In this document: positions 1 to 64,000 of the stretch, one piece after another
Layout of the letters: each line of letters opens with the position of its first letter
Position numbering within the stretch: position 1 is the stretch's first letter
Assembly: GCA_045047115.1 (NCBI GenBank)
Contig: JASFYR010000005.1
Coordinates: 32,001-96,000 of the forward strand
Direction: 5' to 3'
DNA: 64,000 nucleotides
DNA from: Sulfurospirillum sp.
GTDB lineage: Bacteria > Campylobacterota > Campylobacteria > Campylobacterales > Sulfurospirillaceae
The notes under the pieces: generated by a model
Databases searched by the model: none
The model's input: the letters and a program-made list of their open reading frames with translations, nothing else
Told to the model about the DNA's origin: nothing
Position numbers and translations under genes: made by a program

Positions 1-1
1 A

Positions 2-538
2 GGGATAGCAAGAACTTTTCAAAATATTAGACTTTTTAAGAGTATGAGTGTATTGGATAATGTTTTGATAGGATTTCATAATCAGGCAAATTATACCTAT
101 TTTGAATCAATCCTTAGATTACCAAGATATTTCCTGTATGAAAAAAAGTTAAAAAGTGATGCTATGGATATACTGGAGAGATTCGGAATAGCAAAATATG
201 CGCAAACAAATGCTGCTTCTTTGAGTTATGGAAATCAAAGAAAAGTAGAAATCGCTAGAGCTTTGGCAACAAAACCAAAACTTCTGTTGCTTGATGAGCC
301 TGCAGCCGGTATGAACCCAAACGAGACAGAAGATCTTTCCCAAATCATACTAAATATCAAAAATGAGTATGGCTTGACTATCTTGCTGATAGAACATGAT
401 ATGAAGTTTGTCAATAATATGTGTGACAAAGTTTTGGTGTTGGATTATGGTGAAGAGATATTTGAGGGGAAACCAAGCGACGCGATAATTGATGAAAAGG
501 TTGTAGCTGCATATTTGGGAGATTTTAAACATGCTTAA
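2..538 (+). CDS. livG: Branched-chain amino acid ABC transporter ATP-binding subunit (5'-truncated by window edge)
   Basis: Frame open from base 2 (GIARTFQNIRLF...); LSYGNQRKVEIARAL signature, LLLLDEPAAG Walker B, IEHDM; followed by livF. Confidence 0.9.
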   Translation, partial: GIARTFQNIRLFKSMSVLDNVLIGFHNQANYTYFESILRLPRYFLYEKKLKSDAMDILERFGIAKYAQTNAASLSYGNQRKVEIARALATKPKLLLLDEPAAGMNPNETEDLSQIILNIKNEYGLTILLIEHDMKFVNNMCDKVLVLDYGEEIFEGKPSDAIIDEKVVAAYLGDFKHA

Positions 539-1226
539 AGTTAAAAATTTAGAAGTGTATTATGGGGTAATTGCAGCTGTAAGAGGTATAGATTTTAATG
601 TAAAAGACGGAGAAATTATTTCACTTATAGGCTCAAACGGTGCCGGCAAAACATCTACTCTGCAGGCTTTGTTAAACAGCATAAAGAGAAAAGGTGAAAT
701 TGTTTTTGGTGGATTTGACACAAAAAATCACAAAACACATACTTTAGTGCAAAAAGGATTGGCACTTGTTCCTGAAGGCAGAAGAGTTTTTATCAATCTA
801 AGTGTTGAAGAAAATCTTCGTATGGGTGCTTTTAACAATGACGAAAATTATGAACATCTCAAAGATGAGATGTATAAGCTTTTCCCAAGAATTGAGCAGA
901 AAAAAAATCAAATGGCAGGAACACTGAGTGGTGGCGAGCAACAGATGCTAGCGATTGCAAGAGCACTGATGAGTGAGCCAAAACTTTTGATGTTGGATGA
1001 GCCAAGTTTGGGTCTTGCGCCAAAGATTGTAGGAGAAGTTTTTGAGACAATTACACGACTTAGAGACGAGGGGATAACAATTCTTTTGGTAGAGCAAAAT
1101 GCCTATGCTGCTTTAAATATTTCAGACCGTGCCTATGTTCTTGAAAATGGTGAAATAGCGATGAGCGGTAACGCAAAAGATCTGATTGGTGACGATACAA
1201 TAAGACAAAAATATTTAGGCGGTTAA
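531..1226 (+). CDS. livF: Branched-chain amino acid ABC transporter ATP-binding subunit
   Basis: GSNGAGKT Walker A, LVPEGRRVF, LSGGEQQMLAIARALM, LDEPSLGLAP, VEQN. Confidence 0.93.
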   Translation: MLKVKNLEVYYGVIAAVRGIDFNVKDGEIISLIGSNGAGKTSTLQALLNSIKRKGEIVFGGFDTKNHKTHTLVQKGLALVPEGRRVFINLSVEENLRMGAFNNDENYEHLKDEMYKLFPRIEQKKNQMAGTLSGGEQQMLAIARALMSEPKLLMLDEPSLGLAPKIVGEVFETITRLRDEGITILLVEQNAYAALNISDRAYVLENGEIAMSGNAKDLIGDDTIRQKYLGG

Positions 1227-1285
1227 TTAATTTAATATTTACTTTCATTTGATAAAATCCTCTATATTTCAATATAGGGGATTTT

Positions 1286-4200
1286 ATGCGTAAACTTTTT
1301 AAAACACTGCTTTCAATGAAAATGGTAGTTCTTCTTCTCTTTTTGTTTGCGGTTGCCAGTGGTGTTGCAACATTTATAGAAAATGATTTCGGTACTGAAG
1401 CCGCTTGGGCAACAGTATATACATCCTGGTGGTTTGAGGCGATTCAGATCGCTTTGGGAATTTTGCTGATATATAATATCTACAAATACAAAATGTATAA
1501 AAAAGATAAACTCCCTGCTTTTATGTTTCATTTAGGTTTCATCTTTATATTGTTAGGATCTGGAATAACCAGATATATGGGTTTTGAAGGTATCTTGCAT
1601 ATAAGAAATGGTGATACTGAAAATAGAATGATTTCAAGTGATTCTTATATCACGGTAAGTGCTGTTAAAAATGGCAAAAAATACCAGGTTGATCTTAAAA
1701 AACTACTTTCAAGTGTAGGTGATAATAAGTTTGATATTAAGCTAAATGTTGATGGAGACACAGCAGATATAAAATTTAAAGAGTTTGTGCCAAATGCAGT
1801 AACAAAACTTGTAAGCGTACCAAATGGAAAACCTGCTATCACAATGTTGGTTAGTGCGAGTGGCAGTCCTGAAAATATAACTCTTAAACAAGGACAGGTC
1901 TATATGGCCGGAGACAATATTGTCGCTTTTGACACCCCTGTGGCAGCGACTGATAAAAATATTGTAAGTATAAAAGTCAAAGATGGGAAATTTTATATTC
2001 ATTCCCAAAAGCCAATCGGCTGGTTTAAGATGATTGCAAACAAAAAAGGTAAATTTGAGGCAAATAAGGAGTATAAATTTACCACGGGAAGACTCTATAC
2101 TATAGGAAAAGTAAATATAGCTCCAAGACAGATGCTATTAAGCGCAAAAGAGAAAATTGTTAGCGAAACAAACCCTTTGTTTAAGGGAAGACGCGGTATG
2201 AAACTCTCTGCTGTAATTGTGGATGTAAACTACAAGGGTAAAACAAAAGAGATAGCAATGTTTGGTAGAGGTAAAGGCTCAAAAGGTTTCACAAAAAAAG
2301 CCATCATAGCCGGCACACCTTTTGGGTTTGAATGGGGAAGCAAGATAGTAAGATTGCCTTTTGCAATTAAACTCATAGAGTTTCAATTAGATCGCTATCC
2401 GGGTTCTATGTCACCTATGTCATATGCAAGCGAGGTTGAAGTTATAGATAAAGCAAAAGGTGTAAAGATGCCATTTAGGATATATATGAATCATATATTA
2501 AGTTACGCAGGTTATAGATTTTACCAATCCTCTTACGACCAGGATGAGTTGGGTACAATACTCTCAGTAAATAAAGATCCAGGAAAATGGCCTACATATT
2601 TAGGATACTTCTTGCTTGGATTGGGTCTGTTCCTAAATATACTGAATCCAAAAAGTAGATTTAGAAAGTTAGCTCATATGATACAAAGAGATATGGATAA
2701 AACAAAATCCGTACTTTTAGCATTTTTCCTCTCTTTTAGTCTGCTTCAGGCACTTCCTGCAAATGCAGATGCAACATTTAATTTTCTTAAAAAGTACGAT
2801 AAAGCAAGCGCGGAAAATTTTGGGACGATTTTAGTCCAAAGTGCAGATGGCAGAATTATGCCAATAGACACAGTTTCGGAAAACTTTTTAAATAAAGTCT
2901 ATCGGAGTTCATCTTATAAGGGATTGACGCCAAATCAGGTGACTCTTGGCATGATGGCATCACCAAAAGAGTGGCAAACTCAAAAAATTATAAAAGTTTA
3001 TCATCCTAGAATCAAAAAAATCATTGGAATGAAGCCAAATGAAAAGTACGCCAGTTTTAACCAGTTTTTTGGTAAAAATAAAACAAGCTCAGGTTATAAA
3101 TTAAATAAATATGCAGAGGCAGCAAGCAGGAAAAAACCATCAGATAGAAATAAATTTGACAAAGATATCCTAAAAGTGGATGAGAGATTAAATATCTGCT
3201 ATATGGTATATACCGGTGAAATTTTTAAAATGATACCCAAAGTAAATGATCCAACTCATAAGTGGTATGGTCCTGAACAGGCTATTAGGACATTTCCGGC
3301 AAACGAGGTAAAAGAGATCAGAAAGGTTTTAACAAACTATTTTGATGGCATACAACAAGGATTAACCAGCGGAGACTGGAGTAGAGCTGACAACGCGATA
3401 GAAGGCATAAAAAAGTATCAAGAGCAGTATGCCTCAGCGATTATACCTAATCCCAGCAGAGTAAAAGCCGAGATATTTTTTAATAAAGCCAAGATTTTTC
3501 AAAGGCTTATGCCTGTATACCTCTTTAGTGGTTTGATTTTACTGCTGTTTATATTTGCAAAAATGGCAAAACCATCACTAAATATCAAATGGATAACAAA
3601 GACAATTTTCTGGATAAATGTGGTAGCTTTTGGGTTTCATACCGGAGGACTTGGAATGAGATGGTTTATTGCTCAGCATGCACCTTGGAGCGATGGCTAT
3701 GAATCGATGATTTATATAGCTTGGGCGATAGTGCTTTCGGGTTTGATTTTCTCAAGACAGGCAATTATATCTTTGGCCTTGACATCTATACTAGCAGGAG
3801 TTACACTTTTCGTTGCCCATCTTAGTTGGATGGATCCTCAGATGACGACTCTTGTACCTGTTCTAAAATCTTATTGGCTAAATATACATGTTTCAGTTAT
3901 TACGGCTAGTTACGGATTTTTAGGACTCTGTTCTTTATTGGGATTTTTTACATTATTATTGTTTATCATTAGAAAACCAGGCTCTACAACCAAAAGATCT
4001 AAAGAGATTGATAGAAGCATCATAGAAGCTACAAGAATTAATGAAATGGCTATGATATTGGGTCTTAGTCTGCTTACAATCGGAAACTTTTTAGGTGGAG
4101 TGTGGGCAAATGAAAGCTGGGGAAGATATTGGGGATGGGATCCAAAAGAGACTTGGGCTCTAGTGTCAATTTTAGTTTTTGCAGCTATCGTACACTTTAG

Positions 4201-4429
4201 GCTTGTGCCAAAATTAAATTCTATATTTGCTTTTGCTGTTGCATCTACTTTAGCATATTCATCAATCATAATGACATATTTTGGTGTTAACTTTTACCTC
4301 TCAGGTATGCACTCATATGCGACAGGTGATCCTGTACCGATTCCTACATTTGTTTACTATACTGTAGCTACCGTTTTTATCGTTATAGCTTTGGCATTTA
4401 GGAACAGAAAGATGGATAAGAAACTCTAA
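1286..4429 (+). CDS. ccsA: Fused cytochrome c biogenesis protein CcsBA (System II heme lyase)
   Basis: N-terminal TM helices and ResB-like periplasmic region (FYQSSYD); C-terminal WWD domain GGVWANESWGRYWGWDPKETW; SGMHSYA. Confidence 0.92.
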   Translation: MRKLFKTLLSMKMVVLLLFLFAVASGVATFIENDFGTEAAWATVYTSWWFEAIQIALGILLIYNIYKYKMYKKDKLPAFMFHLGFIFILLGSGITRYMGFEGILHIRNGDTENRMISSDSYITVSAVKNGKKYQVDLKKLLSSVGDNKFDIKLNVDGDTADIKFKEFVPNAVTKLVSVPNGKPAITMLVSASGSPENITLKQGQVYMAGDNIVAFDTPVAATDKNIVSIKVKDGKFYIHSQKPIGWFKMIANKKGKFEANKEYKFTTGRLYTIGKVNIAPRQMLLSAKEKIVSETNPLFKGRRGMKLSAVIVDVNYKGKTKEIAMFGRGKGSKGFTKKAIIAGTPFGFEWGSKIVRLPFAIKLIEFQLDRYPGSMSPMSYASEVEVIDKAKGVKMPFRIYMNHILSYAGYRFYQSSYDQDELGTILSVNKDPGKWPTYLGYFLLGLGLFLNILNPKSRFRKLAHMIQRDMDKTKSVLLAFFLSFSLLQALPANADATFNFLKKYDKASAENFGTILVQSADGRIMPIDTVSENFLNKVYRSSSYKGLTPNQVTLGMMASPKEWQTQKIIKVYHPRIKKIIGMKPNEKYASFNQFFGKNKTSSGYKLNKYAEAASRKKPSDRNKFDKDILKVDERLNICYMVYTGEIFKMIPKVNDPTHKWYGPEQAIRTFPANEVKEIRKVLTNYFDGIQQGLTSGDWSRADNAIEGIKKYQEQYASAIIPNPSRVKAEIFFNKAKIFQRLMPVYLFSGLILLLFIFAKMAKPSLNIKWITKTIFWINVVAFGFHTGGLGMRWFIAQHAPWSDGYESMIYIAWAIVLSGLIFSRQAIISLALTSILAGVTLFVAHLSWMDPQMTTLVPVLKSYWLNIHVSVITASYGFLGLCSLLGFFTLLLFIIRKPGSTTKRSKEIDRSIIEATRINEMAMILGLSLLTIGNFLGGVWANESWGRYWGWDPKETWALVSILVFAAIVHFRLVPKLNSIFAFAVASTLAYSSIIMTYFGVNFYLSGMHSYATGDPVPIPTFVYYTVATVFIVIALAFRNRKMDKKL

Positions 4430-4435
4430 AATAAC

Positions 4436-4474
4436 AACAAAAACTTCTAAGTAAAATACTTAGAAGTTTTTGTT
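4436..4474. terminator. Perfect 18-bp inverted repeat after ccsBA, probable intrinsic terminator
   Basis: AACAAAAACTTCTAAGTA-AAA-TACTTAGAAGTTTTTGTT. Confidence 0.65.
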
Positions 4475-4484
4475 ATAATACGCT

Positions 4485-4928
4485 ATGAGTGAAAAATATA
4501 TACTGATTTCCATAGTAGTAGCTATAATTGTCATCATTTTTATAGTGCTTTTGTTGATTGTTAAAAACAACAATGAAAAAGTTGTAATTGTAAAAAAAAC
4601 TATAAAAAAAATTCAAAAAAAGAAAAAAGTAACAATCAAAGATATGACAGAATTAGCGGCAAGAAAAAATGCATCTTGCGATGATTTGAAAAAAGCCATA
4701 GATATAGTTAAGAAAGATCTTGTCTTTCCGAAAAAAATCAAATATAAACTACCAAAAGATATAAAAGTATACCTCAACTTTGTTTTGCTTGTAGCTAGCC
4801 ATAAAAATGCAGATGCAAAATTGATAGCATATATGGATAGAGAATTAAAAAAATCAAATCCGGGATATACTACAGAAATCGATATATACGAAAACGAAGG
4901 ATTAAAAGAGAGAGGACATAGAATTTAA
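4485..4928 (+). CDS. Hypothetical protein with N-terminal membrane anchor
   Basis: 147 aa ORF; hydrophobic residues about 6-27, then a Lys-rich stretch; TGTTATAAT directly upstream. Confidence 0.7.
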   Translation: MSEKYILISIVVAIIVIIFIVLLLIVKNNNEKVVIVKKTIKKIQKKKKVTIKDMTELAARKNASCDDLKKAIDIVKKDLVFPKKIKYKLPKDIKVYLNFVLLVASHKNADAKLIAYMDRELKKSNPGYTTEIDIYENEGLKERGHRI

Positions 4929-4955
4929 TTGATCCACTATGTGAATAGTAAATTA

Positions 4956-5031
4956 TGGCGACCCCAAGGGGATTTGAACCCCTGTTACCGCCTTGAGAGG
5001 GCGGGGTCCTAGACCACTAGACGATGGGGTC
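4956..5031 (-). tRNA. tRNA-Glu (anticodon CTC)
   Basis: Reverse complement GACCCCA...CCGCC-CTCTCAA-GGCGG...GGTTCAAATCCC...GCCA; 76 nt with encoded CCA. Confidence 0.93.
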
Positions 5032-5041
5032 GCACAAAAAA

Positions 5042-5117
5042 TGGTGACCCGTGTTGGATTCGAACCAACGGCCACCTCCTTAAAAGGGAGATGCTCTACC
5101 GGCTGAGCTAACGAGTC
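5042..5117 (-). tRNA. tRNA-Lys (TTT)
   Basis: Cloverleaf with anticodon loop CTTTTAA, GGTTCGAATCC T-arm, CCA end. Confidence 0.95.
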
Positions 5118-5184
5118 AAATAAACAATCTCTAATATCATAAAATTTAATTTTAAAAATGATTTAAGAAGAGAATTATAAAAAA

Positions 5185-5261
5185 TGGCGCGGCGGACGAG
5201 ACTCGAACTCGCGACCCTCGGCGTGACAGGCCGATATTCTAACCAACTAAACTACCGCCGC
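5185..5261 (-). tRNA. tRNA-Asp (GTC)
   Basis: Anticodon loop CTGTCAC, AGTTCGAGTCT T-arm, CCA end. Confidence 0.95.
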
Positions 5262-5302
5262 AACCTAAAGGTATCTAAAAGTTTAGATACAGTGTCACTA
5301 AA

Positions 5303-5378
5303 TGGTGGTCGTTAGAAGACTCGAACTTCTGACATCCACCTTGTAAGGGTGGCGCTCTACCAACTGAGCTAAACGACC
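5303..5378 (-). tRNA. tRNA-Val (TAC)
   Basis: Anticodon loop CTTACAA, AGTTCGAGTCT T-arm, CCA end. Confidence 0.95.
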
Positions 5379-5421
5379 GATTAATAATGAAAAATTTGTG
5401 TCCAGGTACTCAAAAATATTA

Positions 5422-5497
5422 TGGCGACCCCAAGGGGATTTGAACCCCTGTTACCGCCGTGAAAGGGCGGGGTCCTGGACCACTAGACGATGGGGTC
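5422..5497 (-). tRNA. tRNA-Glu (TTC)
   Basis: Anticodon arm CCGCC-CTTTCAC-GGCGG, CCA end. Confidence 0.95.
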
Positions 5498-5506
5498 GCA
5501 CAAAAA

Positions 5507-5582
5507 TGGTGACCCGTGTTGGATTCGAACCAACGGCCACCTCCTTAAAAGGGAGATGCTCTACCGGCTGAGCTAACGAGTC
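5507..5582 (-). tRNA. tRNA-Lys (TTT)
   Basis: Identical to the copy at 5042-5117. Confidence 0.95.
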
Positions 5583-5637
5583 AAATAAACAATAAAATTA
5601 TACTCACTTAAAGTGTCACCTTTGCAATGAGGATGAA

Positions 5638-5666
5638 ATTATAGAGAAAAATCATATATTTGTCAA
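5638..5666 (-). promoter_or_regulatory. Consensus sigma70 promoter of the tRNA operon
   Basis: Minus strand TTGACA-N17-TATAAT, about 55 nt upstream of the first tRNA-Lys. Confidence 0.85.
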
Positions 5667-5694
5667 GAGATATTTTGCAAAAAATGTTTTTTTT

Positions 5695-6786
5695 CTAAAA
5701 AAATGTTTTTTTATCTGATTCCAGGAGTAGTTTAAAGGCATGATAAGCACTTTGTTTTTGTATATAGTGTCTATCACCCTTAAGCAACAACCTTTGGATT
5801 TTTGCATTGTTATTTTTTGATTTAACCCCTACAAAAACGGTTCCTACCGGTTTTTCATCGCTCCCCCCACCAGGTCCTGCTATGCCACTTGTGGCCAGTG
5901 CAAAATCTGCACCACTTGCACAAAGTATACCTTCTAGCATCTCTTGCACGCAGTTTTCACTTACCGCTCCATATTTTTCTAGAGTCTCTTTACTTACTCC
6001 AACCCATGACTCTTTTATCTGATTTGCATAGCTGACTATGCCCCCGTCAAACACAGAAGATGAGCCGGCAATCTTTGTAATCATAGAGCAGATAAGCCCA
6101 CCGGTACAGCTTTCAACTGCAGTTATTTTTTTACCGTTTTTCTCTATTCTTCTAATGATGTACTCTATGGTATCAGCATTGTCAATAAATTTATCACTAA
6201 ACAAATTTTTTAATGCTTTTATAAAATTATCCAAATTACCATATTTGAAACTTGAAGCATTGATTTCTATCCAGCCATCAATGACAGCAGTAGCTTCAAT
6301 TTTTATTTCATAAGTGGAGCATATAGGCTCAATCAGTAGTTTTGCCGAATCTATATCTATGTTTATGATTGAAAAGTTTTTATAGTTTAAGTTATCTTTG
6401 ATTAGAATTTCAGGAAATTTTTCGTTTTCCCTTAGACTTAGTACATTTATGATTTTCTCATCTTTTTTTATAAGATATGAGTCTTTGGAGTACAGAATAG
6501 TTTTTGAAGGTATAAGCATATCTTCTTTCAATTCAAGCCTATCATCGTTAATGGTAGAGATAACTTTGTTGACAAAAGTAAAGGAGTGGTTTGTACAGAG
6601 TATTACAGTTTGGTCAAACTTACTGATTGTATCTTCAAGTTTTATGAAAAAATCACTGTCATTTTTATTTATAATCTGCTCGGTGTCAAAATACTCTATA
6701 TGTTTATTGAGCTCTTCTTTTGCATATGTCATATAGGGTTTGTTGTATATAAGCTCTTTACCAATAATAATTAGTGAATTTGTCAA
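5695..6786 (-). CDS. cinA: CinA family protein (C-terminal PncC/NMN deamidase domain)
   Basis: AVESCTGGL, SYANQIK, SGIAGPGGG, KPVGTVFV; TTG start with GAGGAG RBS. Confidence 0.88.
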   Translation of the reverse strand: MTNSLIIIGKELIYNKPYMTYAKEELNKHIEYFDTEQIINKNDSDFFIKLEDTISKFDQTVILCTNHSFTFVNKVISTINDDRLELKEDMLIPSKTILYSKDSYLIKKDEKIINVLSLRENEKFPEILIKDNLNYKNFSIINIDIDSAKLLIEPICSTYEIKIEATAVIDGWIEINASSFKYGNLDNFIKALKNLFSDKFIDNADTIEYIIRRIEKNGKKITAVESCTGGLICSMITKIAGSSSVFDGGIVSYANQIKESWVGVSKETLEKYGAVSENCVQEMLEGILCASGADFALATSGIAGPGGGSDEKPVGTVFVGVKSKNNNAKIQRLLLKGDRHYIQKQSAYHAFKLLLESDKKTFF

Positions 6787-6914
6787 TTTTTACTCCTCGT
6801 CCGTTTGTGTTAAGTGCTTATTATAGCAAATAAGTGCTTCTTAAATAGAATTTAGATAAAATCGCTTAATTTTATAACTACAGATATGTAGCAAATCTAA
6901 GGAGTATAGAGATT

Positions 6915-9698
6915 ATGGATTATAAAGATTTATTGCTTTTGCCACAAACAACTTTTCCCATGAGGGGAAATCTTCCTCGAAATGAGCCAAAGAGATATAA
7001 AGAGTGGTTTAGTGAAAAAGACAATGTGTATAAAAAGATGATAGAAAACCGCAAAGATGCAAAAAAAAGCTTCTATTTGCACGATGGACCACCATATGCA
7101 AATGGCCATATCCATATAGGACATGCACTAAACAAAATACTAAAAGACATAATCGTAAAGACTCACTATGTTTTTGGGGAAAATATCAGATATGTTCCCG
7201 GCTGGGATTGTCATGGACTTCCTATCGAACAACAGGTTGAAAAAAAGATAGGCAAGACAAAAAAAGAGACACTTGCTAAAAGTAAAATCAGAGAGTTGTG
7301 TCGTGAGCATGCTAGAAAATTTATTGACATTCAAAGAGACGAATTTAAAGCTTTGGGAGTTGTAGGGGATTGGGAAAATCCATACATGACTATGAAGTTC
7401 AGATTTGAAGCAGATATTTACAGGTCTCTTTGCGAGGTTGCCAAAAAAGGTCTCTTAATAGAGAGAAGCAAGCCGGTTTACTGGTCGTGGGCAGCAAGAA
7501 CTGCTTTGGCAGAAGCGGAAGTAGAGTATGAAGACAAAGAGGACTACTCTATATATGTAGCATATCCGTTAAAAGATGAAGCAAAAAAAGCTTTACATGC
7601 AGAGGGTGATATAAGTGTCGTTATTTGGACTACTACACCTTGGACGCTTCCTGCAAATATGGCTATCAGCTTCAATCCGCAGGAGGATTATGCCCTGAGT
7701 ACAGACGGTTTTATATTTGCAAAAGCACTTTATGAGAGTTTGAAAGAACAAGAAGTAATAAAAGGCGAAATCAAACAGATTTTTAAAGCTGAGTTGCTAG
7801 AAAATCTATATGCCTCAAGCCCTTTAAACGGTAGAGATTCCAAACTTATACTAGGCGATCACGTGACGATGGACGGTGGTAGCGGATGTGTCCATACAGC
7901 TCCGGGGCATGGTGATGATGATTACAAAGTTGGACTAAAATACGGCTTAGAAGTAATGATGCCGGTTGATGATAGAGGCTGTTACGACGAGACTGTGCTA
8001 AGAGAGTCTCTCTTGCCGGATGCTAAGAGTTTTGTAGGTGAGCATATATTTAAATCAAATGAGAGAATTTTGGAGCTTTTGGGTGATTCTCTTTTGAAAG
8101 TTTCAAAATTTACCCACTCGTATCCATTTTGCTGGAGAACACACAAGCCTATAATCTACAGAGCCACAAGGCAGTGGTTTATAGCTATGGACAAAGAAAC
8201 TGATGGTAGAGACACACTTAGAAACATGGCCATGAATGAGCTTCAAAATGTAAAATTTTATCCGAAATCTGGCATAAAAAGACTGGGAACCATGATAGAG
8301 AATAGACCGGATTGGTGTATTTCAAGACAGAGAGACTGGGGTGTGCCCATAGCGTTTTTTAGAGACAAAAACAGCGGTAAGCCTATATTTGATGAAAAAG
8401 TAGTAAATTTTATAGCAGATATTTTCCAAAGCAAAGGAGCTGACGCTTGGTGGGATTTAGATATAGAAGATCTTTTAGTACCAAATAGCGGATATAAGAG
8501 CGAAAATTTAGAAAAAGTTATGGATATACTGGATGTTTGGTTTGACAGTGGAAGTACATGGAGAGCTGTTTTGAACTCAGATGATTATGATGCTGGAGAT
8601 TATCCGGCTTCAATGTATCTTGAGGGCAGTGACCAGCATCGTGGATGGTTTCAGAGCTCACTCTTGGTTAGCACTGCCAACAATGGCATAGCTCCTTATA
8701 AAAAGATTTTAACCCATGGATTTACTGTTGATGAAAAGGGTGAAAAGATGAGTAAATCCAAAGGAAATGTTATAGCACCAAGTGATATAGCAAAAAAATA
8801 TGGTGTCGAGATACTTCGTCTTTGGGTTGGAACGAGTGAATACACAACGGACTTGAAGATAAGTGACGGTATTTTGAAGCAGGTAAGCGAGCAGTATAGA
8901 AAAATCAGAAATACATTTAGATTTTTACTTGCAAATGTAAACGACTTGGAAAGTTTTGAGAAGATAGATAATTTTTCACCGATAGATAATTGGATTTTAT
9001 ATAAAGCAGGAGATATTTTTGCTCAAACCAAAGAGGCCTTTGATGAGTATGATTTCTCAAAAGGGATGTCTCTTTTAAACCACTTTATTACAAATCATTT
9101 AAGCGGAATTTATCTGGATATTTCAAAAGACAGACTCTATTGTGACGAAAAAAATTCAACTACTAGAAGAGCATCACAAACTGTGATGGCACTCATTGCA
9201 AAGAGTATGTCAGCACTTTTTGCTCCTGTACTCACATACACAGTAGATGAACTTTTAGAACATGCTCCAAAAGCTATAAAAGGTGATTTAAACAGCGTGT
9301 TTGATCTGGTTTATGAAGAGTTGCCAAAAGTAAAGATGCCGTTTGATGAAGAGTATATGACAGAGGCCAGAGAGAAATTTTTTGAGATAGTTGATACTTT
9401 CAAAAAAGAGAAAAAGATAAAATCTACGCTGGAGTTTGTTATATATTCAGATTCAAGTGAGCTCAAAAAACTTAGTGGTGCTGATGGAGAGGATTGGTTT
9501 ACAGTGAGTAATATCATTTGTGCAAGCCAGAGTAATCCTGAAGCTGTTTTTAAAGTTGGCGAAGATGAGTTTAAGATATATTTCGCCAAAAGATTTAAGT
9601 GTCCTAGATGTTGGAAATTCAGAGCAAAAGAGGAGAACGGACTTTGCAGTAGATGCAAAGGTGAAAAAGTTAAAATGAGTTGTGAGAGCAATGTTTAG
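6915..9698 (+). CDS. ileS: Isoleucine--tRNA ligase
   Basis: [28 protein letters not shown]-terminal CPRC...CSRC zinc finger. Confidence 0.98.
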
Positions 9699-9797
9699 TG
9701 AACCGGTTTCTATGAAATTTATCTTTGAAACAGTTGGAGTGATTTTTATACTCATTGCTGTGAGTATATTTTTGGTAAAAACAAAAAAGGATAAGAA

Positions 9798-9801
<4 letters not shown>
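9691..9801 (+). CDS. Small single-TM membrane protein (36 aa) between ileS and gatA
   Basis: [36 protein letters not shown]; overlaps the ileS end, and its TGA overlaps the gatA TTG start; not in the ORF track. Confidence 0.7.
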
Positions 9802-12613
<2,812 letters not shown>

Positions 12614-12623
12614 GTAAAAAAAG

Positions 12624-13727
12624 TTGTTAGTGCAGACTTCAAGTGAGTATTTTGATGAGCAACTCTATCTTGAGAGTGGGCGTATTATAGAGGGTTATAC
12701 GCAAACCTACGAAAGTTATGGAGAGTTAAATAGTGACAGATCAAATGCTATAGTTGTTTTTCATGCACTCACAGGTTCTCATCATGCAGCTAGCAAGTAT
12801 GAAGGAGATTCAAAACCGGGATGGTGGGATCCTCTTATAGGCGATGGAAAGATACTTGATACGAAGAAGTTTTTCGTGATATGTGTAAATGTTTTGGGTA
12901 GTTGCTTTGGTTCAAGCGGACCAACAAGCAAAACCAAAAAAAATCAGCCTCCACTTAGGTTGAAATTTCCTGTTATTACGATAAGCGATATGGTTAGTGC
13001 GCAAATGTCTCTGTTTAAAAGGCTAGGTATCGAAAAAGCCTATGCAGTCATAGGCGGTTCACTTGGTGGTATGCAGGCACTTTGTGTTGGGGTTGAGTAT
13101 CCAGAGTTTACTGATAGGATTATAATGCTTGCCTCTACTCATGCTACAAGCCCATGGGCTATATCTTTTAATAAATTAGCTATGGAAGGCATTGTAAAAG
13201 ATCCTAGATTTAAAGACGGAAACTATGAAAAAAATGATTTTGAAGAGTTGCCTCTAAATGGTTTTGCGATTGGTAGGATGGCTGGGCATATAAGTTTTTT
13301 GAGTCCGCACTCTATGGAGAAGAAATTTGGCAGAAACTATGTTGAGACGGATGGTCTGTATGAGCTTTTTGGAAGATTTCAGATAGAGAGATATATGGAG
13401 TATAACGGATATAATTTTGCAAAAAGATTTGATCCTTTGAGTTATATATATATTATAAAAGCAATGAATATATTTGATGCATCAAGAAACTATGACTCGT
13501 TGAGTGATTCATTGAAAAATATAGAGGCAAAGATGACTCTGGTCTCATTTAGAGGTGATATGCTCTTTATGCCAAGTGAGATGGAGATGATAAGAGATAC
13601 ACTTAGAGATATGGGACGGGGTGATAGAGTTGAGTGCTATTGTGTTGATAGCAGTTATGGGCATGATGCTTTTTTGGTAGAGTATGATAAGTTTGATTTT
13701 TATATAAGAAAGGCTTTAGAGAAATGA
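12624..13727 (+). CDS. metX: Homoserine O-acetyltransferase
   Basis: HALTG, GWWDPLIG, GGSLGGMQA nucleophile elbow, YGHDAFL. Confidence 0.93.
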   Translation: MLVQTSSEYFDEQLYLESGRIIEGYTQTYESYGELNSDRSNAIVVFHALTGSHHAASKYEGDSKPGWWDPLIGDGKILDTKKFFVICVNVLGSCFGSSGPTSKTKKNQPPLRLKFPVITISDMVSAQMSLFKRLGIEKAYAVIGGSLGGMQALCVGVEYPEFTDRIIMLASTHATSPWAISFNKLAMEGIVKDPRFKDGNYEKNDFEELPLNGFAIGRMAGHISFLSPHSMEKKFGRNYVETDGLYELFGRFQIERYMEYNGYNFAKRFDPLSYIYIIKAMNIFDASRNYDSLSDSLKNIEAKMTLVSFRGDMLFMPSEMEMIRDTLRDMGRGDRVECYCVDSSYGHDAFLVEYDKFDFYIRKALEK

Positions 13728-13921
13728 GTAAAGAGATAAGTTTTGAAGATAAGCTAAAAAGTGCAAAAGAGATTTTAGAAAAGCTAAGTGACCCCAGTAT
13801 CACTCTTAAAGACGGGATGAAAGAGTACAAGAAAGGCATATCTATACTAAATGAAGCAACGAAGATGATAGAAGATGCCAAGTTGGAATATGAAAAACTC
13901 CAACCAAATGAAAATATATAA
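13724..13921 (+). CDS. xseB: Exodeoxyribonuclease VII small subunit
   Basis: SFEDKL...ILEKL...ITLKDGMKEYKKG pattern; 65 aa. Confidence 0.82.
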   Translation: MSKEISFEDKLKSAKEILEKLSDPSITLKDGMKEYKKGISILNEATKMIEDAKLEYEKLQPNENI

Positions 13922-14030
13922 TGAAATTACACAAAATTTTAAATAGTAACTTCTCTGCGCCAGCAGTAGCTTTAGTCGCGAGGAATTTTTGCGGAATTCA
14001 CTTCCGTAAAAAGGGGACAATAATATGAAA
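13921..14030 (+). repeat. Dispersed structured intergenic element, copy A, bounded by ATGAAA direct repeats
   Basis: Shares ATGAAATTACA, GCTTYAGTCGCGAGGAATTT and AAAGGGGACAATAA with the copies at 57236-57402; 27-nt hairpin at 13986-14012. Confidence 0.85.
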
Positions 14031-14819
14031 CTCGCTGCTTTACAGCTTTCTACTCTACCTATGAGTGAAGCAAAGTTGGATTATTACTTTAGGATTTGCG
14101 AAAACAAGGGTGTTGAGCTTATATTGCTTAGTGAGTATGCGCTGAACAGTTTTTTTAAAGAGCTTGAAGATATGCCGGTTCTTATGATAAAAGAGCAGAC
14201 AAACCACAAGATAAGAGTTTTAAAAGAGTTGTGCAAAAGATACAATCTTACAGTTGTTGCGCCGATAATCTTGATAAAAAACAGAAAAATGCTAAAATCA
14301 GTAGCAAAGTTTACTCCTAAAAGCGTACACTACTACAATCAACAATTTTTGATAAATTTCAAACACTGGAACGAAGAGAGATTTTTTGATAACCCAATGC
14401 AGAGATATACTCCTCAGATATTTGTGTTAAATAGGATAAAATTTGGAATTATCAGTGGTTTTGAAGCTCATTTTGATGTTGCTTGGTTAGAAGCAATGCG
14501 TAAAAATGTAGATGTTGTTCTGATGCCATCATCTTCTACATTTGAATCATCTCTAAGGTGGCAAGAGTTGCTGAAAACCAGAGCTTTTTTAAACTCTATG
14601 TATATATTAAGAGCCAATAGAGTTGGCACATATACCCAAAAAGATATATCGTGGAAGTTTTATGGACACAGTAAACTTGTAAATCCTTATGGCGATATTG
14701 AGCTTTCTTTAGGACAAAAAGAGGAGATACTTTTGTGTGATATAGACAAAGACGAGGTAAATGGAGCTAAAAAGTTATGGGGATGGAGAAGAGATTTGAG
14801 TAAAAGAGGCATGTTGTGA
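14025..14819 (+). CDS. Carbon-nitrogen hydrolase (nitrilase-superfamily) protein with degenerate active site
   Basis: MKLAALQ start, LLSEYALN, LRANRVG, FYGHSKLVNPYG. Confidence 0.85.
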   Translation: MKLAALQLSTLPMSEAKLDYYFRICENKGVELILLSEYALNSFFKELEDMPVLMIKEQTNHKIRVLKELCKRYNLTVVAPIILIKNRKMLKSVAKFTPKSVHYYNQQFLINFKHWNEERFFDNPMQRYTPQIFVLNRIKFGIISGFEAHFDVAWLEAMRKNVDVVLMPSSSTFESSLRWQELLKTRAFLNSMYILRANRVGTYTQKDISWKFYGHSKLVNPYGDIELSLGQKEEILLCDIDKDEVNGAKKLWGWRRDLSKRGML

Positions 14820-15946
14820 AATTTGACCTGTATCCTTTTGAAAAATTAACCCGACTGTTAGATGGCATAGAGCCGTCAACAGATTATAAACCAGCAGTAC
14901 TGACTATAGGAGAGCCACAATTTGAAACTCCGGATTTTATACAGCTTGCGCTGAGAGATGGTAGTGATTTATTGAAAAAATACCCAAAAACAGCAGGTGA
15001 GACATATCTAAAAAAGGCTCAATTGGACTTTGTGAAAAAAAGATTTAAAGTTGAGTTGAAAGACAGTGAGCTTATATCCACATTTGGTACACGAGAAGTG
15101 CTTTTTAACTTTCCCCAGTTTTTGCTTTTTGACGAGAAAAATCCAGCCATTGCCTTTACAAGCCCTTTTTATCAGATATATAAAGGTGCGGCCCAGGTCA
15201 GCAAAGCAGATATTATCTATCTAAATTTGACAAAAGAAAATGGATTTAAGCCGGATATAAATGACAGCAGGCTCAAAAATGCAAATCTTGTGATTTTAAA
15301 CTTCCCAAACAATCCGACAGCTTCAGTTATGAGCAAAACAGAGTTGCAAGAGTGGGTGAAATTGGCTTTAGAGTACGGTTTTATACTCTTAAATGATGAA
15401 TGCTACAGTGAGATATATTGTGATACTCCTCAGCCATCACTGCTCGAAGCAAGTCTGGCAGTTGGGAATGATAGTTTTAAAAATATACTTGTTATCAACT
15501 CTATCTCCAAAAGAAGCAGTGCACCGGGACTCAGAAGTGGTTTTATAGCCGGCGATAAAGATATACTCAAAGAGTATCTAAAATACAGAACATATGTAGG
15601 TGTTGCGGTTCCTTTGCCTTTGCAAAAAGCAGCTGCTATTGCATGGAGTGATGAAGAGCATGTGGCAAAATCAAGAGAAATATACAGACAAAACCAAGAG
15701 CTCTCATGTGAGATTTTGGGTGTCAAAAAGAGTGAAGCGACATTTTATGTGTGGCTTGAAGTTGATGATGATTTGGAGTTTACGAAGAGTCTTTACAGAG
15801 AAAAAAATGTCAAAGTTTTGCCGGGAAGTTTTTTGGGATATGAGGGAACAAGAAGTGCTTATGTTCGTATAGCACTGGTTGAAAACAGTGAAAAGACCAA
15901 AGAGATATTGACCAGAATAAAAGATTTTATAAAAGGTACAAAATGA
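14816..15946 (+). CDS. dapC: Succinyldiaminopimelate transaminase (class I/II PLP aminotransferase)
   Basis: LTIGEPQ, GTREVLF, NFPNNPT, DECYSEIY, SISKRSSAPGLRSGF. Confidence 0.88.
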   Translation: MKFDLYPFEKLTRLLDGIEPSTDYKPAVLTIGEPQFETPDFIQLALRDGSDLLKKYPKTAGETYLKKAQLDFVKKRFKVELKDSELISTFGTREVLFNFPQFLLFDEKNPAIAFTSPFYQIYKGAAQVSKADIIYLNLTKENGFKPDINDSRLKNANLVILNFPNNPTASVMSKTELQEWVKLALEYGFILLNDECYSEIYCDTPQPSLLEASLAVGNDSFKNILVINSISKRSSAPGLRSGFIAGDKDILKEYLKYRTYVGVAVPLPLQKAAAIAWSDEEHVAKSREIYRQNQELSCEILGVKKSEATFYVWLEVDDDLEFTKSLYREKNVKVLPGSFLGYEGTRSAYVRIALVENSEKTKEILTRIKDFIKGTK

Positions 15947-17250
15947 AATATATCCACTTTGTCGGGGTTGGTGGTATCGGACTATCGGCACTTGCTAGAT
16001 ATTTGAAAAAAGAGGGTTTCTGTGTCAGCGGCTCAGATATAAAAGAGACAAAAATCACACAAAAATTAAGAGGTGAAGGCATAGAAGTATCTGTTCCTCA
16101 CGATAAAAAAAATATCAAAAAACAAGATTTAGTTATATACACTGCAGTTGCAAAAGATGACAATGTGGAGCTGGTAGAGGCAAGAAAAAGGGGTATATTG
16201 ACACTCTCACGCAAAGATGCACTGCCTTTGATACTAAAGGAGCGAAGAGTATTTGCTACATGTGGGGCTCATGGGAAAAGCACTACAAGTGCAATGCTGG
16301 CTTCTATGGTTGAGGGTACGGTCATCATAGGAGCTGAAAGTAAACAATTTGATACAAATATGTACTATATGACAAGTAACAATATTATCTTTGAGGCAGA
16401 CGAGAGTGATGAGAGTTTTTTAAACTCAAATCCATTTGTAGCAGTTGTTACAAATGCAGAACCGGAACATATGGAGCATTATAATTACGATCTGAAGAGA
16501 TTTTATGGTGCATATGAGCAGTTTTTAAGAAGCGCAACCATAAGAGTTATAAACGCAGAAGATAAGTTTCTCTCAACTCTGGATGATATGGATGCAATCA
16601 GACTTTACCCAAGCACGGATCTCAAAGATATAAAAACAATCATAAGAAACGATGAGCCTTTTACCTCTTTTGTCTTGAAAGATTTAGGCAGGTTTGAAGT
16701 ATGGGGCATAGGAGAACATATAGCCATTGATGCTTCATTGGCGATTTTAGCTAGTCTTTGCGAGATGGATTTGGAGAGTGCAAGAGAAAAATTGAAAAAC
16801 TACAGAGGTATCAAGAAGAGATTTGATATACTCCAAAAAAGTGAAAACTTCACTCTTATAGATGATTATGGTCATCACCCAACAGAGATAAAAGCCACTA
16901 TGAATTCGGCTAAAAAATATGCAAAGATGATGGGATTGGATGAGATTACAGCTATATGGCAACCTCACAAATACACCAGAACCCATGATAATTTAAAGGG
17001 TTTTGTGGAGTGTTTTGCCGGTGTGGACAGGTTGATTATACTCCCTGTTTGGAGTGCAGGAGAGCAGAAAATTGAGATAGATTTTGAAAATGAGTTCAAA
17101 AGATATAGTCCGATATTTGCGCATAGTCTGGAAAAAAACAGACAATCCATAAATCTACTTACAAATGATAAGATCCTGAAAAATATAGACAAAGGGTTGA
17201 TTATCGGTTTTGGTGCCGGCGATATCACATACCAGTTAAGAGGAGCGTAG
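15943..17250 (+). CDS. murC: UDP-N-acetylmuramate--L-alanine ligase
   Basis: HFVGVGGIGLS, GAHGKSTT, FEADESD, DDYGHHPTEI, QPHKYTRT. Confidence 0.97.
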   Translation: MKYIHFVGVGGIGLSALARYLKKEGFCVSGSDIKETKITQKLRGEGIEVSVPHDKKNIKKQDLVIYTAVAKDDNVELVEARKRGILTLSRKDALPLILKERRVFATCGAHGKSTTSAMLASMVEGTVIIGAESKQFDTNMYYMTSNNIIFEADESDESFLNSNPFVAVVTNAEPEHMEHYNYDLKRFYGAYEQFLRSATIRVINAEDKFLSTLDDMDAIRLYPSTDLKDIKTIIRNDEPFTSFVLKDLGRFEVWGIGEHIAIDASLAILASLCEMDLESAREKLKNYRGIKKRFDILQKSENFTLIDDYGHHPTEIKATMNSAKKYAKMMGLDEITAIWQPHKYTRTHDNLKGFVECFAGVDRLIILPVWSAGEQKIEIDFENEFKRYSPIFAHSLEKNRQSINLLTNDKILKNIDKGLIIGFGAGDITYQLRGA

Positions 17251-17589
17251 ATGCAAATAGTTCTTTTTCTACTTTTGCTTTTAGCTGTCTTGGTGATTAT
17301 TGTTTCTAAAAAAGAGTCTCTTTCGTCCAGAACAAAAATATATATTATTCTCTCTCTTACTTTAGTGATTATTATCAGTTGGCTCTATACTGTGAACAAT
17401 CAAAAAACTGCCCAAAATGACAGAGCGATTATCAACGCATATGAACAAGGCAAAACTCTTAATTGTGGAAACTATAAAGTCAATAGTAACGACTTTATCT
17501 TTGTAAGTGGCACTCTAAGCTTTATTGCAAAAGAGAGTGCAAAAAAGTTAAAAGGTGTTGTGATAGACATCTCTACATGTAGCAAATGA
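17251..17589 (+). CDS. Hypothetical membrane protein (two TM helices)
   Basis: Abuts murC and overlaps the mutS2 start; hydrophobic N-terminus. Confidence 0.75.
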   Translation: MQIVLFLLLLLAVLVIIVSKKESLSSRTKIYIILSLTLVIIISWLYTVNNQKTAQNDRAIINAYEQGKTLNCGNYKVNSNDFIFVSGTLSFIAKESAKKLKGVVIDISTCSK

Positions 17590-19784
17590 ATAGACTCCTT
17601 TCTAAACTGGATTTAATAGATTTTGCTAACTCTTTTGAGGCTTTTTTGGCGAGGAGTAAACCTCTTTTTATGCAGGGTGACTCAAAGATACATCACTCTT
17701 TTATAAAAGAGCTTCTCCAAACTCAAGGTATAAAATCGCCTCTTGAAGTGGAAAATCTTGATACTCAACTTGCTCATCTTGGCAAAAGCGGTATTTTAAA
17801 GATTTATGAAATTTACTCTTTTGTAAAAATTATAGACTATTTTATCTATCTCAAAAAAACTCTTCTTGAAGGAAGACTTTGCGAATGGATGCAGAAAATC
17901 GAGATACCAAATGAGATATTGGAAGTGTGTAGTTATTTTGATGGAAAAGGTGAACTTAAAAGTAGTATAGATGAGAGTTTTTCAAATATAGAGTATGCAC
18001 TAAAAAAAATAAAAGAGGAGGCAAATACGACACTAAGACGCCTCATGTCAAATTCAAAACTTTCAAATTATTTAGTTGACAGACAGGTTCACTATATAAA
18101 CAACCAAGAGACTCTTTTGCTAAGAGGCGGATTTAACCATGTCATAAAAGGCAGTGTAGTCGGACGAAGCAGTGGAGGATTTTTCTATATTTTTCCAGAT
18201 ACTCTGTCCTCCTTGAAATCCAAAGAGAGTGGACTTATTGATAGAAAAGAGGAGTTGATATATAAATACGCAAAAGAGATTTCAAATCTTTTTTCTAAAT
18301 ATGTAAAATTTTTATCCTTTATCAATAGAGAATTTGATAAATTTGATGCCTACCATGCAAGAGTAGCGTTTGCTAGAAGTAGAGATTTGGACTTTGTTCT
18401 TGCAAACAGTGGCCACGAGATAAAACTTAGCAGATTTTCTCATCCGGCATTGAGTGACCCAAAGCCTATAAGTGTTGATTTTACAAAACATGTTTTGATG
18501 ATCACAGGCGTAAATGCCGGTGGTAAAACTATATTTTTAAAATCCCTGTTGAGTGCAGCATTTTTAGCTAAGTATCTGTTGCCCATGAAGATAGATAGTA
18601 AGCATTCAAAAATAGGTTCTTTTAGGGAGATTGTAGCGGTTCTTGATGATCCTCAGAGTGTAAAAAATGATATATCTACATTTGCAGGCAGGATGAGCGA
18701 GTTTAGCAGACTTTTTTCAAAAAAAAGAGCGTTGGTCGGCATAGATGAGATAGAGCTTGGAACAGATGCAGATGAGGCGGCTAGTCTCTTTAAAGTAATA
18801 ATCGAAAAGTTAATTCAAAAAGATATAAAGATTGTAATCACAACTCACCACAAAAGACTCGCTTCACTACTGGCTACAAACGATAGTGTCCAGCTTCTAG
18901 CAGCTATATATGATGAGAAAAATCAAAAACCTACATATGAATTTTTAAATGGAACAATTGGTAAGAGTTATGCTTTTGAGACAGCTCTTAGGTATAGGAT
19001 TCCAGCTCCTATTATCCAAGAGGCGAGAGAAGTTTATGGTGAGGATAAAGAGAAACTAAATGACTTAATTCAAAAAAATATAGATTTAGAGTTGGAGATG
19101 AAAAAGCAATCCTTGCTACTTAAAGAGAAGCTTCAAGAAGCAAAGAGAGCAAAAGAGGCACTCAAAGATGAAAAAGAGAGAAATAAAAGAGAGTTTGAGC
19201 ACTCGACTTTAAAGATGCAAAAGAGTTTTAATGAAGCGATAAAACAAGCTAAGGTTGCGATAAAAGCAAAAGATGTGCAGGAGGGACACAGAGCACTAAA
19301 CAGGGCAAATGAGTTTAAGCAAAAAGCAAAAAAAGTACAAGTGATCCAAACAAATGAAAAATTAAATGTCGGTGATTATGTAAAATATGGAAATTCCAAG
19401 GGCTTAATAAGAAGCATAAAAAAAGAGATGGCTTCGATAGATTGTAGTGGCATAACCCTGAGGGTTCCATTAAATACTCTGAAAAAGAGTGGCAATCCGC
19501 CTAAAAAAACAAAGAAGATAGTTATCTCAAAACCGAGTAGCACAAGCTCTGTGACACTTGACTTACATGGTTTAAGGGCAGATGAAGCGATAGAAAAACT
19601 AGATAAGTTTCTCTCAGATGCCCTTATAAACGGCTATGATGAGGTGTTAGTATATCATGGGATAGGCACAGGGAAACTGGCATATGCTGTCAAAACTTTT
19701 CTCTCGACCTATCCGAGCCTGGTATCTTACTGCGATGCACCGATAAATATGGGAGGTTATGGAGCAACTTTGATTAGATTATGA
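17586..19784 (+). CDS. mutS2: Endonuclease MutS2
   Basis: TGVNAGGKT, ISTFAGRM, IDEIELGTD, C-terminal Smr domain LDLHG...HGIGTG. Confidence 0.95.
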   Translation: MNRLLSKLDLIDFANSFEAFLARSKPLFMQGDSKIHHSFIKELLQTQGIKSPLEVENLDTQLAHLGKSGILKIYEIYSFVKIIDYFIYLKKTLLEGRLCEWMQKIEIPNEILEVCSYFDGKGELKSSIDESFSNIEYALKKIKEEANTTLRRLMSNSKLSNYLVDRQVHYINNQETLLLRGGFNHVIKGSVVGRSSGGFFYIFPDTLSSLKSKESGLIDRKEELIYKYAKEISNLFSKYVKFLSFINREFDKFDAYHARVAFARSRDLDFVLANSGHEIKLSRFSHPALSDPKPISVDFTKHVLMITGVNAGGKTIFLKSLLSAAFLAKYLLPMKIDSKHSKIGSFREIVAVLDDPQSVKNDISTFAGRMSEFSRLFSKKRALVGIDEIELGTDADEAASLFKVIIEKLIQKDIKIVITTHHKRLASLLATNDSVQLLAAIYDEKNQKPTYEFLNGTIGKSYAFETALRYRIPAPIIQEAREVYGEDKEKLNDLIQKNIDLELEMKKQSLLLKEKLQEAKRAKEALKDEKERNKREFEHSTLKMQKSFNEAIKQAKVAIKAKDVQEGHRALNRANEFKQKAKKVQVIQTNEKLNVGDYVKYGNSKGLIRSIKKEMASIDCSGITLRVPLNTLKKSGNPPKKTKKIVISKPSSTSSVTLDLHGLRADEAIEKLDKFLSDALINGYDEVLVYHGIGTGKLAYAVKTFLSTYPSLVSYCDAPINMGGYGATLIRL

Positions 19785-19842
19785 TTAGTTTAATATAATT
19801 AATAATATAATAGTGAATAACCGATAAAATATTGGAAGTTTT

Positions 19843-21357
19843 ATGAAAAAAATAGAAAAAGAATTAAATCAGCTTTTGGTTGTTATGCTTGTTTCTACAT
19901 TTATTTTTTTTATGGTGGTTTTATTTAATCGGGATATTTGTTATTTTCTTCGCATTAGAGAGTCAGATTTTGGTTTTTTATTGGCTCTTGTAACCATACT
20001 TTTTCTATTTTTTGCATATTTTAAGATACAAATCAGTTCAAAAAAATTTCAACAAGAGTTCAATAGAGTTGTCTCGGCCAAAGAAAAAGAGTTGATGCTA
20101 ACAAATGAAGAACTAAGCAAAACAAATCAATATCTAAAGCACTTACTATATGAAGATTCTTTGACAAATCTACTAAACAGACAGGCTCTAGAGAGAGATA
20201 TATCTTCGATGAATCACCCTAAGTTAATCATTCTTGATATCGACTCTTTTAAAGAGATAAACGAATATTACGGCAGCCATGTGGGTGATTTGGTTTTGCA
20301 TAGTGTTGCCCAGTGGCTAAGGGACCTTGCCGAAAAAGAGAATTTGCACATCTATAGAATTGGAGCAGATGAATTTGCTCTGCTTGAGGATGAAGACTTG
20401 GATGTGGATAAGTATGAAGAGTTAGCAATAGACTTGATAGATACTTTTAAAAATAAAAATATCGAATTAGTTGAAACAGGTGATATGGTTGAGATAAATG
20501 TTACCTTGGGATTTTGCTTTGATTCGGACAATACTTTGGAAAAAGCGGGTATGGCACTCGAAGAAGCTAAACAAAAACAGATAAATTTTTTATGTTATTT
20601 TAAAAAAATAGACAGCAAAAATAATTATTTAGAACAGATAAAATGGTCAAAATTCATAAACAGTGCATTAAAAGACAGTAGAGTCATACCATACTATCAA
20701 CCCATATTTAATATAGACAAAGAAGTTATTAAGCATGAGTGTTTAGTGAGAATCTTAGATGAAAATGAAGAGGTTTTTCCGCCCGGTCTTTTTTTAGATA
20801 TTGCAAAAAAAGTCAAAAGATACTCCGCTATAGAGAAACTGCTCATAGAAAAAAGTTTTCAAATGATCCAAGGAAGTGATGAGATTATATCTGTTAATTT
20901 GCTTGCAAGAGATATGAGCGACAGTAATGTTAGTAATTTTGTTATTTCTATGTTGAAAAAATATGATGTTTCAAAGCAGATAATATTTGAAATACTTGAA
21001 AATGAAAATATTAAGAACCTTGAGAGAGTTTCGTCTTTTATCGAAAGAGTCAGAAGAATGGGCTGTAAAATAGCAATTGATGATTTTGGTACAGGCTATA
21101 GCAATTTTTCATATTTGACTCAATTGAAACCAGATTACATTAAGATAGACGGGTTGTTAATCAAAAAATTGGAAAGTGATAAAAATGCTTATGCAATTGT
21201 TGATTCAATCATAGCATTTGCAAAAAAATTAGGTATAAAAACCATAGCAGAATTTGTCTATAATGAAGAGACTTTTGAGATATGTAAAAATCTTGGAATT
21301 GATGAATTTCAAGGTTTTTATCTAGGCGAACCTTCCGCAAAACTACTAAAGAGATAA
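19843..21357 (+). CDS. Membrane-anchored GGDEF/EAL c-di-GMP protein
   Basis: Two TM helices; DSLTNLLNR, RIGADEF; YQPI, ECLVR, DDFGTGYS, KIDG, AEFV, QGF. Confidence 0.92.
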   Translation: MKKIEKELNQLLVVMLVSTFIFFMVVLFNRDICYFLRIRESDFGFLLALVTILFLFFAYFKIQISSKKFQQEFNRVVSAKEKELMLTNEELSKTNQYLKHLLYEDSLTNLLNRQALERDISSMNHPKLIILDIDSFKEINEYYGSHVGDLVLHSVAQWLRDLAEKENLHIYRIGADEFALLEDEDLDVDKYEELAIDLIDTFKNKNIELVETGDMVEINVTLGFCFDSDNTLEKAGMALEEAKQKQINFLCYFKKIDSKNNYLEQIKWSKFINSALKDSRVIPYYQPIFNIDKEVIKHECLVRILDENEEVFPPGLFLDIAKKVKRYSAIEKLLIEKSFQMIQGSDEIISVNLLARDMSDSNVSNFVISMLKKYDVSKQIIFEILENENIKNLERVSSFIERVRRMGCKIAIDDFGTGYSNFSYLTQLKPDYIKIDGLLIKKLESDKNAYAIVDSIIAFAKKLGIKTIAEFVYNEETFEICKNLGIDEFQGFYLGEPSAKLLKR

Positions 21358-21360
21358 TAC

Positions 21361-22455
21361 ATGAACACACAACAACTTTTTTTGAAGCTATTAAAATACA
21401 AATCCATAACTCCTGATGATGCAGGGTCTTTGGATTTTATACAGAATTACATGTCGGGTTTTTCTGCCCTCAGAATCGATAAAAACAGTACAAAAAACCT
21501 ATTATTGTATAAGAAGTTTGGTGATGGAGAGCATCTCTGTTTTGCCGGACATGTAGATGTGGTACCTCAAGGAGACGGTTGGAATAGTGAACCGTTTGAT
21601 CCGTTTTTGAAAGACGGCTATATCTATGCCAGAGGTGCACAAGATATGAAGAGTGGTGTTTGTGCCTTTTTGCAAGCCTGTAAGGATGCTAAAAATTTTA
21701 ATGGAACTATCAGTATTGTGCTTACAAGCGATGAAGAGGGGGATGCTCTTTTTGGTACGATTGAAGTTATAAAATATCTAAAAAAAGAGAACTTTTTGCC
21801 TGATTTTACTATTGTCGCAGAACCTACATGTGAAGAGGTTTTTGGGGATGCTATCAAGATAGGAAGACGAGGGTCTATCAACGGTACTTTGGAGGTTTTT
21901 GGGCTGCAAGGACATGCTGCGTATCCCGAAAAATCAACCAACCCTATAAATTTGATATCTCCTATACTTCCCAAATTGGCGGGTTATCATTTTGATCAAG
22001 GAGATGAAAATTTTGCTCCGAGTGAGTTGGTTATTACCGATATAAGAGCCGGCATGGAAGTGACAAATGTGACTCCGGGATATCTAAAACTAATGTTCAA
22101 TGTAAGAAATTCTACAAAAACAGATAAAAATGATATAGAAAAGTATATAAAGAGTCTATTTAAAGGTCTTGATTTTAAGCTTACACTTTTTCAAGGAGCC
22201 AGGCCATTTGTCACACAAAGGGATTCTAAAATTGTGAAAATACTTCAAGATGCCATAGGTTCAGTTTTGCATGTAGAGTCTAAATTGACAACGAGTGGTG
22301 GCACGAGTGATGCGAGACTTTTTGCAGAGTTTGGTGTAAAAACAGTAGAATTAGGTGTCATAAATGATAGAATTCATGCTCCAAATGAAAGATGTAAGCT
22401 TGAAGAAGTAGAAGATTTAAAGAAAATATTTGATAAAGTTATAGAAAAATTTTAA
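21361..22455 (+). CDS. dapE: Succinyl-diaminopimelate desuccinylase
   Basis: FAGHVDVVP, RGAQDMK, TSDEEG, GRRGS, QGHAAYP, GGTSDAR. Confidence 0.96.
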   Translation: MNTQQLFLKLLKYKSITPDDAGSLDFIQNYMSGFSALRIDKNSTKNLLLYKKFGDGEHLCFAGHVDVVPQGDGWNSEPFDPFLKDGYIYARGAQDMKSGVCAFLQACKDAKNFNGTISIVLTSDEEGDALFGTIEVIKYLKKENFLPDFTIVAEPTCEEVFGDAIKIGRRGSINGTLEVFGLQGHAAYPEKSTNPINLISPILPKLAGYHFDQGDENFAPSELVITDIRAGMEVTNVTPGYLKLMFNVRNSTKTDKNDIEKYIKSLFKGLDFKLTLFQGARPFVTQRDSKIVKILQDAIGSVLHVESKLTTSGGTSDARLFAEFGVKTVELGVINDRIHAPNERCKLEEVEDLKKIFDKVIEKF

Positions 22456-22464
22456 GGATTTAGT

Positions 22465-22839
22465 ATGGATTATATAGCAACAAAAGATGCACCATCGGCC
22501 ATAGGACCGTATTCGCAGGCGATTAGTTTTAAAGATATGATATTTACATCCGGACAGATAGGTTTGACCTCAGAGGGTTTGTTGGTTGAAGGTGGAGTGG
22601 AAGCTCAAACAAGACAGGTGCTTGCAAACTTGACTGAAGTGCTTAAAGAAGCAGGAAGTTCTTTGTCAAAGGTGGTAAAGACTACGATATTTTTAGCAGA
22701 CATGGATGATTTTGCAGTTGTTAATAAAATTTATGCAGAGTTTTTCGGCTCTCATAAACCGGCCCGCTCAACTGTAGCAGTAAAAACACTCCCTTTAAAT
22801 GTAAGCATAGAGATAGAAGCGATAGCTATAAAACAGTGA
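22465..22839 (+). CDS. ridA: RidA family reactive intermediate deaminase
   Basis: APSAIGPYSQA, SGQIG, KPARSTVAV, IEIEAIA. Confidence 0.93.
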   Translation: MDYIATKDAPSAIGPYSQAISFKDMIFTSGQIGLTSEGLLVEGGVEAQTRQVLANLTEVLKEAGSSLSKVVKTTIFLADMDDFAVVNKIYAEFFGSHKPARSTVAVKTLPLNVSIEIEAIAIKQ

Positions 22840-23513
22840 GAGCACTTGATCTGTATGCCAAAATAGAACCAATGATTGGCTTTTATGACGAGTATGAAGA
22901 GCTTTATGATAAATATCTTGATATTTTAGAAGCTCTGGATGCAAAGCGCATTTTGGATATCGGTTGTGGAAACGGTAAGTTTCTGCAAAAGTTAAAGGGG
23001 GCAGATTATAGTGCGCTTGGCATAGACAGAAGTGAAGAGATGGTAAAAATCGCCACCTCTTTGGGTGTAGATGCAAGAGTAAGTGAGCTCAAAGATTTGC
23101 AAGAAAAATTTGATTGTACTACAGCAATAGGCGATGTTCTAAACTATATGAGTAAAGCAGAGTTAAGCGATTTCTTTATTGATTTGAAAAACAGGTTAAG
23201 AAAGAACTCCTATTTTATAGCAGATATAAATACCCTGAGTGGTTTTATAGAGGTTGCTGAAGGTCTTTTGCTTAAAGAGACTAGCAATCAATTCCTGGCC
23301 ATAGAAGCTGATTTTAAAGATAGAGTGTTGAGTACAAAAATAACACTCTTTGAAAATGAGAAAAAATACTATAAGAAGTTTTCAGATACGATACTTCAAT
23401 ACTACCATCCTGCAGAACTCTTTAAAAATATAGATGGATTTGAACTTATAAGAAGTTTTGATATTTCTATGTTTGGAGAAAGAGATAAAACAATTTTGCT
23501 CTTTAAGATATAG
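22836..23513 (+). CDS. Class I SAM-dependent methyltransferase
   Basis: ILDIGCGNG, GIDRSEEM, GDVLNY. Confidence 0.88.
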   Translation: MRALDLYAKIEPMIGFYDEYEELYDKYLDILEALDAKRILDIGCGNGKFLQKLKGADYSALGIDRSEEMVKIATSLGVDARVSELKDLQEKFDCTTAIGDVLNYMSKAELSDFFIDLKNRLRKNSYFIADINTLSGFIEVAEGLLLKETSNQFLAIEADFKDRVLSTKITLFENEKKYYKKFSDTILQYYHPAELFKNIDGFELIRSFDISMFGERDKTILLFKI

Positions 23514-23591
23514 TTTTTTAAGCAAAAAATTGATACAATAATTAGGTATTCTTAGTAATAATAAAATTTAAGAAAAATTAAAGGATTTGCT

Positions 23592-24917
23592 ATGGCTCAA
23601 AGAGCGATTCGTGAATATGATGGAAAAGCACTTTTCTCCAAACACTGGGAAAAATACTTTAGTGGGTTTCATTATGGTTTTAAATCTGTACTGGTAAGCA
23701 GTGGAGATGAATTGAGAAAAAAGGCTGAGGAGCACGGCTTTGAGTGGTTGAAGCAAGAGTCACTTGTTGCAAAACCTGATATGCTTTTTGGAAAAAGAGG
23801 AAAAAACGGACTAGTTCTTTTTAAAGATAAAAAACCGGGTGATGTCTCCTTGGATGTTGCGGCAGATTGGATAGATGAAAAAATTTCCCACCCTGTTACC
23901 CTCTTAAGCGGTCAACACGGAACGCTTACGCATTTTATAGTTGAACCATTTACTCCACACAATGAAGAGCAGGAGTATTATCTATCTGCAACAACGGTAG
24001 GTGAAGATGATGTCTTGTATATGTCAACAGAGGGTGGCATGGAGATAGAAGACGGTTGGGAGGACAAGGTTACCGAAGTTGTAATTCCAATCAATATGGA
24101 AGATGCAAACATAGACCATGTAGTCAGAGCAAATGCTCCTGCTGATCTGCCGGTAGATAAAAAAGATGCCTTTGTCTCTTTTGCTATAGATTTTTTTAGA
24201 TTTTACAGAGATTTAAACTTTGCGTATCTCGAGATAAATCCCCTTGTTATGCTTGAGGATAATGAGATGGCCATACTTGATCTTGTGGCAAGACTAGACG
24301 ATACTGCAGGTTACTTGATGGAAGATGATTGGGGTAAGATAGAATTTCCGACAGCTTTTGGCATGGAAGACCAATCAGAAGAAGAGAAAGCTATAGCGGA
24401 TGCTGATGCAAAAAGTGGAGCATCTTTGAAACTTACTATTCTAAATCCTATGGGCAGGATCTGGACTATGGTAGCAGGTGGTGGAGCGAGTGTTGTATAT
24501 GCAGATACTATCGCTGATCTTAGCGGAAATGTTAGTGAGCTTGCAAACTATGGTGAGTATAGTGGAGGGCCTACTACGGGTGAAACAAAGTTTTATGCAG
24601 ATACTATTTTTGATCTCATGACAAGATTTAAAGACCCAAAAGGCAGAGGCAAGATTTTGATTATCGGAGGAGCTATCGCAAATTTTACTGATGTTGCAAA
24701 AACTTTTACAGGCATTATTCAGTCTTTGGAAGAGTATGCAGATAAATTAAAAGATGTTGGTGTCAAAATATATGTTCGTCGTGGTGGACCTAACTATGAA
24801 AAAGGACTTAAAGATATAAAAGAGGCAGCAGATAGACTTGGGCTTTATATGGAGGTTTATGGACCAGAGACCCATGTAACAGATATAGTAAGAATGTCTT
24901 TAGAAAATGGAGAGTAA
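23592..24917 (+). CDS. aclB: ATP citrate lyase subunit beta
   Basis: MAQRAIREYDGK, VAKPDMLFGKRGK, GASLKLTILNP, AGGGASVVYADT, NYGEYSG, GGAIANFT, RRGGPNY. Confidence 0.96.
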   Translation: MAQRAIREYDGKALFSKHWEKYFSGFHYGFKSVLVSSGDELRKKAEEHGFEWLKQESLVAKPDMLFGKRGKNGLVLFKDKKPGDVSLDVAADWIDEKISHPVTLLSGQHGTLTHFIVEPFTPHNEEQEYYLSATTVGEDDVLYMSTEGGMEIEDGWEDKVTEVVIPINMEDANIDHVVRANAPADLPVDKKDAFVSFAIDFFRFYRDLNFAYLEINPLVMLEDNEMAILDLVARLDDTAGYLMEDDWGKIEFPTAFGMEDQSEEEKAIADADAKSGASLKLTILNPMGRIWTMVAGGGASVVYADTIADLSGNVSELANYGEYSGGPTTGETKFYADTIFDLMTRFKDPKGRGKILIIGGAIANFTDVAKTFTGIIQSLEEYADKLKDVGVKIYVRRGGPNYEKGLKDIKEAADRLGLYMEVYGPETHVTDIVRMSLENGE

Positions 24918-24918
24918 G

Positions 24919-26733
24919 ATGAGTAAATTATTTACAAAAGATACACAAGCGATATTTTGGAACAATAACAGAAGTGCGATCCAAAGAATGTTGGATTATG
25001 ATTACACGATAGACAGAGAGACTCCTTCTATCGCTGCTATTGTAGCTCCTACAAGCAGTGCAAAGTTTGATAAATTTTTCTGGGGTGGCGAAGAGATAAT
25101 GATACCACTTTATAGAAGCACTCCTGAAGCTGTGGAAGTGCACAAAAATGCAAATGTACTCCTAAACTTTGGCTCTTTTAGAACAGCTTACGATGTCGTG
25201 ATGGAAGCTATAGAGCTAGATAGTCAGTTCAAAACCATAATGGTAACAGCCGAGGGTATCCCCGAGAGAAGAGCTAGAACTATGAATCAAGCCGCAAGAG
25301 ACAAGGGTGTGACTGTCATAGGGCCAGCTACTGTTGGTGCTATCGCTCCGGGAGCTTTTAAGATAGCAAACATCGGTGGAACTATCGAAAATATAGTAAA
25401 ATCAAAACTAAATAGATGTGGTAGTTGCGGACTGGTTACCAGAAGTGGTGGACTTTTCAATGAGATGTCAAATATCATAGCATTAAATGCAGACGGCATA
25501 GCCGAGGGTGTTGCAATAGGTGGCGATAGATTTGTAGGTTCTGTTTTTATAGACAATCTCCTTAGAATGGAAAGCAATCCGGATGTGAAATATATGATTT
25601 TGCTAGGTGAAGTTGGTGGAACCGAAGAGTATAAAGTCATAGAAGCTGTAAAAAGCGGGAAAATTACAAAGCCTATCATATCTTGGTGTATAGGCACAAT
25701 CGCAAAGCATTTTGAAAGCGGAGTACAGTTTGGACACGCGGGAGCCAGTGCAAATGCCGATAGAGAGACGGCTGAAGCCAAAAACAAGGCGATGAAAGAG
25801 GCAGGTTTTTATGTTCCTGATTCATTTAATGATATACCAGCAACCATCCATAAGGTATATGAAGATCTTTTAGCGAAAGGTATTATAATGCCTATAGTTG
25901 AGCCGGAAATAAAATCCATACCAAAAAATAGAAAAGCTAGAAATTTTATCTGTACTATCAGTGATGATAGAGGTGAAGAAGCGACATATTGTGGCATACC
26001 TATATCAAAAGTGGCAACTCCTGATACAGGGTTTTCATTAGGTGATGTTATGAGTCTTCTTTGGTTTAAGAAGAGATATCCAAAATGGGCAGTTGAGTTT
26101 ATAGAGACAGTACTTAAAACTGTAGCAGACCATGGTCCTGCAGTCAGTGGCGCTCACAATGCAAAAGTAACTGCAAGAGCCGGTAAGGATGTTGTCAGTT
26201 CTCTGATAGCTGGACTTTTAACAATAGGACCAAGATTTGGCGGAGCGATAGACGGAGCTGCAAAATACTTCAAATATGGTTATGATAACAATCTTTCACC
26301 AAAAGAATTTTTGGCATATATGAAAAAACAGGGTATCCCGATTCCGGGTATCGGTCATAGGATAAAATCACTCAGAAATCCGGATTTAAGAGTTTCCGGA
26401 CTTAAAAAGTATGCAGACGAGTACTTCCCTTCCCATCCTGTTTTAAATTATGCTTTAGAAATTGAAAAGATGACTACAAGCAAAAAAGATAACTTAATCC
26501 TAAATGTTGACGGAACTATCGGTGTTTTAATGGTTGATATGTGGAAAGAGTTGGGATATGACGATGATGAAATAGGAACATTTATAGATGCGGGTGCATT
26601 AAATGCTTTCTTTATACTGGGAAGATGTATCGGTTTTATCGGACATATTCTCGACGAGAAGAGGCTAAATATGCCTATGTACAGACATCCTTGGGATGAT
26701 ATACTTTATGATATAGAGACTGCAGAAATATAA
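24919..26733 (+). CDS. aclA: ATP citrate lyase subunit alpha
   Basis: QRMLDYD, GPATVG, QFGHAG phospho-His motif, DHGPAVSGAHN, GIGHRIKS, LNVDG; start placed at MSKLF after GGAG RBS. Confidence 0.96.
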   Translation: MSKLFTKDTQAIFWNNNRSAIQRMLDYDYTIDRETPSIAAIVAPTSSAKFDKFFWGGEEIMIPLYRSTPEAVEVHKNANVLLNFGSFRTAYDVVMEAIELDSQFKTIMVTAEGIPERRARTMNQAARDKGVTVIGPATVGAIAPGAFKIANIGGTIENIVKSKLNRCGSCGLVTRSGGLFNEMSNIIALNADGIAEGVAIGGDRFVGSVFIDNLLRMESNPDVKYMILLGEVGGTEEYKVIEAVKSGKITKPIISWCIGTIAKHFESGVQFGHAGASANADRETAEAKNKAMKEAGFYVPDSFNDIPATIHKVYEDLLAKGIIMPIVEPEIKSIPKNRKARNFICTISDDRGEEATYCGIPISKVATPDTGFSLGDVMSLLWFKKRYPKWAVEFIETVLKTVADHGPAVSGAHNAKVTARAGKDVVSSLIAGLLTIGPRFGGAIDGAAKYFKYGYDNNLSPKEFLAYMKKQGIPIPGIGHRIKSLRNPDLRVSGLKKYADEYFPSHPVLNYALEIEKMTTSKKDNLILNVDGTIGVLMVDMWKELGYDDDEIGTFIDAGALNAFFILGRCIGFIGHILDEKRLNMPMYRHPWDDILYDIETAEI

Positions 26734-26741
26734 ACACATAT

Positions 26742-26775
26742 ATACGGGGACAGACAGCCTTGTCTATCCCCGTAT
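26742..26775. terminator. GC-rich stem-loop downstream of aclA
   Basis: ATACGGGGACAGACA-GCCT-TGTCTATCCCCGTAT. Confidence 0.6.
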
Positions 26776-26834
26776 TATCATTTTGTTACTCCTAAATGGT
26801 ATAATTACAACACAATACATTAAGGAGATAGCAC

Positions 26835-28280
26835 ATGAATAAAAAAACAAAGATTTTAGCTACTGTCGGACCTGCCAGCGAGAGCGTGGAAGTTTTGGAA
26901 GGTTTGATAAATGCCGGTGTAGATGTATTTAGACTAAACTTTAGTCATGGAACTCACGAGTACCATGAAAATATGCTAAAAAATATAAGAGAAGCAGAAA
27001 AAAATATTGGCAAAAGAGTCGGCATACTTCAAGACATCTGTGGTCCAAAGATAAGAGTTGGCAAACTAAATAATGATTTTAATCTCAAAGCACAAGATAA
27101 GTTGATTTTTTTACGAAAAGAGATAGTGGGTAGGCAGGCAGATGAGCATATATATGAGCTTAGCATCAATCAGCATGATGTTTTAGACATGCTTAAAGTG
27201 GGAGAGTATATATATCTGTATGACGGAAATATTAGAGCAAGAGTTAGCAAAGTAGGTGAAACTATAGAAACTGTTGTCCAAAACAGTGGCAAGCTCTCAT
27301 CAAACAAAGGTGTGAATTTTCCAAATACTGTGATAAATATAGATGTTATTACAGAAAAAGACGAGAAAGATTTACAGTGGGGTGCAAAAAATGGAGTTGA
27401 TTTTGTAGCTGTATCATTTGTGCAGAGTGCAAAAGATATCCTTCACGCAAGAGAGTTATTGAGCAAGTTTGGCTCAAGTTCTCGCATAATTGCCAAAATA
27501 GAAAAATTTGATGCCGTTGAAAATATAGATGAGATATTAAAGGTTAGTGATGGAGTGATGGTTGCAAGAGGCGACCTGGGTATAGAAGTGCCCTATTATA
27601 AAGTGCCAAGTATCCAAAAGAGAATCATAAGAAAAGCAAATGCAGCCTCCAAGCCGGTTATCACAGCCACACAAATGCTTTTGTCTATGGCAGAAAATGA
27701 GATGGCAACAAGGGCGGAGATAAGTGACGTGGCAAATGCGGTTCTGGATGGTACAGATGCAGTAATGCTCAGTGAAGAGAGCGCGATAGGCAATAATCCC
27801 GTAAATGTTGTAGAGGTTATGGCAAATACTATAAAAGAGACAGAAGAGGTATATCCATATAATAAATTTGATAGATATAGGTTTTTGGATGAGACAGATA
27901 TCATATCTTCATCAACCGCAAAATTAGCCCAACAGCTTGATGTAGATGCGATAATATCCATAACAACTTCAGGAAAATCAGCAATAAAACTAGCAAGATA
28001 CAGGATAAAAAATGATATATATGCAGTAACTCACGATGAAAAAACAGCGAGATCATTGAGTATAGTGTGGGGTCTGAAGCCATTGATGTATATAAAAAAC
28101 CAAAATCCAAGCTTGATGCTCTCAGATATGTTAAAAGAGGCCATCAATGAAAATGTCATCAATGAAGAGGGTACTTATATAGTAACTGCCGGTTTTCCAA
28201 CAGGATGCGAGGGGAGTACGAACTTTATAAGGATACTCAAAAAAGAGCAGATTGAGTACTACAAAAACTTAGTATTTTAG
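26835..28280 (+). CDS. pyk: Pyruvate kinase
   Basis: TKILATVGPAS, RLNFSHG, IAKIEK, MVARGDLG, ATQML, DGTDAVMLSEESA; TGGTATAAT promoter upstream. Confidence 0.97.
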   Translation: MNKKTKILATVGPASESVEVLEGLINAGVDVFRLNFSHGTHEYHENMLKNIREAEKNIGKRVGILQDICGPKIRVGKLNNDFNLKAQDKLIFLRKEIVGRQADEHIYELSINQHDVLDMLKVGEYIYLYDGNIRARVSKVGETIETVVQNSGKLSSNKGVNFPNTVINIDVITEKDEKDLQWGAKNGVDFVAVSFVQSAKDILHARELLSKFGSSSRIIAKIEKFDAVENIDEILKVSDGVMVARGDLGIEVPYYKVPSIQKRIIRKANAASKPVITATQMLLSMAENEMATRAEISDVANAVLDGTDAVMLSEESAIGNNPVNVVEVMANTIKETEEVYPYNKFDRYRFLDETDIISSSTAKLAQQLDVDAIISITTSGKSAIKLARYRIKNDIYAVTHDEKTARSLSIVWGLKPLMYIKNQNPSLMLSDMLKEAINENVINEEGTYIVTAGFPTGCEGSTNFIRILKKEQIEYYKNLVF

Positions 28281-28292
28281 CTGGAGGTTTAG

Positions 28293-29042
28293 ATGAATTA
28301 TATTTTTTTTATTATAGTTGTGGCGGTTTTTTATATATTGACTCGAAATTATAAGAGTGACGGGTACAATATAAATATAGATACAAAACAGAAATTTAAC
28401 GGAAACTTAGAAAATCATGAAGCTGGACTGCTTGTGGCTTTGATGGCAAAAGTAGCAAAAGCCGATGGGCATGTGAGTGAACTAGAGGCTGAGCTTTTGG
28501 GCAATACACTCACTCAACTCTCATCTGTTTTTCAAAATCAGGCTGAAGTCAGAGAAAAACTAAAGGTGATATATAAAAAAGAGCTGGATAGTTTTGAAAA
28601 TACTATAGAGATTGCCAAAAAATACTTCAAACTCACCCAAAGAGACTATCGCAAAAGGGTCATGACGCTAGAATATCTTTTAAATCTCGCATATATAGAC
28701 AATGAGTTTACACAAGAAGAGAGAATGATATGCGAAGATATAGCAGATGCCTTGGAGATAAAAAAAGCAGATTTTGATGCACTTGTCATAAAATTTAGAA
28801 ATTTTTACGCTAACCAATACAATAATCAGGTAAATACTCTCCAAAATGCATACAAAGTTTTAGGTGCCAGTAAAAGCGATGATATGGTGACTATCAAAAC
28901 CAAATATAAAAAATTAGTAAGAGAAAACCATCCTGATTTACTGATGGGAAAAGGTGCAGGACAGTCTATCATAGACAAAGCAACTATAAAACTTCAAGAG
29001 ATAAACGAAGCTTATGAAATCATCAAAAAGAGTAGGTCTTGA
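28293..29042 (+). CDS. djlA: DjlA-type co-chaperone (TerB-like plus C-terminal J domain)
   Basis: AKVAKADG, AYKVLG, YKKLVRENHPD, QEINEAYE. Confidence 0.85.
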   Translation: MNYIFFIIVVAVFYILTRNYKSDGYNINIDTKQKFNGNLENHEAGLLVALMAKVAKADGHVSELEAELLGNTLTQLSSVFQNQAEVREKLKVIYKKELDSFENTIEIAKKYFKLTQRDYRKRVMTLEYLLNLAYIDNEFTQEERMICEDIADALEIKKADFDALVIKFRNFYANQYNNQVNTLQNAYKVLGASKSDDMVTIKTKYKKLVRENHPDLLMGKGAGQSIIDKATIKLQEINEAYEIIKKSRS

Positions 29043-29839
29043 TAAGATTTATGCTGTTTTTGTTGCCGATAGTTTTGTCTGCATATCAGATAAAAAATGG
29101 TGAAGTAAAGCTCATAAATCTGGATAAAAATTCTACAATAATTTTTGGGAGTAAAAAGATACCGGCTATAGAAAATCCTGCAAAAAAAGGAAGTTATTTT
29201 GCTCTTATTCCTATAAAATACAGAGAAAAACCAGGCCTTTATACTATCTTGGTTGACGGTAAAAAAAAGGCTCTGCATGTAGAGCTTAAAAAATATAAAA
29301 AAGAGTATATAAAAGTAGCAAAATCCAAGGTAAAACCAAATAAAAAAGCACTCGAAAGGATATATAAAGAGTATAAAAACGCTATGAAGATTTACTCAAA
29401 AATTACGCCAAAAAGATACTGGAGTAAGCCATTTATCCTGCCACTGCACTCAAAATTGACAAGTAGTTATGGCAATGCAAGGATCTTTAATCATACGCTA
29501 AAAAGTTTTCACAGCGGGGCTGATTTTAGAGCAAAGATGGGCACACAAGTGCGAGCGACAAATGACGGTGTAGTAGTGATAGCAAGTAAGAGATACTATG
29601 CAGGTGGCTCAGTAGTGATAGATCACGGTGAGGGTCTTTACAGCTGCTACTTTCACCTAAGCAAGATTTTGGTAAAAATAGGGCAGAAGGTAAGGCAAAA
29701 AGAGCTTCTGGGCTTAAGTGGCAAGAGTGGTAGAGTAAATGGACCCCATCTTCATTACGGTATCAGACTGTATAATTATGCCATAAATCCTCTGCAGTTT
29801 ACAAAAGAGATAGATACTATATTTGAAATTAAAAAATGA
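29039..29839 (+). CDS. M23 family metallopeptidase
   Basis: HSGADFRA, IDHGEGLYSCYFHLS, GPHLHY. Confidence 0.92.
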   Translation: MIRFMLFLLPIVLSAYQIKNGEVKLINLDKNSTIIFGSKKIPAIENPAKKGSYFALIPIKYREKPGLYTILVDGKKKALHVELKKYKKEYIKVAKSKVKPNKKALERIYKEYKNAMKIYSKITPKRYWSKPFILPLHSKLTSSYGNARIFNHTLKSFHSGADFRAKMGTQVRATNDGVVVIASKRYYAGGSVVIDHGEGLYSCYFHLSKILVKIGQKVRQKELLGLSGKSGRVNGPHLHYGIRLYNYAINPLQFTKEIDTIFEIKK

Positions 29840-30435
29840 AGTTTGTATATATAATTCTTTGGGCAAGCATCATGTTGTTTGGCTCAAGCTGTGCCGACCA
29901 ATACAGTAATGAAAATTACACGACAGCATCACAGAGTTTTGGAGATGAAGTGGGTGGAAGCTTAAAAAAGTATTTTGGCAAAGATATGCAAGAGTTTAAG
30001 GAGTTTGAAAAAACAGGTATCCAAGAAGAGATATACTATCTGAAAAAAGGTTTTTTTGTAAGAAATGGAGACAACTACTATCCTGTAAAAGATGGAGTCT
30101 GGAAGTTGCATGCTGACAAAAATAGCAAGATAGATGCATTAGATATAGCAAAAAATACCCTATACCAAGATTCTGTAGAGGATATAGCAAATGATTTAAA
30201 CTCTGATATGGACAATCTTTGGGCAAAATGGGGTGGAGATGCTTACGGACATTATATGGTTCCTGAGTATGTCCAAATCCACTACAATAATTTTTACATA
30301 TCACTAAAAGCCAACATATACGGAAGCGAGGGAGATTCAACCGGACTAAAAAAAGCTTTTTTGGATTTTTATATCATCAATAATACAGATGAGGTAAATA
30401 GATATGTAAGATGTTCTAAGAGCATAAAAAAGTAG
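29836..30435 (+). CDS. Hypothetical exported protein
   Basis: Signal-peptide-like N-terminus; ATGA overlap with the M23 gene. Confidence 0.7.
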   Translation: MKFVYIILWASIMLFGSSCADQYSNENYTTASQSFGDEVGGSLKKYFGKDMQEFKEFEKTGIQEEIYYLKKGFFVRNGDNYYPVKDGVWKLHADKNSKIDALDIAKNTLYQDSVEDIANDLNSDMDNLWAKWGGDAYGHYMVPEYVQIHYNNFYISLKANIYGSEGDSTGLKKAFLDFYIINNTDEVNRYVRCSKSIKK

Positions 30436-30474
30436 TCATTAATTGTGAGCGTTAAATATTATAAGGAGTTAAAA

Positions 30475-30936
30475 ATGAGAGCAATAGGTAATTTACTGTG
30501 GTTTCTTTTGGGTGGTGTTGTTATGGGGCTTGCTTGGTGGTTGGTTGGATTAATTGCTTTTGCTACAGTAGTTGGAATTCCTTGGGGGCGAGCTTGCTTT
30601 GTAATTGGTAACTTTTCATTTTTTCCATTTGGTAAAGAGGCAATAAGCCGCAAAGAACTAACTGGGCAAGAAGACATAGGTACTGGTAGTTTTGGTGTGT
30701 TAGGAAATATAATTTGGTTTTTATTTGCTGGTTTTTGGCTAGCGCTTGGGCATGTGATTTCAGCTATGTTTAATTTTATAACCATCATTGGTATACCTTT
30801 CGGTATTCAGCATTTAAAACTTGCAGGAATCGCAATTTCTCCGATTGGAAAAACTATCGTTACAAAAGAAGTTGCAGCAGCAGCGCGTTTAGCAAATGCA
30901 AAGTCAACAGTAGCTGACATGAGAGACAACACATAG
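30475..30936 (+). CDS. yccF: YccF domain inner membrane protein
   Basis: Two repeats: GNLLWFLLGG...VGIPWG and GNIIWFLFAG...ITIIGIPFGIQHLK; ATG after AAGGAG. Confidence 0.92.
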   Translation: MRAIGNLLWFLLGGVVMGLAWWLVGLIAFATVVGIPWGRACFVIGNFSFFPFGKEAISRKELTGQEDIGTGSFGVLGNIIWFLFAGFWLALGHVISAMFNFITIIGIPFGIQHLKLAGIAISPIGKTIVTKEVAAAARLANAKSTVADMRDNT

Positions 30937-30993
30937 GTTTAAAGCAGATAAAACATATAAATATTTATATATGTTTGAAAAAGAGATCTGATA

Positions 30994-31028
30994 TTTCCCA
31001 TTCTGCCCTAGTAGAGCAAAATGGGAAA
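30994..31028 (-). terminator. Stem-loop between convergent yccF and the ABM pseudogene
   Basis: Minus strand TTTCCCATTTTGCTCT-ACT-AGGGCAGAATGGGAAA; fully paired using G-U only on this strand. Confidence 0.6.
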
Positions 31029-31030
31029 AA

Positions 31031-31223
31031 TTAGGCTACAACCTTATATACTTCAACCTCAGATTTTCCACTAAACCAATCTCTCGAGGGATGTAAAATC
31101 TTTGCTTCAACACATCCTGGCTGCTCCAGTATGTTGTGTTTTTTTGGCAGCCTCTAGCAAGTGTTTTGCATACTCTTTATTGTACTCTTCTTTGATAGGA
31201 AATCTTGTGAAAACTACGACCAT
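31031..31223 (-). pseudogene. Frameshifted, internally shortened antibiotic-biosynthesis-monooxygenase (ABM/IsdG-like) gene
   Basis: AAGGAG RBS; removing one A from an A7 run gives MVVVFTRFPIKEEYNKEYAKHLLEAAKKHNILEQPGCVEAKILHPSRDWFSGKSEVEVYKVVA*. Confidence 0.6.
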
Positions 31224-31315
31224 GATACCGCTCCTTAAAATTATTTATATTTTTGTAAATATCACAAAAATATCATTTGGAATGATACTCTTTATATGTA
31301 AATATATTAAAAATT

Positions 31316-31531
31316 TTATCTTTTATTTTTACATCTGGACCCGTTTATGGCAAAATAAATCAGATCTTTTATGACTAGTATCAGGCAGTAGAGCCATAGG
31401 GTTATAAGTATATAATTACTTTTATATAAACCCTCAAAGTAGAGGTACCCAAAACCAAGGAAATATGGCCATTTTAGAAAATAGAAGAAAAGTATGCCTG
31501 CTCCATATATCTCTTTGAAAAAATGTTTCAT
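31316..31531 (-). CDS. Small hypothetical membrane protein
   Basis: 71 aa with two hydrophobic/aromatic segments; AAGGA RBS upstream. Confidence 0.6.
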   Translation of the reverse strand: MKHFFKEIYGAGILFFYFLKWPYFLGFGYLYFEGLYKSNYILITLWLYCLILVIKDLIYFAINGSRCKNKR

Positions 31532-31604
31532 CTTTTTAGTATCCTTTTTATTTTTTGTATGAAATTATGCTAAAATAGCAAATAACAAACAAAAGGAGAT
31601 GGTA

Positions 31605-31691
31605 TTGGAGTATAACATTTTGGGTCTTATTTTTGCCTCAGTAGTGGTTGTGTCGTTTTTTATGGTAGCACTCACAAAAGAGAAAAAGTAA
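31605..31691 (+). CDS. Small single-TM protein (28 aa)
   Basis: TGCTAAAAT extended -10, AAGGAG RBS 6 nt before TTG; MEYNILGLIFASVVVVSFFMVALTKEKK. Confidence 0.55.
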   Translation: MEYNILGLIFASVVVVSFFMVALTKEKK

Positions 31692-31697
31692 TGCCTC

Positions 31698-32936
31698 CTA
31701 AACAACTCCTGCGTTAGAAACAGGTTCCACTTTCGGTTTGGTATCTTTTAAAAGCAGGGTAGGCTCATCAAAAGGTGCCAGTCGCTCCATAAAATCTATT
31801 ATGCTTAGTAGTGGGGTAGCATAAAAAAATTTTAGTTGATGATTGTATTGCCATAGTTTGTCAGCATAGATAAGCACAAGATAGGGTATGTCACTAATAC
31901 CATCACCATTTTTGTCAAATCCTATATACCTATCCCAATAATTTTCCTCTATACTGTTTTCGTCATGAAACTCTCCACTAACATCCTTTACAACATCTTC
32001 CAGGTTTCCTACGATATTGTTATACTTGATGGTGTTGTTTTTTATGGTTGTATAGAAATGAAAAGCAACATTGTTATTTATGATACTATTGTACTTTATA
32101 TATCTTTGCATTCCAATCTCTACCGGGCTTGAGCTTATGTAGATAGCTTGAGCATGTCCGCTTAGAGTGTTGTGGCTGACATGTATATTTTTGCCACCAT
32201 CTAACATGATGCCAATACCAGTACTGAGGTGAGTTTTTATGATGATGTTGTTAGCTATGTTGATATTTTTTCCACCCTTGCATCTTACTCCTACATAATT
32301 TGAATATATTTTGTTGGATCTTATAGATATATCGTTACTCATATCGCTTAACACTCCATATCTTCCATTTTTCATAGTGTTGTTTTTTATTTTGTTGTGA
32401 TTTGATCTGCTTAGGGCTATGTCTCTGCTTAGGGAGAGATTATTGTTTTCTATGAGATTATTGCTTGAATTATATAGTCGTATTCCGTCACCTCTGTTGT
32501 CAACCACCTTTTCTTTATATGATGTTATTGTATTGTCTATGATTTTAGAGTATTTTGTATTGTGAAATACAATTCCAAAGAGCGTTTTGTAAAAGTTGCA
32601 GTTTTTTATCTCTACATGTAAAGCATTCTCTACTTTGACGCCACTGTCAAGATTGTATCTTTGGTGTCCACTCCCCCTTATGGTGAGATTTTCGATATTT
32701 ACATCAGAGCTTTTAATAGTTATTACTGTACCATTTCCAGAATTTTCTATGATGCTGTCTTTCCCTGCTCCGGATATTATCAAAGGTTTGTCAATAATAA
32801 TAGGACCTTTAAATACCCCTTTGGGTAGTTCTATTTTTGAGCCTGGTGTTGCAAGAGTTATGATCTGCTTTAAGCTCTGGTTTGCCAGTAGTGGCAGAGT
32901 CAAAAAAAGAGTGAAGATTATAAAAGATTTTCTCAT
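31698..32936 (-). CDS. nosD: NosD family periplasmic right-handed beta-helix protein
   Basis: Signal peptide; GPIIIDKPL, RGDGIRLYNS, GRYGV, NYWDRYIGFDKNGDGISDIPY, FFYATP...ERLAPF. Confidence 0.85.
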   Translation of the reverse strand: MRKSFIIFTLFLTLPLLANQSLKQIITLATPGSKIELPKGVFKGPIIIDKPLIISGAGKDSIIENSGNGTVITIKSSDVNIENLTIRGSGHQRYNLDSGVKVENALHVEIKNCNFYKTLFGIVFHNTKYSKIIDNTITSYKEKVVDNRGDGIRLYNSSNNLIENNNLSLSRDIALSRSNHNKIKNNTMKNGRYGVLSDMSNDISIRSNKIYSNYVGVRCKGGKNINIANNIIIKTHLSTGIGIMLDGGKNIHVSHNTLSGHAQAIYISSSPVEIGMQRYIKYNSIINNNVAFHFYTTIKNNTIKYNNIVGNLEDVVKDVSGEFHDENSIEENYWDRYIGFDKNGDGISDIPYLVLIYADKLWQYNHQLKFFYATPLLSIIDFMERLAPFDEPTLLLKDTKPKVEPVSNAGVV

Positions 32937-33593
32937 CTATGACCTCTTTATGGCAAATTTTTGAGCTCTTATAGTGATGTCAGTTGTAACAAATGGTGAG
33001 TTTATGATCTCTAGCACATTTTTGGCTATATCTTTAGGGTCTATGTAGCTCTGTTTATCATCTGTGGGCTCAAACTGTAAGTCATCAAAAAAATCAGTTT
33101 TAGTGATGTCTGGATTTATGCTTGTTACTCTCACGCCTGATTTTCTCAACTCTTCAAACAAGCAGAGTGAAAAGTCTCTAAGTCCACTTTTTGTTGCGGT
33201 ATAAAGAGCTGAAAATTTTGAGTGTTTTGTAGCTTCAATCGAGGAGATGTTTATGATGTGACCTTTTGTCTTTTTTAGGTTTCTTAGGCAGAGATTGCAA
33301 AGCAAAATAGGAGCTCTTAGATTTACATCTATCAACTCTTCAATTTTTGAAAGTGAGATCTCTTCATGGGGTTGAAATATTCCTACTCCCGCACAGTTTA
33401 TAAGCAGGTCTATATCTGTTGATTTTAAGAGTTTTTTTATCTCTGTATGTAGAATTTTTGTGTCTCTTAAATCACATACTATTTCAGAGTCTCTCCTGCC
33501 TATGCCAAAAACCCTATATCCGTTTTTTTCAAGCTCCTCTTCTATGGCTTTGCCTATCCCGCTACTGATTCCACTCATAAGGGCAGTTTTCAT
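32937..33593 (-). CDS. Short-chain dehydrogenase/reductase
   Basis: SGISSGIG, INCAG, NISS, YTATK catalytic YxxxK; start MKTAL overlaps the upstream stop (ATGA). Confidence 0.92.
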   Translation of the reverse strand: MKTALMSGISSGIGKAIEEELEKNGYRVFGIGRRDSEIVCDLRDTKILHTEIKKLLKSTDIDLLINCAGVGIFQPHEEISLSKIEELIDVNLRAPILLCNLCLRNLKKTKGHIINISSIEATKHSKFSALYTATKSGLRDFSLCLFEELRKSGVRVTSINPDITKTDFFDDLQFEPTDDKQSYIDPKDIAKNVLEIINSPFVTTDITIRAQKFAIKRS

Positions 33594-34834
33594 TTTGATT
33601 TTCCGTCTATACAATTTTTATATGAGTTTATCATATCTTTTTCCATCTCTTCGTTTGAGCTATATTCGTATCCAAATACATCTTTCCACAAACTATAGTC
33701 TTCCATGCATAGATAGAAATAAACATCCTTATGCCAAGGTTTAAATGCATCATATACCCCTTTAAACATCTCTTTTTTTATTTCCATGGGATATGAGAAT
33801 TTACCGCTTGCATCTATGAGAGGCATCTGTAAAATCTTGCTTTTGAAGCTCCTTTGTCTTAGTTTTTTTATGACAGGTTTTATAAATGTTAAAGTTCCCA
33901 TTGAGATGAGTACTACTTCGCTGGGTTTGAACATTTTTATGAGTCTTTGCACTATGCCTCTATACTCGCTCAAATAGTTCTCATAAACAACTATCGGATG
34001 GAAATGAAATCCCACAAGCACACCTTTATCGCTTAAAGCTCTAGCACTTTCTATTCTCTCATTGAGCGAGGCGCTAAGATGCTCTTCGTTTTCTATGATA
34101 GTAGTTGGATTTAGCGACCATGTGCAGAGTATATTTTTAGGCACATCGTTTTCCAAAAGATATTTTATGTTTTTTGATTTGCTTTTTAGCTCCAAAATCA
34201 CATTGGGATTTTTGCTTGCAAACTCAAAAAGCGCCTCCATAATTCCCCCTTTGTTTCCCCAAAGAAGAGAGTCCGAACTCTGCCCGGTGCCTATATGATA
34301 GTTTTTGTTTGGGTCAAGTTTTAGGTTTTTGAGTTTTTCTGCAAAATTTTTATCAAAAGCGATTTTGTTTTCATTGTAAAATGACTGAATAGAGCAGTAG
34401 GAGCAGTCAAATCCGCAACTCTCCACCGCGTCTAGTGTTAAAAGATTGCAACATCTGGTTTTTGGTGATGCCACAGGGCACTTTCCAAGGCCTAGCTCCT
34501 CCTTGCTGTTTTGTATAAAACTAATCTTTCTTGAGTAATTATAAGAGGTGGAGTTAGAAAACTCTTTATAGCTTTTTGGTCTGCTTTTTAGCTCTTCCCA
34601 GATACTCTTAATATGCCCAAATGTCTTTTTGTGGTTCTCTTTGTCCTGCCATACTTCATATACTCTTTTCTCATCCCACATCTCAAAGTCGATGCTTATG
34701 TCTATCAACTGTTTTAACTCCTGAAAAGAGAAGCCGTATTTCAAAGCTTTTTGCTCTATAAATTCTTTGGTTTTTGAATCTAGTTGCAAAAAGTATGTGT
34801 TTTTTATATTTTTTTTAAACTTTTCTTTAAACAT
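33590..34834 (-). CDS. Spore-photoproduct-lyase-like radical SAM protein
   Basis: CGFDCSYC (CxxxCxxC), IGTGQSSDSL, LELKSKS, WSLNP, GFHFHPI, YLCME. Confidence 0.85.
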   Translation of the reverse strand: MFKEKFKKNIKNTYFLQLDSKTKEFIEQKALKYGFSFQELKQLIDISIDFEMWDEKRVYEVWQDKENHKKTFGHIKSIWEELKSRPKSYKEFSNSTSYNYSRKISFIQNSKEELGLGKCPVASPKTRCCNLLTLDAVESCGFDCSYCSIQSFYNENKIAFDKNFAEKLKNLKLDPNKNYHIGTGQSSDSLLWGNKGGIMEALFEFASKNPNVILELKSKSKNIKYLLENDVPKNILCTWSLNPTTIIENEEHLSASLNERIESARALSDKGVLVGFHFHPIVVYENYLSEYRGIVQRLIKMFKPSEVVLISMGTLTFIKPVIKKLRQRSFKSKILQMPLIDASGKFSYPMEIKKEMFKGVYDAFKPWHKDVYFYLCMEDYSLWKDVFGYEYSSNEEMEKDMINSYKNCIDGKSK

Positions 34835-35348
34835 ATCTTTCCCATTTTTTTATACTCTGCTTTATCAACTCTTCAACAAACTCTTTTTTGGGGATAGTTG
34901 TATCCAAGTAGTCTGAAACCACCTTAAAAACAAATATGGAGCCTGAATGTAACTCTTTGTTGCAAATTTGAAGAAAACTTTTTGCTTCCATGTCTACCAA
35001 TGTCGTGTTTAGTTTGGCCTGGTCGTTTAGCGGTTTTAAGACAGATGTGATATCGGCAAAATTTATATCTCTTAATTTTTGATTTACACAAAAAACGGAG
35101 CCTATTTTTATATCTGTATTTTTACATCCCGCTATGCCTATATTTATAGCTTTTCGCACCTTGAATCTCTCAAAAACAGCTTCTACATGTATAACATTTT
35201 TCGCACCCATTCCGCTGACTATAAGCATGATGGTATCTTTTGTGTAGATTCTATATGGTTTCTTTTGCAAACACCGCATTTTAAAATGCTCAATTATAGC
35301 TTTAGCTTCAGCAAAAAGTGCAGTGTGTATCAAAGTGTAACTAGACAT
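34827..35348 (-). CDS. Nucleoside phosphorylase/nucleosidase-like protein (short PNP_UDP_1 fold)
   Basis: TALFAEA, VSGMG, INIGIAG, VDMEA, KVVSD. Confidence 0.8.
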   Translation of the reverse strand: MSSYTLIHTALFAEAKAIIEHFKMRCLQKKPYRIYTKDTIMLIVSGMGAKNVIHVEAVFERFKVRKAINIGIAGCKNTDIKIGSVFCVNQKLRDINFADITSVLKPLNDQAKLNTTLVDMEAKSFLQICNKELHSGSIFVFKVVSDYLDTTIPKKEFVEELIKQSIKKWERYV

Positions 35349-35394
35349 AAAAAATTATATCTTTATTTAGTTAAATTATTGCTATAAGATTTCT

Positions 35395-36204
35395 CTAATT
35401 GTTGACTTTTTGTACATTTTTTGGTTTTTTATTATAAAATAAAACCATCAACAACAAAGAGCCGATATAAACCGATACTTCAATCAAGGAGGGATTGGCA
35501 TTGTAGCCAAACAGAGATTTCATAAAACTTCCAAAAGTACCGTTTTCGCTTATTAGATAGTTAATGCTCCAAACATGCTCAACAAAAACGGGGATGATGC
35601 CGACCTCTTGAAATTCGTGAACTCCACGGGCAAACAGTCCTGTTGCAAAGAGAATCAAAAGTACACTGCTTATATTGAAAAAATATCTTAGGTTTATGCC
35701 TTTTAATCCAATATATACAGTGCATCCTGCAAGCAACCCTACTGCTAAACCAAGTATTGCAAAAAGCATAGAAACAGTACTCTGCTCAGAGGCGATTGCA
35801 TTTAGAAAAAATGTAGTTTCGACTCCTTCTCGTAAAATTGAGATGAAAACTAAAAATGCAAGGCCGAAGCCATTGTTTTTTTTCAGTGCGAAATCTACTT
35901 TGTTTTTGATTAGTGTTGATGTTTCTCTTTTGTCCGCCATCCAAGCAATCAAATATACAATCAAAATTGCACCCAATATCATAGTGATACCTTCAAAAAT
36001 CTGCTCATACAGACCATCAAAGTTGCCAACCAACAGGTGAAAACCAAGCGCACCCAACAGGCTTCCTGCTATACCAAAAATTATACCAATATAGACAAAT
36101 CCTTTTAACGCGCTTTTCCCCGTTTTTTTCAAATAGCTAAATATAATGCCAACAATCAAAGCAGCCTCTAGAGACTCTCTTAGTGTTATAATAAACTCTT
36201 CCAT
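35395..36204 (-). CDS. ftr1: FTR1/EfeU family iron permease
   Basis: Two RExxE motifs (LRESLEA, LREGVET); multiple TM helices; GVHEFQE; LFGYN. Confidence 0.92.
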   Translation of the reverse strand: MEEFIITLRESLEAALIVGIIFSYLKKTGKSALKGFVYIGIIFGIAGSLLGALGFHLLVGNFDGLYEQIFEGITMILGAILIVYLIAWMADKRETSTLIKNKVDFALKKNNGFGLAFLVFISILREGVETTFFLNAIASEQSTVSMLFAILGLAVGLLAGCTVYIGLKGINLRYFFNISSVLLILFATGLFARGVHEFQEVGIIPVFVEHVWSINYLISENGTFGSFMKSLFGYNANPSLIEVSVYIGSLLLMVLFYNKKPKNVQKVNN

Positions 36205-36220
36205 TTCTTAATCCTTATAT

Positions 36221-36235
36221 TGATAATCAATATCA
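36221..36235. promoter_or_regulatory. Fur box upstream of the FTR1 permease
   Basis: TGATAATCAATATCA, one mismatch from the 7-1-7 TGATAATnATTATCA consensus, next to the ftr1 RBS. Confidence 0.75.
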
Positions 36236-36414
36236 TAATATAAGGATGCTTAATCTTTACTGACGAAATAAATTAGCTTTTTTTAGTTCAATATTCCTAT
36301 ATCGCAACAAGTCTATTGCCAGTATGATATAGAGTTGTTTATCTATTTGGTCAGTGGAGTAATAACAGCAAAATTTTGGTAAAATAGTAAAAACTGATAG
36401 CAAAGGAGGATTTG

Positions 36415-36966
36415 ATGAAAGAGGTACTTCTCGTATTGGCTAGAGCTGCTATAGGTGAAGCTATTGGAGTCAGACAAGATGTCAGCTTGCAAAATATGTT
36501 AGAGAAAAATCCTTGGCTTGAAGAGGAGGGTGCAGTATTTGTAACACTCGCGATAGATGGTAATCTAAGAGGTTGTATCGGTTCACTTGCTGCACATAGA
36601 AAATTATATGAAGATGTAATCTACAATGCAAGAAGTGCTACACTAAATGACCCTCGTTTCAAACCTTTGAGTAAAGAAGAGTTTGAGCTTATAAGCATAG
36701 AAGTATCGATACTCTCAAAGCCTGAACCTTTGATATATGACAGTGTCGATGCCCTAAAAGCAAGGCTCAGAGTGGGCATAGATGGCGTGGTTTTAAAATC
36801 TGGCTCCAATCAGGCGACTTTTTTACCTCAAGTCTGGGAGCAGTTGCCGACATTTGAGCTCTTTTTTGCCCATCTTTGTCAAAAAGCAGGCTTGGAAGGT
36901 GATTGTTTGAAGCATCATCCTGATATATTAACATATCAGGTTCAAGAATACAGTGAGGTAAAATAA
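36415..36966 (+). CDS. amrA: AmmeMemoRadiSam system protein A (AMMECR1 domain)
   Basis: GAVFVTL, LRGCIGSL, DPRF, IEVSILS, ATFLPQVW, LCQKAG. Confidence 0.93.
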   Translation: MKEVLLVLARAAIGEAIGVRQDVSLQNMLEKNPWLEEEGAVFVTLAIDGNLRGCIGSLAAHRKLYEDVIYNARSATLNDPRFKPLSKEEFELISIEVSILSKPEPLIYDSVDALKARLRVGIDGVVLKSGSNQATFLPQVWEQLPTFELFFAHLCQKAGLEGDCLKHHPDILTYQVQEYSEVK

Positions 36967-36967
36967 G

Positions 36968-37765
36968 ATGAGAAAAGCAAGTGTAGCGGGAGCTTTTTAT
37001 CCAAATTCATGTGATGAGATAAAGAAGTATTTTGAGCTCTTTAGTAAAACTTTGGATGAGCAGATAGAGGAAAATGACAAACTCTATACGCTAAAGCCAA
37101 GAGCCATAATATCTCCGCATGCAGGGTATATCTATAGTGGATTTACAGCAAATATCGCTTACAGAATTCTTAAGAATTCAAATCCAAAAAGAGTCATAGT
37201 CATAGGCCCTAGTCACAGAGTCTATCTAAATGGCATCAGTGTAACAAATGAGGATTCCTATGAGAGCCCTTGCGGTAAACTGGATATAGATTTGGATTAC
37301 CTGGAGGATTTGACCAAAAAATTTGATTTGCAAAACATAAAAGAGGCATATGAGCAAGAACACAGCACAGAAGTTCAAATGCCTTTTATAAAATACTATA
37401 TACCAAACGCAAAAATAATAGAGTTGATTTATGGCGATATAGAGTATTCAACTTTAGCATCACTTATGGAGTATGTGCTCAAGGATGAGGAAAATGTTGC
37501 GGTAATCAGTACTGATTTGAGTCATTTTTATGATCTTAAAAAAGCAAATATGCTTGATAATATCTGCCTTAAGGCCATAGCAAATCTTGATATCAATGAG
37601 TTTGAACAAGGATGTGAAGCTTGCGGTGCCACTGGAGTAAAAGCCATATTAAAGTGTGCCAAAAAGATGAAACTAAAATCACTACTTCTGGACTATCGCA
37701 CAAGTGCTGATGCTAGTAAAGATGAGAGTAGAGTGGTGGGATATATGAGTGGGTTGTTCTATTAA
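36968..37765 (+). CDS. amrB: AmmeMemoRadiSam system protein B (MEMO1 family)
   Basis: RKASVAGAFYP, PHAGYIYSG, GPSH, EHSTEVQMPF, STDLSH, ACG, VVGY. Confidence 0.93.
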   Translation: MRKASVAGAFYPNSCDEIKKYFELFSKTLDEQIEENDKLYTLKPRAIISPHAGYIYSGFTANIAYRILKNSNPKRVIVIGPSHRVYLNGISVTNEDSYESPCGKLDIDLDYLEDLTKKFDLQNIKEAYEQEHSTEVQMPFIKYYIPNAKIIELIYGDIEYSTLASLMEYVLKDEENVAVISTDLSHFYDLKKANMLDNICLKAIANLDINEFEQGCEACGATGVKAILKCAKKMKLKSLLLDYRTSADASKDESRVVGYMSGLFY

Positions 37766-37872
37766 TTTTACTTTAATCTTAGCTTAAAGTAAAATTCGCT
37801 AAAATCTCACCCTTAATTGAAAAAACTGTAGATAGCAGTTTAGATTATAAATTCTCAGCAAAGGACATACTT

Positions 37873-38181
37873 ATGTATGCAATTATCAAAAATGGTGGGA
37901 AGCAGTATAAAGTTCAAGAGGGAGATTTTTTAAATCTTGACAGACTTGACGCTTCGCCAAAAGAGAAGATAGAGGTTACAGAAGTTCTTGCAGTAAATGC
38001 AGGTGAACTGAAAGTTGGAGCTCCATTTGTAGATGGTGCAAAAGTAGAATTGGAAGTTGTAGCTAACGGCAAAGAGAAGAAAGTTATTATTTTCAAAAAG
38101 AGAAGAAGAAAAGATTCTAAACTAAAAAGAGGCTTTAGAAGACAATACACAAAAGTGAAAGTTTTAAGCATTACTGCTTAA
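37873..38181 (+). CDS. rplU: 50S ribosomal protein L21
   Basis: [23 protein letters not shown]. Confidence 0.98.
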
Positions 38182-38205
38182 AACGCCCGCAATAGGAGTT
38201 AAAAT

Positions 38206-38460
38206 ATGGCACATAAAAAAGGTCAGGGTAGTACCCAAAATAACAGAGATTCGGCAGGTAGAAGACTAGGCGTAAAGAAATTTGGTGGTGAATTTGTAAG
38301 AGCCGGGAACATAATAATTCGCCAAAGAGGAACAAAAACACATCCGGGTGACAATGTAGGCATGGGAAATGACCATACTATATATGCTTTGGTTGACGGG
38401 CATGTGGAGTTTGGCAGATATGACAAACTAAGAAAAAAAGTTTCAGTAGTTCCCGCATAA
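38206..38460 (+). CDS. rpmA: 50S ribosomal protein L27
   Basis: [31 protein letters not shown]. Confidence 0.98.
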
Positions 38461-38465
38461 ATATT

Positions 38466-38489
38466 TTAGGCAGAGTTAGTTCTGCCTAA
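38466..38489 (+). terminator. Stem-loop after rpmA
   Basis: TTAGGCAGA-GTTAGT-TCTGCCTAA followed by CTCTTT. Confidence 0.65.
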
Positions 38490-38574
38490 CTCTTTCAGAA
38501 ATCAGCACTTTAAGCACTATTTATCCAATTTTATTCTAAAATACAGATTACTTACAATATTTAAAGGTTTTTAT

Positions 38575-40430
<1,856 letters not shown>

Positions 40431-41345
40431 ATGCGTATAGTATTTATGGGGACACCCGATTATGCTACCCAAATCTTAAAAGGGTTGGTGAACTCTGATA
40501 TAGAGGTCTCGCTTTTGGTTACTCAACCGGATAAGCCTGTGGGTAGAAAACAGATTTTGACACCTCCGCATGTGAAAGCCTGGGTAAAAAAAGAAGATAT
40601 ATGTCTAGACATTTATCAGCCTAAATCTTTAAGAAATGATGAAGCAAAAGAGAGGATAAGTGCACATAAGCCTGATTTTATAGTTGTGGCGGCTTATGGA
40701 CAGATACTTCCAGTAGAGATATTAAATATCGCTCCTTGTATAAATCTTCACGCTTCGCTTTTGCCAAAGTACAGAGGTGCGAGCCCTATCCAATCCTCAA
40801 TATTAAATGGTGATAAATTTACCGGTGTGACAGCGATGCTTATGGAAGAGGGTTTGGACAGTGGAGATATCCTGGCATTTAAATATGTGCAGATGTTTGA
40901 TTGTAGAGTTGATGAGCTTTTTGACGAACTCTCAATTGCGGCTTCAAAGCTTACGCTTCTTGTACTCAATAATTTTGAATCCATAGAGCCGATAAAGCAG
41001 ATTGGTGCAGATGCAACGCATTGTGTTAAAATCAAAAAAAACAACGGACTTTTTAGTTTTAAGCAGAGTGCAAAAGAGATATATACCAAGTTTAAGGCAT
41101 ATACCCCTTGGCCGGGACTCTTTTTGGAGAATGGTTTGAAAATCAAAAAAATAGAACTCTTGGATGAAACAAAGCAATTTGAAAAAAGTGCTGTGATTTT
41201 GGAGATTTCAAAAGATTATATTGTCATCGCCTGCCAAATTGGATCACTGAAAATTTTAAAAGTACAAGCACCCTCAAAGAAAGAGATAAGCGCAGTAGAA
41301 TATGTAAGGGGAAAGAGGATGGAAGTTGGAAGTAGTCTGGTTTAA
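40431..41345 (+). CDS. fmt: Methionyl-tRNA formyltransferase
   Basis: FMGTPDYA, TQPDKPVGR, VAAYGQIL, NLHASLLPKYRGASPI. Confidence 0.97.
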   Translation: MRIVFMGTPDYATQILKGLVNSDIEVSLLVTQPDKPVGRKQILTPPHVKAWVKKEDICLDIYQPKSLRNDEAKERISAHKPDFIVVAAYGQILPVEILNIAPCINLHASLLPKYRGASPIQSSILNGDKFTGVTAMLMEEGLDSGDILAFKYVQMFDCRVDELFDELSIAASKLTLLVLNNFESIEPIKQIGADATHCVKIKKNNGLFSFKQSAKEIYTKFKAYTPWPGLFLENGLKIKKIELLDETKQFEKSAVILEISKDYIVIACQIGSLKILKVQAPSKKEISAVEYVRGKRMEVGSSLV

Positions 41346-41961
41346 GGAGCTATATTCTACCCATAAATATCTGATTAAAGAGATAAAAGAGGGTAATATT
41401 TCCAAACCTACTTTAATTGCAGCTGATTTTCAAAGTGATGGAGTTGGAAGTAGAGGAAACTCTTGGGAGGGAAAATTTGGCAATCTTTTTTTCTCATTTT
41501 GTGTAAAAGAGAAACACTTACCAAAAGATTTACAATTAGCATCAATTTCTATATATTTTTCCTATCTTTTAAAAGAGGTTTTATGCCTTAAAGGCTCTAA
41601 AATATGGATGAAATGGCCAAATGATTTTTATCTGGAAAACAGAAAAATAGGTGGCACGATTACAACAAAAACAGGAGAGTATGTCATAGGTTCAATTGGC
41701 TTAAATATCGTCGAAGCACCCGAAGAATTCGGTATTTTGGATATACATGTAGAGCCTAAAAAAATAGTAAAAGACTTTTTGAAGATACTTGAGGAAAATA
41801 TTTCATGGAAGCAAGTTTTTAGTAAATATAAGATAGAATTTCAAAAAAGCAGAGATTTCTTTTTTCATATGGGTAGTGAAAAAAAATCATTAAGTGATGC
41901 CAAATTGTGCGAAGACGGCTCTATAGAGCTAAATAAAAGAAGGGTGTATAGTCTAAGATGA
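41326..41961 (+). CDS. birA: Biotin--[acetyl-CoA carboxylase] ligase (no HTH)
   Basis: QSDGVGSRGNSW, GNLFFS, KWPND, KIGG, IGLN. Confidence 0.92.
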   Translation: MEVVWFKELYSTHKYLIKEIKEGNISKPTLIAADFQSDGVGSRGNSWEGKFGNLFFSFCVKEKHLPKDLQLASISIYFSYLLKEVLCLKGSKIWMKWPNDFYLENRKIGGTITTKTGEYVIGSIGLNIVEAPEEFGILDIHVEPKKIVKDFLKILEENISWKQVFSKYKIEFQKSRDFFFHMGSEKKSLSDAKLCEDGSIELNKRRVYSLR

Positions 41962-42743
41962 GTGAAATAATAGCCATTGCAAATCAAAAAGGCGGAGTCG
42001 GCAAAACCACTACCGCGGTAAATCTGGCAGCTTCATTGGCTGTTGCAGAAAAAAGAGTGCTTCTTATAGATATCGATCCTCAATCAAATGCTACAACTGG
42101 TTTGGGTTTTCATAGAAGTGATTATGAGTACAACATATACCATGTTCTAATAGGAAGAAAGAAACTCTCTCAGGTTATTTTGGAGACATCTTTGCCTACA
42201 CTTCACATTGCCCCCTCAAACATAGGCTTGGTTGGCGTTGAAAAAGAATTTTATGATGCAAAAACAAAAGGACGAGAGCTCATCTTGAAAAACAAGATTT
42301 CAGAAATAGAAGATCAATACGACTATATCATCATAGACTCTCCGCCTGCTCTTGGAAGCATTACTATAAATGCTCTAAGCGCTGCAAACTCTGTGATTAT
42401 ACCCATACAGTGCGAATTTTTTGCATTAGAGGGTTTGGCACAACTTCTAAATACTGTAAAACTCATCAAAAAAACTATAAATCCAAAACTTGATATAAAA
42501 GGTTTTTTGCCGACTATGTACAGCACTCAGAACAATCTTTCAAAGCAGGTCTTTGCAGATCTCAAACAGCATTTTAAAAACAAACTTTTTAGAGATGAAA
42601 AGTCATCATCGTATGTTGTAATTCCTCGAAACATAAAACTGGCAGAATCTCCAAGCTTTGGTAAACCGATAATTTTATATGATATAAAATCAGCCGGCTC
42701 CTTGGCATATCAAAATTTAGCAAACTCTATACTGGCCAGTTAA
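41958..42743 (+). CDS. parA: Chromosome partitioning ATPase ParA/Soj
   Basis: NQKGGVGKTTT, DIDPQSNAT, DSPP, QCEFFALEG, LAESPSFG. Confidence 0.96.
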   Translation: MSEIIAIANQKGGVGKTTTAVNLAASLAVAEKRVLLIDIDPQSNATTGLGFHRSDYEYNIYHVLIGRKKLSQVILETSLPTLHIAPSNIGLVGVEKEFYDAKTKGRELILKNKISEIEDQYDYIIIDSPPALGSITINALSAANSVIIPIQCEFFALEGLAQLLNTVKLIKKTINPKLDIKGFLPTMYSTQNNLSKQVFADLKQHFKNKLFRDEKSSSYVVIPRNIKLAESPSFGKPIILYDIKSAGSLAYQNLANSILAS

Positions 42744-42744
42744 A

Positions 42745-43599
42745 ATGTGTGCCAAAAAAGCTTTAGGCAGGGGACTTAGTGCCATAATTGATGATGTTGA
42801 AGAGGCTTACAGGCAAGATATCGATGATTCCAGCGATTTGGTAAGAGAGATAGATGTAGATATCATTTCACCCAACCCATATCAGCCAAGGACTTATTTT
42901 AATGAAGAAGCACTCGGTGAGTTAAGTGAGTCTATCAAGAAGCACGGGTTGCTTCAGCCGATTATTGTTATAAAAAAAGATGATAAATTTGTTTTGCTTG
43001 CAGGCGAGAGAAGACTTAGAGCAACAAAATTAGCCGGCCTTAAAACCATCAAAGTCATCATAGCAGATATTGAATCAAAAAATCTTCGTGAACTGGCTCT
43101 TATAGAAAACATCCAAAGAGAAGATTTGAATCCGATAGAGTTAGCTATCTCCTACAAAGAACTTATAGAAGAGTACAGCATCACACAAGAGGGGCTCTCT
43201 GGTATTATACACAAAAGCAGAACCCAGATAACAAATACGATTAGATTATTATCATTAAGCAATAAGACAAAAAAATTACTTGCAAACGGAAGACTCTCTC
43301 AAGGACATGCGAAGATAATAGTAGGATTGTCGCAGAGTGATGAAGAGAGCATAGTAAATACAATATTGGGTCAAAAATTAAGTGTAAGAGATACCGAAAT
43401 TCTGGTAAAAAAAATAAAGTCAAACAGTAAAGATTTCGATAAACAAAAAAAAGAGACCGAACCATCCGTAGAGGGCTTAAAAAGTCTGAAAATAAAGCTT
43501 CAAGAGATAGGATTTAAGAGTAAAATTGGAAAAAACAGTGTTACAATTGTGCTTGATAACGAAGAGAAAATAGATAAATTTTTTAAAATATTGTTATGA
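42745..43599 (+). CDS. parB: Chromosome partitioning protein ParB/Spo0J
   Basis: ALGRGL, NPYQPR, GLLQPI, AGERRLRA, ENIQREDL. Confidence 0.96.
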   Translation: MCAKKALGRGLSAIIDDVEEAYRQDIDDSSDLVREIDVDIISPNPYQPRTYFNEEALGELSESIKKHGLLQPIIVIKKDDKFVLLAGERRLRATKLAGLKTIKVIIADIESKNLRELALIENIQREDLNPIELAISYKELIEEYSITQEGLSGIIHKSRTQITNTIRLLSLSNKTKKLLANGRLSQGHAKIIVGLSQSDEESIVNTILGQKLSVRDTEILVKKIKSNSKDFDKQKKETEPSVEGLKSLKIKLQEIGFKSKIGKNSVTIVLDNEEKIDKFFKILL

Positions 43600-43727
43600 T
43601 TTCCTTAATTTAATAAAATAATATATATATTTATGTTAAAATCTACGCGTTTTTAATTATCTGGCTGACATATGTACAAGCATGGTGTAGGTCAGTTGAT
43701 AAAGATATTCTAAAAAGGAGCAAAAAT

Positions 43728-44150
43728 ATGTTGGATATTGTACCAGCACTTTTACTGGTAACCGGTGTCATTTTTCTGGTTTTGTTGATTCTTTTAAACA
43801 AAACACTCTATAAACCACTTTTGGCTTTTATGGACAATAGGAAAAAATCCATAAGAAGAGATTTGGACAGTGCCGGAAAAAATAGTGATGAGGTTGTATC
43901 TTTTAAAAAAGAGGCAGAAAAAATTATTTTAGAGGCGAAGACAGAAGCTAACAGAATAAAAGATTCTGCTTTAATGATGGCAAAAGATGAAGCTTTGAAA
44001 AAATTGGAAGTCAAAAAAAGTGAACTAGAGAGCAAATATTCTCAATTTTTAAGAGAATTAGAGGCTCAAAAAGTTGAATTTAAAAGTGCTTTGCAAGAAC
44101 AGTTACCACAGTTTAGATATAGTGTAAAAGCAAAACTTGATAAGATTTAG
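43728..44150 (+). CDS. atpF': F0F1 ATP synthase subunit b'
   Basis: N-terminal TM, LYKPLL, coiled coil; first gene of the atp cluster. Confidence 0.88.
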   Translation: MLDIVPALLLVTGVIFLVLLILLNKTLYKPLLAFMDNRKKSIRRDLDSAGKNSDEVVSFKKEAEKIILEAKTEANRIKDSALMMAKDEALKKLEVKKSELESKYSQFLRELEAQKVEFKSALQEQLPQFRYSVKAKLDKI

Positions 44151-44158
44151 GAGATAAA

Positions 44159-44680
44159 ATGAAAAAAATATTATATATATCACTTTTAATTCTTCCTGTT
44201 TTTATGTTTGGGGCAGGTGGTGAAGAGGCAAATAAAGGTACTGATATAATTCCAAGAACAGTGAACTTTCTTATTTTTGCCGGAATCTTATACTATTTGG
44301 CAGCGAACCAAATAAAAGAGTTTTTTGTCAACAGAAGAGCTTCTATCGCAGAGAGATTGAACTCTATACAAGAAAAACTGAAAAACTCAGCTAGGCAAAA
44401 AGCAGAAGCAAAAGAGTTGATAGAAAAAGCTAAAATTGAAGCAAAGACAATTATGGAAACTTCAAAAGAGGAAACACAAATTTTAAAAGCAAAGATATTT
44501 GAAAACCTGGAGTTAGATATGGAAAACCTGGAAAAAGGTTATGAAGATCAAACCTCAATAGAGAGAAGGAAGATGACCAGGGCTGCAATCTTAGAAATCT
44601 TGGATGATGTATTTGAAAAAGGCTCCTTATCTTTAGAAAAAGACGAGTTGCTAAATATTGTTATGAAAAAGGTTGCATAA
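44159..44680 (+). CDS. atpF: F0F1 ATP synthase subunit b
   Basis: DIIPRTVNFLIFAGILYY; coiled coil. Confidence 0.9.
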   Translation: MKKILYISLLILPVFMFGAGGEEANKGTDIIPRTVNFLIFAGILYYLAANQIKEFFVNRRASIAERLNSIQEKLKNSARQKAEAKELIEKAKIEAKTIMETSKEETQILKAKIFENLELDMENLEKGYEDQTSIERRKMTRAAILEILDDVFEKGSLSLEKDELLNIVMKKVA

Positions 44681-45211
44681 ATGAGTAATCAAATAGCAAG
44701 AAAATATGTCAAAGCACTAATGAAAAGTTTTGATGACAAGGAACTAAAAGAGATTTTTTTATCTTTAGAAGAGTTGTCCTCGGCTTGTAAAATTGACAAA
44801 TTTAACAATATCATTGAATCTCCGGACATGGATAGCAAGAAAAGAGAGGAGTTTGTGCTCTCTTTAAACAAAAACAGTAATGCAAAGTTTGTAAATTTCC
44901 TAAAACTTTTAAGTCAAAACAATCGTTTGGATTTGATGCCGGAGATTTGTAATGAGTTAAAATATCAAGAAGCTCTTAAAAACAACCGTTTTAACGGTGT
45001 GATTATGAGTGATTTTGAAATTACACAAGATAAGATATCAGCACTTGAAGAGAGTTTTAGCAAAAAATTTAATTCTCATATAAAATTGACAAAATCAGAT
45101 GTAGAGTATCCGGGTGTAAAAGTCAAAATAGATGATTTAGGTTTAGAAGTAAGCTTTTCGCTAGAGCGATTAAAAGCACAAATGTCTGAGTACATTTTAA
45201 AAGCAATATAA
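44681..45211 (+). CDS. atpH: F0F1 ATP synthase subunit delta
   Basis: IARKYVKAL, NFLKLL...NRL; position before atpA. Confidence 0.92.
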   Translation: MSNQIARKYVKALMKSFDDKELKEIFLSLEELSSACKIDKFNNIIESPDMDSKKREEFVLSLNKNSNAKFVNFLKLLSQNNRLDLMPEICNELKYQEALKNNRFNGVIMSDFEITQDKISALEESFSKKFNSHIKLTKSDVEYPGVKVKIDDLGLEVSFSLERLKAQMSEYILKAI

Positions 45212-45235
45212 ATAAAAGAAGTTAAGGAGTAATTT

Positions 45236-46753
45236 GTGGGAGCAAAAATGAAAGCCGATGAGATTAGTTCAATTATTAAAGAGCGTATCGAAAATTTTGA
45301 ATTAAATGTAGATGTTGAAGAGACAGGAAAAGTTATCTCTATCGCAGATGGTGTTGCAAATGTCTATGGTCTTAAAAATGTTATGGCCGGCGAGATGGTC
45401 GAGTTTGAAAATGGTGAAAGAGCAATTGCACTAAACCTTGAAGAGTCAAGTGTTGGTGTTGTTATCATGGGTAATGCAGCTGATATTAAAGAGGGAACAT
45501 CTGTGAAAAGATTAGGTAAGCTTCTGAGTGTTCCTGTTGGCGACGCTGTTATCGGTCGTGTTGTGAATCCTCTGGGTGATCCGATAGACGGAAAAGGTCC
45601 TATAGAGGCAAGTGAAACTAGATTTGTTGAAGAAAAAGCCCCAGGAATTATGGCTAGAAAATCAGTTCATGAGCCACTTCAAACCGGTATAAAAGCTATT
45701 GATGCTCTAGTTCCGATTGGACGTGGTCAAAGAGAACTTATCATTGGTGACAGACAAACAGGTAAGACGACAGTTGCGCTTGATACTATCATAAACCAAA
45801 GAGGGCAAGATGTTATCTGTATATATGTTGCTATTGGACAAAAACAATCAACCATAGCTCAGGTTGTGAAAAAACTAGAAGAGCACGGAGCTATGGAATA
45901 CACTATCATAGTTGCTGCCGGAGCTGCTGATTCTGCAACACTTCAATATCTTGCACCATATGCTGGTGTGACAATGGGCGAGTATTTCAGGGACAGCTCA
46001 AGACATGCTTTGATTATTTATGATGACTTAAGTAAACATGCAGTTGCTTATCGTGAAATGTCACTGATTCTTCGCCGTCCTCCTGGTCGTGAAGCGTATC
46101 CTGGTGATGTTTTTTACCTTCATTCAAGACTACTTGAGAGAGCTGCAAAATTAAATGATGATTTAGGAGCGGGGAGCTTGACTGCTTTACCTATAATTGA
46201 GACTCAAGCAGGTGATGTTTCTGCATATATTCCAACAAATGTTATATCTATCACAGATGGTCAAATTTTTCTCGAAACTGATCTGTTTAACTCAGGTATC
46301 AGACCGGCCATCAATGTCGGACTTTCAGTTTCTCGTGTTGGTGGAGCCGCTCAAATTAAGGCTACTAAGCAGGTTGCGGGAACATTGCGACTTGATCTTG
46401 CGCAATATCGTGAACTTCAGGCTTTTGCACAATTTGCAAGTGATTTGGATGAGTCAAGCAGAAGACAGCTTGAGCGAGGTCAAAGAATGGTCGAGATACT
46501 TAAGCAACCTCCATATTCTCCACTTCCTGTTGAAAACGAAGTAGTTGCCATATACGCAGGAGCGAAAGGCTTTTTGGATGATATAGATGCAAAAGATGTT
46601 ACAAAATTTGAAGCAGATCTGTTTCCTTTTATCGAGGCTAAGTATCCTCAGATATTAGAACAAATCAGAAGCAAAAAAGTTTTAGACAAAGATATAGAAG
46701 AATTATTAAACAAAGCACTTAGTGAGTTTAAAGCAACATTTGTTGTTAAGTAA
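45236..46753 (+). CDS. atpA: F0F1 ATP synthase subunit alpha
   Basis: [31 protein letters not shown]. Confidence 0.99.
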
Positions 46754-46762
46754 GGATAAGCT

Positions 46763-49085
<2,323 letters not shown>

Positions 49086-49105
49086 GCTTTATATAAGGTA
49101 AAATT

Positions 49106-49501
49106 ATGGAAACATTGAGATTAGAGATAGTCACACCTGATGGTCAGATATTTGCAAACAATGTAAAAAGCGTAACGCTTCCGGGAAGTGAGGGTGAATT
49201 TGGAGTTCTCCCTCATCATGCTTCCCTGGTTTCTTTGCTTAAAACAGGTGTGATTGATATAGAGCTGGCAAATGGCGAACATGAAGTTGTAGCGATTGAT
49301 TGGGGACATGCTGAAGTTGATGAAGAGAAAGTGACAATTCTAGCCGATGGAGCTGTTGCAATAGTTGGTGAGAATGATAGTGAGATAGCAAAATCCATAG
49401 ACAGAGCCAAAAAACTTATAGAGAGTATGAGTGATTCTGATATAGCTATAGCAATGGCTGAATCAAAGATTGATGCTATTTTGAAGCATAAAAAATACTA
49501 A
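49106..49501 (+). CDS. atpC: F0F1 ATP synthase subunit epsilon
   Basis: LEIVTPDG, LPGSEGEFGVLPHH. Confidence 0.96.
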   Translation: METLRLEIVTPDGQIFANNVKSVTLPGSEGEFGVLPHHASLVSLLKTGVIDIELANGEHEVVAIDWGHAEVDEEKVTILADGAVAIVGENDSEIAKSIDRAKKLIESMSDSDIAIAMAESKIDAILKHKKY

Positions 49502-49503
49502 TT

Positions 49504-50097
49504 ATGTCAGCAGTTGATTTACTTATAAACTATATATCTAGAAGTAGCTATATCACAATATTTGTTTTGATATGGCTCTCTTTTTATTTTATTACAACTT
49601 TTGGTGTTTTAATTGGAAGGTATTTTTATCTTACTTCTTGGTTGAAAATAGAAAGAAATTCACTTGAATCAATGCTGATGGGGGCAAAAAATGTCAGGGA
49701 TGATTCAGTATTAAAAAAATGTACCAGCAGGGTAAAAATATCAATAAATCTACTGAATGTCTGCAAAAGTGTAGCAGAAAAAAATGCTACAAACGGATTG
49801 TGGATACTTTCCATGATTGCTTCTACATCCCCGTTTATTGGACTGTTTGGTACAGTTGTGTCTATATTGGATACATTCAGCGGTTTGGGTCAAAGTGGTA
49901 GTGCTTCACTCGGTGTGATAGCTCCTGCTATAAGTGAGGCGTTAATTGCAACGGCTGCTGGTATATTTGTGGCAATTCCTGCATATAGTGTGCATCTGTT
50001 TTTAAAGAGGAAGGCTTATGAAGTTGTTGTAAGTGTTCAAAGAGAGATTGATTTGCTACTTAGCCATGATGAAAAACTTTCAAAAGATACAGACTAA
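49504..50097 (+). CDS. tolQ: MotA/TolQ/ExbB proton channel protein
   Basis: IASTSPFIGLFGTV, APAISEALIATAAGIFVAIPA; tol-pal context. Confidence 0.88.
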   Translation: MSAVDLLINYISRSSYITIFVLIWLSFYFITTFGVLIGRYFYLTSWLKIERNSLESMLMGAKNVRDDSVLKKCTSRVKISINLLNVCKSVAEKNATNGLWILSMIASTSPFIGLFGTVVSILDTFSGLGQSGSASLGVIAPAISEALIATAAGIFVAIPAYSVHLFLKRKAYEVVVSVQREIDLLLSHDEKLSKDTD

Positions 50098-50100
50098 ACT

Positions 50101-50490
50101 ATGAATGAATGGAATGATACTCCTGAATTAAATATTACACCTTTAGTTGATATTATGCTTGTATTGTTGGCTATCTTAATGGTCACAACCCCAGCTATGG
50201 TCTATCAAGAAAAAATTGTTTTACCCGATGGCTCAAAGTCAGCAGTAGTAAAAAAAATACCTGAACTAGAAATCCGCATAAGTAAAGATGGAAAAGTTCA
50301 TATAAAAAAAGATACATTTATGCTTAGCGAGTTTCCTGATAATTTCACAATGATTAAAAAAAGATACAATGCAAATACACAAGTCTATATAAAAGCAGAC
50401 GAGTCTTTGAAATATAAAGATGTCATGTATGTGCTAAAAAGTGTAAAAGAAGCAGGCTTCACAAAAGTATCATTAGAAACAAATGGATAA
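50101..50490 (+). CDS. tolR: ExbD/TolR family protein
   Basis: ELNITPLVDIMLVLLAILM, IKADE. Confidence 0.88.
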   Translation: MNEWNDTPELNITPLVDIMLVLLAILMVTTPAMVYQEKIVLPDGSKSAVVKKIPELEIRISKDGKVHIKKDTFMLSEFPDNFTMIKKRYNANTQVYIKADESLKYKDVMYVLKSVKEAGFTKVSLETNG

Positions 50491-50493
50491 AAG

Positions 50494-51249
50494 ATGCCCA
50501 AAAGGAAGCATTATAATTCAATAGGTTTTGCACTTGCTTTTCTTTTATATCTACTGGTTATTCTCTCACTTGCATTTTATCTTCAAGACAAAATTAGAAA
50601 AAATGTTGATTATACTATTAAAAAAAATAGCATACTAGACATCACGCTTGTTGAAAAAAAACCAAAAAAAACCATCCGGCATAAAAAAAAGATTGTTAGA
50701 AAAATTGTGAAGAAAAAGATAGTCTCATCCAAACCAAAACCAAAAACCGTAGCTAAAAAAATACAAAAAAAGATCTCTCTGAAGGGAATGTTTAAAAAAA
50801 TTGATACTAAAAAAATCATAGAGCCAAAACAAGAAGCAGCTGTTCAGAGTAGAAAAAAAAGAGTTGTGCTAAAAGAAAATATTCAAGTGCCTGTAAAAAA
50901 AGAACTTGCCAAAAAATTGGTAGAAACGCTGAGTTTTGAAAAAAGACAAAATTTAAACTCAAGCAAAAGCGGAGTTTATGATAAATTTAGAGGAGAAATT
51001 CAAAAAATACTCTATGAAAATTGGCAAAATACTATTGATACTATCTCGGGAAGCAAGGCAACAGTAGAAATTTATATAGACAAAAACGGAACTTTTAGTT
51101 ATAAAATAGTAAAACTTTCATATAATGATGAATTCAATTCAAAATTGATTGATTTCTTGGAAGAGATGAGAAATAAAGAGTTTCCTCCTTTTAGAGAAGG
51201 CGGGATATTTAAACTACAAGTTGAATTTAAGGATATAAGAGATGGTTAA
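50494..51249 (+). CDS. tolA: TolA/TonB C-terminal domain protein
   Basis: N-terminal TM, Lys-rich linker, TonB_2-like C-terminus; lies between tolR and tolB. Confidence 0.75.
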   Translation: MPKRKHYNSIGFALAFLLYLLVILSLAFYLQDKIRKNVDYTIKKNSILDITLVEKKPKKTIRHKKKIVRKIVKKKIVSSKPKPKTVAKKIQKKISLKGMFKKIDTKKIIEPKQEAAVQSRKKRVVLKENIQVPVKKELAKKLVETLSFEKRQNLNSSKSGVYDKFRGEIQKILYENWQNTIDTISGSKATVEIYIDKNGTFSYKIVKLSYNDEFNSKLIDFLEEMRNKEFPPFREGGIFKLQVEFKDIRDG

Positions 51250-52510
51250 AAAACTATTGTTATTATTGTTTTTCACATATTCGCTATTTGCGTATGATGC
51301 TACGGTTGAGATTGTTAAAAAGTTAGATACATTGCCCAAGATTGCTGTGCAAGATGCAAGTGATTCAAGTGAAGATATAACTCTTAGAAAAAAGTTTTTT
51401 AAAATTTTAGTCGGTGATTTGAGAGTAAGTGCACATTTTAGACCATTGGATGATTATCTGCAAAGCTCTTATGACGGAAATATAGGTGATAATTTTTTAA
51501 GTAAAAAAAATGTGGATTTAATTTTAAGATTTAGACTGCAATCAGTACAAAACAGACTTATTGCAAATGTAAAACTGATTAATGCCAGTAGCGGTGAAGT
51601 TAAAAAAGAGACAAATTATAAAATGCAAAATCTAAGAAGATTTCCATTCTTAGCTCATAGAATTATCGTGAGCACTAATGATTTGATAGGAGCACCTCCG
51701 ATAAATTGGATGGAGCAATTTGTAATTTTTTCAAAATACACAGGTAAAAGAGAGTCTGAAATAGTTGTCTCGGACTATACTTTGAGTTTTCAAAAAACTG
51801 TGGTTAAGGGTGGGTTGAATATATTCCCAAAATGGGCAGATACGCTTCAGGATGCATTTTATTATACATCATATAATGGATATCTTCCGACTCTTTACAG
51901 AGTAGATTTGGTAAATGGCGAAAGAAGAAAGATACTTTCTGCCAAAGGCATGTTAGTTTGCTCGGATGTTTCAAAAGACGGTGATAAACTCCTGCTAACA
52001 ATGGCTCCAAATGATCAAGCTGATATATATCTTTATAATCTAAGATATAAACAATTAGATAGAATTACCAAGTATCCCGGAATTGATGTAAATGGAAATT
52101 TTATAGACAATGATAAAAAGATTATATTTATATCTGATAGGTTGGGATATCCAAATATATTTTCTAAAACTATAGGTTCAAGTGGAGTAGAGCAGATGGT
52201 GTACCATGGTAAAAACAACAATTCTGTTTCCGCACTTGACAACTATATAGTATATTCCAGTAGAGAAAAACAGAGTGAGTTTGGAGGCAATGTGTTTAAT
52301 CTGTATTTGATTTCTACGAAGACAGATTATATAAGGCAGTTGACTGCAAATGGCAAAAATCTATATCCAAGATTTGCAAAAGATAAAGACACAATTTTAT
52401 TTATCAAGCATTTTAAAAATCAGAGTTCTTTGGGGGTAATTAGACTAAATGCAAATAAAAGTTTTTTATTTCCGCTCAAAGTAGGTAAAATCCAATCAAT
52501 TGATTGGTAA
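51242..52510 (+). CDS. tolB: Tol-Pal system protein TolB
   Basis: Signal peptide; VSDY, PKW, FISDRLGYPNIF beta-propeller repeats; C-terminal DW. Confidence 0.92.
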   Translation: MVKKLLLLLFFTYSLFAYDATVEIVKKLDTLPKIAVQDASDSSEDITLRKKFFKILVGDLRVSAHFRPLDDYLQSSYDGNIGDNFLSKKNVDLILRFRLQSVQNRLIANVKLINASSGEVKKETNYKMQNLRRFPFLAHRIIVSTNDLIGAPPINWMEQFVIFSKYTGKRESEIVVSDYTLSFQKTVVKGGLNIFPKWADTLQDAFYYTSYNGYLPTLYRVDLVNGERRKILSAKGMLVCSDVSKDGDKLLLTMAPNDQADIYLYNLRYKQLDRITKYPGIDVNGNFIDNDKKIIFISDRLGYPNIFSKTIGSSGVEQMVYHGKNNNSVSALDNYIVYSSREKQSEFGGNVFNLYLISTKTDYIRQLTANGKNLYPRFAKDKDTILFIKHFKNQSSLGVIRLNANKSFLFPLKVGKIQSIDW

Positions 52511-52564
52511 TTTTGAAAAAATATGATAAAATAACGTGAAATATAAATCAATAAGGTGGTAATG

Positions 52565-53149
52565 ATGAAGAAATTAGTTTTAGTGAGCATGAGCGTAGCA
52601 GTTTTACTGTTTACGGGATGTAGCCAAAAGAACCCTGCTGTTGATATGACAACAAAAAATAAAAAAATAGAAAAAGTAAACAATGCAAATACAAATGCAT
52701 CAAACACAAACAGTATGAATTCCAACAATATGGATACAAACAATTTGGGTCAAAATACTATGTCTCAAAATGGTCAAAATGCTGTAAAATATTTAATTGC
52801 AAATCTAGAAAGTCAGCTGAGACCTATCAATTTTGATTTTGACAAGTATAATATAAGAGAAGATATGAAGCCAGTTGTCGTAAATAGTGCAACTATCTTG
52901 GACGGAGACAAAGCCCAGAAGCTTTCTGTTAAACTAGAGGGAAATTGTGATGAATGGGGAACTGACGAATACAACTATGCGCTTGGTCTAAAGCGTGCAA
53001 AAAGCGTAAAAGATGCCCTAAGTGCTCAAGGAGTTGCAACAGATAGAATGATGATTATAAGTTATGGCGAAAGCAATCCTGTCTGTACAGCCCAAACAAA
53101 AGCATGTTGGGCAAAAAACAGAAGAGTCGATTTTAAATTACTACCGTAA
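52565..53149 (+). CDS. pal: Peptidoglycan-associated lipoprotein (OmpA family)
   Basis: Lipobox FTGC; FDFDKY, EGNCDEWGTDEYNYALG, SYGESNP, NRRV. Confidence 0.95.
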   Translation: MKKLVLVSMSVAVLLFTGCSQKNPAVDMTTKNKKIEKVNNANTNASNTNSMNSNNMDTNNLGQNTMSQNGQNAVKYLIANLESQLRPINFDFDKYNIREDMKPVVVNSATILDGDKAQKLSVKLEGNCDEWGTDEYNYALGLKRAKSVKDALSAQGVATDRMMIISYGESNPVCTAQTKACWAKNRRVDFKLLP

Positions 53150-53159
53150 AAATATAAAA

Positions 53160-53184
53160 AGCCATGTGTTTAAGATGCATGGCT
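53160..53184 (+). terminator. Stem-loop between pal and the cpoB-like gene
   Basis: AGCCATGTGT-TTAAG-ATGCATGGCT. Confidence 0.45.
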
Positions 53185-53226
53185 ACTCCTTCGATTTTAG
53201 ACTGACTTCATTTTTTTCTAAAGGGG

Positions 53227-54150
53227 ATGATTGTGAATAAATTATTAGCTTTTTTTCTTATATTACCAATGATGTTGTTTTGCGCAGAACCTTCAGTATA
53301 TGGAGCTGGAAATTTAGACAGTAATAACCCATATGGACTGAGTCCAAGTGAGAAAAAAATAGTTCAAAATACAAAAACACTAAAATCCCTTGAAAAACAG
53401 TTTAAAATGTTGCAGTTTAAATATGCTAATCTGCAAGAAAAACTTGATGGCACCAGATCGGTAACACAGGCTATCAGTGATAAGATTGGAAAGATAGACA
53501 GTAAAATCCGTGAAGTAAATATTAGAGACAGCAATAAAAGCGATACAATTCAGAGCTTAAGAGGTGATCTAGAAGCACTCAAACAACAGTTTAATGATAA
53601 TTTAACTGCACAAAATACAAACCAAGAAAAAATTAAAAGCGTTTTAACAGAATTGAGTTCACTTATAGACTCTATAAATTCCAACTATATCTCTAAAGAA
53701 GATTTTAGTAAATTTGTTTCCGCACAAAATCATTTTAAGGAAAAAATCAATCAACAAATAAGCAGTATAAAAAAACAAAATCTTAAAAAGATATTATCAG
53801 GCAAAAGTGGTGCCGAGCTTCTCAAAGAAGCCAAAGGTTTTTTCTCTAAGAAGCAATACAACAAAGCAAAAATAAGATATGAAAAATTAGTAAGAATGAG
53901 ATACAAACCCGCTAGAAGTAACTTTAAATTAGGAGAAATTGCTTACTATAAAAAGAGATACAAAACGGCGATAAATTTTTATAAAAAAAGCATCGCTCTA
54001 TACGAAAATGCGTCTTACACACCCACACTTCTGTATCATACAGGCATATCGCTGAGTAAGCTAAAGAAAAACAAAGAAGCATCTAAATTTTTTAAAGTAC
54101 TTAAAACAAACTATCCAAAATCCAAAGAAGCCAAAAGTCTTACAAAATAA
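53227..54150 (+). CDS. cpoB: CpoB/YbgF-like coiled-coil TPR periplasmic protein
   Basis: Signal peptide, EPSVYGAG...PYGL, coiled coil, TPRs ending NYPKSKEA; follows pal; true start may be GTG at 53233. Confidence 0.8.
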   Translation: MIVNKLLAFFLILPMMLFCAEPSVYGAGNLDSNNPYGLSPSEKKIVQNTKTLKSLEKQFKMLQFKYANLQEKLDGTRSVTQAISDKIGKIDSKIREVNIRDSNKSDTIQSLRGDLEALKQQFNDNLTAQNTNQEKIKSVLTELSSLIDSINSNYISKEDFSKFVSAQNHFKEKINQQISSIKKQNLKKILSGKSGAELLKEAKGFFSKKQYNKAKIRYEKLVRMRYKPARSNFKLGEIAYYKKRYKTAINFYKKSIALYENASYTPTLLYHTGISLSKLKKNKEASKFFKVLKTNYPKSKEAKSLTK

Positions 54151-54218
54151 TTTTTATCTCTAAGGGACTATAAAAAGAAATTATGCTACAATCCTATCTT
54201 TTAAGCTAAGGAGATTTT

Positions 54219-54764
54219 ATGGCTATAGATGAAAACCAAGTTGTTTCTATTCAATATGAATTAAGAGATGTTGACAACGGTGAGATATTGGATTCCAATA
54301 TTGAAGCTGCTCCACTCTCTTTTATCGTAGGAAAAGGACAGATAATTCCTGGTTTAGAAGATGAAATAAAAAAGTTATCTCTAAATGACAGTGAAGAGGT
54401 TAGAGTTTCTGCTAAAGATGCATATGGTGAATATGATGAAAAAGCGGTACAAACATTACCAAAAGAGCAATTTGCCGGACTTGAACTAAAAGAGGGAATG
54501 ACTCTTTACGGACAAGGTGAAGATGGTGGAACGGTTCAGGTAACTGTAAAAAGTTTTGATGATGAAAATGTAAATGTTGACTTCAACCACCCGTTGGCTG
54601 GAAAAGATTTACTTTTTGCTCTTAGTGTTGTTGAAGTCAGAGATGCAACTGCACAAGAGTTGATTCAGGGCTATGTTGGCGCTCCTGAGGGTGGCGGTTG
54701 TGGATGTGGTACAGGTGACAGTTGTCACACAGCAGAAGACGATTCACATTCATGCTCTTGCTAA
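54219..54764 (+). CDS. slyD: FKBP-type peptidyl-prolyl isomerase SlyD
   Basis: GQIIPGLE, AYGEYD, VDFNHPLAGK; Cys/His-rich metal-binding tail. Confidence 0.95.
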   Translation: MAIDENQVVSIQYELRDVDNGEILDSNIEAAPLSFIVGKGQIIPGLEDEIKKLSLNDSEEVRVSAKDAYGEYDEKAVQTLPKEQFAGLELKEGMTLYGQGEDGGTVQVTVKSFDDENVNVDFNHPLAGKDLLFALSVVEVRDATAQELIQGYVGAPEGGGCGCGTGDSCHTAEDDSHSCSC

Positions 54765-54779
54765 AAAAGCGTTAATATT

Positions 54780-55544
54780 GTGGCAAAAAACTGCTACATC
54801 GCAAAATCTAGGGTTTCACTTGAAGCCCTAAAATCAGCTAATCTATTAAAAAGTTTAAGTCTAAATGTTATCATTATCGGAGAAGTTGGCGTAGGAAAAA
54901 AAAGCCTCGCTAGGTATATATATGAAGATGCATTTGAGGTTGATGCCTCATCTTTGGAAAAATTAGTTAAAGCAATAGAATCAAATGAAAGATTGATAAT
55001 TAAAAATTTTGATCAGATAAATAATTTTGATAAAGTTAAAAACTTGTTGAGCAAAAATAAAAACAGATTTATTGCTACTTCACAAAAAGAATTAAGCACT
55101 AAAGTAGAAGACAGTTTTTTTAGCTTAAAGATGTTTATTCCTCCTTTAAGAGAAAGAAGTGCAGATGTAGTAGCTCTAAGTGAATTTTTTTTGAGTGAAG
55201 TTAAAGAAATTTTTGGTGATTTATCTATTGATTTAAACCTAAAAGAAACAGATTTGGATTTGAGCCAAAATTGTTACTCTTTAAAAAAATCTATATATAA
55301 AGCTTATTTTAAAAGTTTGCTTTCAAAAGATGATATGATGAAAATATTGGAAGATATTTTATATAAAGAGATAGGTACAGGAAATGATTATAGGGAGTTT
55401 TTATATCTTTTTGATATACCTCTTATAAAGAGTGGTTTTAAAAAATTTGGCTCACAACTCTCTATGAGCAAAGCTTTTGGCTTGAATAGAAATACTTTGA
55501 GAAAAAAGATAAATGAATATGGATTAGAGGAGAATAAAAGATGA
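54780..55544 (+). CDS. Fis-family HTH protein with a truncated sigma54-activator-like AAA+ domain
   Basis: IIGEVGVGKKSLA, FIATS, IPPLRER, C-terminal GLNRNTLRKKI. Confidence 0.8.
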   Translation: MAKNCYIAKSRVSLEALKSANLLKSLSLNVIIIGEVGVGKKSLARYIYEDAFEVDASSLEKLVKAIESNERLIIKNFDQINNFDKVKNLLSKNKNRFIATSQKELSTKVEDSFFSLKMFIPPLRERSADVVALSEFFLSEVKEIFGDLSIDLNLKETDLDLSQNCYSLKKSIYKAYFKSLLSKDDMMKILEDILYKEIGTGNDYREFLYLFDIPLIKSGFKKFGSQLSMSKAFGLNRNTLRKKINEYGLEENKR

Positions 55545-56464
55545 AATATGTAGCAATATTTCCCGGTCAGGGAAGTCAAAAAATAGGCATGGGCAGAGAT
55601 TTTTTTGATAATTCTAAAATTGCAAGAGAGATGGTAGAAAAAGCTGGCAATAGGCTTGGTTTTGATTTTAAAGAGATACTTTTTGAAAAAAATGACAAGT
55701 TAGAACTTACGCAATTTGCTCAGCCTTCTATTTTGCTTGTTAGCATTATAGCATATAAACTTTTTGCAAAAGAGGCTACTCTAAAGCCTGAATTTTTTTT
55801 AGGGCATTCTTTGGGTGAATTTTCAGCCATATGTTCGAGTGGAGCATTGAATTATCTTGATGCAATAGAGTTGGTTTATAACAGAGGTCTATTTATGGCC
55901 AAGGCTTGCGAAGATAAAGATGCCGGTATGATGGTGCTTCTGGGTCTTAGTGATGAAAAAACCAAAGAGATTGTGAAAAATGCACAAAATGATGGTAAGC
56001 AGATTTGGGTAGCAAATTACAATTGTGATGGGCAGATTGTAGTTGCCGGAGATAAAAAAGATTTAATCAGTATGGAGGGTGAGTTTAAAGGTGCAGGCGC
56101 AAAAAGAGCTATGCTCTTAAATATGTCGGTGGCTAGTCATTGCCCGATATTGCAAAGTGCTCAAGGTAAATTGAGTGTTTATTTGCAAAAATTTATAGAT
56201 ACTGATTTTGCAGCACCTATCATTTCAAATGTGACAGCAGAGCCTTACAATACAAAGGAGGATGCAATAAAACTCTTAAATGCTCAGTTGGTAAGCCCTG
56301 TTTTATATAAACAATCCATAAAAAATATCGAAAGCAAAACCGATAAATTTATAGAATTTGGTGGAAGTGTATTAAAGGGAATCAATAAAAAAATAACAAA
56401 AAAAGATACAATCTCCATAACAGATATGGAATCACTGCAAAAGGCTGTATTGGAGTTTAGATGA
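55541..56464 (+). CDS. fabD: Malonyl-CoA-ACP transacylase
   Basis: FPGQGSQ, GHSLGE, ANYN, SVASH. Confidence 0.97.
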   Translation: MKYVAIFPGQGSQKIGMGRDFFDNSKIAREMVEKAGNRLGFDFKEILFEKNDKLELTQFAQPSILLVSIIAYKLFAKEATLKPEFFLGHSLGEFSAICSSGALNYLDAIELVYNRGLFMAKACEDKDAGMMVLLGLSDEKTKEIVKNAQNDGKQIWVANYNCDGQIVVAGDKKDLISMEGEFKGAGAKRAMLLNMSVASHCPILQSAQGKLSVYLQKFIDTDFAAPIISNVTAEPYNTKEDAIKLLNAQLVSPVLYKQSIKNIESKTDKFIEFGGSVLKGINKKITKKDTISITDMESLQKAVLEFR

Positions 56465-57222
56465 AGTTAATACTTGCACAAATATCACCAAAACTCAAAA
56501 AAATATCACCTGATGAATTTCATATATATCTCAGTGATATTGATAAAAGAGTTGATTTGGTACTTTTCCCGGAATTGGCACTAAATGGCTACATGTTAAA
56601 AGATGCAGTTTTTGAAGATGCTTATACCTTAAATGAAATCAAAGAATTTGCTGGGTTATCACAATCTTTTGATTTGGTTTTTGGTGCTGTATTAAAAGAG
56701 GATAATAAGTTTTACAATAGTGCATTTTATTGTTCAAATGGAAAAATTTTAAATGTACATAAAAAAACTGCACTTCCAAATTATGGACTCTTTCAGGAAG
56801 CTCGTTTTTTCTTTAAGGGTGAAGATATAAAGTCATTTGAAACAAAATTTGGAAAAACCTTTGTTGTTATTTGTGAAGAGTTGTATAATGCTCATATTAT
56901 CGCTAAAATTGCAGATGAAAAGCCGGATTTTGTGATTGTAATTTCAAATTCTCCATCAAGAGGTTTTGAGAACGACGGACTTTTAATACAAAAACAGTGG
57001 GAATCTTTGCTTTGCTCTACTGCGCTTTTGAGCGGAGCCAATGTTGCATTCGTAAACCGGGTAGGTTTTGAAGATGGCCTGGGTTTTTGGGGAGGATCTT
57101 GTTTGATAAACCCAAAAGCGCAAATCATCAAAAGAGCAAAGCTCTTTGAGAAAGAAGAGTTGATGGTAGATGTGGATAAAAAACTCTCGGATACTCAAAA
57201 ATATTTACTCAGAGAGTATTAG
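56461..57222 (+). CDS. Nitrilase-related carbon-nitrogen hydrolase with intact E-K-C triad
   Basis: FPELALNGY, HKKTALPNYGLFQEARFF, VICEE, VNRVGFEDGLGFWGGS. Confidence 0.9.
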   Translation: MKLILAQISPKLKKISPDEFHIYLSDIDKRVDLVLFPELALNGYMLKDAVFEDAYTLNEIKEFAGLSQSFDLVFGAVLKEDNKFYNSAFYCSNGKILNVHKKTALPNYGLFQEARFFFKGEDIKSFETKFGKTFVVICEELYNAHIIAKIADEKPDFVIVISNSPSRGFENDGLLIQKQWESLLCSTALLSGANVAFVNRVGFEDGLGFWGGSCLINPKAQIIKRAKLFEKEELMVDVDKKLSDTQKYLLREY

Positions 57223-57235
57223 AAAAGGACATAAA

Positions 57236-57402
57236 ATGAAATTACAGAGCGTTAGCTCGTGCTTCAGTCGCGAGGAATTTGTCAGGGGCTTTGCTCCTTA
57301 CAAAGGGGACAATAAAATGAAATTACAGAGCGTTAGCTCGTGCTTCAGTCGCGAGGAATTTGTCAGGGGCTTTGCTCCTTACAAAGGGGATATAAAATGA
57401 AA
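57236..57402 (+). repeat. Tandem pair (81 + 80 bp) of the dispersed structured element, copies B and C
   Basis: ATGAAATTACAGAGCGTTAGCTCGTGCTTCAGTCGCGAGGAATTTGTCAGGGGCTTTGCTCCTTACAAAGGGGA... starting at 57236 and 57317; third ATGAAA at 57397. Confidence 0.95.
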
Positions 57403-58098
57403 ATTGCTATTTTAGGAGCTATGCCTGAAGAGGTAGAGCCGTTATTAGATTATTTTGAGAGTTATAAAACTGTTGAGTATGCTAAAAATAAATTTTATAC
57501 TCTAACATACAAAGGGTGTGAAATAGTCATTGCTTATAGTAAGATTGGAAAGGTAAATGCCACCATAACAGCTACAACAATGATAGAAAAATTTGGTTGT
57601 GAAAAACTGCTTTTTAGTGGAGTAGCCGGAGCTGTAAGCGATGAGTTGAAAATAGGGGATTTGGTAGTAGCTACAAAACTGGCTCAGCATGATTTGGATA
57701 TATCCGCTTTTGGACATCCTTTTGGATATGTGCCGGAAGGTTCAGTTTATGAAAAAACAGATAAGTTACTCATAGAGATAGCTAAAGAGGTAGCGTTTGA
57801 AAAAAACCTACCCCTAAAAGAGACGGTTATCGCTACTGGAGATCAATTTGTTTGTGATCCGGATAGAAAAAAATGGATAGAAAAAACTTTTGGAGCCGGT
57901 GCTTTAGAGATGGAAGGGGCAGCTGTTGCTCTGGTTTGCAATGCTCTTGATGTACCGTCTTTTATACTTCGTTCTATCAGTGATGCAGCAGACATGGATG
58001 CCGGTTTTGATTTTGACAAATTCTTGGAGTCCTCAGCAAAAATCAGCGCTGGGTTTATAATCACTATGGTTGAAAAAATAATTGATAAAACTAAGTAA
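57397..58098 (+). CDS. mtnN: 5'-methylthioadenosine/S-adenosylhomocysteine nucleosidase
   Basis: MKIAILGAMPEE, SKIGKVNA, FSGVAG, IATGDQF, EMEGAA, RSISD; the longer ORF-track start lies inside the repeat. Confidence 0.96.
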   Translation: MKIAILGAMPEEVEPLLDYFESYKTVEYAKNKFYTLTYKGCEIVIAYSKIGKVNATITATTMIEKFGCEKLLFSGVAGAVSDELKIGDLVVATKLAQHDLDISAFGHPFGYVPEGSVYEKTDKLLIEIAKEVAFEKNLPLKETVIATGDQFVCDPDRKKWIEKTFGAGALEMEGAAVALVCNALDVPSFILRSISDAADMDAGFDFDKFLESSAKISAGFIITMVEKIIDKTK

Positions 58099-58840
58099 AA
58101 AACTCCTTAGGATTACGGGTAGAACAAACGCAAGATATAATCTTATAAAAGAGGGAGACAGAGTTCTCTTGGGGCTTAGCGGAGGGAAGGATTCGCTGAC
58201 TCTCGCTCATATATTGAGGCATATACAAAGAGTTGCGCCATTTAAGTTTGAATTCCAAGCAATAACCATTTCTTATGGCATGGGTGAAAATCTTGAGATA
58301 CTGCAGGATTATTGCAAAAAAAATGATATCCCTCATTTGGTACACGATACTAAAATATATGATTTAGCCAAAGAAAAGATAAGAGAAAATTCATCATTTT
58401 GCAGCTTTTTTTCACGTATGAGAAGGGGTGCATTGTATAGTTATGCGCTTGAAAATGGGTATAACAAGCTAGCTCTTGGTCATCATCTTGATGATGCAGT
58501 GGAGAGTTTTTTTATGAACTTTTCTTACAATGGAGCCCTTCGCTCAATACCTCCAATATATAAGGCCAAAAATGGCATAGAAGTAATTCGTCCACTTATA
58601 CATGTAAGAGAAAGGCAACTCATAGATCAAGCACATGTTGTCGATATGCCTCTTATAAGTGATGAATCATGCCCTAGCATGAGATTTGATGTCAAAATGC
58701 CAACCAGCAGAGCAAAAACAAAAGAGATGCTAAAAAAGATGGAAGAAGACAATCATGCTCTTTTTACATCTCTCAAGAAAGCATTTGAAAATATAAATTT
58801 ATCTAGTTTTTGTGAAGAGGAATACTTGGATAGACTTTAG
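58082..58840 (+). CDS. ttcA: tRNA 2-thiocytidine biosynthesis TtcA family protein
   Basis: PP-loop SGGKDS, CSFFSRMRRG, GHHLDD, IRPL. Confidence 0.85.
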   Translation: MIKLSKKLLRITGRTNARYNLIKEGDRVLLGLSGGKDSLTLAHILRHIQRVAPFKFEFQAITISYGMGENLEILQDYCKKNDIPHLVHDTKIYDLAKEKIRENSSFCSFFSRMRRGALYSYALENGYNKLALGHHLDDAVESFFMNFSYNGALRSIPPIYKAKNGIEVIRPLIHVRERQLIDQAHVVDMPLISDESCPSMRFDVKMPTSRAKTKEMLKKMEEDNHALFTSLKKAFENINLSSFCEEEYLDRL

Positions 58841-59454
58841 AAGCCTTCGCAAACTATCATCCATAGTTTCTCTATGTCTGAGTTGTCAAAAAAGAGTGTG
58901 CTTTTATTTTTTAAGAGCTCCTCTACATGTAGAGCTTTAAAACTGCTAGTATATACACACTCCTTGTGGGCAGTTAAAAATGCTCTAATTAGAGATACTT
59001 CATTTTTAATTCTGTTTTCACACTCAAAACAGATAAAGTCATCGTGTAGTCTCCCCTCGTACTCTAAAAGTTCGATATATCTTTCAATTGCAACTCTTTT
59101 AGAGTTTTGTTTATCCCACAGCCAATATGATTTTTCAATCAAATTAAAATAAAAATCATCAATATCATCTACATCTTTAAGGTGTTGATAGAAAAGCTTT
59201 ATAAATTGTTGCCATATATACATCTTTTCTCTATCTGTGACCCATTTTGTTGCCAAGTGCAGGATATTTCTCAGCTGTGGAATTTTTGACTTGAGAGAGT
59301 GTTGTAATTCAAAATCTATTTTATAGCCTATGTTTACAGTGGAGTGTCTCGCACCATAAAACCTGTAGGCTGTATATTTTTTGTTTTTAGTTAAAATTGT
59401 GATGATTAAATCTTCATCTTTAGCTCTGTTTATGTTGATTATATAGCCTTGCAT
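58837..59454 (-). CDS. recO: Recombination protein RecO (Campylobacterota type)
   Basis: MQGYI, YRFYGARHS, GYKIDF, EGRLH, CFEC...AHKEC. Confidence 0.9.
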   Translation of the reverse strand: MQGYIININRAKDEDLIITILTKNKKYTAYRFYGARHSTVNIGYKIDFELQHSLKSKIPQLRNILHLATKWVTDREKMYIWQQFIKLFYQHLKDVDDIDDFYFNLIEKSYWLWDKQNSKRVAIERYIELLEYEGRLHDDFICFECENRIKNEVSLIRAFLTAHKECVYTSSFKALHVEELLKNKSTLFFDNSDIEKLWMIVCEGF

Positions 59455-59617
59455 AAGCGAAATTTTATCGAAAATATCTTTTATTGAAGATTAAGTTTGA
59501 AAAAGATAATCAGATGCTTTAAAATGCCTATATAGGGTTATTTACCATATATTAAGTAAATTTATTGTATATTCTCTACTCTTAAATCTTAAAATAATAT
59601 AATAAAAGGTGGCTATT

Positions 59618-62600
59618 TTGGATCTTATAACTAGCTTTAAAGATAATTGTGGTTTTGGGCTACTGGCAAACATAGATAATATTGCAACTTATCAAAATAC
59701 AACTGATGCAGTCACTGCATTAGAGCGAATGATGCACAGAGGTGCGATAGCAGCAGACGGAAAGAGCGGGGATGGAAGTGGGCTTCTTTTTTCTCTCCCG
59801 AAAGAGTTTATGAAAAAAGTTGCAAAAAAATTAGGCGTTGATCTACCGAGACAGTTTGCTGTTGGTATGTTATTTATGCAAAATGAATCCCAAAAAGAGA
59901 TAATTGATAATATTTGTATGAAAAATGACCTAAAAGTTGTTCTTTACAGAGAAGTGCCGATAGATACAGATGCATTGGGAAAGCAGGCACTGGAGCTTTT
60001 GCCAAAAATAGTACAGGTTTTTGTTGAGCCGTCATCTTTGATTGCTACAAAAAGATTTGAATCACTTTTGTATTTAACCAGAAGAGAGATAGAAAACAGG
60101 CTAAAAGAAGACAAAGACTTTTACATTGCATCATTTTCAAGTGCAGTTATATCCTATAAAGGTTTGGTTATGCCAACCCACATAAAAGAGTTTTATCAAG
60201 ACCTTAACAATAAAAACTTTAAAACAAAATTTGCACTCTTTCACCAAAGATTTTCTACAAATACTCTACCACAATGGAAACTAGCTCAGCCTTTTAGAAC
60301 TTTGGCACATAATGGCGAGATAAACTCTATATCTGCAAATCGAGCAAATATCAAAGCAAGATACAGCACTTTGAAAAGTTCTGTATTTTCCGATAAAGAA
60401 CTTAGCAAACTATTCCCTATTACAAACGATAGTGTGAGTGATAGTGCAAGCTTGGACAATATGTTTGAATTTATGATTGCCAACGGATATGATTTTTTCA
60501 AATCAATCAGATCTCTGATACCTATGCCTTGGCAAAATGCACCTTATATTGATAGTGAATTAAGATCTTTTTATGAGTATTCTAGTATAAATTTTGATCC
60601 TTGGGATGGACCGGCTGCTGTCTCTTTTACTGACGGAAGATATGTAGCATGTGTTTTGGACAGAAACGGTTTGAGACCGGCAAAATACATCATAACAAAG
60701 GATAACAGGATTGTTATCACAAGTGAATACGGAGTCTTGGATATATCGGATTCAGATATAAAAGAGCAGGGAAGACTGCAAAGTGGTCAGATAATTGGCT
60801 TGGATCTGAAATACAACAAAGTTTTAAAAAGCAAAGATATAGACAATTATATAAAATCATCAAAACCTTATGGAACATGGTTAAATGAAAACCTGATTTA
60901 TCTTCAAGAGTATGTTGAGATGCCGTTTGAAAAAGTGAGTGATTATGAAAAAGAAGATCTTGTGTACTCTCAGAGATTTTTCAATGTAACCCAAGAGTTT
61001 TTAAATATGGTTATAGCCCCCATGATGAAAGACGCTAAAGAAGGCGTGGGTTCCATGGGGGATGATACACCTTTAGCTGCATTTAGTAAAAAACAGAGGA
61101 GTTTTAGCGACTTTTTTAAGCAAAAGTTTGCACAGGTGACAAACCCACCGATAGATCCGTTAAGAGAAAAAATTGTTATGAGTCTAAATACGGGTTTTGG
61201 AAAATTGAGTAATATATTGGATGAAACCCCAGAACATGCTGTTAGAATCAAAACTATTTCTCCGATATTGATGCAAGAAAAAATAGAAGTTTTGAAGTCA
61301 TTTGGAGATAAAAGCAAACCTAGATATATGCCATCTTACAAATCTCAAACTTTTTCAACACTTTTTGAAGACAATCTAAAAGGAAGTTTGGAAGATTTGG
61401 CTTATGATGTTGTTGAGGCTGTTAAAAATGATGGTGTCACGATGGTCTATCTTGACGATAGAGGTATGGATGACACAAACAAACCGATGCCAATGCTTAT
61501 GTGCATAGGTAAAATTCATGAAGTCTTGCTTGATGAGGGCATAAGAGATGTTGCCAGTATCATAGCAATATCCGGTGAAGCTCTTGATTCGCACTCTTGT
61601 GCCTGCATGATAGGATTTGGTGCAAGTGCTATATACCCGTATATGTTATATGCCAGCGTACTAGAGGAGGCAAAAAGAAGAGGTTTTGGCAAATATGAGA
61701 TAAAAACAAGCTTGAAAAATGCCAGTCATGCTATAAATCAGGGTTTACTAAAAATAATCTCTAAAATGGGAATTGCCACTATATCTTCATACAGAAATTC
61801 CGCACTTTTTGACAGCATTGGTCTTGCAAGAGAGATTGTTGAAGACTGTTTTAATGGTGTACATGCACTGCTTCCGGGACTTGGATATGATGATATAGAA
61901 GAGAAGATAAACTTTAATCATAAAAACGCCTTTGATATAGATATAAATAAAAGGCTTTTTCCTTTGGAAATTGGAGGTTTTTATAAATACCTGGATGGAA
62001 ACGAGTATCATGATTTTAATCCAAAAGTTGTAAAAGCTATACATAAATTGGCTAAAAACGGTCAAAGAGAAGATTATAATGCTTTGGTTGAGCTGGTAAA
62101 CAATAGAGATAAAAAAGTTATACGAGATTTTCTAGAACTATCATCTGATAGAGATCCAATTGATATAGAAGAGGTTGAGCCGATAGAGAGTATATTTAAA
62201 AGATTTAATACCGCTGCAATGAGTCTGGGATCTATCTCGCCAGAAGCTCATGAAGCCTTGGCGGAAGCTATGAATAGATTGGGTGGTATGTCAAACTCAG
62301 GAGAAGGGGGAGAGGCAACAGACAGACTCAAGAGCATCAAAAGATCTAAAATAAAACAAATAGCAAGCGGTAGATTTGGTGTTACACCAGAATACCTAAG
62401 AAGTGCTGAAGAGATACAGATAAAAGTAGCCCAAGGTGCAAAGCCAGGTGAGGGCGGACAGCTTCCGGGACACAAAGTTTCATCTCTTATCGCAAGTCTC
62501 AGATATACAATTCCTGGAGTTACACTCATCTCTCCCCCTCCTCATCATGATATCTACTCTATAGAGGATTTGGCACAGCTGATTTTTGATCTCAAACAGA

Positions 62601-64000
62601 TAAATCCGGATGCCGTCATCACAGTCAAGCTGGTTTCTACTGCCGGAGTCGGAACCATCGCTGCAGGAGTTGCAAAAGCCTATGCAGATAAGATTATCAT
62701 CTCCGGAGGTGATGGAGGAACAGGAGCCGCGCCGCTCAGCTCTATAAAATTTGCAGGAAATCCTTGGGAGTTAGGTCTAAGTGAAGCACACAATGCTTTA
62801 AAGGCAAACCATCTTAGAGGTAAAGTACATCTGCAGACAGATGGTGGTCTAAAAACAGGTTTGGATGTTATAAAAGCAGCACTTTTGGGAGCTGAAAGTT
62901 ATGCTTTTGGAACTTTAGCCCTGACGATGCTTGGATGCAAGATTTTAAGGATATGTCACCTAAATAAATGTTCTGTTGGCGTAGCTACTCAGGATAAAAA
63001 GCTTAGGGAATTTTTTATGGGCAATGTAGATAAACTGATAAATTTCTTTACCTATTTAGCTCAAGATATTAGAGAGATACTCGCAAGTCTCGGATACAAA
63101 AGTATCGAGGAGATAGTCGGCAGAAGTGATCTTTTAAAAGTTATAGAAGAAAAAATGGCTAAAAAGTTTGACTTTTCATCTGTTCTTATGAGGATAGATG
63201 GGGAGGACACTCACTCAAAACTTCCAAATGAACCATATGATAAAAATGAGTATGAAAAGAAGATTTTAAAAGAGGTCTATAAGGCCATACAAAACCCGGA
63301 ACAAAAAGTTGTCATACATAAAGATATTCAAAATATCAATAGAAGTTTTGGTACACTTATAAGTGGCGAAATTGCAAAATATTATGGAAATGTCGGTCTA
63401 AAAGAGGATAGTATAATTTTCAAATTAAAAGGCACAGCAGGGCAGTCTCTTGGGGCGTTTTTAACAAATGGGATAAAGATAGATTTGAGAGGTTCGGCAA
63501 ATGATTATATCGGTAAAGGTATGAATGGAGGAAAAATTGTCATAACCCCAACTTTCCAAAGAGAGGATTACGCCTGTGCCGGAAATACCTGTCTTTACGG
63601 AGCAACTGGTGGAAAGCTCTATATCGCAGGTATAGTCGGCGAGAGATTTTGCGTAAGAAACTCTGGCGCCACAGTAGTTGTTGAGGGAACAGGAGATAAC
63701 GCCTGCGAATACATGACGGGAGGAATCGTTGCTATTTTAGGAAGCACTGGAGTTAATTTTGGTGCAGGTATGACAGGAGGAATTGCTTTTGTATATGATA
63801 AAGAGAGAGAATTTATAGACAAACTAAATCAAGAGTTGGTTATAGCTGTTAGAGTAGATATAGACGAGAAGGATGAAGCAAAACACTTTTTAAAAAAATT
63901 ATTGAGATCTCATATAAATGAGACAGACAGTGTAAAAGCAAAAGCAATACTGGAAGATTTCAGGCACAATGTGAGAGATTTTTGGATGGTAATGCCAAAA
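59618..64000 (+). CDS. gltB: Glutamate synthase large subunit (3'-truncated by window edge)
   Basis: TTG start MDLITSFKDN-CGFG; HRGA, HQRFSTNT, HNGEIN, WDGPA, FAQVTNPPID, GAKPGEGGQLPG, SPPPHHDIYSIED, EYMTGG; 4383 nt in one frame; absent from the ORF track because no stop falls in the window. Confidence 0.97.
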   Translation, partial: MDLITSFKDNCGFGLLANIDNIATYQNTTDAVTALERMMHRGAIAADGKSGDGSGLLFSLPKEFMKKVAKKLGVDLPRQFAVGMLFMQNESQKEIIDNICMKNDLKVVLYREVPIDTDALGKQALELLPKIVQVFVEPSSLIATKRFESLLYLTRREIENRLKEDKDFYIASFSSAVISYKGLVMPTHIKEFYQDLNNKNFKTKFALFHQRFSTNTLPQWKLAQPFRTLAHNGEINSISANRANIKARYSTLKSSVFSDKELSKLFPITNDSVSDSASLDNMFEFMIANGYDFFKSIRSLIPMPWQNAPYIDSELRSFYEYSSINFDPWDGPAAVSFTDGRYVACVLDRNGLRPAKYIITKDNRIVITSEYGVLDISDSDIKEQGRLQSGQIIGLDLKYNKVLKSKDIDNYIKSSKPYGTWLNENLIYLQEYVEMPFEKVSDYEKEDLVYSQRFFNVTQEFLNMVIAPMMKDAKEGVGSMGDDTPLAAFSKKQRSFSDFFKQKFAQVTNPPIDPLREKIVMSLNTGFGKLSNILDETPEHAVRIKTISPILMQEKIEVLKSFGDKSKPRYMPSYKSQTFSTLFEDNLKGSLEDLAYDVVEAVKNDGVTMVYLDDRGMDDTNKPMPMLMCIGKIHEVLLDEGIRDVASIIAISGEALDSHSCACMIGFGASAIYPYMLYASVLEEAKRRGFGKYEIKTSLKNASHAINQGLLKIISKMGIATISSYRNSALFDSIGLAREIVEDCFNGVHALLPGLGYDDIEEKINFNHKNAFDIDINKRLFPLEIGGFYKYLDGNEYHDFNPKVVKAIHKLAKNGQREDYNALVELVNNRDKKVIRDFLELSSDRDPIDIEEVEPIESIFKRFNTAAMSLGSISPEAHEALAEAMNRLGGMSNSGEGGEATDRLKSIKRSKIKQIASGRFGVTPEYLRSAEEIQIKVAQGAKPGEGGQLPGHKVSSLIASLRYTIPGVTLISPPPHHDIYSIEDLAQLIFDLKQINPDAVITVKLVSTAGVGTIAAGVAKAYADKIIISGGDGGTGAAPLSSIKFAGNPWELGLSEAHNALKANHLRGKVHLQTDGGLKTGLDVIKAALLGAESYAFGTLALTMLGCKILRICHLNKCSVGVATQDKKLREFFMGNVDKLINFFTYLAQDIREILASLGYKSIEEIVGRSDLLKVIEEKMAKKFDFSSVLMRIDGEDTHSKLPNEPYDKNEYEKKILKEVYKAIQNPEQKVVIHKDIQNINRSFGTLISGEIAKYYGNVGLKEDSIIFKLKGTAGQSLGAFLTNGIKIDLRGSANDYIGKGMNGGKIVITPTFQREDYACAGNTCLYGATGGKLYIAGIVGERFCVRNSGATVVVEGTGDNACEYMTGGIVAILGSTGVNFGAGMTGGIAFVYDKEREFIDKLNQELVIAVRVDIDEKDEAKHFLKKLLRSHINETDSVKAKAILEDFRHNVRDFWMVMPK

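Follow-up and report, generated by a model that had tools for sequence, protein, structure and literature searches.

Results

A repeat of about 80 nt, folded into two hairpins and placed at gene starts, has been identified across Campylobacterales. We consider it likely (probability roughly 0.6) to be a non-autonomous mobile element, and its toleration probably stems from the tail, which would stand in for the displaced ribosome-binding site and start codon. The initial annotation had left the choice between a mobile element and a cis-regulatory RNA; the former is favored over the latter because the targets are unrelated, the sites turn over fast, and some copies reside in untranslated RNA genes.

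The repeat in the xseB–hydrolase junction

The window, that is, the whole analyzed stretch of 64,000 nt, belongs to the genome of Sulfurospirillum sp. (G000 below; G003 is its closest relative tested). A 17-nt core occurs in it exactly at 13969, 57261 and 57342, three matches versus 0.16 expected, a number reached in none of 100 shuffles. The first match belongs to copy A, and the other two to the adjacent copies B1 and B2. The features are as follows.

13724..13921, + strand: xseB, exodeoxyribonuclease VII small subunit, the upstream gene (TIGR01280 above cut-off)
13921..14028, + strand: 35-aa mini-ORF, predicted frame, ATG on the xseB stop and TGA on the hydrolase ATG
13921..13950, + strand: 5′ extra segment, putatively a duplicated start region and/or a relic of an earlier unit, plus spacer
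13952..13968, + strand: hairpin 1, CTGC/GCAG stem, GCCA tetraloop (both bases change in 3 of 4 pairs; pairing in 83% of cells)
13969..13985, + strand: conserved core GCTTTAGTCGCGAGGAA, exact repeat
13986..14012, + strand: hairpin 2, 11-bp stem, 5-nt loop (compensatory change in 9 of 11 pairs; pairing in 96%)
14013..14027, + strand: tail with Shine-Dalgarno-like GGGGA, spacer and ATG, presumably used by the ribosome
14025..14819, + strand: putative nitrilase/carbon-nitrogen hydrolase-family gene, downstream (weak family matches, below cut-off)
57236..57316, + strand: family copy B1, parsed 81-nt unit, in frame with B2
57317..57399, + strand: family copy B2, parsed 80-nt unit, ends at the mtnN ATG
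57397..58098, + strand: mtnN, MTA/SAH nucleosidase, downstream of B1–B2 (NF004079 and TIGR01704 above cut-off)

As initially described, the insert of copy A spans 104 nt between two ATGAAA hexamers, read from the window sequence at 13921 and 14025, and is bridged by a 35-aa ORF (13921–14028) overlapping both the xseB stop TAA (13919–13921) and the hydrolase ATG. Besides the 27-nt hairpin at 13986–14012, a second, upstream hairpin is seen at about 13952–13968, and the insert comprises the unit of about 80 nt and about 24 nt of extra sequence at the 5′ side. Of the blocks thought to be shared with the 57-kb copies, the core is exact at the three sites, while ATGAAATTACA is not family-wide. The distance from the core to the ATG, described as 56 nt for both copy A and the 57-kb hairpin, has this value in copy A and the first 57-kb copy, and equals 55 nt (57342 to 57397) in the second. 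No intrinsic terminator was called on either strand in the 13700–14200 region. Elsewhere in the window, six tRNA genes are clustered on the minus strand at 4959–5582, and the 59455–64000 region has no complete ORF of more than 115 aa (ORFs crossing the window end excluded) and no Rfam match.

Structure of the repeat unit

The unit consists of a short spacer, hairpin 1, the core, the 27-nt hairpin 2, the tail and, usually, a start codon. In 43 of the 65 fully parsed copies the ATG is located 9–12 nt past the start of the tail, the latter being of the GGGGA, GGAGA or GAAGA type. Sixteen more constitute the GATGA(C) subfamily, whose tail lacks the ATG and whose members are placed 5′ of the native Shine-Dalgarno sequence.

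The fold of copy A alone is modest (z = –1.87, with 8 of 200 shuffles equally good); the two-hairpin structure rests on covariation. In the alignment of 57 copies 92% of cells are paired and 12 of the 15 pairs change on both sides, both values being well above the shuffled and slid controls, the structure having been assigned from the same sequences that were used for this count. RNAalifold found hairpin 2 alone; hairpin 1, whose register varies from copy to copy, was assigned by hand. The encoded peptides differ between copies and use all three frames.

Among 132 distinct hairpin 2 sequences, G.T outnumbers A.C on the sense strand 79 to 24 (at eight positions versus one), and hence the sense strand is the folded one, RNA and single-stranded DNA not being separated by this bias. 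RNA would favor GNRA loops. The tetraloops of hairpin 1 are 37 GNRA and 44 GNYA, the triloops being mostly AAA or GAA, and GNNA and GNA are described, in the relevant part of one source, as stable DNA loops (PMC10085684). This spectrum hints at a single-stranded DNA stage, falling short of showing one.

The stem of hairpin 2 is preceded by a T-run and followed by an A-run; a candidate kink-turn-like GAA/GNNGA loop at its base has been considered, as has a possible likeness of the core to the sarcin-ricin loop. Terminal inverted repeats are absent: the longest perfect repeat in each copy is no longer than with permuted partners, except in the RNase P copy and one other. In tandem arrays the upstream unit usually ends with ATAG or ACAG instead of ATG (e.g., at C32:31219 and C25:48644 in G000), so that the start codon is kept by the last unit only. 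Long variants carry a branched extension of 25–35 nt in hairpin 2, two types of which recur across genomes (L111:1380-1480, L153, L053, L147, and G000:C9:65170-65293). Nothing beyond such short branched extensions was seen when we looked for autonomous versions, in which hairpin 2 would enclose a gene. The promoter scan, which is not tuned to this phylum, yielded one 9-of-12 consensus match, that is, the chance level.

Copy number and taxonomic distribution

Seventy-eight covariance-model matches have been found in G000 and 89 in G003; the profile (HMM) search yielded 84 matches in G000 and none in the reversed genome. The exact pattern is present in 21 of 61 genomes, all from one family, and the covariance model has matches in 40 of these 61; across the order Campylobacterales, 41 of the 151 genomes contain matches. 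In the latter set, some genomes of three further families have at least 12 matches, and copy number is patchy across families. Among the matches listed (80 of 95 loci), the exact-pattern matches in GTDB all carry Campylobacterota labels and Sulfurospirillum-like titles.

The plasmid and phage collections contain no match to the repeat, and none of the 17 pattern matches in viral contigs has both hairpins; we take them as chance. Comparison with Rfam produced nothing above the gathering threshold for the window, for the 400-nt E-value scan, or for 18 loci with other subfamilies. Nor was an account of the repeat found in the literature, where subscription papers, Supply 1997 and the supplements of RNA-motif surveys could hold one. 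Hence the dispersed, covarying copies that the initial annotation envisaged are present both in the genome and in its relatives, and match no Rfam family.

Position relative to gene starts

The 84 profile matches in G000 form 69 arrays, of which 59 are assessable, ten at contig ends having been set aside. For 54 of the 59, an ORF starts on the same strand no more than 45 nt away, as is the case for 22% of 3000 random intergenic positions; the copies being kin, these counts are not independent events. Four of the other five also precede same-strand starts (at 48, 61 and 90 nt, and one before a short ORF), and the fifth is in the RNase P RNA. Antisense copies are absent among the 59 arrays. The tie to gene starts is thus supported, and the Shine-Dalgarno-like tail is in line with the idea that the repeat brings its own ribosome-binding site, which the ribosome would then use. 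The supposed preference for ATGAAA is not a rule: in distant families copies precede GTG and TTG starts, and the GATGAC type is located 5′ of the native Shine-Dalgarno sequence.

The target genes, with N-termini read by eye, include those of ribosomal proteins, rpoC, dnaK, clpB, guaA and argF, and one repeat shapes the start regions of some 55 genes of G000, ribosomal-protein operons among them. An alternative would be a host-selected cis-acting mRNA element (a stability or processing element or a translation enhancer, serving highly expressed operons) spread by gene conversion and recombination at Shine-Dalgarno/ATG microhomology with no dedicated mobilizer. We consider this rather unlikely. 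It agrees with the sense-strand fold, the lack of antisense copies in G000 and the lack of a transposase link, and with ribosomal-protein, dnaK and flagellar genes being occupied recurrently. The Shine-Dalgarno window is also predicted to be slightly more open in the repeat (0.60 in 40 copies versus 0.51 in 150 genes, without a statistical test). On the other side, the copy-adjacent genes at all loci examined correspond to 161 distinct G000 orthologues without a common pathway, GNYA loops are as frequent as GNRA, and both the turnover of sites and the copies in untranslated RNA genes, described below, argue for the mobile element.

Filled and empty sites

Among 12 relatives, the xseB site is filled by other variants in two, retains only a tail in one, and is empty in nine. 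Removal of the 104 nt from copy A leaves 44 nt between the conserved xseB motif and the ATG, the relatives having 44, 44, 45 and 41 nt. Removal thus restores the spacing seen in relatives; their empty junctions are ATGA/GTGA overlaps or short spacers rather than the TAATG of the initial annotation. The three genomes filled at xseB do not form one clade: G000 with G003, and G010 with G001, are grouped at 100% support in a two-gene tree whose deeper nodes are weak. At the mtnN site a copy or a long variant is present in 4 of 11 relatives read (G011 unparsed).

Out of 56 arrays in G003, four lack a downstream ORF and six lack a usable orthologue or are at a contig end. In the remaining 46 comparable sites G000 is filled in 28 and empty in 18, a difference between the two closest genomes that speaks against a host-selected mRNA element. 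Relics are present at two or more of these 18 sites, and part of the differences are therefore losses. Sites recurring over long distances, in turn, namely infA, dnaK, hemB-argF and tRNA-Cys, fit host selection.

Some filled sites retain the native start. The native Shine-Dalgarno sequence and ATGAAA are intact 5′ of the unit at L376, the native ATG stays 5′ of it at L385, and at both loci the upstream sequence is kept as far as that ATG. A G000 site has a 14-nt repetition of the sequence surrounding the start. An ATG is present 74–110 nt upstream in 22 of the 43 ATG-ending copies and absent in 21. The word common to both ATG surroundings has 3–20 nt and is missing in the same number of copies (21 of 43), so there is no fixed target duplication.

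At the sites shared by G003 and G000 (24 of 26 parsed), hairpin 2 differs at four positions or fewer in ten cases and at 5–15 positions in 14, with no tie between its changes and those of hairpin 1. Moreover, one hairpin 2 sequence is found six times in G000, each time with a different hairpin 1. Judging from these sequences, both observations point to copying between sites.

Copies in untranslated RNA genes

Of 31 RNase P RNA genes examined, 28 could be parsed; in five of these, that of G000 among them, the repeat forms the tip of P12, while in most close relatives P12 is short. Two more P12 copies are in G025 and in the second RNase P match of G003. The G000 gene (L312:229-628; G000:C9:162528-162927) has a full copy at the tip of P12, and the 11-bp helix that closes this copy pairs with its own tail. 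Large P12 extensions are also observed in L281 (G039), L289 (G012) and L416 (G017), those of G039 and G017 having a hairpin-2-like hairpin without the core. The two RNase P RNA matches of G003 (C25:21292-21633 and C1:2061-2497), one short and one with the repeat on a 2.5-kb contig, may be a binning artifact.

In the survey of 14 rRNA operons from five genomes, the repeat adjoins the 5′ end of 16S rRNA in one of two operons of G033, and a degenerate repeat is at the same position in all three operons of G025. An antisense copy is located behind tRNA-Cys in G055, G013 and G003, and G000 retains a remnant of one. A cis-acting mRNA function disagrees with copies in P12 of RNase P RNA, in the leader of 16S rRNA and, in antisense orientation, in the spacer behind a tRNA gene. 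As the RNase P, 16S and tRNA-Cys copies all end at an AATG- or TGG-like word, and distant copies precede GTG and TTG starts, targeting looks partly sequence-guided and would afterwards be filtered by selection.

Search for a mobilizing enzyme

Y1 transposases are encoded in all 14 genomes of the genus, and the repeat resembles the REP/BIME/REPIN elements in its pair of short hairpins, its tandem arrays and the replacement of its hairpins. Still, it seems improbable that the repeat is of the REP/REPIN type or derived from IS110, with a known transposase of these genomes moving it. The Y1 genes have flanks of their own, no repeat copy flanks any of them, and neither hairpin is preceded by a conserved GTAG or GGAG in the 57-copy alignment. 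In 31 Y1-transposase and IS110 loci a single repeat match was found, before an unrelated gene. Two Y1 (RAYT-like) genes (L042:1187-1990 and L043:1414-2260) have inverted GGGG(A/T)CAG flanks, which recur in many genomes of the genus; an IS200/IS605-type tnpA is located beside a tnpB-like frame at L041:68-1899, with no repeat nearby.

The IS110 of G000 (L057:1310-2790, C9), upstream of a response-regulator-like gene, has AGGAG at both ends, and in G003 the IS110 end directly follows a repeat copy (L363). The 5′ non-coding region of IS110 shares nothing with the unit, and its sole match to the 5′ extra segment is an A/T stretch of 9 nt; the presence of IS110 is unrelated to copy number, with close homologues in genomes having zero matches (G039, G041, G042, and G056).

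Other enzymes were also rejected as mobilizers. G000 has no PF00078 match, and reverse transcriptases elsewhere are unrelated to copy number. GIY-YIG proteins show no link, the single match being in a 609-aa frame that is probably UvrC. The 31 of 369 adjacent ORFs without a G000 homologue, inspected by eye with no family scan, include no recognizable mobile gene. As repeats and insertion sequences are often unassembled in these genomes, the absence of a mobilizer is weak evidence.

The mini-ORF

Of 26 copies of the GGGGAC type, 24 have an open frame that ends at ATGA, the other frames being open in 8 and 7. From 15 of 24 upstream ATGs an uninterrupted frame extends as far as the start codon, each of the three frames being represented (P about 0.05). 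These are the observations in favor of leader-peptide control, with the mini-ORF peptide or its translation as the selected function, which is very improbable: the peptide is not conserved among copies, about half of the ATG-ending copies lack an upstream ATG, the tail of the GATGAC subfamily has no ATG, and when hairpin 2 is flipped in silico, 23 of the 26 frames are still open, so the open frame is a consensus property rather than the result of per-copy selection. Outside the GGGGAC type the frame is open in only 7 of 17 copies. Accordingly restricted, the initially claimed preservation of translational coupling appears plausible for one subfamily only, copy A included.

Discussion

Taking the repeat as a mobile element, the following scenario may be suggested. 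New copies would land at or just past the native Shine-Dalgarno sequence or start codon. The old start would sometimes be left 5′ of the unit, yielding a mini-ORF that ends on the new start, a coupling similar to that of MIRUs. Resident copies may be overwritten by other copies, each hairpin separately. The weakest steps concern the mobile form, which might be a folded single sense strand, probably of DNA, and its handling, possibly by an unlinked host or transient enzyme.

We tentatively extend this to a possible new class of minimal selfish DNA, a single-stranded cassette of 80 nt with two hairpins that, without terminal repeats or a linked transposase, would be steered to start regions, as well as to those ends of rRNA, tRNA and RNase P RNA that look like them, install its own ribosome-binding site, and overwrite residents hairpin by hairpin. 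If this is true, a selfish cassette keeps rewriting translation initiation of core genes across a bacterial order.

Comparison with known systems

REP/BIME/REPIN elements with RAYT are short hairpins present in high copy number and in arrays, with one hairpin type replacing another, and are defined by the GTAG or GGAG tetranucleotide 5′ of the hairpin. The present repeat shares the hairpins, copy number, arrays and hairpin replacement, and differs in polarity, which is fixed relative to the downstream start, and in having no linked Y1 transposase. It also differs from MITEs, as it has no terminal inverted repeats. Repeats are inserted in P12 of RNase P RNA in Rickettsia (RPE) and cyanobacteria (STRR); the same tolerance of a dispersed repeat at the P12 tip is observed here, whereas our repeat serves mainly as a gene-start cassette.

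MIRUs, in the parts of the sources consulted, are elements of 40–100 bp, present in dozens of copies, intergenic within operons, with filled and empty sites; they insert at start codons and carry a small ORF coupled at –4 spacing (PMC12548453, PMC3184786). On that description the repeat resembles them in size, in dozens of intergenic copies in gene orientation, and in filled and empty orthologous sites. The likeness is one of description, and the host is of another phylum and of low G+C. Unlike MIRUs, the repeat has two fixed hairpins around a conserved core and a Shine-Dalgarno-like tail, resides also in RNA genes, has the mini-ORF in only part of the copies, and lacks the tetranucleotide direct repeat, the shared word being of variable length or absent.

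Neisseria REP2 and Borrelia IR-A/IR-B, as far as the sections of the source used here go, have two internal stem-loops and no terminal inverted repeats, terminate 3′ in a ribosome-binding site with an ATG, and directly precede genes (PMC3184786). Within that account, the two internal stem-loops and the lack of a terminal inverted repeat are common to our repeat, as is the 3′ end with a Shine-Dalgarno-like tail and ATG (43 of 65 copies, the GATGAC type being without ATG). By the same account, our repeat is shorter (80 versus 120–180 nt), has no convincing promoter inside, is mostly within operons, forms tandem arrays, and has no shared regulon that we could see.

By this analogy, the repeat appears to act like MIRUs and to be built like REP2 and IR-A. 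In the parts of the respective papers considered, MIRUs “appear to be mobile” (PMC12548453) and the proliferation of REP2 is called an open question (PMC3184786). The family described here provides covarying copies in the hundreds, filled sites with their empty counterparts, relatives with high and zero copy numbers, and insertions in untranslated RNAs, material with which both the targeting rule and the search for a mobilizer become testable.

Follow-up and report, generated by a model that had tools for sequence, protein, structure and literature searches.

The window, i.e., the whole 64,000-nt stretch of DNA that was analysed, comes from a Sulfurospirillum genome (G000) and carries on its forward strand the gene mtnN for the MTA/SAH nucleosidase (57397..58098; NCBIfam NF004079, above the cut-off), the 5′ neighbour of which is a carbon–nitrogen hydrolase gene on the same strand (56461..57222; Pfam PF00795). 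Between the two genes, ATG codons at 57236, 57317 and 57397 mark out two stacked units of 81 and 80 nt, which share a stretch of 74 identical nucleotides, in agreement with the near-identical pair described by the initial annotation. Just ahead of them lies a displaced SD-like motif with its ATG (57225..57238, +), which now opens a short upstream frame; relatives have only a short spacer here. Unit 1 (57236..57316, +) comprises a variable, covarying 5′ hairpin with one bulged base (57245..57261), a conserved core of invariant or near-invariant alignment columns, i.e., GCTTYAGT, a subtype-specific linker and, where the 3′ hairpin begins, an invariant GAAT foot (57261..57278), the 27-nt 3′ hairpin itself, in which 10/12 pairs covary (57278..57304), and an SD-like GGGGA with a spacer and the rebuilt ATG (57305..57319). 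Unit 2 (57317..57396, +) repeats this order, with the 5′ hairpin at 57326-57342, the 3′ hairpin at 57359-57385 and GGGGA at 57386-57390. A predicted 54-codon upstream frame, the translation of which is inferred, runs across both units (57236..57400, +), and its stop, TGA at 57398-57400, overlaps the mtnN ATG as had been read from the sequence earlier. A GTG within unit 2 is in frame with mtnN (57340-57396) and would mislead automatic start calls. A consensus scan found no sigma-70-like promoter site inside the tandem.

The same arrangement recurs at a second place in the window, copy A, where a single unit (approximately 13947-14024) lies in a 35-codon frame (13921..14028, +) that opens on the stop of the preceding ORF and closes on the start of a CN hydrolase gene, with an offset of 104 nt, as previously described; metX lies two genes upstream. 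Elsewhere in the window, a tRNA-gene block is duplicated at 4952-5593, with two repeats of 89-92 nt that are 465 nt apart. Rfam models matched only tRNAs in the window, apart from two chance matches around the tandem, and nothing in 16 related loci. An assembly artefact at mtnN is unlikely. Tandem arrays of other variants are found at the same mtnN start in G009, L366 and L372, and the closed genome G013 contains a four-unit array behind rplA, after which no start follows. The sole public sequencing run found, in which this DNA has a small share, spans the junction between unit 2 and mtnN, not the whole tandem.

An iterated profile search at E<0.01 counted 87 units at 69 loci of G000, some of which, at contig ends, may be one array split in two; the best match in the reversed genome was at E 0.55. 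The earlier proposal of a dispersed, RBS-carrying unit at translation starts is supported. Although ORFs of at least 100 codons cover 92% of the genome, 56/58 full units lie outside them, and a same-strand ORF lies directly downstream at 56/69 loci, the remaining 13 being ten at contig ends, two that did not pass the ORF filter and one within the gene for RNase P RNA. The start of the downstream ORF lies within the unit at 40/56 loci (one doubtful) and behind a separate SD at the other 16. Starts supplied by units are ATGAAA in 20/34 cases, vs. 147/886 elsewhere. The rule that each insertion always rebuilds ATGAAA at a length of 2 mod 3 therefore holds as a preference for ATGAAA and a bias towards ATGA coupling; as a rule without exception it fails, given the 16 separate downstream starts, the in-frame units of 81 nt and the units at RNase P and rplA. 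A replichore bias (59/68 vs. 1077/1521) cannot be separated from gene class and lends the reading no support. Candidate half-units that stop after the core number 11, vs. 4-13 in shuffles.

The genes behind the units were identified by scanning 31 of the 56 downstream proteins against a library. One is mtnN; the others include SecY, L11, L13, GuaA, PurS, PurE, ThrB, ArgF, DnaK, ClpB, FlgG, SoxX, Nfo and PdxA, covering ribosomal proteins, chaperones, and purine, flagellar and cofactor genes. A SAM regulon, the alternative offered by the initial annotation, is excluded by the diversity of these 31 genes. Beyond G000, a covariance model of the unit matches 44/151 genomes of the order and 50/61 genomes of the host's family. 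Copy number differs by genus, ranging from 0-3 in g3 to 10-42 in g2, 6-51 in g5 and from 16 to at least 72 in g1, and the repeat was not found in families f12 (0/60 genomes) and f26 (0/53). The best 80 of 118 pattern matches over named genomes are all from Campylobacterota, bar one unassigned bacterium, under the titles Sulfurovum, Sulfurimonas, Sulfurospirillum, Arcobacter and unclassified. Plasmids and phages gave no match, two viral pattern matches having failed the model. A longer subtype of about 120-140 nt has an extra 5′ segment beginning right at the native ATG, after unrelated SD spacers (L135, L149, L159, L173, L181, L203, L222 and L474). No description of the element turned up in the open-access literature searched.

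The structure of the unit is supported by covariation rather than by folding energy, the z-scores of single units being modest (−1.5 to −1.8). In a plain alignment of 51 G000 units, 93% of cells pair in the 3′ hairpin, with 10/12 pairs covarying, and 71% pair in the 5′ hairpin; RNAalifold predicts the 3′ hairpin alone. For 95 units of other genomes the values are 95% and 80%, respectively, although these units were aligned to the model and hence lean towards it. The first hairpin originally proposed, with a CTTCAGT cap, did not survive this comparison (40.2% of cells paired vs. 39.9% in shuffles), and the covarying 5′ hairpin lies just upstream of it. The 3′ hairpin is 27 nt long in 55/56 own and 84/109 external units, and the GAAT(T) at its foot is invariant in 51/51 aligned G000 units. 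G-U pairs outnumber A-C pairs by 38 to 5 (own) and 96 to 7 (external), so that the folded strand is the sense strand, and GNRA-type loops are common. By eye, the 5′ pyrimidines could form a closing stem with the core, the possible partners varying by subtype; the core itself may resemble the sarcin-ricin loop. There are two internal stem-loops and no terminal inverted repeats. The energy needed to open the start region is no higher than at ordinary starts (p 0.28), i.e., no occlusion of the SD by the units was detected as extra opening energy.

Comparison of orthologous starts revealed empty and filled sites, as the initial annotation had anticipated for sister genomes. At mtnN, 10/14 relatives have a short spacer and 4/14 have units or a unit-derived end, and among 80 metagenome mtnN loci the model picks out two, which carry at least two and at least four tandem units of other variants. 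The purS start is filled in 5/30 loci and the thrB start in 2/30, G000 included in both counts, with different subtypes and 1-3 units; at thrB, G009 has a solo SD-ATG end only. One array (L372:1-291) lacks a canonical SD and consists of four or more identical units of 81 nt, all in frame with mtnN; this predicts either an N-terminal extension made of 27-residue repeats or read-through initiation. Every array observed is head-to-tail. Identity is 97-100% within mtnN arrays and 67-85% between genomes, with a median of 67% among the 51 G000 units, so that the tandem is best read as a local duplication of one unit. This pattern favours array growth by local duplication over the repeated fresh insertion that had been suggested. 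The closest mtnN relatives are 84% (genomes) and 78% (metagenomes) identical, and no empty allele was found at strain level, so that the exact ends of the unit are not fixed. Roughly one in two displaced left ends resembles the element rather than native sequence, and the direct repeats flanking the units vary from 4 to 20 nt.

The frame used by the displaced starts is biased. The tail of the unit offers a stop in two of the three frames by construction, and the test is therefore which frame the displaced starts use and whether that frame is open. In G000, an upstream ATG with an open frame is present at 16/39 loci, at distances of 2, 1 and 0 mod 3 in 11, 4 and 1 cases (p 0.007). An upstream SD and start precede 33/99 external gene-start units, with 23, 7 and 3 cases (p 4e-5), and 30 of these 33 frames reach the new start while none forms an in-frame fusion. 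The significance of both counts is overstated by relatedness, since kin and subfamilies are not independent. The 3′ hairpin is free of stops in the ATGA frame in 28/31 cases vs. 22.8 expected and in 50/61 vs. 40.1 when spacers are permuted, column and spacer permutations serving as the null; only 5 and 1 of 1000 spacer permutations were as high as the observed values. The in-frame exceptions are the 81-nt units at G000 C11:27969 and in L372.

One G000 unit is not at a gene start at all but within the RNase P RNA, in helix P12 (G000:C9:162528-162927; L036), where it is closed by an 11-bp inverted repeat. The model matches 9/29 RNase P loci, which were chosen for extra length, most RNase P genes of the order being short with a short P12; besides G000, the matches are in the second copy of G003 and in G015, G016, G070, G084, G098, G097 and G126 (L029, L033, L046, L269, L270, L272, L273 and L274). 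All are in sense orientation, and they belong to families f1, f6 and f20. Several f1 copies share flanks and are present also in low-copy genomes, and they may represent one old insertion with later losses. There are at least two junction types, the G097 unit and the second G003 copy differing from f1 in that GTG- or TTG-AAA letters of the RNA follow the unit. The RNA letters next to the 3′ end of P12 units are thus ATG-, GTG- or TTG-AAA-like although this RNA is not translated, which suggests targeting by sequence and not only selection on translation. The second RNase P gene of G003 (G003:C1:2061-2497; L046) is divergent, is similar to the f6 genes and has a TnpB-like match nearby; it would reflect either a transfer or a binning error.

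P12 harbours other insertions as well. Long hairpins with conserved arms form a second family, present in P12 and apparently also in P3 (L028, L030, L043, L266, L267, L275 and L278), and at mtnN and purS in G004 and G008 (L009, L010 and L340) such a long hairpin replaces the 3′ hairpin of the unit. With this unrelated hairpin present both in P12 and in gene-start units, P12 is a site that tolerates inserts and trades sequence with the units at gene starts. In family f4 (L026, L268 and L277), GC-rich multi-stem extensions of P12, 130-160 nt long, end in a hairpin whose tip is that of the unit's 3′ hairpin, yet the model does not match them. In Rickettsia and cyanobacteria, RNase P RNA is known to contain palindromic repeats, which are likewise dispersed and tolerated in a variable helix of this RNA; unlike the unit, they are not known to carry or target translation starts.

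No mobilising enzyme was identified in the genomes searched, and neither Y1 nor IS110 presence tracks copy number. A co-distributed Y1 transposase, for which the initial annotation had advised looking, did not emerge, with Y1 genes being present in 55/61 family genomes, including 26/28 of the low-copy genus. No Y1 gene or transposase locus flanked by units was found, although fragmented assemblies could hide one. G000 itself has one IS200/IS605 element, one IS110 in an SD and two RAYT-like Y1 genes, each bounded by inverted repeats of TIRYT type (C3:14312-14959, L018; C7:19755-20543, L019), the former having short tandem repeats outside its inverted repeats and toxin-antitoxin-like small ORFs nearby. 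The ends of the unit match no resident IS200/IS605 element and share only a short GAATT-type motif with the left end of the G000 element. Among 35 scanned loci (33 transposase loci and two viral contigs), units lie near three and are ordinary gene-start units there; at 17 transposase loci no unit match was better than E 0.46. TnpB (3/5) was likewise rejected as the mobiliser. The IS110 subgroup in SD sequences (G000:C9:125473-126678, L016; L446-L449) occurs in five genomes, of g1, g2 and g5 only.

With a confidence a little better than even, we infer that this genome-wide two-hairpin family is a non-autonomous mobile element that inserts in sense orientation at or beside ATG(A)-like sequences. 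A unit would be joined to host DNA close to the AT of a start codon, whereby the gene would receive the SD of the unit and the old start would be pushed upstream. Selection would then retain an insertion if the frame of the old start crosses the unit and terminates at or next to the new start, so that the gene is still translated and gains no N-terminal tail, and arrays would subsequently grow and shrink locally between direct repeats, with modules being swapped between copies. The mover would most likely be an HUH/Y1-type enzyme that works on single strands and acts in trans upon the 3′ hairpin, the fixed length, free stem sequence and invariant 5′ tetranucleotide of which make an anatomical case for such an enzyme. 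GAAT is also the right-end guide of IS608. For REPs, the conserved tetranucleotide 5′ of the hairpin is proposed to select the cut dinucleotide via its last bases (PMC8266576); applied to GAAT, this rule predicts a cut between A and T, where the junctions cluster. This enzymatic step is the weakest and is itself rather doubtful, and the HUH link may be regarded as a lead. Several observations weigh against a mobile element: no cognate enzyme was found, the G-U bias and GNRA-type loops fit a constraint at the RNA level at least as well as one on single-stranded DNA, the units are single or head-to-tail rather than in REP/iREP pairs, about half of the displaced left ends are element-like, and the frame statistics have in-frame exceptions and are not independent. 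A variant that is distinctly unlikely, though worth stating, would be an undescribed start-codon-targeting class, in which an unrecognised enzyme joins a sense-strand module at NTGAAA, supplies the target gene with a new SD and turns the old start into that of a coupled leader peptide, the module shuttling between gene starts and P12, which may be its reservoir or origin.

The strong rival is host recombination, which nonetheless seems on the whole rather unlikely. The unit would then be a portable translation-initiation cassette without a dedicated enzyme, spread by gene conversion or by transformation via short SD/ATGAAA homologies and kept for an RNA structure that stabilises or tunes the mRNA. 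The absence of a transposase that tracks copy number accords with this, as do the left ends that are often of element type, the solo SD-ATG end of G009 thrB, the sense-strand G-U bias and the likeness of the G000 P12 unit to two gene-start units of its own genome (85-86%), which exceeds its likeness to any other P12 unit (at most 78%). However, copy numbers differ tenfold to hundredfold between sister genera, P12 insertions with different junctions occur in separate families, a specific reader is suggested by the constancy of the GAAT foot and of the hairpin length, and no tuning role is evident from start regions that are no costlier to open than ordinary ones. That the family descended from a P12 extension and spread as a bacterial SINE is improbable: the three families with P12 units, the f4 extensions with the same hairpin tip in genomes that have no dispersed match, and the shared flanks of f1 copies persisting in low-copy genomes would suit such an origin, but P12 is short in most RNase P genes and behaves as a tolerant sink for an unrelated long hairpin, the P12 unit of G097 retains a full SD, the f4 inserts fail the model, and no reverse transcriptase was found in G000. 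Mobilisation by the SD-targeting IS110 bridge recombinase of G000 is very improbable. This element does sit in an SD and rebuild it, and its subgroup was found only in g1, g2 and g5; IS110 is nevertheless present in only 3/14 g1 genomes vs. 13/28 of the low-copy genus g3 (21/61 in the family), its junction core lies in the SD whereas unit junctions cluster at the start codon, and no unit match was found at its ends. A tandem riboswitch for SAM, SAH or MTA, or another metabolite-specific leader, is hardly credible: the unit is structured, on the sense strand and adjoins the mtnN SD, and metX is near copy A, yet the downstream genes span unrelated functions rather than SAM metabolism alone, 10/14 relatives have no unit at mtnN, a copy lies inside RNase P RNA and Rfam gave no match.

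Among known systems, the closest in anatomy are Neisseria REP2 and Borrelia IR-A/IR-B. These dispersed repeats lie directly upstream of genes, contain two stem-loops, have no terminal inverted repeats and carry an RBS with an ATG at their 3′ side; how they spread is, according to PMC3184786, not understood. Like them, the unit has its RBS and start at the 3′ end directly upstream of genes (the 40/56 loci above) and, like REP2, the two stem-loops without terminal inverted repeats. It differs in length (about 80 vs. 120-150 nt), in the lack of a promoter found in the tandem, and in having stems that covary freely, arrays that are tandem and mosaic, sites that are empty or filled, upstream frames coupled to the gene, and insertions in RNase P RNA. 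In tandem BIMEs, the copies at any one locus are alike and their number varies (PMC3333891). The REP/BIME system of TnpA-REP/RAYT (PMC3333891 and PMC8266576) resembles the unit in being a high-copy intergenic hairpin with a conserved tetranucleotide at the 5′ foot and in forming uniform, variable-number and chimeric arrays, whereas the unit has GAAT instead of GTAG, lies at gene starts where it supplies the SD, forms no inverted REP/iREP pairs and has no REPtron found with it. TIRYTs are subclass 2.1 Y1 proteins (bioRxiv 10.1101/279083). Units of type A end in AAAGGGGACA, which is also the start of the inverted repeats around one of the two RAYT-like, TIRYT-like genes of G000; however, this motif is missing from other subtypes, and low-copy genomes have these inverted repeats too, so the match is probably a coincidence with the SD. 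A classical MITE would have terminal inverted repeats and a fixed target duplication, neither of which is present here. IS900-type elements target translation-initiation regions, and the IS110 of G000 in C9 likewise inserts at an initiation region and rebuilds the signal, but it is autonomous, about 1.5 kb long, equipped with a bridge RNA and without similarity to the unit. From these comparisons, the unit would be a variant of start-carrying repeats with REP2-like anatomy and BIME-like array behaviour; it does not qualify as a REP/BIME-RAYT system, an IS200/IS605 derivative, a MITE or a riboswitch.

The P12 insertions, the frame statistics, the array analysis and the empty orthologous starts are what is new here, and the lack of matches in the two large families f12 and f26 may explain why it escaped notice. 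The origin and spread of start-carrying repeats such as REP2 are posed as an open question in PMC3184786, and the present family makes it testable, since it offers empty and filled alleles, sister genera with 0-3 vs. dozens of copies, and a frame signature of selection for coupling, while insertions in an untranslated ribozyme separate targeting from translation. In free-living Campylobacterota, the initiation regions of core genes, i.e., rplM, secY, guaA, purS, argF and dnaK, have been rewritten by these units, and the family predicts many small leader peptides that are not annotated.
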